DNA of 59,613 bases, the filler included, from Sphacelaria rigidula (taxonomy: Eukaryota), in assembly GCA_964200075.2 (NCBI GenBank). It is 8 parts of 8 records of this genome, joined end to end, with 100 filler letters (N's around TTAATTAATTAA, not from the genome) between each part and the next. Parts side by side here need not be neighbours in the genome. Positions count along the whole stretch, not along the records: positions 29,861 to 37,224 come from CAXNAA020015243.1; 7 more parts are not named here. One strand, 5' to 3'. This document shows positions 1-59,613 of the stretch, one piece after another (the first letter of the stretch is position 1; every line of letters starts with the position of its first letter). Both the position numbers and the translations under genes were made by a program. Below the pieces are notes generated by a model. It had not been told where the DNA came from. It saw only the letters and a list, made by a program, of their open reading frames with translations, and did not search any database.

Positions 1-192
1 TTTCGAACCAGCGTTGGACCCTAGCGTTGTGTTCCGCCATTTTGGCAAGGCTTTCCAAAGACTTGTGGTCGGTATAAATAAAAAACGGGATGTCATACAA
101 ATACTGACGCAGACGTCGCACGCCCCGAACAACTGCGCCGGCCTCTTGTTCCATGACAGACCAATTCTGTTCATTCGGAAAAGTGGTGCGAC

Positions 193-2013
193 TCAGATAG
201 ACAATGGGACGAACAGTAGCATCGACTTGCTCCTGTTCCAATGTGCAGCCAAACCCAATTTTTGGAAGAATCTGTGTGGAGCCGGAAAGGGCGGGAACCC
301 TGCTCCGCGGCCGACCAGTCGGGGAAGACGAGAATCGGCGGGGGCGAAAGGGTGTCGAGGAGGCGGCGGACGGTTTTTTTCCATTTCCAATGTGAACACA
401 AATTTCACCCCTTTTCTGAGGAGGGTGGTGAGGGGTTCCAGCTTGTGGGCAAGGTTTGGCAAGTACTGTCTGTAGTAGCTTAGACCTCCCAACAAGGAGC
501 GCAGTTGAGAAATGTTCCGTGGCATGGGCATATCGGAGAGTTCGGCGACCTTGTCGAGGTTTGGGCTACGATCTTCGGGGGTGATGCAATGACCCAAGAA
601 CTTAGTCTTCGTGGCGCCAATGCGGGATTTGGAGGGTGCGAGTTTCAAGTTGTGTTGTTCAAACCGATCGAAGAATGATGCCAACTGTTCGACGTGTTCG
701 GCCGGTGTGGAGTCGGGGCACACCGCATCATCAAGGTACATATGGCATTTGGGCAATCCATCAGTTACACGGAACATTACACGTTGAAACGCACCTGGAG
801 CTCTGGCGGCACCTTGTGGCGTAACCAACCACTCGTACAAACCTGATGGCGTGCAAAACACCGTCAGTTCAATGGAATTCGGATCCATCACGAGCTGGTG
901 GTAGCCGGACTGCATGTCAAAGTTCGAAAATACTTTACCCTCGCCAAGAGAGTCAATAATTTCATCAATCCGGGGAAGTGGCAGCCGGGCGATTTTGATG
1001 ACAGCGTTCAATCGTTGATAATTGGCCGTCAGTCTGATTTTGCCATTCTTCTTACGGACGACTACTAAAGGCGAGGCCCACGGAGACGTCGAGTGCCGAA
1101 TCAAACCGGCAGATAAGTAACCATCCAGAATTACCTGGATCTTACCCGCCAAGAGGGGGTTCGTACGGTACGGACGCATAGCGATAGGAGGAGTGTCATC
1201 AGGAATCTTGATATTAAATGGTGTCGTGGTACATCGACCTAAATTCAAGGGTGCAGTAGAAAACCGTTCAGAGTATCTAATCAAGATGGATCTCAATCTA
1301 TCGATTGCAGTGGGTGTCCAACCATCGCCAGATAGATCAAAACCAATATGCCGCAAGTGAGGGGGAATGTCATCCCACAACTTTTGAAAACTGGCGCGTT
1401 GTTCTGGAGAGAATCTATCCAGTAATGCAGTTGGGGGTTGAGGATCAGGCGCATCCGGTGGATTCGTCATCACCATGGGGTCAGACTTGTGTGGAGGAGG
1501 GGGGCCCGTTGATTTCGAAGGGTCGGTCGGCGAGGTGTTGTTCGCCGGGGGGCACACATCTGACAGAGCGGTTCGTATGAGAGGCGCTTGAGCATAACCC
1601 AACAACCGACCGTTGAGTGTATCAAAACATGCAGGGGACGTAAGGTTAATGGCCTGCCTACCTTCGTGGGCAAAGACTTCGGTCCGTTCAAACGGACCAA
1701 CTTGTGCTTGGTCAGGTTTGAGCAACTCGACCAAATGATGTCCTGTGAGGGCGGGCGATCCATTGCGTCTCACGAGGTTCACTTGTATTAGTTGGGGCTC
1801 ACGAGAAAGCGAGATTACCGGTTCACCAACATAGTACAGACGGAAAGCATCACCTGTTTTCGTGGGATCATCCTCATAAGCATGAGCTCCCGAATCAGTG
1901 TCGAAGTGACCCAGAGACAGTTTGCCTGTTACTGGACGATTCGGGACAGGTGTGTCCGTCGTACACGTATGTGTGAATAGACAGCCAACTATCTCGACCC
2001 AACAAAACATCAA
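193..2013 (-). pseudogene. Gypsy reverse transcriptase (frameshifted into RNase H near 380)
   Basis: RT motifs as above. The RNase H start (LSPPPILVFPDW...FRLHTD) continues in ORF 171..401 in another frame. Confidence 0.9.
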
Positions 2014-4975
2014 AAGACATGGAACCGTAGGGCACTATTAGTGCCCATATGGACAACCGAGCAGTAGGAGTAGTATCCTGGTAAAATTGTACCCTTAGTC
2101 TCACCGATTGATTGACCGTAAGAGATGTGGGGGAGCCAAACCCACCAAAAACACGAGGGTGCACGGTGGACAGACAATACTTGTCCGCCGCGCCCGCGTT
2201 GATCATCTGTTGCCAGCAGCTGGCGGTGATGAACGTTTGAGGTGAACCAGAGTCCGGTAGTGCAAGATTTATCAAATGACAGTTTGCACGCGCTCCACTA
2301 TGTAAGCCTATTTTGGTCGTAAAAGAAGCATCATCCACAGTTGCAATACCACTGACGAGATCGGGCCCGAATTCGGGTATGGCATCTGACACATCCTGTT
2401 CCGCGTTGTGAACAAAGGTGCTAAAATACACCCGTTTATGGTCCTGTGGGACAAGTTTTTGGTCGGAAGGATGGTGCGTGCATGGAGTGTCAGTGTTTGT
2501 GCCTGGAATATTTGTCTCATCAGTCGAGGGTTGAATCTCATGTACTGCAACGGAGGGGCGATGCCGGGGAAGGGCAGTTGTCGTGGTTGGATCCGACAAC
2601 TGATCTGTGCGTGGTGTTTCACCCTTATTGGCCAACAAGGGGGGCGAATCGTCAGCGTGAAAAGCGGGATCAATTACATTATCCAGCTTGGTCGGAACAG
2701 GGGACAATTCATCGGGGCGCGGTGTTGAGTTTGATACGCCAATCAACTCCATACCATCACTAGTTAGGGCCAACATGGAAGGTTTTGGAGACGATTCGTC
2801 AGGACGCGGGGTTGGTAAAGCTGGACTGTTCAACCCGGCGTCTATGAAAGGGGCCAATGTGGGCGAGTTAGGAGACGAGTCGTCTTGCGTAACACTTTGT
2901 TTGCCTGGTGACGAACACACGATTGGGGTGCCTTCATGACTAGGATGCGAACGTCCATGAGTCGGCGAAGTTTCTGTCCCTACAGACGACAACGCTTCAT
3001 CGGAAAGGGGTTCCAACGTAGTGCACGCGGGGTGGTCAGGGAGCAGTAACGATCTGTTCGAAATCTGGGAAGTACCGGCCTGTTCCACTGTAAGGTTTTC
3101 ATCTGTCTGAGCCCACACGCAATCTCCTCCGTGGAGTTTACGTGCACTTGCTACATCAGGGTTATCTACATGATCATCTGGAGGAGCCCGTCTCTGGTGA
3201 CGCGTGTAGCGCACGAAAGGATCGGCGGCTCCAGGAGCTATTGAAATGAGTTCTTGGACAGTCAAACCTAGGTCACGCTCTTGGCGCACCACCTGAGTCG
3301 CTGTCACTTGGGGTTCCATTCCAACCCGCTGAGCGACGGAAAGCATGGGTTCTTTGCGGTTGCGATCCTTCAAGGAATAATTACGCTCATCAAATAAAAG
3401 GGAACCGGGTACCGTAGTTTTTGCGGAACTCGGCAGGGTAGTTAGCCGGGCACTTGAGCAGTTGGGGGGTGCTCGAGTGTGAGGCTTCGAATTTTTGTGT
3501 TCTCCGATGAACGGTCGGAGCAGCAGTCTCCATCGTACTAGAAGATCGGCTCCTGAGGCGTAGGAAACTGCACTACTACATGACTTCCTCTCCTTGGAAG
3601 GAAGGGGATTCGGTTGAATACGATTAGTACCTGATGAATGTATAACTGGGTGATCAAATCCAGGTTCAAAACGTTGGGTTTGGTCATTGCTCAATTGATA
3701 GCCATGCAACGGTGCACGGGCTTCGACTGTCTTGGAACCCTTCAAGGCAGGGTCAGCATATCCAGGAAACCCACACCACATGGTTGAACCCGCGGTGGCC
3801 ACCGTTGATTCGTGCGTGCGATGTGCGTGACCTGGCCGAACGAAAACAAATTGCTGACATAAAAGTGATGGGTACTTCTGCAGTGAAATACCTGTCATTG
3901 TATATTTCTAATTGTGGGATTGTACCAACTAAATCAGAACTGACTTACAGAAGTAGGAAAATAAATAGGCAGGTGGCGGGGCGTAGCTTTTGGGCTCAGC
4001 AACGCGTCCTGGGTTACCCCACTGTATGCTATTTGGAATCTCCGCAACTTGTAGAACGTTCCCAAAAGGTTGCCAAGTTGTGAGGTGAGCATCAGTGCTG
4101 TGTGGGTAGGTACCGCCCTGGCGGGGTTCAGCCGCGGCACTAGGTCCATTCGTGTGTAAACGTCTACCGTTTTGTGAGTGGGCCGGTGCATGTGGTTGAA
4201 CGTGTGCCAGGTCAGGTGGGTCAGGCGGTGAATCAGTTGTCGCCTTGAGGGCGGAGCAGACGACCGTACGAACGCAGTTGTGATTGCCAGACTTGCCAAC
4301 ATAGTACAAAATGACGCGAAGCTTCCAAATGTCAGACAACAGCTTATATTCTTGCTCCGGAATTTCCAGAGCCTTTGTGGATTTGCATATAGCGCGTTCT
4401 AGTTCATTTTGTTCTGTTGGCTTGTTCTCGGTATGGACATTCATCTCACGGGGGACCTGCGCGGGCTCTTGTATCCCTGAAAAACCCTCATGTTGACCCG
4501 CCTGGAGACGGGCCAATTCCCTCAACGCATGTTCAAGCTGTGCTAGATTGCTGTTATTAATCTGGTCCCAGCACTTTTTTTCGTTCAATTACCGAAAAAT
4601 TGTACCAACGCAGGGGAATGGGGGCTGGGGAAGTTTGCTTGAGCTGGAAATATGCTTCGTCACGCGTGGGCGGGGATTGTTCTGGCTTGGGCTGGTCATC
4701 AACAGCCAGAGTGGGGCTATTACAGGGTTCAGCACCGGTTTGGGTGTAGGGGTCACTTGGAGAGATGCCATCTGAGAATGAAGAGTGGGAACACCGTCAG
4801 CGGTTTGAGTGGCTGGTTGGTGTACAGGGGAGTGGGCAGCAACGGGTTCAGGGTCAGCATGTGGAGGAGGATTGTCTTCATCCACACTGGCGTCCCTGAA
4901 AAGACGTCCTGCAACGACGCTATCATCAACATCAAAACGTTCCGATTTGTTTTTGCCAAGCGTCTCACTACGCAT
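193..4975 (-). mobile_element. Ty3/Gypsy LTR retrotransposon, 5' half (gag-like, protease, RT, start of RNase H), degenerate; pol runs off the contig start
   Basis: ORF 193..2013 has Gypsy RT motifs (PYRTNP, STSPWASPLVVVRKKNG, DMQSGYHQ, PQG, YLDD, LRSLLGGLSYYR). ORF 1895..3898 ends in an aspartic protease motif (LPDSGSPQTFI, then DVLLGRD in the next frame). Upstream ORFs 3929..4588 and 4589..4975 are in gag position. Frameshifts separate the domains. Confidence 0.92.
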
Positions 4976-5607
4976 GATTCAGGTTGGCTGTACGGTTGTT
5001 TTCACCATTGTCTGTAGGCAGCGCACCGTCCTTCGTGACATCGTGCTACGATGAAAACGAAGGGCGGTTGATATCAGACATGGCTTGTACACTTGCGCCA
5101 TCGCGCCGAACCGGTAACGTAGAGACGCAGAGGTTGAAAAGTGAACGTTTCGAAGTGGAATTGAGCATCGTAGTTGAGGAATGAGGCGGCGTGAACAAAA
5201 CTAAAAAAGGAACAGAGTGGCAGGGTACTGTCGACAGTCGATCGACATGTAGTTCCGCGCACTCCGTACATGCATGAGGTCTACCACCTTGTCAATCAGG
5301 TGCAGACAAGAGAGAAAGAAAAACAAATATGCCGAAGGCACACGACAAACCGTAGGTGTGTGTGTTCGTTGGAACAAATTGTAACAGCAAGAGAAAATAA
5401 AACGAAGATTGTCACAAGCAACAGACATACAGTGTCTGTCACCAGCGCAACAGCGCATTAACAAACCTGTCTGCCATGAAGGGATATACGTGTGGGACGC
5501 AGCGAACCGCAACGTCAACCGCTCAGTTCTGAGGTTGAGAGAAAAGAAACACAACTGTCGGATGCCGTATCGTATTTCCAGAGGCAATATCAGCGCAGCT
5601 GGTGATA

Positions 5608-5624
5608 CTCATATAACAGCACCA
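5608..5624 (-). promoter_or_regulatory. Candidate primer-binding site of the contig-1 Gypsy element
   Basis: Minus strand reads TGGTGCTGTTATATGAG (TGG start, complementary to tRNA CCA) about 630 bp upstream of the gag-like ORFs. The cognate tRNA was not identified. Confidence 0.3.
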
Positions 5625-6119
5625 CCTAGTTCACTGAAAATGGCCGAGTTGGAGTCTTGGTGACGTACATCGTACAGGTAGACAGTTAATAAATGTACAA
5701 ATAAAACCGAAATACAAATGTGCAGTGCAGTGCAGACAGCAGCGTAAAACGCATCGGACAACAGAATGCTGTGTGGCACAGTACAGTACACATGATCTTC
5801 ACGTGGTCGAGCGGGCGTGGTCGACAGTGCAGTACGATACCACTGTGTTCGCATCACATGAAAAAAAATCCGACACAACGTTATGCCCGCGCCGTGTTCT
5901 TATCTACAATACAATATAGATGACTTCGTTCAGATAGTGTAGTAGTACCAACACATGCTACAGTACGGCACCTCACCGTCCGCAAGATATTTCCCGCTGG
6001 GACCATTTCTAATCGAAACGGTGCCGTACTGTCGTCAGCACTTCAATTCGGAACACTATTTCAACGGAAAAAGTGAGTGGCCTTCTAGACGACCAAGTAT
6101 GTACTGTAGTGCGCGTTGG

Positions 6120-6214
6120 TGGGGCGGCAATCAAACTCTGGGGCGGCAATCAAACTCTGGGGCGGCAATCAAACTCTGGGGCGACAATCAAACTCTGGGG
6201 CGGCAATCAAACTC
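6120..6214. repeat. 19-bp minisatellite x5 (TGGGGCGGCAATCAAACTC)
   Basis: Five directly abutting copies with one substitution in copy 4. Confidence 0.95.
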
Positions 6215-7366
6215 TGCGTACACTGGTTCCGTGCAAAAGTAACAAGAGTGCAGAGTCGAGCGCTTGTATACAAGTAACATGAGCCTCGCGCATCGCCGTG
6301 TTCAATCATGCTCGTGTACAGACAAAACACTCTCATCCTGGTCCATCATGCCGCATCGATATAATTCGGTGTGCATGGTGGCTCAACGTTCCGTGTTTGG
6401 GCAAGAAAAGTCGTATGTACAGCGGGCGGCGATTGAAATAGCCCGCGAACTCTTTACCTACAAGCATGAATCGGCGTGTGTTTGGACACATGTCGGTCGG
6501 TTCGGTTGATACAGAATCGACGGACTGTGAGCAGGGGCGCTTGCGGGGGCAGGTGGTCGGGAGGGCGGTGAAAAAGCTAGGGACCCTTGAGGGGCGTATT
6601 TACACAAGGAACGTATGAGCGGTTCAATTATCCGAGAACCGCCCGTGTGTGAAAAAGGACACGGCACTTCAGATCGAGTGTGCATGAAAACGGTATGCGT
6701 TCTCTCTGCAGTGCAAAACGTTGCCACAGTCGCTTGGCTTGTACCGTCGATATGACCTGCAGGGTGCGGGGAATATGCTTGTGCAGCAAGAGAGGGCTGA
6801 CGCGCGCGTTCATACCTGAAGCGCCTCATGGTTCGGCCGCCACTGCCTGAAACCAACGTGGTTACCGCGTGGCACATCGGAGACCTGCAGCGAACTCGTG
6901 TCGGAATGTATGTCCAACTTCGAGTAAAAGAGGGAACAGCGGTCGAAGACGCTGTCGTATTACCTTGGTGTATTACACCGCTAAATCGTGTACACAAATA
7001 TCAAGTGAAAATGAAAGACCGAAAATACAGGGCTTGAAAAAAACAAACCAACGAAGGGTTGTGGTGGGCTGGAACGCGTACAACAGCAGCCCACGGGGAG
7101 AAAAACAGTACAGCTTGAGGTCACAAGCTACCTCTGAAGCCCCATGTGTGGAGGAATAAGCAATTACCGCAAACAGTAGTGCCATATACGCCGAACGCAA
7201 GCAAGCCACACCCTTGGGGGTGTAGACAGGCGGTCCTGTTTCCGACTTGTTACACTCAAACTATATGTTTTTCTCACACAAAGGCAGTCGTCAACAGTAG
7301 ACAACTGTAGTTGAAAGTAAGCACTGAGCTCTTTCTGAAAAGGAAACACCACTGTGATATCAAGGG

Positions 7367-7466
7367 NNNNNNNNNNNNNNNNNNNNNNNNNNNNNNNNNN
7401 NNNNNNNNNNTTAATTAATTAANNNNNNNNNNNNNNNNNNNNNNNNNNNNNNNNNNNNNNNNNNNN
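7367..7466. other. Artificial contig linker (N44-TTAATTAATTAA-N44); identical linkers at 14832-14931, 22297-22396, 29761-29860, 37225-37324, 44688-44787 and 52151-52250
   Basis: Identical 100-bp spacer with stops in all six frames. The contigs between linkers decrease in length from 7366 to 7363 bp. Confidence 0.99.
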
Positions 7467-7533
7467 GGGAAAGCACTGTTTTAGGCTTGAGCCTCATCTC
7501 GAAGTTAAACCTCAATTCGCACAATTTGTTGTT
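7467..7533 (+). mobile_element. LTR 3' end of the contig-3 Gypsy family (3' LTR or solo LTR), followed by unrelated flank
   Basis: Near-identical to the reverse complement of 22226-22292, which abuts the PBS and gag of the contig-3 element. Confidence 0.75.
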
Positions 7534-7878
7534 AGATGCTCGTTTGGAGGCGGCGCTTGGCCTGGAGGTGCAGTATAGGTGAGCGTATAAATGAGGTGCT
7601 TTGCATGTGGGGTGTAATGTGTGATGATACCGTGTTGTGTTCTGTCGTAGCTGTAGCCGTTACTTGTCCCCTCGTACAGATTAGGCAAAAATCAGGACTG
7701 ATGCAGGTCAAGCTAGCTCTTCCTCAAGTACTGTAGGGTGTCCGGATAGCATTTTGTATCGAGACCAATGTGAGTACCAGGGTAGTCCACAAGTCTTCCA
7801 TGTGTCTACAACCGCCCTTTCGTTCCAGGAACGCTCATATCTCCGGCATGGTTCCGGGAACGTTCTCATGAACACTAC

Positions 7879-7970
7879 TATATCCCGTCCGGGTCATTGA
7901 CTATCCCGTCCGGATCATTGTCTATCCTGTCCGGGTCATTGTATATCCCGTCCGGGTCACTGTCTTCCCG
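7879..7970. repeat. 21-bp tandem repeat x~4 (TATCCCGTCCGGGTCATTGNN)
   Basis: Visible tandem copies with a few substitutions. Confidence 0.85.
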
Positions 7971-8189
7971 TTTATTGCCATACTCCAACCTCGAGACGGT
8001 ACCGCTCATGGTGCCCTCTCGAGGCACTTCTTATCTCAACCCTGGAGTTTCCCTCCACACAAGAACGAACTGTCTAGGCACGTCCCACGGCCAAGCCCGT
8101 GGCTCCTGAGACTCCCACTCCCACACCAAGGGGTAGTAGCCTTATTGGCGTCGACTTGACTAACTAACCTACATAGCTTGCAGGCAGAT

Positions 8190-10852
8190 AGGGCCAGATT
8201 ATGGAATTTTATGCTACATGGATGGCATCATCTGTCTAGGCTCCACGTTTGAGGAACACTTGAAATCCCTCGAACGTGCATTCGCAGCCTTACAAGCCGC
8301 GGGCTTGACTCTCAAGCCCTCAAAAATTCGTTTCGGCCCCGAACAGGTCTCATACCTTGGTCATGTCGCTTCTGCCGATGGCATTTCAGTAGGTAAAGAT
8401 CGCATTCAAGCTATCAACGACTTACCTACTCCGACTTGTATCAGAGACCTTCGCTCTGTCCTAGGCATGGTAAATTTTGTACGTCGATTTATCAAAGATC
8501 ACACCGACATCACAGCACCTCTGGTCAATCTCACTCGAAAAGAATTCACCATCAAACGCCTGTTCAAAAAGGCATGGGGAATCGAACAAGATAATGCCTT
8601 TGCTCACATTAAACGATTACTCCCATCAGCACCAGTCCTAAAATTGCCGGACTTCTCTCGAGAGTTTGTCGTACACTGCGATGCTAGTAATCTTGGTTCG
8701 GAGTCATTTCTCGGTTAGCAGTCTAAAGACAGCACCAACCCGAACGACGTTGACATCATCGCATATTTCTCGAAGCGTTTCTCCAAATCACAGCGTCATT
8801 ACAGTCCCACGATGAAAGAATGTTGCAGTGTTGTCTGGTCTCTACTTCACTGGAGAAGTTATCTATGGGGTCGTCATTTCACTTGCTGGACAGATCACCA
8901 AGCTCTCAAGCATTTATATGATATGCAAGACACCAGCAACATGCTAACTCGATGGTCAATCCAACTACAGAGCTTCGATTTCACGGTGAAACATGTTCCC
9001 GGGAAATTAAACGTTGTGCCAGATGCGTTGTCTCGCCTATTTGGTGACACGAACGGTGAAGAACTTCGATTGGAACCCAGATTAGCAGCCATCTGCCGTA
9101 ACGTACCGGATGATCGACCGTACCATCGCCCGTCCCCCCAAAATTTGAAGTATCTGCTCATCAATTAGATGATACCCTTCCTGTCGAGAGCGACTGCGAC
9201 ATGTTCACAAGTGCAGTATCTATCTTCCCTGTTGCAGATCCCGTTCAAATTGCGAAACAGCAACATGAAGAGTTCGGTCCATACATCGACTATCTCGATA
9301 ATCCCAAGTCATCCCCCCTTCCTTCGAAAGAAACCACTCATACGATGAGCTATTTTTTCCTCCAAGAGAATTTACTCTTTTGCTCTTATCTACCAGGTCA
9401 TTTGCGGAAAGGCAGCGATTTTCGTGATCAATTAGTGGTACCTAATAAGTTACGCCCGCTTGTCATGGAAGCATGCCATGACCTTCCCGCTTCTGGTGGT
9501 CATCTAGCGTTCAAATGTACTTTCGATCGAGTGCGTGATAAGTACTGGTGGCCCACAATATATACTGATGTTAAAAACCACGTTGATTGTTGCCAATCAT
9601 GTCAAAGGCGCAAATCCTCAACACGGCCCCCGGTATTACCGGTCGGTCACCGTCCTATCACAAGAACATTTCAGTGCGTCGCAGTCGACCTCGTTGAGTA
9701 TAAGTCTCGCTCCCGAGGAAATCGATACATCTTGTCAGTGGTTGATAATTTGACACGATTTGTAGTCCTCATTGCTATTTCCAATAAAGAGGCTATAATC
9801 GTCGCACGTTACATAGTGGAACGTGTCTTTTCCATCTTTGGCCCTCCAGACACCTTCCACAGTGATCAGGGACCCGAGTTTGAAAACGAACTCGTCAGAG
9901 AACTTCAAACCGTATTCGGATATAAGAGGACTAGAACCACACCTTATCGTCCCCAAGGTAACTCTATTCTTGAACGAGTCCACAGTACAGTTCACAAAAT
10001 GTTGGCAATGTTCAGTGATATTGAGTACTCTAATTGGGCAGATTTGTTGCCGTTTGTCCAACTGGCACATAGCACAGCCTATTCATTCACGCTTCACGAA
10101 ACACCACACTTTTTGATGTTCGGCCGTCCCGCCGCACTTCCCATCGATCGTATCCTTGGTGTGCCGACAACATCCGCGCCCCAGTCTCCCCTGGATTATA
10201 CGCGCGAAACTGTAAATAAATTGCAATTAGCATATAATATGAATTGGCTCGCCGGAATCTCAAATAACGGTCGGACCAACAAGCTAGTGCAAACGACAAA
10301 TTATCATTCCCCAAATTTGTCACAGGTGATCAAGTTCTGATCCACCGTCCTTACACGGACACTGATGGCCCCAACCCCAAGCTAATCAGCCCATGGCGTG
10401 GACCATGCACTGTTCGTAGTCAAATATCGTCAGTCGTTTATCGTGTCAGTAAAGATGGCGGAATTGCGGAAATATCCGTCCACCTCGGCAGATTAAAAAA
10501 ATATCGATCTCCATCCTCCCCATCTACCGTTGACCACGACGTCCTGGACGAATTGTTCTTGCGGACAAAATTGCCAATCCCCGATTTGAGCGGTGACAAA
10601 TCAGTCAAATTTGGCTTACTCACAATCGAGGGAATAGATAGTCGCAAAAGAGGTGTGGGAGCAGCATCGAAAACGAACTTTCAATATCACCTGAAATTCA
10701 AAGATTATCCCCCTCATTGTGGTGTGTGGCGTCATATCTCTGCCCTACCACAGTGCACGGAGATGATCGCGTCATATCGAGCGGAACTCTTGTCTCGGAA
10801 TTCCATCGCCTTCGATCCGCCACAACGGAAATCACGATCCGTTGTCTCTTGA
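8190..10852 (+). mobile_element. Ty3/Gypsy pol 3' part (RT end, RNase H, integrase, chromodomain), degenerate
   Basis: RT end (YMDGII, LTLKPSK, YLGHV, LRSVLGMVNF). RNase H (VHCDAS, YSPTMKEC, TDHQAL, KLNVVPDALSR). Integrase HHCC (CHD...GGH...CQSCQ) and DDE core (VAVDL, SDQGPEF, YRPQGNSILER). C-terminal chromodomain-like segment in ORF 10553..10852. Premature stop at 8718 and several frameshifts. Confidence 0.93.
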
Positions 10853-10969
10853 TACTCTTGGGTATTTCATCTGTACGTACCCCTCTTGTTCCCCATCATT
10901 CCCTCGTGATTGAGTGCGAGCCTGATCCAAAAACCCGGCGTGCTCCGTCCGGCTTTGTATAAATGCGAG

Positions 10970-11205
10970 TGCAATGATCATATGACTATGGCAAGCAGGA
11001 TCATGAGTACACCCCCCACCCCTCCCCCCTCCCCCTTGGAGGGAGTGGAGTAGGAACGGTGCTCTGTCTCGAAAGGGATTCGTGGTTAATGGTCAAAGGA
11101 CTAAGGCAAGCAACAAATGAGAACGCCCCCCCCTCTTCCCTCTGGACGAGATCTCTTGTTCTCAAAGGATCACCCCATCTGTTTCCCCTGGTACAGGCCG
11201 TGACA
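10970..11205 (+). mobile_element. Probable 3' LTR (~236 bp, TG...CA) of the contig-2 Gypsy element
   Basis: Follows the integrase and the conserved AAAACCCGGCGTGCTCCGTCC motif and ends in CCGTGACA. Its start (ATGACTATGGCA..ATCATGAG.AC + C-run) matches 29451-29520. Confidence 0.5.
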
Positions 11206-12435
11206 TGTGACATGTTGGTGCGGTGGATTGGGTGAGCGCTCCTGCACGGAGTTGACGCTCATCAGATGAACTTTCTCAGCTGCTCACGTTCTCACTACTC
11301 TAGAGACGGAAATCGGCATCTTATCAGCAGAAGTCCTGAGGAGATGAGATTCATTTACCGGTATTCAAGATTACATCGTTTCGTACCACAGTCGGCTTCC
11401 GTCGTACCATTTTGTTTTTTATTCAGACCGCCGATTGATATTTCGGGAATCGGTTTAAGCTCCAAACGTGCGACAATCGAATCAAAATCAAATCGAATCA
11501 GAATGAACCAACCGATTTCAGCCGTACCGTTTGGACTACAGAGGGGGTGGTGGCAACGTCTCTTCACCAGAATCGGTGATATTTTTTCATTTGTGTCACA
11601 GCCTGCTGTACATATACATGAGCATGGTATGAGTATACAACAACATCTGGTAAATCAAAAAGTGCTGAACGCACTGGGGTCACGGAAAATATCACACGAG
11701 GCAATCAAGAACCCAAGCTCGACTCTCTCTAAATTCGAGGCCCTCTCGCTTCATTTCCATGAGCTGGTTTGTACCGAGACGAGCAAGAGGGTCAAAAGCA
11801 TGACATATTGCTTTCATTGATTGTCGCACATTCACTGATCTCTGACGGACCCGGCCGGAATCATTTTCCGCATCATGGACGTACCCCAATGAGGTAATCG
11901 AACCGGGAGCACTCGCTAAAGAGGAACGCGGGAAAGAGAAGTAACAATATACGGTTAACGCAGGGAGGTGAACTGAGAAACGAAAACCAAAGCGTGGAGA
12001 AGAGGAGAAGATGAAAGGCGCGGAGCCTTACACCTTCAGATGTCTTGATTCGCTAGACAATGATTGTCTCGTGTAATCGAAAACTCGTCAAGCCATTTTT
12101 TGTATGTTGTTACTTCCAGCGTTCGCATGTCTGTCGCTGAGATCACCCAGGACGAATATTTTGGAAACGTTCTCATGGCGTTTTGTTCAATCCAATCTTT
12201 CAGCGTCTGACGCTTGTCCTCTAGTTCCCCACGTGTAATTGTGTTTATGCTCCTCCTAACAAACTTGTCGAGGGCAACATCCTATGCATGTTTTTTTTTT
12301 CATGAAAATCCACGATTTCCAGAACGTTCTCAGAATTCTCCTACACGTGTCTGTTTCGATTGATGAGTTCGCCATCTACTTTCCGTGCGATTTTTCTCGG
12401 TGTATTTCGTGTCTGATTGGTACGAAACTAACCAG

Positions 12436-12656
12436 GCGGAGCGGAACAGCGTGATCACTGGCATGACGGTGCGGGTTTTGTGACGGCTCACATGGGGATC
12501 ACGCTCATCTTCGAGCAATCCCTTCAGGCCATCAATCCGTCCCTGTCCGTACCATACTGGGACTTCACCGTAGAGGGAGAGCTTGGTACTCCAGAAACCT
12601 TCCGGGAGAGCGAGATCTTTGCCGACGATTGGTTCGGTGATGCCGACCCAGATGCG
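12436..12656 (+). CDS. Tyrosinase / type-3 copper protein, internal exon (CuA region)
   Basis: AG...GT bounded exon translating GAEQRDHWHDGAGFVTAHMGITLIFEQSLQAINPSLSVPYWDFT, the tyrosinase H..F..H...E..L...P...PYWD motif. Confidence 0.85.
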
Positions 12657-13089
12657 GTGAGATGTTGCCCGGGCTTTCTTGATACTGCTTGTAGTCATCA
12701 TCTGGCACCGTCGCTTTCTTGTCTTGTTCCACCCTGTTTGTACCCCCCACCCCCACCCTCCTTGGCTTCGTGTTGTCCCAGATCGCTATTGTGTTACTAT
12801 CGGGGGTGGTGCTAGCGCAACTCATCTGTGATAGAAACAGGAGGCTTCCGCGGTGTAAGACGCTCGCAAGTATCTCGTAAATAAATGCCTCTCCACGCAA
12901 GGGCAGAGGCTTTGGCCGAGTTGACGGTTCTCCAGAGCTGGTCTTCACAGTGAGCGATGTGTCTACAACATACCAGGAAGACCAGGGCGATGCGAAATAC
13001 CAAACACATGACAACAAAACAAACGAGGAAGCCTTCACTCACGATCACACCTCACCCTCAATCTGTTTCCCACGACCTCTTATTTTTCA

Positions 13090-13345
13090 CGAGTGGGTAT
13101 GATTGTGGTCATACGCAAGATCTTTTCCACCAAAGCCATGCGGCAAAGGCCGGCCATTCATTTCCGTTTTTTTCCCTCTTGATGTCATAGTCTACTCTGT
13201 TGTTCTGTTGTACCTTTTCCGTTTCTTCTCATTTTTTCGGCGAGTGTTTCAGTTTTGTTTTCCTCGCGCGCGTATATCATGTGACCACGGGTGGGACCCT
13301 GGGGGATCAGTTAACGCGCGACAACCATCAATCAATCAATCAATC
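13090..13345 (+). mobile_element. Probable 3' end of a non-LTR retrotransposon or SINE with an (ATCA)n tail, in the tyrosinase intron
   Basis: T-rich tract followed by CATGTGACCACGG...CAGTTAA and a terminal (ATCA)4 microsatellite tail, typical of RTE-type 3' ends. Family not confirmed. Confidence 0.4.
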
Positions 13346-14333
13346 GTAGGGATTCGTCTAGCCCGTAGGAACAAGAGACGTGATGATGTCTCAAAAGCGG
13401 TTGTTATCAGCCACGTGGCTTATGAGGCTACTGGCCAAGGGACAGCGATCCAAACCGAAGCGCGGAGATGCAGGGTGTTCGATACATTTTTGCCCGAATA
13501 ACAAATACTCCTCAGATATCTTCATCGGTTATTTCAGACTGAAAAACGAAACAGGAAACAAGAACACGTCACGTGCGCACGTGAACATTCGGCGCAAAAT
13601 GTGACCAGCTATCTGGATTCATCAAATCTGCACGGCTGCAAACAACACTCCTCTGCGAAAATGTCGGATTCACCCATGTGTCACATTCCAATTCATTTTC
13701 ACGAAAACATTGACCTGCTAAGGACTCGGAGTCCCACGCCCAAATTTTCCAATCAAACCCGTGCCGTGCACGAAACAGGGTTCATTTCACCAGCTATCTA
13801 CTAAATTCGCCCGCAATCATCGTGGAGCTGTGGAGTTCACGGGTCTCGTATCTAGCATACACCAGTACACGCCGACACGAACTTTTTCGTTTCGTACCCT
13901 TTGGCTTTTGCTATTTCTCAAGGAACGCCTCCAACCGACCACAACGCGTCAGAGAGCATCAGAGAGAAAATGTAATCATGGAGGATGGAGGGGGATGACA
14001 ACCTCCGCGAGTGTTTCCCAGTGGTCGGGGCTATGGATCGCAGTACGGGTGCAATCGCGTCCCGTGCGTTACAGACGTCGCGACATCATACGTTATTTGG
14101 TCATGAATCCGAGCGAACTGATGCAAAAAGGCAAAAGCAAAGATCATGAGTCTGCTAAGTTAAAGCGCAGGATTTACTGGTGATATCGAAGCTGAGCCCA
14201 TGAAATTTTTCCGAGAAGAAACACGACACCCACGATATTAGGCAGAACTGTCTTGCGCTTATCGCCCGCTTCTACATTTTACTCGTATCGCTGCCTTCTC
14301 CCCCCGACGCTCCCCGAAATGTGTGTGTGGCAG

Positions 14334-14554
14334 CCACTACATACTCCTGTCAGGGGACGTTTCGCCTATGTCCCCGTGCTGAGCAACGCCTCCTTCTATT
14401 CGTACGTGTTCAACTCGTACGGACTCTTGCGAGCGCCTTGGAACTCGGACGATAGCACCTTCATTTCCCGACACGATCACTCTTTTGGATTTATAAACGA
14501 CAAACAGCCCGCCCGATGTTCTGTGTATCAAGAGACAGTCAGAGAGACCCGCTG
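14334..14554 (+). CDS. Tyrosinase-like gene, next internal exon
   Basis: cag|...|gtgag exon in phase with the previous one, translating PLHTPVRGRFAYVPV...NSYGLLRAPWN... Confidence 0.75.
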
Positions 14555-17500
14555 GTGAGAAGCCGTCTCTGGGGCTGGCTCTGGCGGTTTCCGGTGCTTG
14601 CTTCGACATACTCTTGTAATTTTTATGTGGCACATTGAACGCGATACCCTCTTCTTTCTCTTCTTTCTTTATTCGCCGTCGCATTTCAAACCCCTCTCCT
14701 TTCTCGGGACGGGTCCGTGGTTTGATGGTCTCAGTAGATCAACTCCCCCCCCCCGCGCTTGGTGATCGAATGAAAGCCTTGTCCGGCGAGAACCCGGCGT
14801 GCTCCGTCCCGGCTTTGGAGGGGCGGGCCCCNNNNNNNNNNNNNNNNNNNNNNNNNNNNNNNNNNNNNNNNNNNNTTAATTAATTAANNNNNNNNNNNNN
14901 NNNNNNNNNNNNNNNNNNNNNNNNNNNNNNNTTAGCGAGTTGTTCAAGAGCTCCGTGATCTGTATAGATGTGGAAAGGCACGTGGAACAAGTACTGTCGA
15001 AGCCTTTTAATAGCCCAAGTTATGACTCCCGCCTTCGAGTTCGAGTGGACTCCAGTTTGCCTCGTTCGGGAGGGTTGCGCGGCTGATGTACAAAATAGAT
15101 CGGACAGAGCCCTCCAGTTGAGGCTGATTGAAAACGGCGCCGAACCCATCTGTGCTAGCATCGGTGTGTAGTTGGAAAAGGCGTGAGCTGTCTTGTACCG
15201 CATCTCAATCCGGAAAAAAAAGAACCGGTGTTTCGGTCAGTGCTTTGAGCAGTTCGCGACGGTGGCTTACATGTCTTTAGTGAAGACAAACGGGACGTTT
15301 TTCTTCAATAAATCTGTGATGAGCCGGACCCGCTTGGACAAATTGGGCAAAAAATTGCGATAATATGAAAGTCCGCCCAACAGCGAGCGAAGCTGCGAAA
15401 TATTGGTGGGCGTGGGCATATCAGTCAGAACCTCAACTTTGTTCGTGTCTGGGTGCAATCCAGCAGGAGAGATAGAGTGTCCCAAAAAATCCAATTCAGT
15501 GGCTCCGCGTCGAGCTTTGGATGGAGACAATTTTAAGTCGTGTGTATGCAAGCGGGAGAGGAATTCCCATAGAGTGCGAACATGCGCCTTGGGAGAGGCA
15601 TCAAAAGCGATAGCATCGTCTAGATACATGATAACATGCTCGAGACCGTCAGTAACGCGTTGCATGAGGCGTTGAAAGCAGCCAGGAGCGGTGGCAGCGC
15701 CTTGTGGCATACGAAGCCATTCACAAAGCCCTGAAGATCTGCAGAACGCTGTCGAGGGAACTGTATCGGGGTGAATTGCATTTTGGAGAAATCCAGATGC
15801 CAGATCGAAAGTGCTGAATATTTTCCCTTCGCCGAGAGAGTCGAAGACTTCGTCGATGAGAGGTGTCGGGAGTTTTCCCACGATGGTGACGCGATTCAGC
15901 CGTTTGTAATTCATGGTGATGCGTATGTTGCCATCTTTTGGGGGGACAACCACGAGAGTTGAGGCCCATGGCGAAGACGAGTGTTGAATCAGACCAGCTC
16001 CTAAGTATGCATCCAAAATAGCATTGACTTTTTTGGTGAGGAGGGGATTCGTTCGATATGATCGAGATGAGATTGGTGAAACGCCAGGTTGCAGTGTTAT
16101 CTCGAATGGCAATGTTTTACAATGCCCGAGATCCGTCTTGAATCGGGAAAATCTATCCTGATATTCCAGGAGAACATCTTGTAGCTCTTGGATGACGGCG
16201 GGCTCCCAGCCCGGACCATGTAGGTCAAAATGAACATAACGCACATGAGGTGGAAGTTGGTGCCACATTTGCAGGAAGTGTTTCCGAGACTCGACCGATA
16301 AGCGTTGAAGCACTTCACCGGGAGGTTCAGCAGGAGGTCGGTCGGATTCTACCGCAGAAATCCGAGTCGGGGGTGAGGCGGATAGATTGAAGTATGGCTC
16401 ATCAACGCAGTGAACAAAACCATCAGTCAGCGGCGTGAGATCAGGCGCCGGAGGGTCGGCTACACAGGTTTCCAGAGAAATGTGCATAAGAGGAGCCGCG
16501 GCGATGCCCAAGACATCGCCAGATTCCAAATTAGCATGGCCTGTGAGAGGCAGGAGTTGTTCGCCGTCCGAGACAAAATGCTCAGTGCCAGCGGGCGCGC
16601 CAACTTTAGGCAGCAATTCCGCAAGGTAGTGGCCGGTGAGGGCAGGCATACCGTTGCGGCGAACAAGCAAAACTTCCAAGAGTTGAGGCTCGTCGGAAAG
16701 AGTGACGCCAGAACTGCCATTGTACCGAAGATGGTAAGCCGCTCCGGTAGCCTTCTCATTTTGTTTTAGGCGAAGGCACGATTGAGGGTACCAAAGTGTT
16801 CCAGTTGGAGTTCCCCACGAGGCGCCGACTGAGGCGATAATCGTGGGGGGGTGCGGTACGTACGGTGGTCGAACCGCATGTAGCTATCTCTGTCAAGAAG
16901 GAGAGCATGATGCATGGTTCTATCCGGGACGATGTGAGCCCAGACTGCGAAACTAGCCGAACGTGCATCATTGTGGGAAAATTGTACACTAAGACGAACA
17001 GATTTTCGTGACGTCAAGGATCTTTTGGAGTCGCCGAAACCGCCCCAAACGCGAGGTTGAGTGATGATTTCGCAGACATCGGAAGCAGCGCTAGTCTGCT
17101 TCATATGATTCCACATGGATTCGGTGATGAATGTCTGTGGACTACCGCTGTCTAACAACGAGACGCACTTGGCGCGCGCGGTGGCTCAAGGGCCGCAGTG
17201 TAATGCTACGCGGGTAGTGAAGGTGGCAGGATCAATGGACACTTTACCACCGACGAGGTCAGGGCCATGTTCAGATAGCGTGAATTGGTCAGGATTAGTT
17301 GGACTGACCGTGAAAACGGATGGCGGGTGATCCGCGGGGGGTTCAAAGGTATCGGTAGACAGCGCGGGGGCCTGATCTAATCGTGAAGGGCAGCGTGAAT
17401 CAGGGTTTTGATCAACCTCGTAGATGGCTGGCTTGGAAGTACAAGGGTCATCATGAAATAGATTGCTGCGAAGTGCTACGAGGGTCCTCGGTGGAGGATG

Positions 17501-19455
17501 CGGTACCGCCTGAAAGGTCCGATTTGGATTCCTCTTGGATGCCTGGCAATGTCATCGAGCTCAAAGTCGCCGCTTTTTGGGGACAATGGGGTCGGAAATT
17601 TCCGCTGACGGGAGGGGGGCGTGTCAATGCTCGCGCTTCCTTGGGTGCATGACGACGAGGCTTTCTCTCGTGCTGTGACAAATGGCTGGGAACTTCCAAG
17701 ATTTCTTGGGAAATTACAACTGCGTCCAGTTGAGGTGATGTTGTCGACATCGGGGCATGCTCGGCCGAAACTTGTGGACTGTCCGCTGGCAAGCTCAGTA
17801 CAAAGGGCACTGCTAAATGTGAAAGGGGACGAGTGTTGTCGGCAGTATGGCGGGGTAGTTTCGCAGTAGAAGAGTGGTGCGAAAACGACTACGATCAGGC
17901 TGGGTAGGAGTCGAAGGGTTCGAAGTGGTCAGTTTCGATCCATCAACACCAGAACCAGGTGAAGGAAGTCTGCTACAACCGGTGCGTGCGGTCGTTGAGG
18001 GAAGCCTGTGCCTCAAGGGCCCGCGGTCAGTCTTCCCACACCTCAGATTTATGCTTACTTCCGGGGGACCAAGTCTGGAGCCAAGCATAGAGCTGGGTTG
18101 TGAGTCACAACAACGGTTACGCTGTGTGTATGAAGATAAAGACGGGGGTCGAGAAGAACGGCCGTCATCAGATCTCCTACATAGTGTTGGGTGAGAATGT
18201 TTCGTCACCCGAGTGTGTGTTGGATGAGTCTTCGATGTTGCTATCGGCGGCGCCGAAGACTTCACGCCGTCGTCGGCGTGTCATGGATCGTTGCGATCTG
18301 TCATGAAAGAACCAGGGTTTCTGGCATTGGGGTTGAAGTTGTCGTGAGTCGGCCCCGTTCGCTGGTGATGACCATGCGAAGACTGAGAAGGGCGGAAATA
18401 ACGATCTCTATGACGACTACCTGAGACGGTGTTGGTGGTGTGGCGGCGGTCGCGATTTGAGCGAGAGTCGCTATGATTGTGGTAAGGCTGGCGATGGTGG
18501 TGAGAAGGTGGGCGATACTCTCTCGCATGCGTTTTTTCCATCGGCGCCACGCCTGCCTGTTGCTCTGAAGTTCAGGGTTCATGAGCGAAAAATTATTGAT
18601 GCAAGGTTTAGGGCAGTCACGCATACTGTGGCCAGTACCATTGCAGATGATTCATGTGTTAGCATGGCGACGAAAAGCATCCTTGCGAGCCGAAGGCGAA
18701 AGCAAGGGGGTCCACAAATGTGGGTCATCGGTGATGAAAGCAGTTGTGGAAACGACATAAACGTCATCAAAAGTGTCTGCCGAAAAAGGCCAAGCGTCGA
18801 AGCTTGCACGGAACGGGTCTTTTTCTTTAAACAGACATGACCGATCCACCGACAGAGTTGGGTGTCCAATTATTACTGGAAAAAGTCTGAGTGCGTCCAC
18901 GAGACCCGGAGGTACTCGTGGATGCGGAACGCAGGGTCTGCGAAGACCCAGAAGAACACTGTGTGCCACGAATAGCAGGCGTTAAATTATGTGCTTGATC
19001 TACAAACGCATTCCACATCGCGTCTACGGAAGCGTGAGGCACCTCTTCGTGCGCCAAAGCGCCCGGAAATATAGACGGCATCAGCGTCGGAAACTACTGA
19101 GCGATGCTATTGCGAACATACGTCTGATACGTAGCATCACTAGGGCCATTCTGTCGGGCAGTACCAGTTACACTAGACACCAAAAGCTTGAATTCGCTTA
19201 GATAGTCAGCAAAGGGCACGTCTGTTGCCACGGCGAAGGAACTGAGGTCCTTGATGGCGCCTGCCTGATCAGGCTTATCAAAATAACTTATGATGCGCCT
19301 TTCCCAATATCCGAATAATAGCGGCGCTGTTTGCCCGCCGGCACAATCTTGATCCATTGCGGCGAAGAAAAGGAGTCGAGAATCTGTGTCAAAGAAGCAA
19401 CGACGTCAGGGGAGCGACGACTGATTGAGCGGTGCAAAGCCTGAGGCAGCTGTGT

Positions 19456-22185
19456 TTACCATCCATCAATCCAGTCAGAGTCTTCGATACGTTGTTGACC
19501 AGTTGCATCGGCCAACTCAAGGATGTTGCGCATCGTTCGACGCATTGAGGAAATGAGAGCGGACGTAAACTGACCAGAATCCTCATTGTCTGCAGCAGGC
19601 ATGGTTTTGATATGCCAGAGTTTCTTTACATCCATCTGTAAGTACTCACGCTTGATTGCAGCGACACGAGACGCTTCTCTACGAGTATCGGAAGCGACTT
19701 TATCAGCGGTAGCTTGTTGTTTGGCTGCTGCGGCGGCAGCTAGTGACCGAGCCGAGTTTGAAGACAATGGGCGAGCCCAATTGTCACCATCACTATCCGA
19801 GAGACCTAAAAGGCGAGCAGACGCAGCTGCTGAAGGAGGCGTTACTTGCCTGACGGCCGGTGAGGGCCGCACGGATCGCGCTGAGGCGTGGTGGCGGTGC
19901 CTGGCAGTCGATGAAGTAGAGGGCTGATTACCGGACCGTTTGTGGCTGCCCCGGGTTGTGCGTTGACCGTTGTTGTTGCGGAGGGTCCGTTGACCACGGC
20001 GTGGTGCGGCCCCGGAAGGGTCGTCGTGAGAGTCTCCATCATCACGACGGTGGCGAGGGGGGTGGGGTGTGATCCAGGCCCCATCATCGTCGGGCGGCAG
20101 CGTGTTGTGGGTTGCCCGCATAGCAGCGAAGAGGGCGTCGACGGCGGTCTCATAAGCGGGGCGGCGACTGTCCCCGGTACCAATTGTAAGGTAGAGGACA
20201 ATTCGTTCAATGGTGAGAGCTCCCGGGTCGTTGTGCGGCAGCTGTCCCCCTTGCTGAAGGAAGGGGACGATCACACTATTTATGGGCAGAGTTAGTGAGC
20301 GCCAAGCCTGCTCAGAGGCGCGGAGAACATTGTTGCGGTTATACTTCCCTGAAAGTTGGCGTAGCGTCCAAGAAAGCCAACAACGTTCGCTGCCCTGAAG
20401 GCGGAGCCAAGGTGTGGGGGCAGGGGGCGCCGAGGCCTGAGGGACCTGCGGTGGTGCAGGCGGGGTGCGCGTAAGCGAGGCCGTAGAAGCGGCAGCAGCA
20501 GCGTATGGGCGCGAGGGCCGACGGTTCTCCGCAGAGCCTGGATGTGCAGAGGTAGGTGTAGGCGCTGACGCGGTCGGCGTTGTCCTCAGAAGAGGAAGGT
20601 GTCGCTCCTGTTCCAAAGATCGGAGAGCCGAGGTGGCGGTGGCCGTGGCCGCGGTGTATTGGCGCAGGCGGTGTTCATCGCGCCCGATGGTGTCGCGCAT
20701 GTTGTCAAAGGCCGCGAGACGCTCATTCAGAGTCTCCTGGGCCGCCTGCTGGCGGCTGGTTGCCGAGTCGACGGTTCGACGTTGGCGCGTGAGACGTGCC
20801 GTGAGGTCGTCATGAAGGAGACGGTGGGCAGCGTCGTCCGCCGTTTGGCGGGGCGAGGGTGGCGCAGGGTGCGTGGCCGGTTGCATGGCGCGGTATTCCC
20901 CGAGGATTTGTTCTTGATCGGAGCGGGGACCTCGCAACCAGAGCCGAGGCAGGAGGTCCGGCGGGCAATGCTCGACGCCCAACAGGGGGCGGTCGTTCGT
21001 GATAGATCCGGGGGCAGGCGCCGGAGCCGAGCCCGTGGCAGTAGAAGCCTGCGGCGAAGTGGCCGATTCCTTATCAGTGGCCGTGATGGGGGTGTCATCC
21101 GCGGCCGCCGCGGCGGGAGCGGCAGTCGCCGCCGCGCTGGGGGCGGGGAGCGTGACACGGGTGCTTTCCGCATCTGTGTCGATGTCTGCAGCCGCAGGAG
21201 CTGGAGTGGCCGCGATAGGAGAGGTGGTGGAAGGTGCCTGGGTGTGAGCTCTTGTTGAAGCAGATCGCAGGTATCGACGAAGATCTGCAATTTGTCGTTC
21301 CACCGCACGTACAGTGGCAGCATCAGGGTAGGGCGGAAGGGCACGGTTAGTGCTGCGCCCGTTTCGCAAAGATGCGGGAATGTCAATCAACGAGGCATCT
21401 ATGGACAATCGTGAACTCACATGGGTCCGATCGACAGATTTAGGTCGTGAGGATCCCGAGGTCGATGATAATCGCGATAGCAATGCACGTACATCATGAA
21501 CATGAGTGGTATGATCACCATGGTGGATAGTGGCATCACCATCCATATCCAAATCAAAGGGAACATCTGAGGTTGAACGTTCGTCATCATGGGCTGCAGC
21601 CGCTGGTACAGAGGCCTGATGATTCACATTACTGTCAAAGTGAACATGATCTGAGGGCGTTGAATGTTGAACGGCTGTGTGAAACGCGGCCGCAAGCGCT
21701 TGTGAAAGGGGAGTTGTCGCCGGACCGTCAGAAATGACAGCCGGTGATGAACGAAGCAAGTGCTCAAGAGCCGTTACTAAAGGCAAGTGCCCTGTGGAAA
21801 GCTCTTCGGAGCGGCCAAGACGCGAGGAGGATGTTTGGCGCGAGGGCTGGTAAACAGAAGTGTCCTTACGATACATGTCGTATCGTCGCGGGCGCTGTAA
21901 GGCATCGGAACCCTTGTGCGACGTACCGAAAACGTCGGAAGGCATGGAGGGGTGCCGTTCTTCAACACCGCGAGCGCGAGGTGAGCCAATAACCGCGGTA
22001 GAAGCCTGAAGCGGTTTGCGTTTCACATTTGTGGCAACGCGTGGCGACTCGTCAGACATGTTGGAACCCCGAAACGGAGCATGTTGAACAACAGAGCGAG
22101 CGCGTAGCGACTCGTCGATCATATCGGGAGTCTTGAGCGGTGTGCGTTTCGCAACAGAGCGAGCGCGGAGCGACTCGTTGACCAT
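19456..22185 (-). CDS. Long Gag-like polyprotein N-terminal region (Ala/Thr/Pro-rich, coiled coil, 21-aa repeats)
   Basis: Open frame of more than 900 codons immediately downstream of the PBS; first ATG at 22185. Confidence 0.65.
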   Translation of the reverse strand: MVNESLRARSVAKRTPLKTPDMIDESLRARSVVQHAPFRGSNMSDESPRVATNVKRKPLQASTAVIGSPRARGVEERHPSMPSDVFGTSHKGSDALQRPRRYDMYRKDTSVYQPSRQTSSSRLGRSEELSTGHLPLVTALEHLLRSSPAVISDGPATTPLSQALAAAFHTAVQHSTPSDHVHFDSNVNHQASVPAAAAHDDERSTSDVPFDLDMDGDATIHHGDHTTHVHDVRALLSRLSSTSGSSRPKSVDRTHVSSRLSIDASLIDIPASLRNGRSTNRALPPYPDAATVRAVERQIADLRRYLRSASTRAHTQAPSTTSPIAATPAPAAADIDTDAESTRVTLPAPSAAATAAPAAAAADDTPITATDKESATSPQASTATGSAPAPAPGSITNDRPLLGVEHCPPDLLPRLWLRGPRSDQEQILGEYRAMQPATHPAPPSPRQTADDAAHRLLHDDLTARLTRQRRTVDSATSRQQAAQETLNERLAAFDNMRDTIGRDEHRLRQYTAATATATSALRSLEQERHLPLLRTTPTASAPTPTSAHPGSAENRRPSRPYAAAAASTASLTRTPPAPPQVPQASAPPAPTPWLRLQGSERCWLSWTLRQLSGKYNRNNVLRASEQAWRSLTLPINSVIVPFLQQGGQLPHNDPGALTIERIVLYLTIGTGDSRRPAYETAVDALFAAMRATHNTLPPDDDGAWITPHPPRHRRDDGDSHDDPSGAAPRRGQRTLRNNNGQRTTRGSHKRSGNQPSTSSTARHRHHASARSVRPSPAVRQVTPPSAAASARLLGLSDSDGDNWARPLSSNSARSLAAAAAAKQQATADKVASDTRREASRVAAIKREYLQMDVKKLWHIKTMPAADNEDSGQFTSALISSMRRTMRNILELADATGQQRIEDSDWIDGW

Positions 22186-22209
22186 GTTGGAAGTCTTGGA
22201 CAAATGGCG

Positions 22210-22222
22210 GTCGTGGTCACCA
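22210..22222 (-). promoter_or_regulatory. Primer-binding site TGGTGACCACGAC
   Basis: The TGG motif starts within 2-3 nt of the point where identity to the 7467-7533 LTR copy ends. Confidence 0.65.
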
Positions 22223-22821
22223 GTAAACAACAAATTGTGAGAATTGAGGTTTAACTTCGAGATGAGGCTCAAGCCTAAAACAGTGCTTTCCCCACANNNN
22301 NNNNNNNNNNNNNNNNNNNNNNNNNNNNNNNNNNNNNNNNTTAATTAATTAANNNNNNNNNNNNNNNNNNNNNNNNNNNNNNNNNNNNNNNNNNNNCCTT
22401 CGGCATCAGGACGGCAGTCTCCCCCCGTAGGTCTCTGACTACTCTAGCGATACGCCTTCCTTACACATGGGTTGTTTCCCGAAGGCTGACCAAGACTTAC
22501 TCTGTTCTTGCAATGGGAACTCGTGAATTTCTCTGTACTGTGCTTTGGAGACACCTTCGATCATTCGGTTTCCTACTGTTCCTGGATCTATCACTTCCAT
22601 CAATCTCACATATCTCCACGCCGTGCTCGGTCTTTTCCAGAAAGCCTTCTGCATTTTCGTCTTCAAATCGTCGCCTGCCAGGCCACGGGAGACGGCACCT
22701 CCTGAGCGAAACGAATGCATAGAGAACGGGCACTTGATTCCAGCATCCTTGCCTCGTTGTCTGAGTGCCGCCGTCATCTGGGCTGTCGGCATTGGTGTCG
22801 AACCGCGTTTCGGGGTTGCTA

Positions 22822-23665
22822 CGAGCTGGGCCAGCCTAAACACGGATTCCAGCTCTAAAAGCAGTATATCATCGACACAAACGAGTTGGGCCGTGATCCG
22901 CATATCGTATTACTCGTCTAACCAAGGGGAAGGTGCCCATCTGCTCAAAAGTTTGGGCCTACATTTTCTCGTTGATTAAACCGTATGTCTAGAAATTACT
23001 ATACCTAAGGGAGATAGCGCCAATACTAAAATCTCGATGAAAATCCCGATCGATGCATTTAGCGGATGACGACGAATTTTGGCGTGGAGAACCACAAAAG
23101 AGTGCCGAATAAAAAAAACAAATTGGCCTTCATTTTTTTTTTCATAGAGGTTAGGGCGTTCTCGTGAAAAAATGGTCGTTACCATAGTAGAACGCCCTAA
23201 ACCAGTGAAAAAAATAAATAAAGCAACTGACCCACTTTACTCTGGTAATTATGTCTTAGAGAGCGCCCACACAAGATTTCAATACACGAAAACCAAATAT
23301 GGGCCGGTGAGTGGCCTGCGAAATACTGTTCCGAATTTCTACCGACCCGGTTTTCTAAAGGCCCATGCTCCCGCCAATATTTAGAGCTGGACCCTGAAAT
23401 TTGGTATGGACAATGCACAGGGTATGAAGAAAAAAATTACAGCGGCACCATTTTTTTTTCATGAGTTAACGGCAATAATCAGTTTTCAGGTATCAGTAAA
23501 ATGCCCTTAACTCATGAAAAAATGAAATAAAAACTTTTGGTGCCGCTGTAATTTTTTTTTCAGGCCCTATGCATTGTCCATACCAAGTTTCAGGGTCCAA
23601 CTCTGAATATTGGCGGGAGCATGGGCCTGCAGCCTTCAAATCCGCCTCTAGGCTGACCCAGCTCG
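22822..23665. mobile_element. Tc1/mariner-type MITE with TA target-site duplication
   Basis: TIRs CGAGCTGGGCCAGCCTA / TAGGCTGACCCAGCTCG flanked by TA on both sides. Excision restores the host YR frame. Confidence 0.85.
23359..23628. repeat. ~270-bp foldback (long inverted repeat) inside the MITE
   Basis: AGGCCCATGCTCCCGCCAATATT...GCGGCACCA mirrors TGGTGCCGC...AATATTGGCGGGAGCATGGGCCT. Inner ATGAGTTAA/TTAACTCAT also pair. Confidence 0.9.
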
Positions 23666-26600
23666 TATTGAAGTATCAATTTTGGGGGAGAGATATCGTT
23701 GGGTCATATTCCAACCCATCGGTGTCCCTACTTTCACCCATTGCTCCACTGCTCGGACAGGGCATGTCGCGGGGTAGAGCTCATCGTACGGTACAGTGAG
23801 TATATGGTCTGCACCTCCTCGTGGTGTTTTTCCTCATTGGAAGTTGAACATGAAGCCACTGGGGTTCGGGAGTCTGAGAATGCGTTGGGTGAGGGTCCTC
23901 GTGAGCTCGCCTCCGCGATTAGGCGTGCTAAATGCTACTGTGAACGAGGCGATGTCCCGGGCCAGGAGCACCTGTTCTGTAGCATCTCTAGTACATTGTA
24001 GAGCTGACCGCAGTGGGGCGATCAGTTCAAGGAGGTGGCTGTGTAGTAAAATCGGTGCTTGTTTTTACCAGCGCTCCTGCTTTCTTCCGTTCTTCCTTGG
24101 TGAACATCGTATATTGTGCAACGAGGTTGCTGCGGACTGGATTTCCTATCCGCAGTGCATCGTCTCAATCGGAGTTCGTTCCGAGCTCATTCTCGATGGC
24201 TGTCGCTAGTTTCGACGTATAATTCGTCCGGAAGGAATCGTGTGTGTATCTGTAGGTACATTACCCCTGTTTCGTTGAACAGTCGATGAGTCCGGGGGTA
24301 CCTACTGCAGCACAGTGTCTGGCATATACTGGTGTACGTTCTTTTCCACATACATCAAGCCAGCACAACAAAGCTACGATGTCGGTCGGTTGCGCTGCTG
24401 TCCAGTATTTGGGGCCGTGCCCGTGTCGTGAGGCCAAGAATCTATTGAATAGTTATGTTGTGGAATCCTGTCTCGTTGCTGAGGCTAACGCTGCCATGGC
24501 TAGCGTGAACTGAGTGTATCGTTTCTGTATAGCCTCCTCGTCGATTTTCAAAGCCACTCCTTGCGTTACCCTCGTAGCTAATACCGAACTCCTTATGCCG
24601 CACCGTTGACAGTATTGAAAATCTTCGTCGTTCTCTCCATGACAGTCGGGACATGGCACTCTCGCTCGCGAGGCGGAGACTCGAGTCATACTCGAGCTGA
24701 GGCTGGGCGGGTTGCGCTTGTGGCCTAGGTGGGCGAGCATCGTTGTTATCCGTGCTAGTAACGGTTGCACCAAAGCAAGGAGCATTAGGAACGCCTGGAT
24801 GTGTTGAAATGGTCGCGCGACAAGAGCATGTGTCAGGTGGTTCTCGGGTACTCGTCGTGTGGCATTTTCCGTCTTATCAGGCAGAGCATCTCTTGTGAAA
24901 ATTTTGCATTAAAGGGTCGTGCCGAATATCATTCATTCATCAGGCTTGAAAATCTACTTCAACTGCGTGCATGTCCCATTCATGAAATACGAACGCTTCC
25001 TGTCCTCGTTGATGGTGGGTACGAAAAAACAGATATTTTGCCCTTGTCTAGATACGAGTTTGGTACGTACGGCTGCTTCTGTAAGCGTAGGATACCACGA
25101 CGCCAGTCTCGCTGGAACCACTACCACCGCACGGGCGTGGCAATCTGCGATGTGCCGAAGCACTACTCCGACCATCACCGGGGGGAGAAACAAAACCCGA
25201 AGCATTGCTGCGTACGACATGACGAGCGGCTAACGTCATAGCTAAGAAGGTCTACTCCGTGTGATCCTGCTGTATGGTATCTCGAGTAAAAGGGCAGAGC
25301 TGTTCCTCCACCCGGTGCATTCATTGGAATATCCTGGGCTGATGCTGTGGATGCCATTAAGTCCATGTCGAACCCGCCCCACTCGAACCATAACTAGTCA
25401 AAATATTCTGCTCTCAGCCGCACGCGCTCGTTGGCTCCTGGTGTTGAAAGACTGTCTGCTTCCGAGTTCCTCTTCGAGTCTTCTCATCGTAACGTGAGTG
25501 TGAAGTCTTGCCTGACTTGCATCCAGAAGAGCTGTTGGATGAGTGTGTGCATGCGTTCGTCCCTGGCTATAATTTTCCAGAAGGCATGGTCCATGGTTTT
25601 GTTGTCGACATCTATTGACAGACTAGTCCCCGCCACTTGATCAGCTTGTTCTGAGCAGAACAGTCTAAGGACTTCGTGCAGTGCGAACGCTTCCTTGACA
25701 TTGATGTGCGCTGTCACCCATCCGGCGGGAGAGTCGGCGGCCGCTGTAAAGGCGATGTCGGAGGGGCCTCGAACAAAACCCCCCGATGCAAGGAGGGAGG
25801 CGTCTGTCGTACCGTTTATGGCGATGATGTGGTGACTAGGGCTGTACCATGCCGCCCCATTCATGTTGTTTCGGAGTTCCCGCCATGTGGCTATCTCGTT
25901 TCGAAGACCACCATTGACAGAGAGCGCTACCGTTGCTGTGATATGTTTTTCTCCCGTCTTTCTGTATATCGCGATCTGTTTGTACATGTGGAACGTGTAC
26001 AAACTGGCTGCTGGTACTGCAACCGACATGCTCGTGCACTTTCCCGCCAGCTTCTCAAGCATGGTGAACGTGATGGCTCCGGTAGCGAGGGCATCGTCTG
26101 AGATGCGCTCTAACTTGAGCATATCTTCGGGGACTTCAAACCGGCATCTGTCCGTGTCGCACAGAATTCAAAAGATCACAATTTTCGTAGTGGGTTCTAG
26201 CTGACATTTGGAGATGGACATGAAATATCCACAATGACAAAAGACTGACAGCGCCAGGAGGGCTGCTGAGCTTGCTGCCTGTTTCTGCTTGTCAGGTGGG
26301 TCATGTGTTGTCGAGCGGACCCCCGTCAGCCAAAAAATCGTCGATCCATGCCAGTACTGGTACTTGTCGGGATCGCAGGTACTGTGCCACTGCCTCGCTC
26401 AGTGGGGGAACTACACCAACCGAAACAGAGGACAGTCCAGACGTAATATTCGCCCGTCCACTGAAAACCGAAGTATTCCCATGATGTGGGGTCGAGGGGC
26501 ACATGGTGAAAACCTGATTTGCGGTCTGTCGTAACCTGGTGAGCATCTTCCCACGAGCACCGAGCCCCCTTTCCTACTCCGTCCATCTTGAACGGAATAT

Positions 26601-26706
26601 CCTTGCACATGAGGTTCAGCCAACGGCCGTCCCATATTAAGCGTGGTTTCGACGGTTCTACTCCAAGCGGCAGAGACATGCGTGGCTTGGGTTGCGCGTG
26701 AACGTC

Positions 26707-27047
26707 TGCGTATGTGCGGAAATACTAGCATTGTCCACATCCGTCAACATAGCGACGATACTGCAGCCTTCCATGGCAACAAGCGTCCCCCCAACGATCG
26801 GGGGGACCTTCAGAGCCGCGCCTTGCTGGAAGCATCGGTGGACCTCCTGTGGGCTACTGTCAAAACCACCCACGGCGGGCTGAAAAAAGTGCGAAATTTC
26901 CTCGTGCTCTCCACCGATGCTTCCAGCAAGGCGCGGGTCTGTAGGTCCCCCCGAGCGTTGGGGGGGACGCTTGTTGCCATGGAAGGCTGCAGTATCGTCG
27001 CTATGTTGACGGATGTTGACAACGCTAGTGTTTCCGCACCTGCGCAC
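26707..27047. repeat. ~340-bp foldback element with ~130-bp arms inserted in the DIRS pol
   Basis: 26714-26841 is a near-perfect reverse complement of 26910-27039. Confidence 0.92.
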
Positions 27048-28141
27048 ATAAGCTGGTTTATGGGCGTTTCGTCCGCGGTGAGACCCAACACCGCGATTAT
27101 TTTTTTGGGGTTAGTTACAGAGATGGCCCCCGCACCTCATACACAAGCGCGTGGAGGGCGTCGACGGAGGGTATCTCCTCCGGGGCGGACATGCCCAGCG
27201 TGTCAGGGACCATAGCTGGGTATTGGGCGGTTGGATTGTAGGAGTTTGGAGGTAGTGTGCGAAAGGAGAGGGCGAGCCCACGTGCAGCGGGGCGAGCCTT
27301 CGCCGTCGGAGCTGTCTCATCAGTGGGTAGGAATCGATGATCAGTAAAGAACTGGCGACGTGTGGCGCTCATATATCACTCGTTCTTGACAGTCCCGTGT
27401 CATAACGCCTACGGCTATATGTAGGACTTCCTGTCAAATGATCCAGGACGTATTGCAAAGATCCTATCATGCCTCCCCTACATTTTGTTTTCGGGCAAAG
27501 GCCTGGAAGAGGTACGTACACCTTCTCGCTTTTTCCCCAAGAAAGGTACGAAAAATGGTCAGAAACGCGAAAACAGCAAAACAAGTCATTTCGACCGTTT
27601 TCGCTCAGAACGTTCTTCATCCACATCATTCTGGAGAGCTATTGGCAACCGAGCCTTGAAAAAAACAGAAAAAAAAAACATATTACTCGGGAGATGTGGC
27701 CATGCGAAAACGGGCGATTCGTCTCTAGGAACCGCCTACCTTTTGTTGGCCAAATTTCGCCCAGGTATACCTGGTCTAGGAATTCTTCTTCAATCGTACC
27801 TCATCTGGCCACCGATCGACCAAGAACGTACCTGTGCTACGCCATCGCTCCCTACACTGTACCTGATGCGGCACATCGCGCGCAAGGGAGTCTACGCGCC
27901 AACTTCAACCATGGCGCCCACGTATTCGACTCTTTTCCCGGTCATTTGCCGTTCACGGACGCCACAACGACCACGCCCCTTTCTCCCAGGAAATGGTTTC
28001 TCCCAGGAAATGGTTCCCGAGTCTGTCCGCATCGACACAGTAACTGGACTCACAACTTACAGAGCCTCGGTCTTTTGTGATCCCGGGGTTTGTGAAACAC
28101 CGTATCGCTGCGATCTCGGGGCTGGTGTCAGGGTCAATTAA

Positions 28142-28238
28142 CCCTTAGACGGCGAGGGCAGTCCATCTGAATCATGCATACTTCTTTCAAGATAAATTGA
28201 TGCCGATTCAGAGATGACCTACCCTCGCTGTCTAAGGG
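28142..28238. mobile_element. 97-bp piggyBac-like MITE
   Basis: TTAA|CCCTTAGACGGCGAGGG ... CCCTCGCTGTCTAAGGG|TTAA: TTAA duplication with CCC/GGG termini. Confidence 0.8.
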
Positions 28239-28477
28239 TTAAACTAAGTTCTTCCGTCACTAACAGGCGGTTGTCGCATCATCGATGGTCGGTTCAAGCA
28301 ACGGATACACACAGTACTGGCCGCCATGCACATAGAAATAGGGACAGAACAGTACTGCTCAAGTGAAATTGATGGTAAACCCTCAGGTAAGGGCGGTACA
28401 TGGTATTCCCTTGGTAAAGAGGCCGCGAGGGTAGTTCACCCGCTGAATCGGCATGAATTTCACTTGCGAAAAGTATC

Positions 28478-29100
28478 ATGCATAATCCAGGTTTGACGCT
28501 ATCACTGTTTGGCCGGGTTTGAAGAAGTATTGATTGTCCGATATATGTGGGTCCCTCGGTAGTCACGACAATACCGTGAATCGGTCGCCTGTGGTCCGCG
28601 TATACTTGCTGCGTGCCGTCTGTGCCAGGTAGGCAATGAGTGTGGCAAAGAGTAGGCATATGCAGGGAGAGTGCAACGTGTTCGCTGCGGTGCGGCGCGC
28701 TGTGCCATGCAACGGCACATGTGGACATGCTACAGTAGTTCATGTCCACCGTGCACTTGTGATTTCCCTTCCGTATTCGCTGCGAGGTGAAGACAGCCCG
28801 AAGTTGATATTGCTCCCTCATGTTGCGCATGACTGCTCTCTGACACTACTGTAGTTAGTGCAGTACAGTCGGTATAGATGAAGTCTCCGTGAATTCATAT
28901 GGATTGACGGTATAACACCCCCTCGGAGCATGTGCTGTAGTGCTCATATGACTTAGGGTTACGTGATGCAAACCCCACGCAACAACCTGTTGCACGCACG
29001 GCCTGTGCTCTAGTGACACTGGCCATTATTTCCTGCTTCATGTAGCACGCGTCTTCAAATCCGGCCAAACAGTAATAGCATCAAACCTGGATGAAGCATG
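28478..29100. repeat. Inverted repeat pair (~45 bp) enclosing ~530 bp; probable MITE remnant
   Basis: ATCCAGGTTTGACGCTATCACTGTTTGGCCGGGTTTGAAGA versus TCTTCAAATCCGGCCAAACAGTAATAGCATCAAACCTGGAT. Confidence 0.65.
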
Positions 29101-29384
29101 CTCGAAACCTCAGAGCCAATGGATTGGAAAAGGGGGCTAGACGTCTCTCTGTGGGCTGATGTGAAGTGTCCAAGTCATGTGATGTGATGGCGATGTTCCC
29201 TGTTTGGCGGCCACTGCATCAAATGTCGCAAAGGTGGAAAATACGCCCTCCCCGAAATACAATAATTTGACGGCTGCCACCCAAATGCAAGATAATCAGT
29301 ACGCTTCGGGCCGAACAATCTTAACACGATGCAGCTCACCGTTCATGCGACTCGCCGGACACATCACGGCGCTTCGCGCTCGGC

Positions 29385-29680
29385 GATTGATTGCGAGCCT
29401 AGTCCAGCGAAAACCCGGCGTGCTCCGTCCCGGCTTTTGTAGGGATGCTATGTCAAGGGTTAGATGACTATGGCATGCAAAATCATGAGCACCTCCCCCC
29501 CCCCCTCGCCCCCCCAAATACAAACCGTAAGAACGGTCTTGGGCCGTGTCTTACCGAGACATGGGAGTGAAAGAGGAACAAGGCGAAGAGAAACACGTGC
29601 ATCGGTCATCGCGATCCCCACCCCACCCCGCCCCCCTCCCGACCCCCGATGGGGTTGGCGTCGTTTTACGATGACGCTAT
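29385..29680 (+). mobile_element. Gypsy-related 3' internal motif plus LTR-like segment without adjacent coding sequence
   Basis: Shares the pre-LTR motif and LTR start with 10907-11030. The candidate LTR starts TGTCAAGG at 29451. Confidence 0.55.
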
Positions 29681-30699
29681 AAAACACGCCACTCAATACA
29701 TAAGCTAGGCAATCAGGTTACCGCTTTTTTTTTGCGCCCTTGCGTTTTTTTTTTGCGGTANNNNNNNNNNNNNNNNNNNNNNNNNNNNNNNNNNNNNNNN
29801 NNNNTTAATTAATTAANNNNNNNNNNNNNNNNNNNNNNNNNNNNNNNNNNNNNNNNNNNNACTCGACCGGTTGAGGTGGAACCTTGTTCGTCGCCTTGGT
29901 GAGTACAGGCACGTGGGGCACTGCTGTCTGACTAGACTAGAGGGTGATGTCGGTAAAATGTTCCGCAGAGGGGTATGCGGATGGATGATGGTTGAGACCA
30001 CAAAATTTGAAGTGGGTTCCGAAACTCGACATCTAAGTGAAAAAGTTGTTATCATTCCGAGAGGTGTAGGATTCGCGAGGCATCGGCTTCTTGACTGGAT
30101 CGGTTGATGAAACTTTGTTATTATGGTAGGAGCAAGAACTGAGTGGCGCGCAATACTAGTAGCTTGGCCTGATCATGATAACATCGGAAGAGTGACTGTG
30201 GGCACAAACGAAATTCCTGTGCTACAGGTCAGCAAAACGCATATGACATATTTGATGGCTAATAGATAGAGCTGACTTTATGAGCGAGATGCGGTTCATG
30301 TGCACAGCATGACAAAACAAGAGTGCATTGTATCACCCATATGGGAGCTGGTCGTTGCTCGGTTGGCTGGCCAGGCGAATTCCGTACAGGTTTACACATG
30401 TTGGCCCGGCATGTAAAAGGCAAGGTGCACTGTTTCATGCAGCCAGGATGGTAGCGGCCGAATTGCCGTTTGATCCATGTGTTGTATGTGATGGAAAAAT
30501 TGAAGAGTTGAAATAATAGTCTAAATCCGGGTATAATATGAGGGTGTGCGTTCGCGACTGCCGAAACGCGACACCACAGTACGGTACGTGGTAAAAGTAT
30601 GTTCATCGGTTGGTGATTGACGCGCCTGAGTGACATGGATATTAATACTTTTCCTTTCTGTTGTCCCACTGCCCATTCCCCTCGGGTCTGCACGATAAG

Positions 30700-33600
30700 T
30701 GAGACGCTGAGCCTCCAAAATCGAGGCTAAATGCGTTGCCGCCGGTGCCTGCGCTAGCCTCTCCAAGACCTGAACTAAGGATGCCCCTTTTTTTCTTGTT
30801 GGACTGTTGAGGCTCCTCTTCCTCAGAATCAACGTCGTCGCTGTCGTCTTCATCATCACCACCCTCTTGCTCCGATTCGCTTCCGCTTTGTTCCATGGGT
30901 GCCACCACAAGCGGCTCCTTCCGTCGCTTCTTCGTCTCCCGACGTGCTTGCGCTTTATCGTCCTTCTGCTTGCGATTCTTCTTGTTTTTTCCTTCTTCGC
31001 TGTTGGATTCTTTACCATCTTTCTCCGATGGCTGTCTGTTCGTCTCCGGGATAGCCTTACTATCATCATCCTCGTCGTCGTTGCTGTCGCTGCAGTGTTC
31101 TTCATTTTCATCTTCTGATGAACTATCGGCGTCGCCTTCGAAGTAGCTAGCCTTGAGTCCCAAGGACAGCTGCTTCCTCTTCTTATCAGCCTGTCAATTC
31201 AACAAACAACTTTTGTCACAAGCCTTCGTGCAATCATAACCACAGGTGTACCAACTACGCAAAATATTACCGCACAATCGCCCAAACAACTCATCAAGAA
31301 TTGTGCGTCCACTTGTCTCGCTTCCATAATAAATTGAACGATGAGCGGGTGTCGAACATTTCACTCATCACCTTACACTCTCCCTTGCACTGCGCTAAAA
31401 ACGATCCAACTGTAGCATGGACAGAGGCAACTGTTTTGGTTCACACAGCAGTGCATCCATTTCCCCCGGAGGTGAAAAAAAAAACGTACGCAAGGTTTGC
31501 GCAGCGAGACTACTGCTGTCGTATGCACGATCATAAAACAGCAACAGGCCATGCATATTGTGCCGTGTGTGTGTTGTCGTCCCATTTATTCTGGGCGCCA
31601 GAATACCCCTCTCGGGATGTGTGGGCGCATCAGCCGGGGTCACACAGGAGCTATTTTTTCATTTGTTTCTAGTACCCCACTTTTCTTTTGAGGTGCTTGT
31701 CTTTATTTTTCATCGCGAGGAGGGTTCAGCAGTCCCTTTCCCTCGTCAACCGTCACGTATTTTGTGTACCCACGACATAGTCGCTCTCCACAGTTGGGCA
31801 TGATGTAATTTAAAAAAAACACCAAAATACGCAAGTGTGAAGCGTAGAAAAGGTGCACCGTGAACTAGTGTAGGGACAGCATCGCCTGATGACGCGATTT
31901 GCATCACCTGCATGACCTTGGCCTTCACCAAGTCTCCCACGTCGTACATCTCGTTGAGCTCCGTCACCCTCTTGTCTGCAGCTTCGGATATGTGGCAGAG
32001 GCCAGTGAGCTACCATGCCGTTCACCCGACACAGGACAAAACAACACGCAGCACGGGGAGATGGGTTCAGAGGTATTGTAGGTGAAAGAGTGTATTCACG
32101 GTAACATGCAATCCTTCGACATGTACTCACTGCCCAAAACACAACTTCTTGGCTGTTGCCTAATGAAAAACGAAATGAAGTAGCGGAAGACATTGTAGGG
32201 ATCCGGATCTTCTACATTCGTTTCCAAGGGATGATCTACACAAGCTTTAAGACGCAACTGGCGAAGTACGTGAAAAGAGGGGACCGGTGTCATCTGAACT
32301 ACCACCGAGCGGACTATGGCCCTACTTCGCTCACACGATGGCATTCATCACTTGATCCACGAACAATCCAGCCGTGGTCAAACGAGATAGAGACACGACC
32401 AAGGTTGAGACGCGGAAACGCTATCGCTGAAGACGTCTCTAAAAAAGGGTTGCATGACTGTCGATATCGGCGCCATTTGACTATTGGCAGATGCTCACCG
32501 AAGAGTTCTGGACTTGAATGAAGACCCCGTAGTCCCTGATGGACGTCACCACTCCCTTCACTTTGAGCCCCATCTTCAGCTTTTTGCTGTCCCAGGTCAA
32601 GAAGTTCTTGTCTCCTTTCCGTACGGCAGAATCTTGGAACGTCAGCGAAACCTGATTCAACTCCTCGTCCTGGCAAGGGGTACACGGTGGCATGGGGATC
32701 ACGAAGGATGGGCAAGGGTGCTGTATCCATCCCGTACGTGAAATGCTCCAACATAGACTGAGAACGGCGCGTGATGGATTCATGGAGCCCACGTTTCCTC
32801 GTGTGGAGAAATGTACTTATGATCCTGAATGTGGTGGTCATACGACAGAAAATCTCCGATAGCTACGAAAGCCTGGCCTGAGCACACAAGGTCTTTGCCG
32901 GTGGAAGTTGCGAATTATTGAACGGGAAGCACCTGGACGTGTTTGGTGAGTTGGGGGCGGGGGCAGTCGCAGGGGGGTGGTATGCGAGTGTTCCGTCCGT
33001 TCACCTCGGGTAGTCGTCCGTCCGTCTCCAATTTAACGACTAGGGCTGGATGAATGCCGGATCAATCCATGTACGACAGCCAAGTAGTCGATTGAATGCT
33101 GTGGGCCGATGCAAACGTGCAAGATTCCGACCGACATGGTATTACCAATCCCCCAACTCCGGAGAAATTACCTCTCAGGGGAGGATGTGTTTCCCCGTAT
33201 TGGTTATCCTGCACATTACCAGAGGTGCCTTCGTGACTACACTTCCACCTTGTATGTACTACGACGAGCTAAGTAGAAAGACGGGGAACCAATACACCGT
33301 GTTATGGACTATGCTTGACCTTCCTGGATATACCCATGTAGCTTCGCCGTCCACCGTCCACACCGCTTCACGCCAAGAGACTCATCGTGAATATTTTGGT
33401 GAATAAATGTTGGCATCCCTCTTGGATGAAAGGATCAGCTCCGATGGAATGAGGTAATCAACAGGTTTTCTTCTCTTCTTGTCGACGAGAGTACGACAAA
33501 CCATAGGATGTTATGCCGTTGAAGGTTGGGCGCAGGTGTGTAACGCCAACCAGAGAGATGAACAGGTTACTAGAAAAGAGTATGCAACCAGCGGACATGT

Positions 33601-36600
33601 CATCATTGTTTGGGGAAACAGCTGTCATCTCTGTGGATCAGTTGGAATAGCTTTGATAAATCAGGCACTCGTATACAATGATCCAACAGCACACACACGT
33701 TCATATGATACCCAAAAAGTAATGGAAATCCGGAGAAGGAAGCGTTCGACATGAACCAGGTACACTGCTTCACACAACAAGTGATGAAAAGACACGCATC
33801 ATACTCGACTCAAGCAAGGAGACCCGTCATCAATATTTCGGGAAATGGCTGTTTTCATCCCTCGTGGATCAGGGGATTAGCTCTGACGAATTCAGGTAGT
33901 CAGCCGGATTTGTCCCCTCCCAAGAGCAAGCGTGTACCACAACATAGCACATCATGAAATGTTGAGAAACAAGAAAAATCACATACATGGGGTGCCAATG
34001 TGTTCCCGGTGAGCTGCAAAGATCGGACGAAAACGTCAACCGTCGCAAGGTGAAAATCCTCACTCGTGTTTCCAAAGGCTAGGCGCAGATATGCAACGCT
34101 AGCCGGGTACATCTGTCCAGCACGGTCTTGTCTGGTGTGCAACCGAGAAATCCGTCATCAATATTTTGGGAAATGGCTGTTGTCATCCCTTGTGGATCAG
34201 GGGATTAGCTCTGATAATTCAGGTAATCATTCGGATTTCCGTGCTGCATGACATATACATCGCGCTGTGGGCTTTGATACGATTCAAGGGGGACACAAGC
34301 GCCTATACGCTACTCGAAAAATCAGACAAACATCGACACAAACCAGGGACGTCGTTCCCACGTGCCGAGTAGATCGCAACAGATGTCATACTCTTCTGGT
34401 GTTGGGAGGATCCGTCATCAATATTTTGGGAAATGGCTGTTTTCATCCCTCGTGGATCAGGGGATTAGCTCTGACGAATTCAGGTAGTCAGCCGGGTCTG
34501 CCCTCTCTCAAAAGCACGCGTACAGCGAATTATCTCTTGTCATAATTTACCTCATCGAATACCGCACACCAAGTCGGTGCCAACAATGCAATAAGGAAAG
34601 GCGGAGGGTACCTACAGTGACCCCGAAGACGAAAGAAACATGAGTAAATGATTGGAGTAATCCCTGTGATAATGTCGTATCGAACACAAGGTTTATGGGA
34701 CAGCGCAATGTCAAAGTTCATCGTGCAACCCACCGACCCGTTATCAATATCTTGGGAAATGGCTGTTTTCATCCCTCGTGGATCGGAGGATTAGCTCTGA
34801 TAAATTCAGGTAATCACTCGGATTTTTGCGCTGCATGGGAATGCATACAGAGCACCGTGGGAAACAGCAACATCAGGCATACATGTTTCCGCACCCCACA
34901 ATCGATCTAGTTGGGCCTTTGCCGCGGAAAATACCCCGGTAAAGTAGAGACTCATGTTCGATGGGGAGGGAGGGGGTTATCGCACTCAAGACTCATGTTA
35001 GGAGTGTTTTGACACGATCCCCCATTCTTGTAATGGGATTTCACATCGTCCTGCAAAACGAAACAGCGCTAAGCGGTATGAAGAAATCTTTGAGAGGACA
35101 AGGGCTCTCATGTGAATATTTTCGCTTGCAGCGGCATGCCGAAGTGGTACCTTCGTAAAACAATGGGCTCATAGCATACCCCCCCTCTCCGCCCTCGCGC
35201 AGTATTACTCAGAAGTGCATGCACCATGACGCCCGCAAATGCGTGATAGTCGACTGGAGCGACGAGACCCGTCATCAATATTTTGGGAAATGGCTGTTGT
35301 CATCCTTCATGGATCAGGGGATTAGCTCCGATAGTTCAGGTAATCAGCCGGGACTTCGCCGCCAAGTGCGTGCATCCAATGCACAGATCATCTTAATCTG
35401 CACATTAGTACACAATTACCACGCCGTATCCAAGTATACCAGTTATAGAACAACGTTCGCGGATGAGAAAACAATTTTTTCGCAACCCTTTTTCCAACAG
35501 TGGCATGCACAACTGCAGGGGATTGAACCAACGCTGAGGACCCTTCATACGGCAACGACAACAAAACGCGAGGCCGACCTCCATCATGACGGAAGACGTC
35601 AACATAAATCCATGTTGTACAATGACTTGGTCCCCAAGTAGCGACCTGCCTACCATAATTTTTCTTCCATTATTTCATTCATTTGTCGCACCTTGATTCC
35701 CCTACTTCGTCAGTTCCACGGGATCAACCCCTCTTTCTCCATTCCAAGGTAGAGAATGACAAAAAAAAAACATCATCACCTTTTCCAGCACCTTGCCCAG
35801 CACCATTCTCCCGGGGGGGAACTCAGCCTGCGGATTGGGCACATATCGGTCTGACAGCAGCTTGAGCATGACGCGTCCGCGCACGCCACCGTTCAGTCGC
35901 ACGAAGCATCCCGCCTTGGTCACCGATGCCACGTAACACTGATTGACCACCAACAACAAGTAGCGTGACAGCAGCAGAACGTGAAAACCTCCAACAGGGA
36001 CAGGGTGTCATCAGTTGAATCCGCATCAATTGCACTGGGGAATAGTATTCATGATCCGGATGGACCACCCGCGCGTCTTCAGGGTTGACTGACAGCAAAA
36101 GCGAGCCCTCGAGTCGATGAAGGAGGATGTCTGTGCTCAACATTACACCTCACCACGACGGCCAAGTATCATCGAGGATAAGAAAAGATTCCGGGGTAGT
36201 CCACGGCGTTATTTGTGCGAAAATCGGCACTTGGTTCCGTGTTACATTCGAGGGGGTCACTTTACTGCTTTTTCGTCGTATGATTCCCCGGAATACAGTC
36301 AGCTCGGTCAAATACCCGCCTGGACACCAGTCACCGTGCGTTGCATCAGCACTTTTTTGTCTTCTTCATTTCCCGTGAACGTACATCCTCGACTTTTCCA
36401 TTACGGAGACGATCAAAATTAACCGGGACTGCCGTGAGTATATATTCTGCCGCCACGCCATCAACGACGCTCGATGAGGTGCCAATCTCGCAGCCGAAGT
36501 GCGGAGGAATTGGATAATGCTCTCCGTACAAGGTTCATTCAAATCGATCACGTCGTTTCAAAATTACGAGATTATTCATATGAGCATGCATGCAGGCCTG

Positions 36601-36816
36601 GTGAACAATACCTTGACAATGGATCCAACGGCAGGGGCTGACGGCTGTTTGATAGCCTTCGAAGGCTTTACCCCTTCTTTTAGTCTGGATTTCCGAAGAG
36701 ACAGCTCCACAGGTATAGTGTTGCCAGGCTTGTGGGCGAAATGTTCTCGGAATTGTTGCTCGGAGTAGGCGGCAGGGTGCAAAACGCGACACGTCACCCG
36801 CTGTCCTTGTTCGAAC
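30700..36816 (-). CDS. RRP5: RRP5 / PDCD11 rRNA-biogenesis protein (tandem S1 domains + acidic linker), partial; exons 36816-36612, 35938-35780, 32669-32499, 32009-31908, 31190-~30700
   Basis: GT-AG exons splice in frame: ...GSIVK|CYVASVTKAGCFVRL...LSDRYV...FPPG...GKVLEK|DEELNQVSLTF...GLKVKGVVTSIRDYGVFIQVQNSS|LTGLCHISE...YDVGDLVKAKVMQ|ADKKRKQLSLGLKASYF followed by a D/E-rich tract. This matches the last S1 repeats of Rrp5 before its TPR region. The 3' boundary of the last exon is uncertain. Confidence 0.88.
31566..31820 (+). mobile_element. Probable SINE or LINE 3'-end repeat in an RRP5 intron
   Basis: GTGTGTTGTCGTCCCATTTATTCTGG...CAGCCGGGGTCACACAGGAG...TTCCCTCGTC...TTGGGCAT plus A-tail. It resembles a dispersed brown-algal repeat from recollection only; no search was run. 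Confidence 0.4.
33377..35354 (-). ncRNA. Intronic array of 7 related ~90-nt box C/D-like RNAs (units ~33377-33470, 33593-33675, 33821-33910, 34147-34239, 34408-34499, 34735-34824, 35264-35354)
   Basis: Unit 34239-34147 on the minus strand: GAAATCCG A ATGATTA cctgaattatcagagctaatccc CTGA tccacaagg GATGAC aacagccatttcccaaaatattg ATGA CGGATTTC, i.e. terminal stem, C-like, D', C'-like and D-like boxes. Same strand as the host RRP5. Units are conserved and spacers diverged. The repeat itself is certain; the snoRNA identity is inferred. Confidence 0.6.
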
Positions 36817-37324
36817 CTGTTACGTTTCATTTGCAGCACAACCGACGGCATCAGTTCGTGCACATGGAAGAGTTTTTACTGGCAGAATCAAAGTGACAGG
36901 CGACGGTACGAATTGCAGATGAGATATCCACCCAGTTCCGGGGGCCGTCGGGATCATTGCACTGCATACATACCTTCGGCGGGGCGGAATAAGGGGCATC
37001 TTCAGCGGCTGGGCGACAACTTCGACCCGTGGCTAGTCGTTACGGGGTAGGACAACGTTCAATTGCGGAGGAGTGGAGAAAGATGGGGATCTACAGCCGC
37101 CATCTGATGTCAGACTAGAATATTTCGCACCCGGTTGTTGTGGTGTGCAGAGACTGACACAGTTCCGAGGGGGGGATGGAGGGGGGGATGGAGGGGGGGG
37201 GGGGGGGGCTTCTCATCATCTCGCNNNNNNNNNNNNNNNNNNNNNNNNNNNNNNNNNNNNNNNNNNNNTTAATTAATTAANNNNNNNNNNNNNNNNNNNN
37301 NNNNNNNNNNNNNNNNNNNNNNNN

Positions 37325-40300
37325 GGCCGGCGCAGTTGTTTGGGGCATGCGACGTCTGCGTCAGTATTTGTATGGCATCCCGTTTTTTTATTCATACCGA
37401 TCACAAGTCTTTGGAAAGCCTTGCCAAAATGGCGGAACACAACGCTAGGGTCCAACGCTGGTCCGAAATCCTGTCGTCTTACAACTTACAACTGAAGTAC
37501 CGCACAGGTCCCCAGAATGCAAACGCCGACTTCCTGTCACGCTTGCCCACACCAGCTCAACCTATCGATGAATCTCCCATGGGACGTATCACCGATCCCA
37601 CCGAAGACATTGTATATTTCATAAGCAGGAATGGACATAGAGGTCTCTACACACCACTTTCACTGAGAGAAACGCCGGCCTTAGGCACGGGTGAACTGAC
37701 GACCACAGCCCACGCATCAGTCCTAGGCACTTTGCAACCTCAATCGTTCTACTCAATTTGGAATGGACTGTCCTACGAATACTGTTGGCTATGCTTATTT
37801 TCGTGCAACTGGCCAGCGCATGTTTTCGCAGCAGGTGTAGAACCGTCCTTTGCTGACTCCGTCTTACCTGTTCAAGTTCGAGATTTGATTTTAAGTAGGA
37901 CTCGTGGACGGCGAACCGCCGAAACGTCCACCAAATTAGCTGTATCCGGTCCTGACCTTCCCCTCCCTGCCCCCACCGCGGTCCCCAATAGTTTCCTTGC
38001 GCCTCCGCAGCCTCCACGACGCAAGGCCCCCAGAAAATCGACCCCGATCGTGCCGCCCCTGCCAACCATAGCCGAAACCACGGCTGTGCCCCCCTCCAGT
38101 GGTGATGATATTGCAAAGACCACCACAACACCCCCCACGCTAATCGACGCAGGAGTAGACGTTAACGTTCCGTCTGAAAGTACACCAACTGGTAGGCTCA
38201 CCCTTGATTCCGAAATCACCGCTTCGTGCCAACCTCGCCCTGAACCGACCCCACACGAAGCCGACGCTCAAACAGATGGTGTGTTCAAGGAACGTTTGAC
38301 TCTCTTCTCTCACGCCGATTGGGCCCGGGAACAACAGGCAGAACATACTTGTAAATCAGCTATCCATTATGTATCTCAAGGCTGTCCATGTCCATTCTCA
38401 GAAACCGAATTCCTTTTGCCAATCGGGAATCTCAAAGCGCCCACCCAGGATGAAGTTGCTGAACTTTCAAGGAAAGGTATGCTTCATACGGATGATGATG
38501 GTATAGTTCTGTTGGTTCGCCGGCTCACAGCAGCCGTCCCCAGGGGGAAGCCTACAAGTCGACATGCCCGCTTGCTAGGTGATGAACCCATCCGCATCTA
38601 TGTCCCGATGCTCCTGCACCCATGGGTTCTACACGAATGCCATTCACAGGCATCGACTCATATAGGCGCCATTAGGACCTCCCAGATGTTGGAACGCTTA
38701 TATTGGTGGATTTGTATAGGTCAGTGTTGTCGTCGGTGGGTGAGGCGTTATCTTTTGTGTCAGGTGCGAAAGACTTCCCGTCAAACAGTTCGTTGGCCAA
38801 TTTTTTTCCATGCCACTCCCAAATGGGCCCGGTGAAGTAGTTTCGTGGGACTATTTTGACCCTTTGCCCTTGACGGATAGTGGAACTAAGTATATTTGTT
38901 GTTTACGGATAGATTTAGTCGACATGCGGTGATGCACGCCGTTCCCCCCAGTAGTTATACCGCGGAAGGTACCGCCAACATTCTTGTCTATATGAATATC
39001 CCACAGTGGGGTGTGCCCAAACGCTTACTCTCTGACAACGGCCCGCGTTTTTCAGGCAAACTTTCTGCCGCCGTCAGTGACCTTTTGGGTGCTCATCGCA
39101 TTTTCACTAGTTCATATCACCCTTCCACGAATGGTGGAACGGAACGAGTGAACCATACGATGGCACAGATGCTTACTGCTGTAGCAAATGAGAGACAGAT
39201 GGACTGGGATCTGCACCTGCCCCTTGTCCAAATGAACTACAATAAGTCAGTCAATGCTGCCACGGGATTGTTGCCGAATGCAATTCATATTGGACGCATG
39301 CCTAGGTTACCTTTAACGGTATTTGAACGCAAAAATACAGGTGGACATCAGAGTCTGGGTCGTGATGTTGCAGAGTATCATTTGTCGGTTAGCAATCGCC
39401 TGCGTCTTGCATATGAAGTGGGTCGAGAACAGAACCAAATCAATTTGGCCAAGGTGGCCAGGGCGAACTCGATGTTGGATGTTGTAGTGCATAACCGCCC
39501 GGTGTGGAAGGTAGGCCAGTGGGCATGGGTGTATAACGATGTGAAGACCATCAATCAAGGGGCTAGCTCGGAATCACCATCTTTAGATAAAGTGTTGAAG
39601 GCGAAACTATCCTTGAATTGGACTGGTCCTTGGGAAATTTCAGCTGTTGGTCGAAGCGCTACCGCACCTGACAAGAGCCCGGTGGGAGCGAAACTTTTGT
39701 ACTTGGGTTTTCCCACGGATAAACCTGGTTTGAAACCGAAAAACCACGTCTCGATGCTACGATGCAAACCGTGTATCCCCCCTCATGACTCCTCTGACAT
39801 GCCCAAACAACTGCCGGTAGGGCTTAGCCAGTATGTGTTGACCAAGTATGCGATCAAAACTCCGCCGTATCACATGACGGTCGAGGATGCGGATGCACCC
39901 CTGGGACGCGTTGAGGTAGATAGGATTTCGGGTCATCAACTGGTTCGCGGTCGTGGAGGTAAGATAGCGGTAATGTATCAAACACATTGGAAGGGTATCA
40001 TGCGTGTTGCATGGGAGCGTGAGGTTGATTTGCGTCATTTTCGTCGGGAAATACTGCTGTACTGGGTAGGAGATACCGTTCAACACCGACCTTTAAATAA
40101 GAGATATAGGTCGATGCGCAAGAGAGCTGCCGCTCGGGAACTGGCACGTGAACACTCAGCGCGGTTTGCTGTGACAGGATATAGCCTTCTTTCGCGTTCA
40201 CAATACATGCAGTGTTTTCACGGAAAACGATTGCCGAAAGGGGCGTATTTTTTGTATAAAGCCTTGGATTCACTGTGGTGGTTGCGTAGTGTACCGCGTT
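37325..40300 (+). mobile_element. Ty3/Gypsy pol 3' half (RNase H, long linker, integrase, chromodomain + extension), same family as the contig-1 element
   Basis: TDHKSL, RVQRW, NANADFLSR; HHCC region (ECH...THIG...YWW...CQ); DDE core (TDRFSR, SDNGPRF, YHPSTNGGTERVN); chromodomain-like VEVDRISGH...YQTHWKG...WERE. Frameshift near 38810. Confidence 0.92.
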
Positions 40301-40877
40301 CGAGTCGCTTGTCTTGCACTGTAGCATTGTTGGAAAACCATGTGTTCCCCCCTTCCCTCCCTTCATTTTGTTTTTCGTATCAATTAGCCCCATGCTTGTA
40401 GTGGTTGATGCTGTGTTTTGTTATTGGTATGTGGTCTTTAGTTTTTGTATCTTGATCTTTTTTTCTACCGTGTTTTGTTCTTGTTGCTTTGGATCTGATT
40501 TTGTGTTTCGATTTTCCTTGCCCTTGCGTCAATTGTTTTGATTTTTTTTGTCTTTTTTTTGTCTTTTTTTCTTCTTTTTTCGCCTTGCCCTTTGTGTTCA
40601 ACTTTTTGTGTTCAATGGGTACTTTCCTTGGTTAATTCTGGGTTCATCTGGCAAAGTATAAGTGACGATCGTTCCACTCCTGATCCCGAGTCTGGAACCT
40701 TGAGCCTCCGTCCTCCGCGCCGTACATTCACAAGCATTCCTTCTGCTGGAGCAATTGCCACGAGTAATTTATTTCTTCCGTTTTTTTCTCATTTCACGCA
40801 CATCTTGTCTTGCTTTGTTCATCGCATGGTCTTCATTTTTTTTGTTTTTTTGTTTTGATGGAAGAGTTTCCGGGGCA

Positions 40878-41170
40878 AGCGCTAGCCATAACTGACGCCC
40901 ACGTCTGGAATATTTGCGCTTTTTTTCAATAGCTCCGCACGCGGGTGCCGCCTCCCTCTTCCGGACCGGTCATGACGTGTCCTTTTTTTTTGTAATATGT
41001 TGTAGATGTTTTTATTTTTTTATTTTTGTCTTTTCGGTCGAGAATTTTAGGAGCGAGCGCTAGATATACCTGACGCTCCCGTCTGGTATACTTGCGCTCT
41101 TGCCCAACTGCTCCGTACACGCATACCGCCTCCCTCTTCGGGATCGGTCGTGACGTGTCCCCTTTTTGTG
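40878..41170. repeat. Imperfect ~180-bp-period duplication in the Gypsy 3' non-coding region
   Basis: AGCGCTAG..CTGACGC..CGTCTGG.ATA.TTGCGCT and CCGCCTCCCTCTTC.GGA.CGGTC.TGACGTGTCC each occur twice about 178 bp apart. Confidence 0.75.
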
Positions 41171-43927
41171 TGCGTACCACGCTGAGTTTTGTATTAACAT
41201 GGGCGACAGTGGCCGAAGCCGAATGCCTGAAATGTTTTGACCTTTTTGGCTGAACCTTTTGACCCTGCTTGCTCCATACACGCGATAACCGCTCCCGTTT
41301 ACAAGGACGGTTGCCACGTCTTGTTTTCCTGCTTTCTGTTGCGGATATTTCGTTCTCGCTGTTACCGAGCGTGCCCCTGGTTTTGTATTTATTTTTGGTC
41401 TTGGTTTCTGCGTCTATGTTGGGAATTTCGCCACGAGTATGCCAACGTTCCTGACCCTCGAGTCTAGAACACTTGGCCTATTTTTTTCGGGAATCCTGCC
41501 GCATGTGACCGACCTCGTTTATGGGAGGGTCACGGGTAATGCGACGCGATAATATATACTTTGATGATCGGTAAGTTACAACGAGGCCGCCACTGGCCGC
41601 GTCGTACATAGCGGTGTTGAACAATTGTTATTGAAGTCGCGGTAAAGTCGGCTGCAAACGTCTCCTCATACAGGACCATTTCGTATCATGGTAAGGTAGA
41701 TTGCTCTTTCGGAACTGTCCGTTCCGCCATGTCGATATTCGACCATTGGTAAAGCCTTCAGGCTCAGAGTCCGTCACTCGCTATTTTTTCTGTCACTTGT
41801 TACCAGATTTTGCGTACAATTACCCGCCCCTAAAATCGGTCGGTGGTATTTTGTTTTTATCAGGGAATATTGGACGAAGTAACGTGACGGTACGATCGGC
41901 TGTGGGTTTTTACTCCAGTTTGCGTTCGGGCCAGTCTCGTTTTAGTCCGAACGGGCATATACGGTACGGAGTTGGCTGCGTTGGTCCTCTCTTTCCTATT
42001 TATTTGTCGTGGTTCAGAAACGTGCTGAGCGATCCGCCTAGGAACTACGTAGTTGGACCGAAGGTTGTGTATGGTTCACTACGTTTCTTTTGACGTGTAC
42101 GGACACCTTACCTCACAAACCGGTCGGTTGTTTTCGTATCGTCGTGTGAGAAAAAAAAAATGCTGTACGACGGGATCATCAACCAGACGTCCCAAGCAAG
42201 TCGTTGTTCTCACAAACATGTACCGACAATTAACTCACGTCAAACGGGTTGAATTGTCCGTATAATTATATATATATTTTTATCAACGTATGGTTTTTGC
42301 GGGAAACTACCATTTCCGCGACGAAATCGGCTGTACGTTGCTGGCTTTTGCTGATTGACTGGGACGAGTGATTAGCATGAACTTGGTTATCGGAGTGATG
42401 AAATGCCTTGGCGGGCTTGCTTGTTTTTCTACCAATGACCAAAACCAAATCGGACATGCGGAAAAGAGCTAACTATTTTTTCATTATATAGTTGTGGCAG
42501 GGTAGGATAATCGTTGCAATCATAGGTCTCTGATTTTTGTGGCTATCCCGGAAATGCTCACGACACTCTGAAAACACTGCATTTTGTGGTATATGGTTTG
42601 ATTGTTGATTTTCGGTCTTGGTTTTTTTTTTTTTTTGGATTTTCCATGACCCCGTCTGAAGAGCTCACGGAACATGAGGGCACGGAATCATTGTTTCGGT
42701 TCGATTTTTTTTCTCTTTGCTTTGTGCTTGTGTTTGTATTCTATTGATATTTGTGTTGATCGCCCCTTCCCGTACCCCGTACCAGCGAAGACTCGAATTT
42801 CAAATGGAGTCTCAGTTCTCTGTGGTGTGGGAGAGGTGTGGCTCGATGCAAGTTCGTCCCTTTTTGAAGAGGAACTGCACTTGAACGATCCCGGATGGGC
42901 TAATGTGATGGTAAATGACTGCGTGCCTGAATTAAACTAGCTCTTTGGGATTCGCAGATGGGTCCCCAGAAACGACCGGCGGGTATCGAAAATTCTAGTC
43001 GAATGCATGCTGTATAATGCAAGATTTGAATTGTTTTGTTGTTGAAGCGTTGATCCAGCCCAATGAGTCGGATGAGGATTGTACCCGATTAGCCGCGTGT
43101 ACCTGCTGCTGCTACAGCTTTGATTGGCTTAAGGTACAGTGCGTCACGCTGATTGCTATTTATATGACAAGATTGTATGCGTGGCTAGGAGCTTTTGAGA
43201 GTAATTGTGAGCAGCATCGCCCACGATTCACTTGCGATCCACCTGCCAGAGAAAGGCTTACCGTATAAACTAATCACAAGAAGGACCACCAGCTTTCATT
43301 TGCTCTACGCGACTTCTCATTCTGACGCCGGCAAGCCGTGGCAAGCAAACACGAGTGAGTCACGAGTAACATAACCCCTTGGTGTCAGTTGGTGTTTCCT
43401 TTATTGAAAGAGCTCGGTGCTTACTTTAAATGACAGCTGTCTGCTGTTGACGAGTGCCGTGTGCGAGAGAATCCTACTGTTTGAGTTAACGAGTCGAAAA
43501 CAGGACCAGTGGGTCACATACTCACCCATCTTGGGTTGTGGCTTGCTCTGCTAACGAATACGTTGACAATTTGGAGCCTAAGAATTGGTACGTATGGACA
43601 GTGGAAAGGGTTGAACACAAAAAATACAAAAACAGTCAAAATGTTGTTTTTTTTAGTCAAGGGCATCGTATCCCCCCCCCCCCCCCCCCCGTTCTTTGTC
43701 CATACCAAATTTTAGGCTATTTATTGAGTGTGTTGGACGTGAGTTGACGCGGTGCGGGAGTGCTGACCCAATCCGCGAGACCAAAATGCACGGCTTGTAC
43801 CGAGAAGAGATTGGTTGATCCCTTGAGACCACGCGGACTCGTCCCGAGGAAGTTGAGGGATTCAAAGTGCGACAGATGATAATAAAAAAAACTCTAAATA
43901 TTCGCCGACGAATAGATCTGCAAACTA

Positions 43928-44171
43928 CAAATTGTAGAGCTCGGAAATGGTATATCAGTTATAATATTTTGGATAATGATTTCACACCATTATTCACCGT
44001 CGTTACGGGCTACGTATGCTACATACAGCCCTTGAAAATTGGCCCACATTTCACGTATTTTTCAGCTCTAGCGAAGTCAAATCGCGTAAAATCACGCCTC
44101 AGGCGCTACGCGTGACCATTTTAGTGATTAACGGTTAGACAACCATTTCCGACGAGCTCTAACAAATTTGT
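43928..44171. repeat. Inverted repeat pair, probable MITE
   Basis: ACAAATTGTAGAGCTCGGAAATGGT ... ACCATTTCCGACGAGCTCTAACAAATTTGT. Confidence 0.55.
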
Positions 44172-44960
44172 CTCTAGGCTGGCCTAGCTCGTGGGGATGT
44201 TTGCAAACAAAGTAAAGCCTGCACATGTACCGTAGTGTAAGTAGTAGTCGTTTCCTTTACATCTGCACGTACTAACATGTGTACGTGCATCTGCATGCAG
44301 CCTTGAATCCTACAGTGAAGAAGGTGTAGAACTACAGATGACATCGCCGACATCACCGCTGCCGAATACAAGCCTGCCTCCCGTTGCCACCGACAAAAGG
44401 CTCGACTCTGTGTTAGGGAAGAATCGATGTTTTGTGCAGAAGCGAGAAGAACTTTCCCAGATGTTTATAGTGGTTACAGTATCTGGAAGCCATTTCACAA
44501 CACGTTGACATGCAAGATTGTCTGTGTGGTGAACAAAGTGAGTCAGTTCAGTGTGGGAGCAGCAGTAAGATACAAGGACAAGTGCATCCACGATGAAGTG
44601 ACAATAATGGTGTCTGGGTTGAAGTCGAGGTTTATGAGATCCGGGAGACGGGTGTGGTGCGACCATCAGTTGGTGACAGCATCGCGANNNNNNNNNNNNN
44701 NNNNNNNNNNNNNNNNNNNNNNNNNNNNNNNTTAATTAATTAANNNNNNNNNNNNNNNNNNNNNNNNNNNNNNNNNNNNNNNNNNNNTCTCATCAAATGA
44801 AATACCAAACTGTAGTCAAGTGCGAAAGTGTAGAGAGTTGAGGGTACTATGTGCGGCGGAATTAGCCAAAAGAAAACGGCTGAGATTAGATTTTCGGTTA
44901 CAGTCTGTGCCGCGTGGTGTCGCACAAGCTGTAGCACAATTCCGAGCTCAATACTTGGTC

Positions 44961-45532
44961 GTTTTCGATGAAATTTGACATGATGTACAAGACGTATGTG
45001 CAGACACCCCTTCGTTCCTCCCGTTGTTTTTTCTTTTCTCCGTGAGTTATTGGCTACGGAACATTTCAGAACATTTTTTCGGGAAAAAATTGCCAATAAC
45101 TTACGCAGGAAAACAAGAAAACGAAGGAGGAAAGATTCGGTATTCGCACATACGTCCTGTACATCGTGTCAAATTTTCATCGAAAACAGCTTGAAATTGA
45201 ACAGCATGAATACGTTTGAATTATTCGTAACTGGTCCACCTCGATATGATATAGTAACCGGTTGTCGACGGAATGACGCATATTCTTCGCTCAATTTCGA
45301 ATCGTTTTCGATGAAATTTTGACATGATGTACAGAACGTATGTGCAAATACCAAACCGTCCATCCCCTGTTTTTATTTTCTTCCCTCCGTGAGTTATTGG
45401 CGACGGAACATTCAGAACAGTTTTTTCGGAGCAAAATTGCCAATAATTCACGAAGAAAAAAAACAGTGGATGGAAAGTTTGGTATTCGCACGTACGTCCT
45501 GTACATCGTGTCAAAAATTCATCGAGAACGAT
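44961..45532. repeat. Two tandem ~230-bp palindromic (foldback) units, 44961-45187 and 45301-45532
   Basis: Each unit is GTTTTCGATGAAATTT(T)GACATGATGTACA...TTATTGGC...GCCAATAA...TGTACATCGTGTCAAA.TTCATCGA.AAC. Confidence 0.88.
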
Positions 45533-45619
45533 CCAAAATGGAGCGAAGAATGTGCGTTTCAACATTCCTGGTGGCTTCTTGGGCGGCCCAGCTTGTAGAA
45601 TATTTAGTGTTTTCAACGG

Positions 45620-45975
45620 TTGATACCCTCGGTACTGAATACCTGCACACACTATTCCGGGTACCACACCGGGAATATCTGAGTGCCTCCTGCCAACGAT
45701 ACCATGGGTACGCGTATCACTCAGCACTTGTACCCAGTACTCCGGGTATCGCACAGAGAATACTGGGGTCAGGGTACCCGAACGCGCTCTGAGGTACTTA
45801 GTACTTTCGGCAATCGGTACCCTCGATAGTTGAGATGATGAAAGTATTTTCCAGCTGTCGATATCCTGCGCACCCTTGAATACTGCGTAGTCTCGGTGAT
45901 CGATACCCCTGCGTACCCTGAAGAATTGGGTACTCCGAGTACCGTTAATATCCCGCGTACCTTGGAATTCGTACT
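45620..45975. repeat. Degenerate short-period repeat built on GGGTAC/GTACCC/GTACTC
   Basis: Dense recurrence of GTAC-centred words in both orientations. Confidence 0.6.
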
Positions 45976-46129
45976 TCACACCCAACGATTTTGCAGTATT
46001 CGATTGAGGTCTCATCAGTATGCGTCATGTCCAGCTCATGTGCTGGATATCCACCCAACAGTTTGCAAGTCGTCTCTGTGGGCTTAATGCGATCTTCGTG
46101 CGCGTTTGTCTCGTGACTGCTCTCCTCAG

Positions 46130-49100
46130 GCGCTGATGCTGCGAGGGGGTTTCCTGAAGATTCTTCGCCTCGACGGCTGCTCTACTCTTGGAGACGCGGC
46201 CGTCCGCATGATCTGCAGGGCATGTCCAAGGCTTACGGAGCTCAACCTACTAGGTTGTTCGGCGGTGAGGCCTGCGCTGCGCCTGGTCATTTTTCAAAGC
46301 CAAGGCACCTAGTCGTGTCGGCAATACTGTCATGTTTTGAGGCTTGAGGGGTTAGTGATCGGGGTGCTAGGCTGGAGCCAGGGATGTGGTTACGGGGGCG
46401 GGGCGAGCACCACCTGCAGCAATATACATGCCATAGTATACCGTAGCTGTACGTACCAAATCTCAGATAGTTTCCGCCCCATCTGATCTGGCTTGACAAA
46501 TCAGCACGTTTGGCCTCTTCTCGAAGGAGTGAGAAATTACCCCCACGGTCTTTCATACTTGACATCCAATATCTGGTTTTCCTCTCTATTCCGTAAAAAC
46601 ATGTCGGTTTGCCTTTGTTAACGAAAAGTTGAGCCCCCTCCCGCCTCCTCAATCTCTCGGCACGGCCGTCTGTGCCTGATGCGCGTGTTTGCCTGATTGC
46701 CCTCCTCTTCAGCTGACTTGCAGAGGATCTTGGCATTGTACGCAACACCCTTCCTTGGAAAACCTGTCCATCACCCTAGGGCTGCAACCGGGACCCAACC
46801 TCATACCACCGGAAGTGACACCAAAAACGCGCAGCGGGAAGAGAGGTGACGCATGCGTAGCTCCGGCGGCGGCAGCAAATGCAGTAGGCTACATTTGAAT
46901 GAACAAGTTTTCATGAGGAGCAATATTTCAGTTTTTCGCTTGTCACCGCTTGTCACGGTGAGCATTTTGTCTAAAAATTGAGAGTCAGGAGATGATAGCA
47001 TACGGTCCACATTCCGAAGGGAGAAACATTTCTACGATCAATATCGAGTGACGCACGGGCTGACCGGTCACCGGGGGTCGTAGACTACGTAGCCCCGTTT
47101 TTTCTGACTCTTTGGTATTTTCGCTCGATCAAACCAATCCCGATCGTCACGCCGAACAATTCTACAGGACTAGTTATGTTCGAACTTCTAGCTATTCGTT
47201 TCACTAGAACCGAAAACCCGTGTTTTAGAACCAAGAACGCTTCATAATATCCCCTTATAAATGGAGGCTTACTCTGTATAGCCAGACAGCAGGGAATCGG
47301 GAATTGTATCGTGAGTACGACGTGCCCATTTCCCGATGTCCAACAACCTGAGCATTTTCGATTCAAAAAACAATCCTGAAACGAAAATTGCTTTTCAGCA
47401 CGTGCAAACTAGTGTATCGCCGGTGTTGTTTCTGCAGGTGAAAGACGGGTGGAGGATGATGGTTCGGCAGCTGTCGACACGGGAGCGGCGGCGGCGACCA
47501 CGACGGGCGGACACGGGCGCACAGGTGTCGAGCAGTGGGCGTGCGCGCGGTGCACACTCTTGAACGCGGAGAGGAGGTGAGGATGACGAGTTATCGAACT
47601 ATACGGTGTGTGTTTTCATGAGTCCGGACGCGAGGCGACCCGGTTGTTACTGTAGCGTGTCATTAGAATGATGGATAACCGAAGCATGGATTGCGCGTTG
47701 AGGACACCGGACGAGAGGCGAGACTGTTGGAATCATAGCGTGTCTTGTATTGGGTATGTCGTGCACAGGGATATACATACATCCGAGATGCCTGTGATTT
47801 TGCTCTGTCTACGCGACGTTTTCGAGCGTTTCGCACATTCCTGTCAAAGCCCTGCTTTTTCGTGCTCATGTAGTTTCTATTGATCACTTCGAGGTGCTGC
47901 GATCGACGCACAGTGGGCGAGTGGATCCATTCACGCACTTTGCCGAATGTGCGTTGTTTACTCCCCTTGCCGTCCACAGGTGTGTTGCACTTTCATTCTG
48001 TGTCAAATTTTGAACCGAGCACCATTTCGTCGCTCGCCTTTACCTCTCGGTAGTTGTGGTTTAGAGATCAAGTTACATGCTACGACCTATCGTGAGTGTA
48101 AGTCCTTTCCCCTACCCCCCATTTCTCCTCTGCTGCTTCTCCTCCTCCATGTTCCCTCCTCCTCTTGTCGCTGTCCGCCACCGTCACCCTTGCCTTCTCC
48201 CGGGCTCAAAATCCTCGCGGTATTGCCATACGAGGTCTGTCTGCCAGGCCTGCAGAGCCCCTCGCGGCACTGCACCAACAAAGCTGTCATCGCAGAGATC
48301 ACCTACGTCGTCACTGTCCCCGGTTACCTCCGACGCCGCTCAGGATCCGTCACTGTCTCCTCTCGACTTGCTCCCCATACCCCGCTCTGGCCGGTTGCGC
48401 CGCCTGAGGCTAGAGCTTGCTCCAGCGACGGTGGCGGCAGGGACATCGACTGCCGGTGTGACGAGGCCGAGCGTCATCGTGTGCTCGCTGCGCCGTCTCG
48501 CTCCCTTGTTACCCCCGACTTTGCGGGCTCTCGACGTTAGGTCATGCAACGCACCCCCCCCGCCACCGCCGCCACCGTCGTCGCCCCAATCATCATCCGA
48601 AGGGGTCACTTCAACCAAGGAGGCCGAGGCCACCGTGGCAAGCGCACCGTCTGTTGGGTGGGGCGATGATCGTTACATCAGCGGACGTAGTCTTGTCGAC
48701 CGTAGTAACAGCAGCAGTGCCGGACTAGCCGTAGGATTGAATTACGACAGCGAACGCGCTCCGGCGTTTGAACGTGATGAAGATGCGGACGGGATTAACC
48801 GTGCCGACAGCAGCGGCGGTGACATAGGCCGCATTGGTTCGGGTTTCTCGCGATTCGGAGTGGATGTGACGTTCGCGACCGGGGACCTATCGGCACTTCT
48901 TGAGGCGTGCCCACTTGTGGAGACGCTAGTTGTTTGCGGGAACCCCGATCCGAGGGTCACGTGGGCTCCCACCGGACCAAGGTGAGCCTGTTGATCAAAG
49001 AAGAACATGGAGGTCAGCCATCACATGATACGTTTCGGAAAATTATGTCCCACGCTGGAGGATTTCATCTGCACGATCGAGTATTTGTTTGATGCCGCAG

Positions 49101-50657
49101 AGCGAAGTCAATCCTTTGCTGCGTTGCCGACTTGAAGATACGCTCGTGGATCGAGTCTTTTATGATGTGAAGAAAATACGACATGGATTGTTATTGGCGT
49201 ACGCTGCCCTTCGGCGACGAAGCATGCGTTGCGCTTGTACATGGAAAATGATTATTCGTGCATAAAAGTATAACTAGGACGATTCCTCGTTTCACCCGCA
49301 TCCCCCCCGCTTTTAATCCCACGCGCTGTGTGGAAGACTGTTGAACCCAAGCTGCACATTTTCCAGCAGCTCCCCTGCCATTCCCGAATCCTCTGCCCCA
49401 TACCCCCTTGGCGGCAACTGCCAGAATCCGAGGCAGAGGAAGCGAAGCATTGAGAACAACGGTATCGGCAGGCATTCATGCCACCGCCGCCGCCGTCGCC
49501 TACATCTTCCGCTCTCGTGTCATCCAGAATGCTTCCGACTCGCCCGAGGGAAACTGTACTCCCACCCCAGCCGCTCCAGGATCCGCCCTTCGCGCTCTTA
49601 CCCTCATGGACTGTCCCGAATTACCCCCTTTGGCAATTCTGAGAGTTATGAGTATCGTTTCGACGAGCATAAGTGGCGCCAGCCGTGTCGACGGGTGTGT
49701 CGATGGTGGTCTCGAACACCTGACGCTCGGGTATTCCACTACACCGCCCATGTTGGAGCCGTCGCTCGTGGAGGGCACGCTGTATTCCATCTCCCATGGG
49801 TATGCTGGTGGCGTAGATCACTCGAGACGACGGCGGCATCCGCCGCGTGCGGGACGCGCCGCCGCGGGCGGTGCCGGCGGCGGTAGCAGTCGTGTTGACG
49901 GTGGCGAGGCAGAGACGCCGGAAGCGTTCGACATCGGCCAAGTAGACGGAGTTGGTAGAAATGAAGAAGAAACTCGTGGGTGTGACGGGGAAGGAGAAAA
50001 CGCGCGTGCACAGGGGGACGTCGATCATGATGTATCCGAGGATTTGTTCGGGGAGGGGGGAGTGACCATTGAGGCTCCGTCAACGCTAAAAAGCTTGACA
50101 GTAGCGGGGGAGGGTGGGCTCACGGAACTTGATCTCGGGAGGTGTTCTCGGTTGAGGACGTTGGAGGTGGTGAGATGCCGTCGGCTCAGGTGAGAGAAAA
50201 AGCCATGTGCTCTCGTGTGTGCTATGTGTTTGTCGGTTTGGTTTCTGGAGAACGCACTCGTTTCGCACTTGATGCTAGCTCGATTTTGTTCCTGTCAACT
50301 ATTTTCCATGAAACTTGGGAGATTCGATTTTCGTCATCTGTTTCGCGAAGAAGTTGTAGTGACCCACGGTTGCCGTGTGCTATTCCTGGAAACTGTATTT
50401 TTTTCGATGCGTGAGAAGAGGACGAGATGTGATGGCCATTCGTTTGATTAACACTTCAACAGCAGCGTAGATGCAAACACCACTCACTTTATTGGCTGAA
50501 CGCATACTGCCAGAGCGTAACCGCCCTTCTCCGCGCGCGCTCTGTGACGTTTGGACTGTTTCGTCGCTTGTGCCTCGTCCGTTCTCAGGAGACTGCAGGT
50601 ACGATTTGCACCGGCGCTGAAGGACGTTCGAGCTGAGGATTGTAGCATTGGGAACAC
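46130..50657 (+). CDS. Leucine-rich-repeat (FBXL/AMN1-like) protein with a RanBP2/NZF zinc finger, partial; exons 46130-46264, 46713-46845, 47438-47576, 48235-48981, 49425-50189, 50589-50657
   Basis: LRRs: LKILRLDGC..LGD..V..I..ACPRLTELNLLGC, LRALDVRSC, LLEACPLVETL, LRALTLMDCPEL, LTELDLGRCSRLRTLEVVRC. The spliced WACARCTLLNAERR|SVCQAC fits W-x-C-x2-C-x3-N-x6-C-x2-C. Exon phases are compatible. Confidence 0.78.
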
Positions 50658-52082
50658 GTGAGAGACTGAACAGACCCCGGAATAAAGGATCACAGACGCC
50701 GAAATCAAGCATCGCGCGCAATGTGGATGATGTGACGGCTCTTGAAAATTGCTCCTGTGTGGCGTTGTGAAGCAAACGCACTTCTGTGTGCATATAGCAT
50801 AGAATTGGTCTGCTATCGTTCGCAATCATTTTTGGCCTTCTGGTGTCACATTGCTTTTGTGGTATCTTTTATTCTCACCTGGAACGTCGAAGTTTTTGAA
50901 GTGTGTATAACGGGATGATCCATCATTATCGGGCGAAAGCCATGTTCCATTGATCCACCGACAAAAAGGGGAATATTGATGATATACAACTTGGTAACTG
51001 AATATTGTTGTGCAAACGTATTTCTGACTGCCATACACATTCAGTATGCATGGAATACTCCCCACACGTGGAAACACGAGAGCTTTCGGGCGGCACTTGA
51101 GCTTCTGCTACGATACAGCGTACGACCTTAGCGCAGTTGGCATAAGCGATGAACCCCTTCTGACTACTTGAAACCAGTCTCTACGACCGGAGTAGAACAA
51201 CTTCTAATTTTCATCTTCTTCATAGCCGCAGACAAAAGAATATCTCGATTCAAGTGCGGGACGCTATTGAAGCTCAAGGTCGAGGATATTTGCACCTGAA
51301 GAATCAATTGACTCATGCGAAATGGATCAGCTGCGGGCAAGAACGATGTGGATTATTTACAGTCTACAGAGTGCCTCAACTCGTTTGCGATGGATATACA
51401 CGGCCCGTTTTTGAAGGCATTCAAAATGTGAAAATGGACTTTTCACGCGAAGAGGTCACAGAGCACCACACAACAAACCACGCGTGATTCATCGTTGTTG
51501 TCTGCGACACATGCTTCACCAAAGATTGAATGAATTCTTCACAATGGGGCAAGCACGGGCGTACCATTTTTCAAGTGAAAATTTACAGATTCGTGGGTTG
51601 TCCGAGGCATCTGTTCCACCAAAGATTTTTGGCATTCTATCAATTGGGGCGGGTGCGGGTACACAATTTCCAAGTGAGAACATTTCGAGATTTTATCATG
51701 GGAAAGAGCCTGGAAGCAGTAATGCCATCCCCGTCTTGTGTTATATTACTTCTCACGAAGACATTTTTTTTCAGATACATGTTTCCCCCCATCAAAAGTG
51801 CGTATTGTTCACCATTCATCGGCGATTTGACGTGAATAGACGACCAGGGGGCTAGTGCCCCCTCGGAATGTTTTGCTGTCCCATATGAGGGGATTCGGGC
51901 GCGGTTTGGCGATTTTCGGTGCGCGAAGTTTGCTTTTTTGCGGGATAAAAAACAAACTCGGCGCCTTTATTTGCTGTCCGAACGTTGATGTGCGTAGCAG
52001 TTTGTTCTATTAAGACATATACAACGAGAGCATGTGCCGTTGTGAACTCGCGTTTGATCCCCATATACTCGGTTAGCCGGTC

Positions 52083-52150
52083 GCCCCGGTGGCTCAGTTG
52101 GTAACCTCGTAACCTTCTGATGGTTGAGTTGTGGGGTTCGATTCTCGGAG
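52083..52150 (+). mobile_element. tRNA-derived head (probable SINE or tRNA pseudogene), cut by the contig end
   Basis: GCCCCGG TGGCTCAGTTGG (A box) ... GGTTCGATTC (B box); the anticodon arm is irregular. Confidence 0.6.
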
Positions 52151-52737
52151 NNNNNNNNNNNNNNNNNNNNNNNNNNNNNNNNNNNNNNNNNNNNTTAATT
52201 AATTAANNNNNNNNNNNNNNNNNNNNNNNNNNNNNNNNNNNNNNNNNNNNGGATGACAGCCTACAACGAGTTGCTTTATTATTTGGTATCGCCACTTCCC
52301 GAGACAGCCACAGCCTTTACACTGCCTCATGGGTGTCTCACCATTTGAGGACAAAAATAGATAACCATCAAATACCGAATACTTCAAAGGTGCTTACTCC
52401 GGGCAGCGTATGGTACAAAATACCCGCGGGTGCTACTGTGATACACTGGATATCCTTTCCGTCTATACTTGTCGTCCTCAAGACCTTCGCAATGTTACAC
52501 GCAATTTCGGCTAAAGTCACACCAACGGATGCCGTCATATCACCATCACCACTACCATCATAAAAATCTACGCCGCCCCCGGTCCCCGCCTCCTCCCCCT
52601 GGCTATTTCGGAAAATTGGTCTTCAGGGTGAATTTAAAAACGCATTTTTTTTTTCTCTCAATCTTGTGAAGAAAAAAAAAACGGCGAAAATATGCGTGGC
52701 ATTGTCCCTACTGTATCACGAAAGTCAGATCCTGTAC

Positions 52738-55700
52738 CTTCATGGCAGGTGCCGCCAGAAGACCGTTCCCGTGGACCTTAGTGAGGTGGCTGTTATAGCC
52801 GCTCTCCAGAGGAGCCAGGATGATCGGGTGCGGAGAATCCGCCCGCATATCGTCCAGCTATCAAAACAGCCAACATACGCGTGCGCGCGCAAGGGAAAGG
52901 GGACGGGTGGGTGGGGTGGGATGAGGGGTGGGAGTCGTTCTCATTTGTTGCACACCTTAGTCGTTTGACCATTGACCACGCATCTATTTTGAGGGATGGG
53001 GGGACGGAGGATAGGAGGCTACATACATGTAACGAAACGGATACGCGAAAAAAGAAGAAGAGGGCGCTACAGTCTACGATTTATGGCCGTATCACGAGAT
53101 GATCAAAGACTCAGAAAAGTTAACTGTTCCAAGTTGAAGTATATGCCGAGTGGTTGCACGTTTACAGAAAAAAACAAACAAGACGGAACAGGGCGCGGCC
53201 ACAAAAAGATCAACGAGACTTGGAGGCGGGGGCAATCACGGGTCAATCAATCAACCAGACAAACGTGAACCGCTATCAGATAAACGACAATAATAAACGA
53301 ATGCCTTGCACCACGCCAACGCCAACCAAAAGACTTCACACGTCACACGTCACACAGCTCATGTGCTACCCCGAATATTACTTATTATTGGTGTACTGGT
53401 CCGGAACATGAGCTAACTCATTCCTTTGACCCCTTGTTTCCATACTTGCTCCGTACAGCGCTGGAAGCCGAGCACACAGAGTAGCGCAAAGGTAGCGCTT
53501 TGGCTTCTCGGACCCGCTGTCACACATTGCATATCCTCGGACAAACGGGTCTGAGAGTTCTCCTCAATGAGATATTTTTAGGAGCTCATGAGCTCCCTCA
53601 CGTGTGAAAAATTGCACCAGAACCCTTCCCGCCCCCTACCTCTCCACTTCCTTACTCCCGCGTTCCCCTGTTGACTGTACCTGGAAGTGCCACACGGTGA
53701 AGGCGATGCGGCTGGTACCCGCGGGCTTCCCCAGCTCCACGGCGTCCACGCTGAAGGCCGCTAGCTCCGAGGGGCCGTTTGCGGTGCTGTGGATGATGTT
53801 CAGAACCATGCCCGCCAGGCTCATCTCAAGGTGTATGTCCGTCCACAGCCTCGCGATCATGCTGAGGGCGTCTTCTGTCTCTCCTGTCTCCTGCTCCGTA
53901 CAAACACGAACAAACAAAAAAACAAGATGCACACGAGTTTCGCCCTTTACAATATTTTCTTTCTCCTCTCGACTCGTTTTGATTCTGTTTGGTGGGCGCC
54001 GTTCTCTCCCTAACGTCAGGTGACGTACGTGTCATCCATCCATCCATCCGTCCGTTCGATCGTCCATTCGTGTGTGATATCGATCACTTGAACAGCTCTG
54101 CCCGATACAGATCAAAATACACACAGGTTCATCTATATCGAGTAGAAAGGTCTTGTGTGCGTGTGTCCCGAGAGGTGACGTACACACCCTTGCACCCATA
54201 CACCCATACCTACAAAAGATATGCTTACACATGGCACATATCCACAATCAATACACAGAAATTGAACGACACGCCACGATCGTCGCCACACGGCACTTGG
54301 GAGCGGGTGGGGGGGGGGGGGAGGGACAGGGATGACAAAGCAATAATGAGGTTTCCGATATCCATGAAATTTAAATCGGCATCGTCAACACTATAACCGC
54401 ACACACGCTCTTACAACACACAAGGATTGACAACACGACTACTTTGACCAAACGGCACAATAACAAGATAAGAAAAAAAAAAAAACTCAACAGCATGAGA
54501 TCAAGTAGAAGTGGTGAAAGTAGTGAACATTACTACTACTAACCAGGATCATCTCCCATCAAACAGAATACAATGAGAGAGATCCCTCACATCTTTTCCA
54601 TCTCCGGGCGTGCTCTCCAGATCACTCCGCACGCTGTCTTGGTTATCCGCACTGTCCGCGTCGGCTCCCTCCTGAGTTACCCACCCGTAAGCTCCTATCG
54701 TCGTGTCGGAAAATGCCACCACCTTTTGATACAAAACGAGTTCGCACGTTAACTTCGAACGTTGAAATGACAATGTGCATCCCGTACCCCACCCCCAAAA
54801 AACCAAATACCGAGAACTACAACACAAGTAGACCACACACACAGACCTCGACAAATATTAATTAATGGATTCATGAATTCACCTTCTACTTTTACCTATC
54901 GATAAATATTTGAACAGCAACAATAAATAAGCACTCTAATTATTATATCTACAAACTGAAAAAACGCAAAAAGTGGGTGCCTAGCTCGTCCAGTAGTGTA
55001 ACTTAATTTTGACGTGAGGGAGTTTCGGAAAACGCTTTTTTGTCATTTCAAAGTGCGAATATCTCAGGATCAGAGTCTAGGATGAAAAAAAAAAAAAACT
55101 CATCGGAAACAATTCAAGGGGATACCACAATATGACGGAAGGGGATTTTTTTTTCTCTCTGAAATGACGAAAAAGATTTTTCCAAAACTCTCTATATTGG
55201 AACAAATTGTAGTGATGGCAGTAAATGGGAAACAACACATCACAAGAGACAAAAAAAAAAACACAGCCGACGTCCGCTCGCAGAGTATTGGGGTTGTTTG
55301 TATCCTGCCCGTCATTCGACCATTTCAAAAATGTAGATCTCTACTCTTACCATATTCAAACAAGTGGATATCAATATACTGTACATCCCCTCCGGGTATG
55401 CTTCAAACCGTTTCACTATATTTACCTCGCAGACTTTGATGGAACAGGACGCATACAGTACAGTACTCGTAGCCTCGAGACACGTGTCTGTCGACTTGTA
55501 AATCGCAGCGAATGGTTGAGTCGTACGAAATATATTTTGGTCATTATTTACTTGAAAGTCATCGCTGGTTTCGAATAACCAAAAATACGGTCTCTGAGGC
55601 CTGATTGCTCGGAAAGGAGGATTTTTTTTTTATCGCGGGTGGAAAAAAAAAACATTTACGCAAATTTTGCGCTGTTCCACGCGCCTGGCTGGGGCGCGCG

Positions 55701-56729
55701 TACCTGGGCTGCAATCTTGAAATCAAATCCCAAGGATAGATTCGTGCGTTATGAGTCAATTACACTGAGCACACCTAAGTTTCAAACGAATCGTTTTCCA
55801 TCTGACCCTTGAAAAGTTTCACGGAAATCCCTTCCGAGACACATACGTTTAGGCATATACTACATGTTGAACGATATACCACAGCTTGCGTTTGATCCCC
55901 CCTCATCAAAAGTAGTTTTATCTCCACCATAATCATTGTCGTCATCATCCATGAGTGTGAGGCTCTGCACACGGACGAAAATGAAATAGATTCAAGTGGG
56001 CGAACAGCAATGATATATTTTTTACAATCGTATCATCCAACACGTCGCGCACACACAAGCCGATTGAATAAGTATCAACAAGACAACTGTATTGATTCAG
56101 TCCGAACTGAACTATAACATATTGATCTCTTATAGTACAGATCAGATATGCCGCTGATTTCATTGATTGGTTTGTCGTCTGACTTCCACGAATCCCCCGG
56201 GGATCCAGTCGTGGTCATCATCCACATGGTACACGTACCCGAGACAAGAACCGAACTCTATAATTACAAAAATACTGTACGTATGCAGCTGACCGACAAA
56301 CTCCGACGGTCTGTTTTGCACGCGCTATTATGCATGAGAATATACCGTTGTCACTGTACGACCCTAATCCTAACCCTCGTATAGATATCAGGGTGCAACT
56401 TCTTCAACGCTCAAACAAAAAAAACTCGTTTTCTCTGTTACAAATTTATAGACTCGACCCACCTTTCAATAAACCGGACCTTGAGCAACTGCGTCTGATA
56501 TCTCTCAGATATAAAATTCGGCGCAAGCACGACGCAGGATGTCATCGCTGGAACCCTCGCGCGAACTCCAGCACGACTTCTAGGAAATGTAGTTCAGCAT
56601 CTGCAAAAACCAAACGATATTCATTTTCATTCCACCCCCGACCTAAGATTACCCGTTCTTGATTTTAGCGGAACTGACCGGCTTTACAGTCGTGACCCCT
56701 CAACACTTTCCAAATCGCGTGTCATACTC

Positions 56730-56786
<57 letters not shown>

Positions 56787-57441
56787 GCTTTTGCTCCTTC
56801 GAATCGTGTTTTACCGTAGTCGTGACGCTGTCTTGAGGTCGGAAACACTCCGCTTCAAGTCGTACGGAGCTGGCCTTGAGGTCCTTCAGGCGTCCCACCA
56901 CATCCGTCTTGAATCTGCCGAGCACAAAAACAAATGATCACGAACAACAACGGATTATGGCAGCAACCCAAGCAGCAACAGCAACAACGGCAACAGTAGC
57001 AGCAGCACAAGTCACACAAACTATTATCGTGTACTGTATTGCTACTGTTGAAAGTCTTCGACAATTGCCATAGAAAGCATTCTAGTTGGTGAAAAACATT
57101 ACAGGGTTTCTCCCGCCTATGCTCGCATCCCCATGGCATACACACACAAACACGGTAATCAGAGCGTCCCTGGGTATCCTCAACCCCGGCTTCTCACACA
57201 GCACACACACACACACACACGAGGCTCTTCTACTATTATTGTAAATCGAGGCGGCAGCTTGCCAAGCTCTAAATACAGGCGGGCAGTGGGGTGTAAACAC
57301 GTCGGGGGGGGGGGGGGGGTACAGGGATGGATATCGCAAATGCCACAAACGTTGGGGGGGGGGGTGGGGGTGTACACGACGGAACANNNNNNNNNNGGGG
57401 GGTGGCGGCGCACCTATGGCGGGGGGGGGGGGTGGTGGGGG

Positions 57442-57476
<35 letters not shown>

Positions 57477-59257
57477 ACAGGTATGTATATCGCAAATGCC
57501 ACAAGCGTTGGAGGGGGTGATGAGCATGTACACGACGGAACATGACAACCTGCAGTGGCCCCAATGTGCACACGAAGCATATCCACCTCAATATATACAT
57601 ACCCCTCTCCTAGTCACCCTAGTTCTCGGTGAAGCTTCCTAAGCTGCTGCGTTCATCATTTTAGTAAAGACGCTGTCATATACAGGCCCGGTCTCCTATG
57701 TCATGCGTGCGCGCACCTCACATTGGTGCCCCTAGAGATACCCATCTCTGCAGTACCCCTACCAGACTGCATGTGGTTCTAACGCCACCCCGACCCCACC
57801 CCCCCCCCCCCTGCACGACGAGGGCCTGCTCATAACTATATTCATATTGGCATTGTTGAAGTATCATACATTGCAGACAGCTGCGGGGATAACGTCGTAC
57901 AGTATAGGGTCTTGATGATCGGCAATACTTTTACTTTACAATATATCGCAAGGCCCCTGTGACCTGATGATACAACCGACACGACTAGGGTGGACGGAGC
58001 GTGGGTTCGATGCCCGCCAGGTGCATTCAAATTTTCTCTTCGAAGTCAGGAACAACTGGATGATGACGAACTATCACGCGTGGCTTAACTATCAGGGACT
58101 GATCAAGCAAAGGGTGCTTGTGCTTTTTGTCCCCGCTACTGCTCAACGTCCCTCCTCGCTCAGTCGAGAATTCTGTTCGTTAGCCACGCGATGGACCACT
58201 AATATTGCCGAAACCCGACGTGGTTGCACCGTGAGTCCACCCTTCGAAGTTAGACGATATCGTAATTGTTGCCTGAGCCCAACCTCCGGCGGATTTGAGG
58301 CATGCGCGGGAACATGACGGTGTTTACTCGTGAGGGGCAGGCCGTATCGTCATTTTCTTCCATTCTGCAAAAGTCGTGACAGCCGTTCGTTCCTCACCTT
58401 TTCCCTCTTTTAATGGTGCTTCAAGTGCATTACGGTATGGGCTGCCACTCAAATTCAGAGCAAAAAGTATCTTAAAGCTGTTGTGATGGTTGGTTCGTCG
58501 GTTGAGTAGTGGACATGAACCAAGTATTCAAAACTTAGGATTTATACATGGTTCCCATGTATTGCACTTCTTATTTCGCTTCCTCTGCAAATCTCGTCAT
58601 TCACGGTTAGTTATCGGGACGAAGTACGAAATGATAAGAATGCGTCCGAATACAAAGAAGGAAAAAACAAAACACAAATTTATTTTACTTGGTTGATCTA
58701 AAACTCATGACGTGCCTTTAAACTACAAATGAAGCACTAAAATGAACAAAATCAAAAACAAAAGCACTCTGTACAGTAGGGAATTTTTTTGTCTTTTGCA
58801 ATTGTCGCAATAACTAAGACTATAGGCAGTACACTTTTTGGCAAATGCAACCCTTTGTCCAGAGTGTGAAAACGATCAATCATAGAGGCTTCTGCATAAA
58901 AAAAATTAACAAAAGCAACAATAGCAACAATAGCAGCGGCAGCGGCAGCGGCAGCAGCAGCAACAACAGCGATACATGTTTTCCCCCTTTTCGTACTTCA
59001 TCCCTCCTTTCATTTCACACCTCGACAATTCATAGCTGGAAGCGCCCTTTTTGGGCATCCTCAGCCGAATGCGGGAACTGCCGCCCGAAATCCCCCCGGT
59101 GGTGCCTTCGTCATCGCTGCTGTCGCTGTCATCCGCGTCGCTATCGCCCCCCGAGGAACGTATTCCCTTCAGTTTTTTGCGACCCTTCCTCAGAAGGTTC
59201 TTTGAACTGCCGAAGAACGAGTCATCCTCCACATCGCACAGCCCAGCGAAGATGTAC
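52738..59257 (-). CDS. VPS13-family lipid-transfer protein, C-terminal-region exons 59257-59021, 56914-56815, 54722-54591, 53890-53681, 52857-52738 (partial)
   Basis: GT-AG exons splice in frame: ...LEAECFRPQDSVTTT|VVAFSD...|...IHLEMSLAGMVLNII...PSELAAFSVDAVEL...IAFTVWHFQ|LDDMRADSPHPIILAP. This resembles the VPS13 pattern 'l.l.gigiSli...p.El.y.....i......QiDnql....fPvvl.P'. Confidence 0.68.
56732..56785. repeat. (GT)n microsatellite
   Basis: About 27 GT units. Confidence 0.97.
57302..57542. repeat. Poly-G tracts with a duplicated ~70-bp unit around a small gap
   Basis: G-run-TACAGG.ATG.ATATCGCAAATGCCACAA.CGTTGG...TGTACACGACGGAACA occurs twice. May be partly an assembly artefact. Confidence 0.7.
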
Positions 59258-59613
59258 CTATATAATGTATACATGGGTATGTACATATTATCAAACGATA
59301 GTCTTCGTATAGGCACCATTATGATTGTGATTGTGATTATGATTGCTATCCTCCACACTAGACTCTTCACCAAAAGCTGCTGATAGGAAGGGCCAGACAG
59401 GTAATAACTTGTGAGCATTCAAGGCGAAAATGCACGGCCGATAATGCTTAACGTGCAGAAACAATGGCAATGATCATGGCAGTGACAATGATAAATGATC
59501 GTGATAATGATCATGACAAGGACAAGGATAATGACAACTACACAAAAATACGAGGTTCCCCTTCGGGAGGTTGGTACGGGCCTCCCGGGGGTGACGCAAG
59601 CCGAAACTGTATG

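Follow-up and report, generated by a model that had tools for sequence, protein, structure and literature searches.

The window, i. e. the whole stretch of 59,613 bases from Sphacelaria rigidula that was analysed, contains on its minus strand a gene that, as judged from its predicted protein, is RRP5-like and of the ribosome-biogenesis type. The upstream exon (35780..35940, minus strand), which is covered by spliced contigs at a depth of 125-251, encodes an S1 domain of this protein: the Pfam S1 match reaches 26.8 bits (cut-off 22), the match to S1_RRP5 lies with 26.6 bits just under its cut-off of 27, and the product shares 53% identity with a 1987-aa protein that has an RRP5-type domain set. 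The downstream exon (32499..32669, minus strand) is also found in the spliced contigs, and its S1 match is weak (E 0.015, under the cut-off). The two exons flank an intron of 3110 nt (32670-35779, minus strand) with the borders GT..AG in host orientation, seen as CT..AC on the plus strand. Splicing is visible in contigs from three runs of one study (X1, X2 and X3, presumed to be RNA) in which position 32668 is joined to 35779 with 3110 nt skipped, a cut at +1 fitting equally well; as assembled contigs, they do not allow RNA ends, strand or level to be read. This splice joint and the location of all seven repeat units inside the intron uphold the initial annotation, which had placed the array in a single RRP5 intron (32670-35779). 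Genes of this kind are typical snoRNA hosts (PMC7671301).

The intron harbours seven units of about 88 nt, designated u1 to u7, which all lie in the region 33377-35360 of the minus strand. When the 59,613-base window was searched with a profile derived from u1 to u5, the five good copies, the units were recovered with E values from 2.5e-34 to 5e-9; the next-best match in this window has an E value of 3.2, and there is no further unit outside the intron array. A repeat search of the window returned 6 copies of one 113-nt family. Any two of u1-u5 are 81-95% identical, and the value falls to 67-76% when u6 or u7 is one of the pair, in agreement with the earlier description of five similar and two decayed copies. 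The spacers between the units (430, 229, 163, 228, 138, and 115 nt) had been described as largely unrelated, and this is what we found: all 20 alignments obtained by self-blastn of the intron (71-115 nt) connect one unit to another, and none at E<=1 connects a spacer to a spacer. Among the five good copies, 5 of 6 columns just 5' of the terminal stem and 8 of 8 columns just 3' of it are variable, as compared to 20 of the 88 columns within the unit. Since variability jumps directly outside the stem, the conserved block extends from stem to stem. Minus-strand stop codons are present in all three frames of each of the five good units, as had been noticed before. There are hints, from the DNA depth and from a back-joint, at a recent duplication of a 260-bp period, and part of the similarity between the copies would therefore be young.

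On the host strand, the units are organized in the order stem, NUGAUUA (variant C box), 13-nt guide, CUGA (D' box), a 7-nt loop, GGGAUGA (C' box), 24 nt, AUGA (variant D box), and stem. The order of box C/D elements on the minus strand proposed in the initial annotation thus holds; for the C' box, however, GGGAUGA is a better reading than the suggested UGAAAA, and the terminal boxes are non-canonical. The C box is A/G/C-UGAUUA in u1, u2, and u4 and CUGACUA in u3 and u5, as compared to the canonical RUGAUGA; the units keep the UGA core and have a U instead of a G at position 6. The D box is AUGA, which keeps the GA, in four of the five good copies and AUAA in u2, where CUGA would be canonical. 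The internal boxes of the five good copies are closer to the rule: D' is the canonical CUGA except for CCGA in u2, and C' is the canonical GGGAUGA in all but u1, which has AGGAUGA. In the kink-turn, position 6 of the C box pairs with position 1 of the D box. The changes from G to U in the C box and from C to A in the D box would therefore compensate each other, with a U-A pair taking the place of the G-C pair. The terminal stem has a core of 5 bp, extended to 9 bp in u4; its first three pairs are invariant and the next two are mostly paired. Pairing between the flanks, which had been claimed together with co-variation, is evident, as 73% of the stem cells are paired in register and only 16-49% if the partner is slid. 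The co-variation is not above chance: two pairs have double changes, a number reached by 369 of 500 shuffles, and the cited pair GGATCCG/CGGGTCT does not occur in this form.

The individual copies (all on the minus strand) differ in their state of preservation. The exemplar is u4 (34149..34236) with its 9-bp terminal stem. By sequence reading, the core UGAUUA of its variant C box, preceded by an A, is located at 34224..34229; it is followed by the D' guide UCAGAGCUAAUCC (34202..34214), the D' box CUGA (34197..34200), the C' box GGGAUGA (34183..34189), a second conserved segment that is a possible D guide (34159..34182), and the variant D box AUGA (34155..34158). The boxes are also intact in u1 (35266..35353; CUGAUUA ... 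CUGA ... AGGAUGA ... AUGA), the guide of which has one extra G.U with the target, as well as in u3 (34409..34497) and u5 (33821..33909), both with the C box CUGACUA. In u2 (34735..34823) the guide is intact, and this copy is probably impaired because its D' and D boxes are CCGA and AUAA. Two copies are decayed: u6 (33590..33679) has lost the C-box region and has a changed guide, and in u7 (33377..33474) D', D, and the guide are changed. Thus, about four copies look functional (u1, u3, u4, u5), and the other three (u2, u6, u7) seem to be impaired or dead.

Comparison with rRNA revealed that the u4 guide is the complement of the LSU rRNA sequence GGAUUGGCUCUGA: starting one nucleotide from D', it forms 13 contiguous base pairs, including one G.U, with LSU 1883-1895 of the locus L079, which belongs to a set of eukaryotic rRNA loci from metagenome contigs that served as stand-ins for the host's own rRNA. 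The target string is identical in all 11 stand-in loci that hold the region whole, and it corresponds to positions 1945-1957 of the Rfam LSU model, a strongly conserved stretch. Published primers show that the 28S rRNA of human and mouse contains the segment as well. Across the five good copies, the guide varies in one of its 13 columns, the complement containing one G.U in four of them and two in u1. With the stand-in rRNA, the G.U lies two positions from the predicted methylation site. Of 300 shuffled guides, 4 reached 13 bp anywhere in the rRNA. When the whole window was scanned for 12-nt guides beside NUGA, there were 23 matches as compared to 7-22 in shuffles; this count is at background level, and such guide matches are therefore cheap when taken alone. 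Other guide-plus-box candidates in the window were likewise no more numerous than background, and the four inspected, at 44797, 43640, 20591, and 22055, were rejected since they have neither a box C nor a stem.

By the +5 rule, the predicted target is the U at LSU 1886 in L079 numbering. We place this U at the equivalent of yeast 25S Um1888 and human 28S Um2824, i. e. the snR62/U34 site, an assignment that is based on numbering and spacing with a stand-in rRNA. The corresponding Um is found across eukaryotes: the literature gives 1888 and snR62 for yeast, 2824 and U34 for human, 1882 and AtU34 for Arabidopsis, and 2170 for Dictyostelium. In a gap-free alignment to the Rfam LSU model, the published human spacing C2804-A2815-U2837 matches the C, the A, and the first U of GGAUU. 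For Arabidopsis (A1871-U1892) and Neurospora (A1845-U1866), the reported spacing is 21 rather than 22 nt. Without an indel, this is compatible with neither U in the doublet, and the site mapping thus has an ambiguity of 1 nt. Taken together, the D' guide is most likely a U34/snR62-type guide for the conserved LSU Um, a site that, according to PMC3511168, is among the few rRNA methylations thought to date to the last eukaryotic common ancestor.

The best explanation for the array, in which we have considerable confidence, is that it consists of tandemly duplicated box C/D snoRNA genes in sense orientation within one intron of the RRP5-like gene. The idea of a sense-strand, polycistronic intronic cluster of box C/D guides under constraint had been put forward before, and the 13-bp LSU complement beside CUGA as well as the U34/snR62 site lend it support. 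We infer the following route: splicing would release the intron, which would then be cut between the units, and exonucleases would trim the fragments up to each particle. The particle itself would form on a kink-turn composed of the terminal stem, the variant C box (NUGAUUA), and the variant D box (AUGA). The mature RNA of about 88 nt would pair with the LSU rRNA via the 13 nt upstream of the D' box CUGA, and fibrillarin would methylate, at its 2'-OH, the U that faces the fifth nucleotide of the guide. The Rfam check suggested for the units recognised no family: there were 0 matches at gathering score in the whole window, and at E<=10 both the 2.3-kb array and u4 alone gave unrelated weak matches only, none of them to U34 or snR62 (RF00147 / RF01205). 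Therefore, we call the array a functional equivalent of U34/snR62 and do not claim common descent.

Could the units be a mere relic, i. e. tandem copies of what was once a snoRNA gene, or of a repeat resembling one, that no longer give rise to stable functional RNAs and owe their similarity to recent duplication or gene conversion rather than to selection? Three of the seven copies are visibly damaged, the terminal C and D boxes are non-canonical, and the hint at a recent duplication with the 260-bp period points in the same direction. On the other hand, recent copying would not readily account for spacers that cannot be aligned while the units between them are 81-95% alike, nor for conservation that stops exactly at the stem; moreover, the five good copies have all kept a guide complementary to a conserved methylation-site segment, and the changes in the C and D boxes compensate each other. 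We therefore regard a relic as improbable. Still less can be said for a MITE or SINE, i. e. a small non-autonomous mobile element that accumulated in the intron by chance, which we judge to be highly improbable. The units do have short inverted ends, but these comprise just 5 bp, and seven copies in one orientation within 2 kb, with none elsewhere in the 59.6-kb window, are not the dispersal expected of such an element. Target-site duplication and dispersal had been named as the signs to look for: a comparison of the 15-nt flanks turned up no common direct word of more than 4 nt, and hence no target-site duplication, and no other copy is found in the window. The summed DNA depth over the unit bins, which is not a copy number, is at most about 10x baseline rather than hundreds, and the exact 31-nt core is absent from the viral contigs that were scanned.

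A different function altogether, such as that of a miRNA precursor, an snRNA-like RNA, an intronic element acting in splicing or regulation, or a coding repeat on the plus strand, would be compatible with the second conserved segment that lacks an rRNA target and with plus frame 3 being free of stops in all five good units. However, a 1-nt indel between units breaks the shared reading frame, and none of the three plus-strand ORFs tested had a Pfam match. Neither strand of the units forms a stable structure (z -2.0 to +1.6 versus shuffles), which fits C/D RNAs and speaks against hairpin precursors; a miRNA-type hairpin was rejected on this ground, as no fold is better than those of shuffles. 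Since there is also no match in Rfam, and since such functions would leave the box layout and the rRNA complement beside CUGA unexplained, we consider them very unlikely.

The second conserved segment, 24 nt between C' and D, has 3 variable columns out of 24 and is identical in three of the five good copies. It has no conserved complement in the stand-in rRNA loci and, apart from its own antisense, no target within the window. Three matches were rejected: one of 12 bp because it lies outside conserved rRNA, one of 11 bp plus a mismatch in the SSU because it is away from the D box, and an AU-rich one of 9 bp in the 5.8S rRNA because of a mismatch beside the site. It is tempting to speculate that the array encodes a lineage-specific, dosage-amplified double guide in which, in addition to the methylation of the conserved rRNA site, this segment would direct the modification or regulation of a non-rRNA or lineage-specific target and the particle assembles on an unusual U-A kink-turn, a proposal that we regard as doubtful. 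In this reading, the copy number of the array may also vary between individuals and thus tune guide dosage from inside a ribosome-biogenesis gene.

If the array is regarded as a cluster of box C/D snoRNA genes, it combines features of several known systems. Many near-identical box C/D copies arranged head-to-tail, as in the array, are known from SNORD115/116 of mammals and from the snoRNA repeats of Euglena. SNORD115/116, however, have one copy per intron, a non-coding host, and orphan guides, whereas here a single intron of a protein-coding gene contains all copies, and the guide has a canonical rRNA target. An intronic polycistronic snoRNA cluster has reportedly been found in Chlamydomonas. 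In plants such as rice and in green algae (two clusters in Ostreococcus), single introns contain several snoRNA genes in sense orientation, as is the case here; the hosts are often ribosome-biogenesis genes, and the snoRNAs are presumed to be set free from a polycistronic precursor by cleavage and trimming (PMC7671301). These clusters mix different guides, whereas the array contains copies of one snoRNA. With respect to the target, the closest counterparts are U34/SNORD34 of human, snR62 of yeast, AtU34 of Arabidopsis, and Nc CD22 of Neurospora (RF00147, RF01205, CL00055), with the same LSU segment and the same predicted Um. For Nc CD22, the literature also gives a guide upstream of D' and an intronic gene, both as in the array, but a duplex reported as 14/0, as compared to 13 bp with a G.U (with stand-in rRNA) here. 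The array differs from the U34/snR62 families of Rfam in several respects: no similarity can be detected at the level of sequence or covariance model, NUGAUUA / AUGA replace RUGAUGA / CUGA as terminal boxes, the gene is present in seven tandem copies rather than once, and there is an extra, strongly conserved segment that has no known target. For brown algae, a limited search of the literature found only bulk computational snoRNA prediction (PMC4513859), which is not to say that such arrays are unpublished.

The array is a well-argued and probably unannotated snoRNA locus in a poorly charted lineage. Since one and the same guide is repeated many times within a single intron and paired changes occur in the terminal boxes, the array may serve as a small test case for the assembly of box C/D particles and the processing of intronic clusters. 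It leaves the general understanding of snoRNAs unchanged: this is an ordinary kind of gene, previously unrecognised at this locus. As for RNA from the intron, one 95-nt RNA contig coincides with u4; contigs break at repeats, and this contig therefore carries no weight. The intron contigs of X1-X3 have a depth of 2-5 as compared to 125-335 over the exon bins, and the units and the spacers are covered alike.

The minus strand of 32500-36000 contains a repeated block that is visible by direct reading, and a repeat search reports it as a 113-nt family with six copies. When the five best copies were turned into a profile, it found seven units in the 59,613-base window, all on the minus strand and with E-values from 2.5e-34 to 5e-9, the next-best match having an E-value of 3.2: u1 (35360-35263), u2 (34832-34735), u3 (34505-34408), u4 (34244-34147), u5 (33918-33818), u6 (33679-33590) and u7 (33474-33377). 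The initial annotation had described five similar and two decayed copies among largely unrelated spacers, and this picture was borne out: Pairwise identity is 81-95% within u1-u5 and 67-76% for pairs containing u6 or u7, and a sensitive blastn comparison of the intron with itself gave 20 alignments of 71-115 nt, each between two units, and none between spacers at E<=1. The spacers measure 430, 229, 163, 228, 138 and 115 nt; since they are so diverged, it is to be expected that Tandem Repeats Finder detected no array. As also claimed earlier, stops are present in all three minus-strand frames of each of the good units u1-u5.

In three RNA runs of one study, assembled contigs connect 32668 with 35779 and skip 3110 nt, the ends of which read CT..AC on the plus strand and thus GT..AG on the minus strand. 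We can therefore conclude that the units lie in a minus-strand intron at 32670-35779, as had been proposed. The upstream exon scores above the Pfam cut-off for S1 and just short of that for S1_RRP5, and its best long relative, a protein of 1987 aa with 53% identity, carries S1_RRP5, the RRP5 OB-fold and Suf/HAT-TPR families, a set typical of RRP5. Judged from these matches and this domain set, the host is an RRP5-like gene with the units on its sense strand, in agreement with the initial annotation. Depth across the intron is 2-5 from short RNA contigs that carry no end or strand information, units and spacers alike. A 183-aa open frame on the minus strand (30642-31193), rich in acidic and basic runs, is perhaps a low-complexity linker of the RRP5-like protein. 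Just upstream of the host exons, two long plus-strand ORFs (520 and 503 aa, 37273-40401) resemble, from their translations judged by eye, the polyprotein of a retrotransposon, including an integrase-like part.

Alignment of the five good copies on the minus strand gave the following order of elements: the 5' half of a terminal stem with a 5-bp core, a 2-nt spacer, a variant C box (UGAUUA; UGACUA in u3 and u5), a variable linker of 10 columns, the 13-nt guide UCAGAGCUAAUCC, a 1-nt spacer, the D' box CUGA, a 7-nt loop, the C' box GGGAUGA, a second conserved segment of 24 nt, a variant D box AUGA and the 3' half of the stem. In these copies, 20 of the 88 columns of the stem-to-stem block vary, as compared to 5/6 just 5' and 8/8 just 3' of the stem; conservation therefore stops at the ends expected of a mature box C/D RNA. 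The second segment is as conserved as the guide (3/24 variable columns). The flanks had been said to pair with each other and to vary together. The pairing holds, since 73% of cells pair in register as compared to 16-49% when slid, and C-G, U-G and U-A pairs are seen at stem position 4; their variation, however, was no better than in shuffles. The internal D'/C' boxes are canonical whereas the terminal C and D boxes are not. In a kink-turn, position 6 of the C box pairs with position 1 of the D box, and by this geometry the units would have U-A in place of G-C, with pairing kept. In u2 the D' and D boxes read CCGA and AUAA, u6 lacks the C-box region, and in u7 D', D and guide are all altered; this leaves about four copies that look intact. 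No fold on either strand was better than those of shuffled sequence (z from -2.0 to +1.6), which argues against hairpin precursors and is in keeping with guide RNAs.

Rfam gave no matches in the window at gathering score and, below threshold, only unrelated weak matches for the array and for u4 alone. As stand-in rRNA, and not the host's own, we used eukaryotic metagenome contigs picked by a conserved 18S motif. In the stand-in locus L079, a complete operon (SSU 1833-3621, 5.8S 3769-3914, LSU 4047-7317), the D' guide matches LSU 1883-1895 (GGAUUGGCUCUGA) over 13 contiguous base pairs with one G.U, the duplex beginning one nucleotide from the D' box. The target string is found in all 11 stand-in loci in which the region is whole (a twelfth ends at a contig edge), and it lies in a part of the Rfam LSU model that is highly conserved and to which it aligns without gaps; moreover, its complement is present in published human and mouse 28S primers. 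Thirteen base pairs anywhere in the rRNA were reached by 4/300 shuffled guides. For the second segment, no convincing complement was found in the stand-in rRNA or the window. Window-wide scans for guide-plus-box candidates gave counts at background level; complementarity alone thus does not suffice, and the case rests jointly on box layout, stem, conservation boundary, the 13-bp match and a known site.

Counting five up from D', the U predicted to be methylated is the first one in GGAUU, LSU 1886 in L079, a number near those of the yeast and plant sites. Published lists give one eukaryote-wide conserved Um site for this region: yeast Um1888 (guide snR62), human Um2824 (U34) and Arabidopsis Um1882 (AtU34), with Um2170 as the Dictyostelium equivalent. 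In Neurospora, the homologue (CD22) lies in an intron and guides through D', with a 14/0 duplex. In newer human numbering, the listed C2804, A2815 and U2837 coincide by their spacing with C, A and the doublet's first U in the gap-free alignment, with no fit to its second U. A Dictyostelium Um six nucleotides upstream likewise matches a U only when the site is taken to be the first U, a weak indication. In contrast, the 21-nt spacings of A1871-U1892 in Arabidopsis and of A1845-U1866 in Neurospora fit neither U unless there is an indel in those species. The predicted U is therefore likely, with a possible uncertainty of 1 nt, to be the yeast Um1888/human Um2824 site.

Three other origins of the array were weighed and are disfavoured. 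The three damaged copies show that decay is under way, as in a dead relic, but the units stay conserved among unalignable spacers with a sharp boundary at the stem. A mobile element is made less likely by the single orientation of all units, zero copies elsewhere in the window, flanks that have no common word longer than 4 nt, and a DNA-run depth over the units that reaches about ten times baseline at most, a value that should not be read as copy number. A plus-strand coding repeat would fit the one plus frame that is free of stops in each of the five good units, but there is a 1-nt indel between units and none of three plus-strand ORFs has a Pfam match. Box layout, stem, conservation boundary and the LSU match support the initial reading, and we consider it probable that the array encodes box C/D guide RNAs. 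Its predicted function is that of the U34/snR62 guides, but searches with the array and with u4 alone did not place it in their Rfam families; we thus term it a putative functional equivalent. Intronic polycistronic snoRNA clusters are described for plants and green algae (PMC7671301); the array is organised alike, but its members are all copies of one guide. Two features are modestly unusual, the paired C/D box changes and the conserved orphan segment, and the array is useful for annotation.

The units also fall into two alternating subtypes: GGTTGCA lies just downstream of u2, u4 and u6, and u1, u3 and u5 have a different downstream motif in common. Together with the spacings of 326 nt (u2-u3) and 328 nt (u4-u5) within 33821-34847, this suggests that the array grew by duplication of a two-unit block. 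In the DNA run X5, depth is about 105-127 in the u4-u3 spacer and about 58-60 in the u5-u4 spacer (baseline 25-30), and a contig of the RNA run X3 connects 34409 back to 34150. The assembly may thus hold too few copies of the 260-bp u4-u3 period (34150-34409), or their number may differ from one individual to another; an artefact of the assembly graph at the repeat would be another explanation.

Elsewhere in the window, an imperfect ~60-nt tandem repeat with a coding look (21960-22200, minus strand; pattern ...CCAACATG..GACGAGTCGC..CGCG...) was met near a chance guide-like match. The 15 N runs between 7367 and 57396 comprise 14 of 44 N and one of 10 N; the 44-N runs form seven pairs about 7.4 kb apart, one of which adjoins a chance guide-like match at 44797, and have the look of masked sequence, not of gaps in the assembly.
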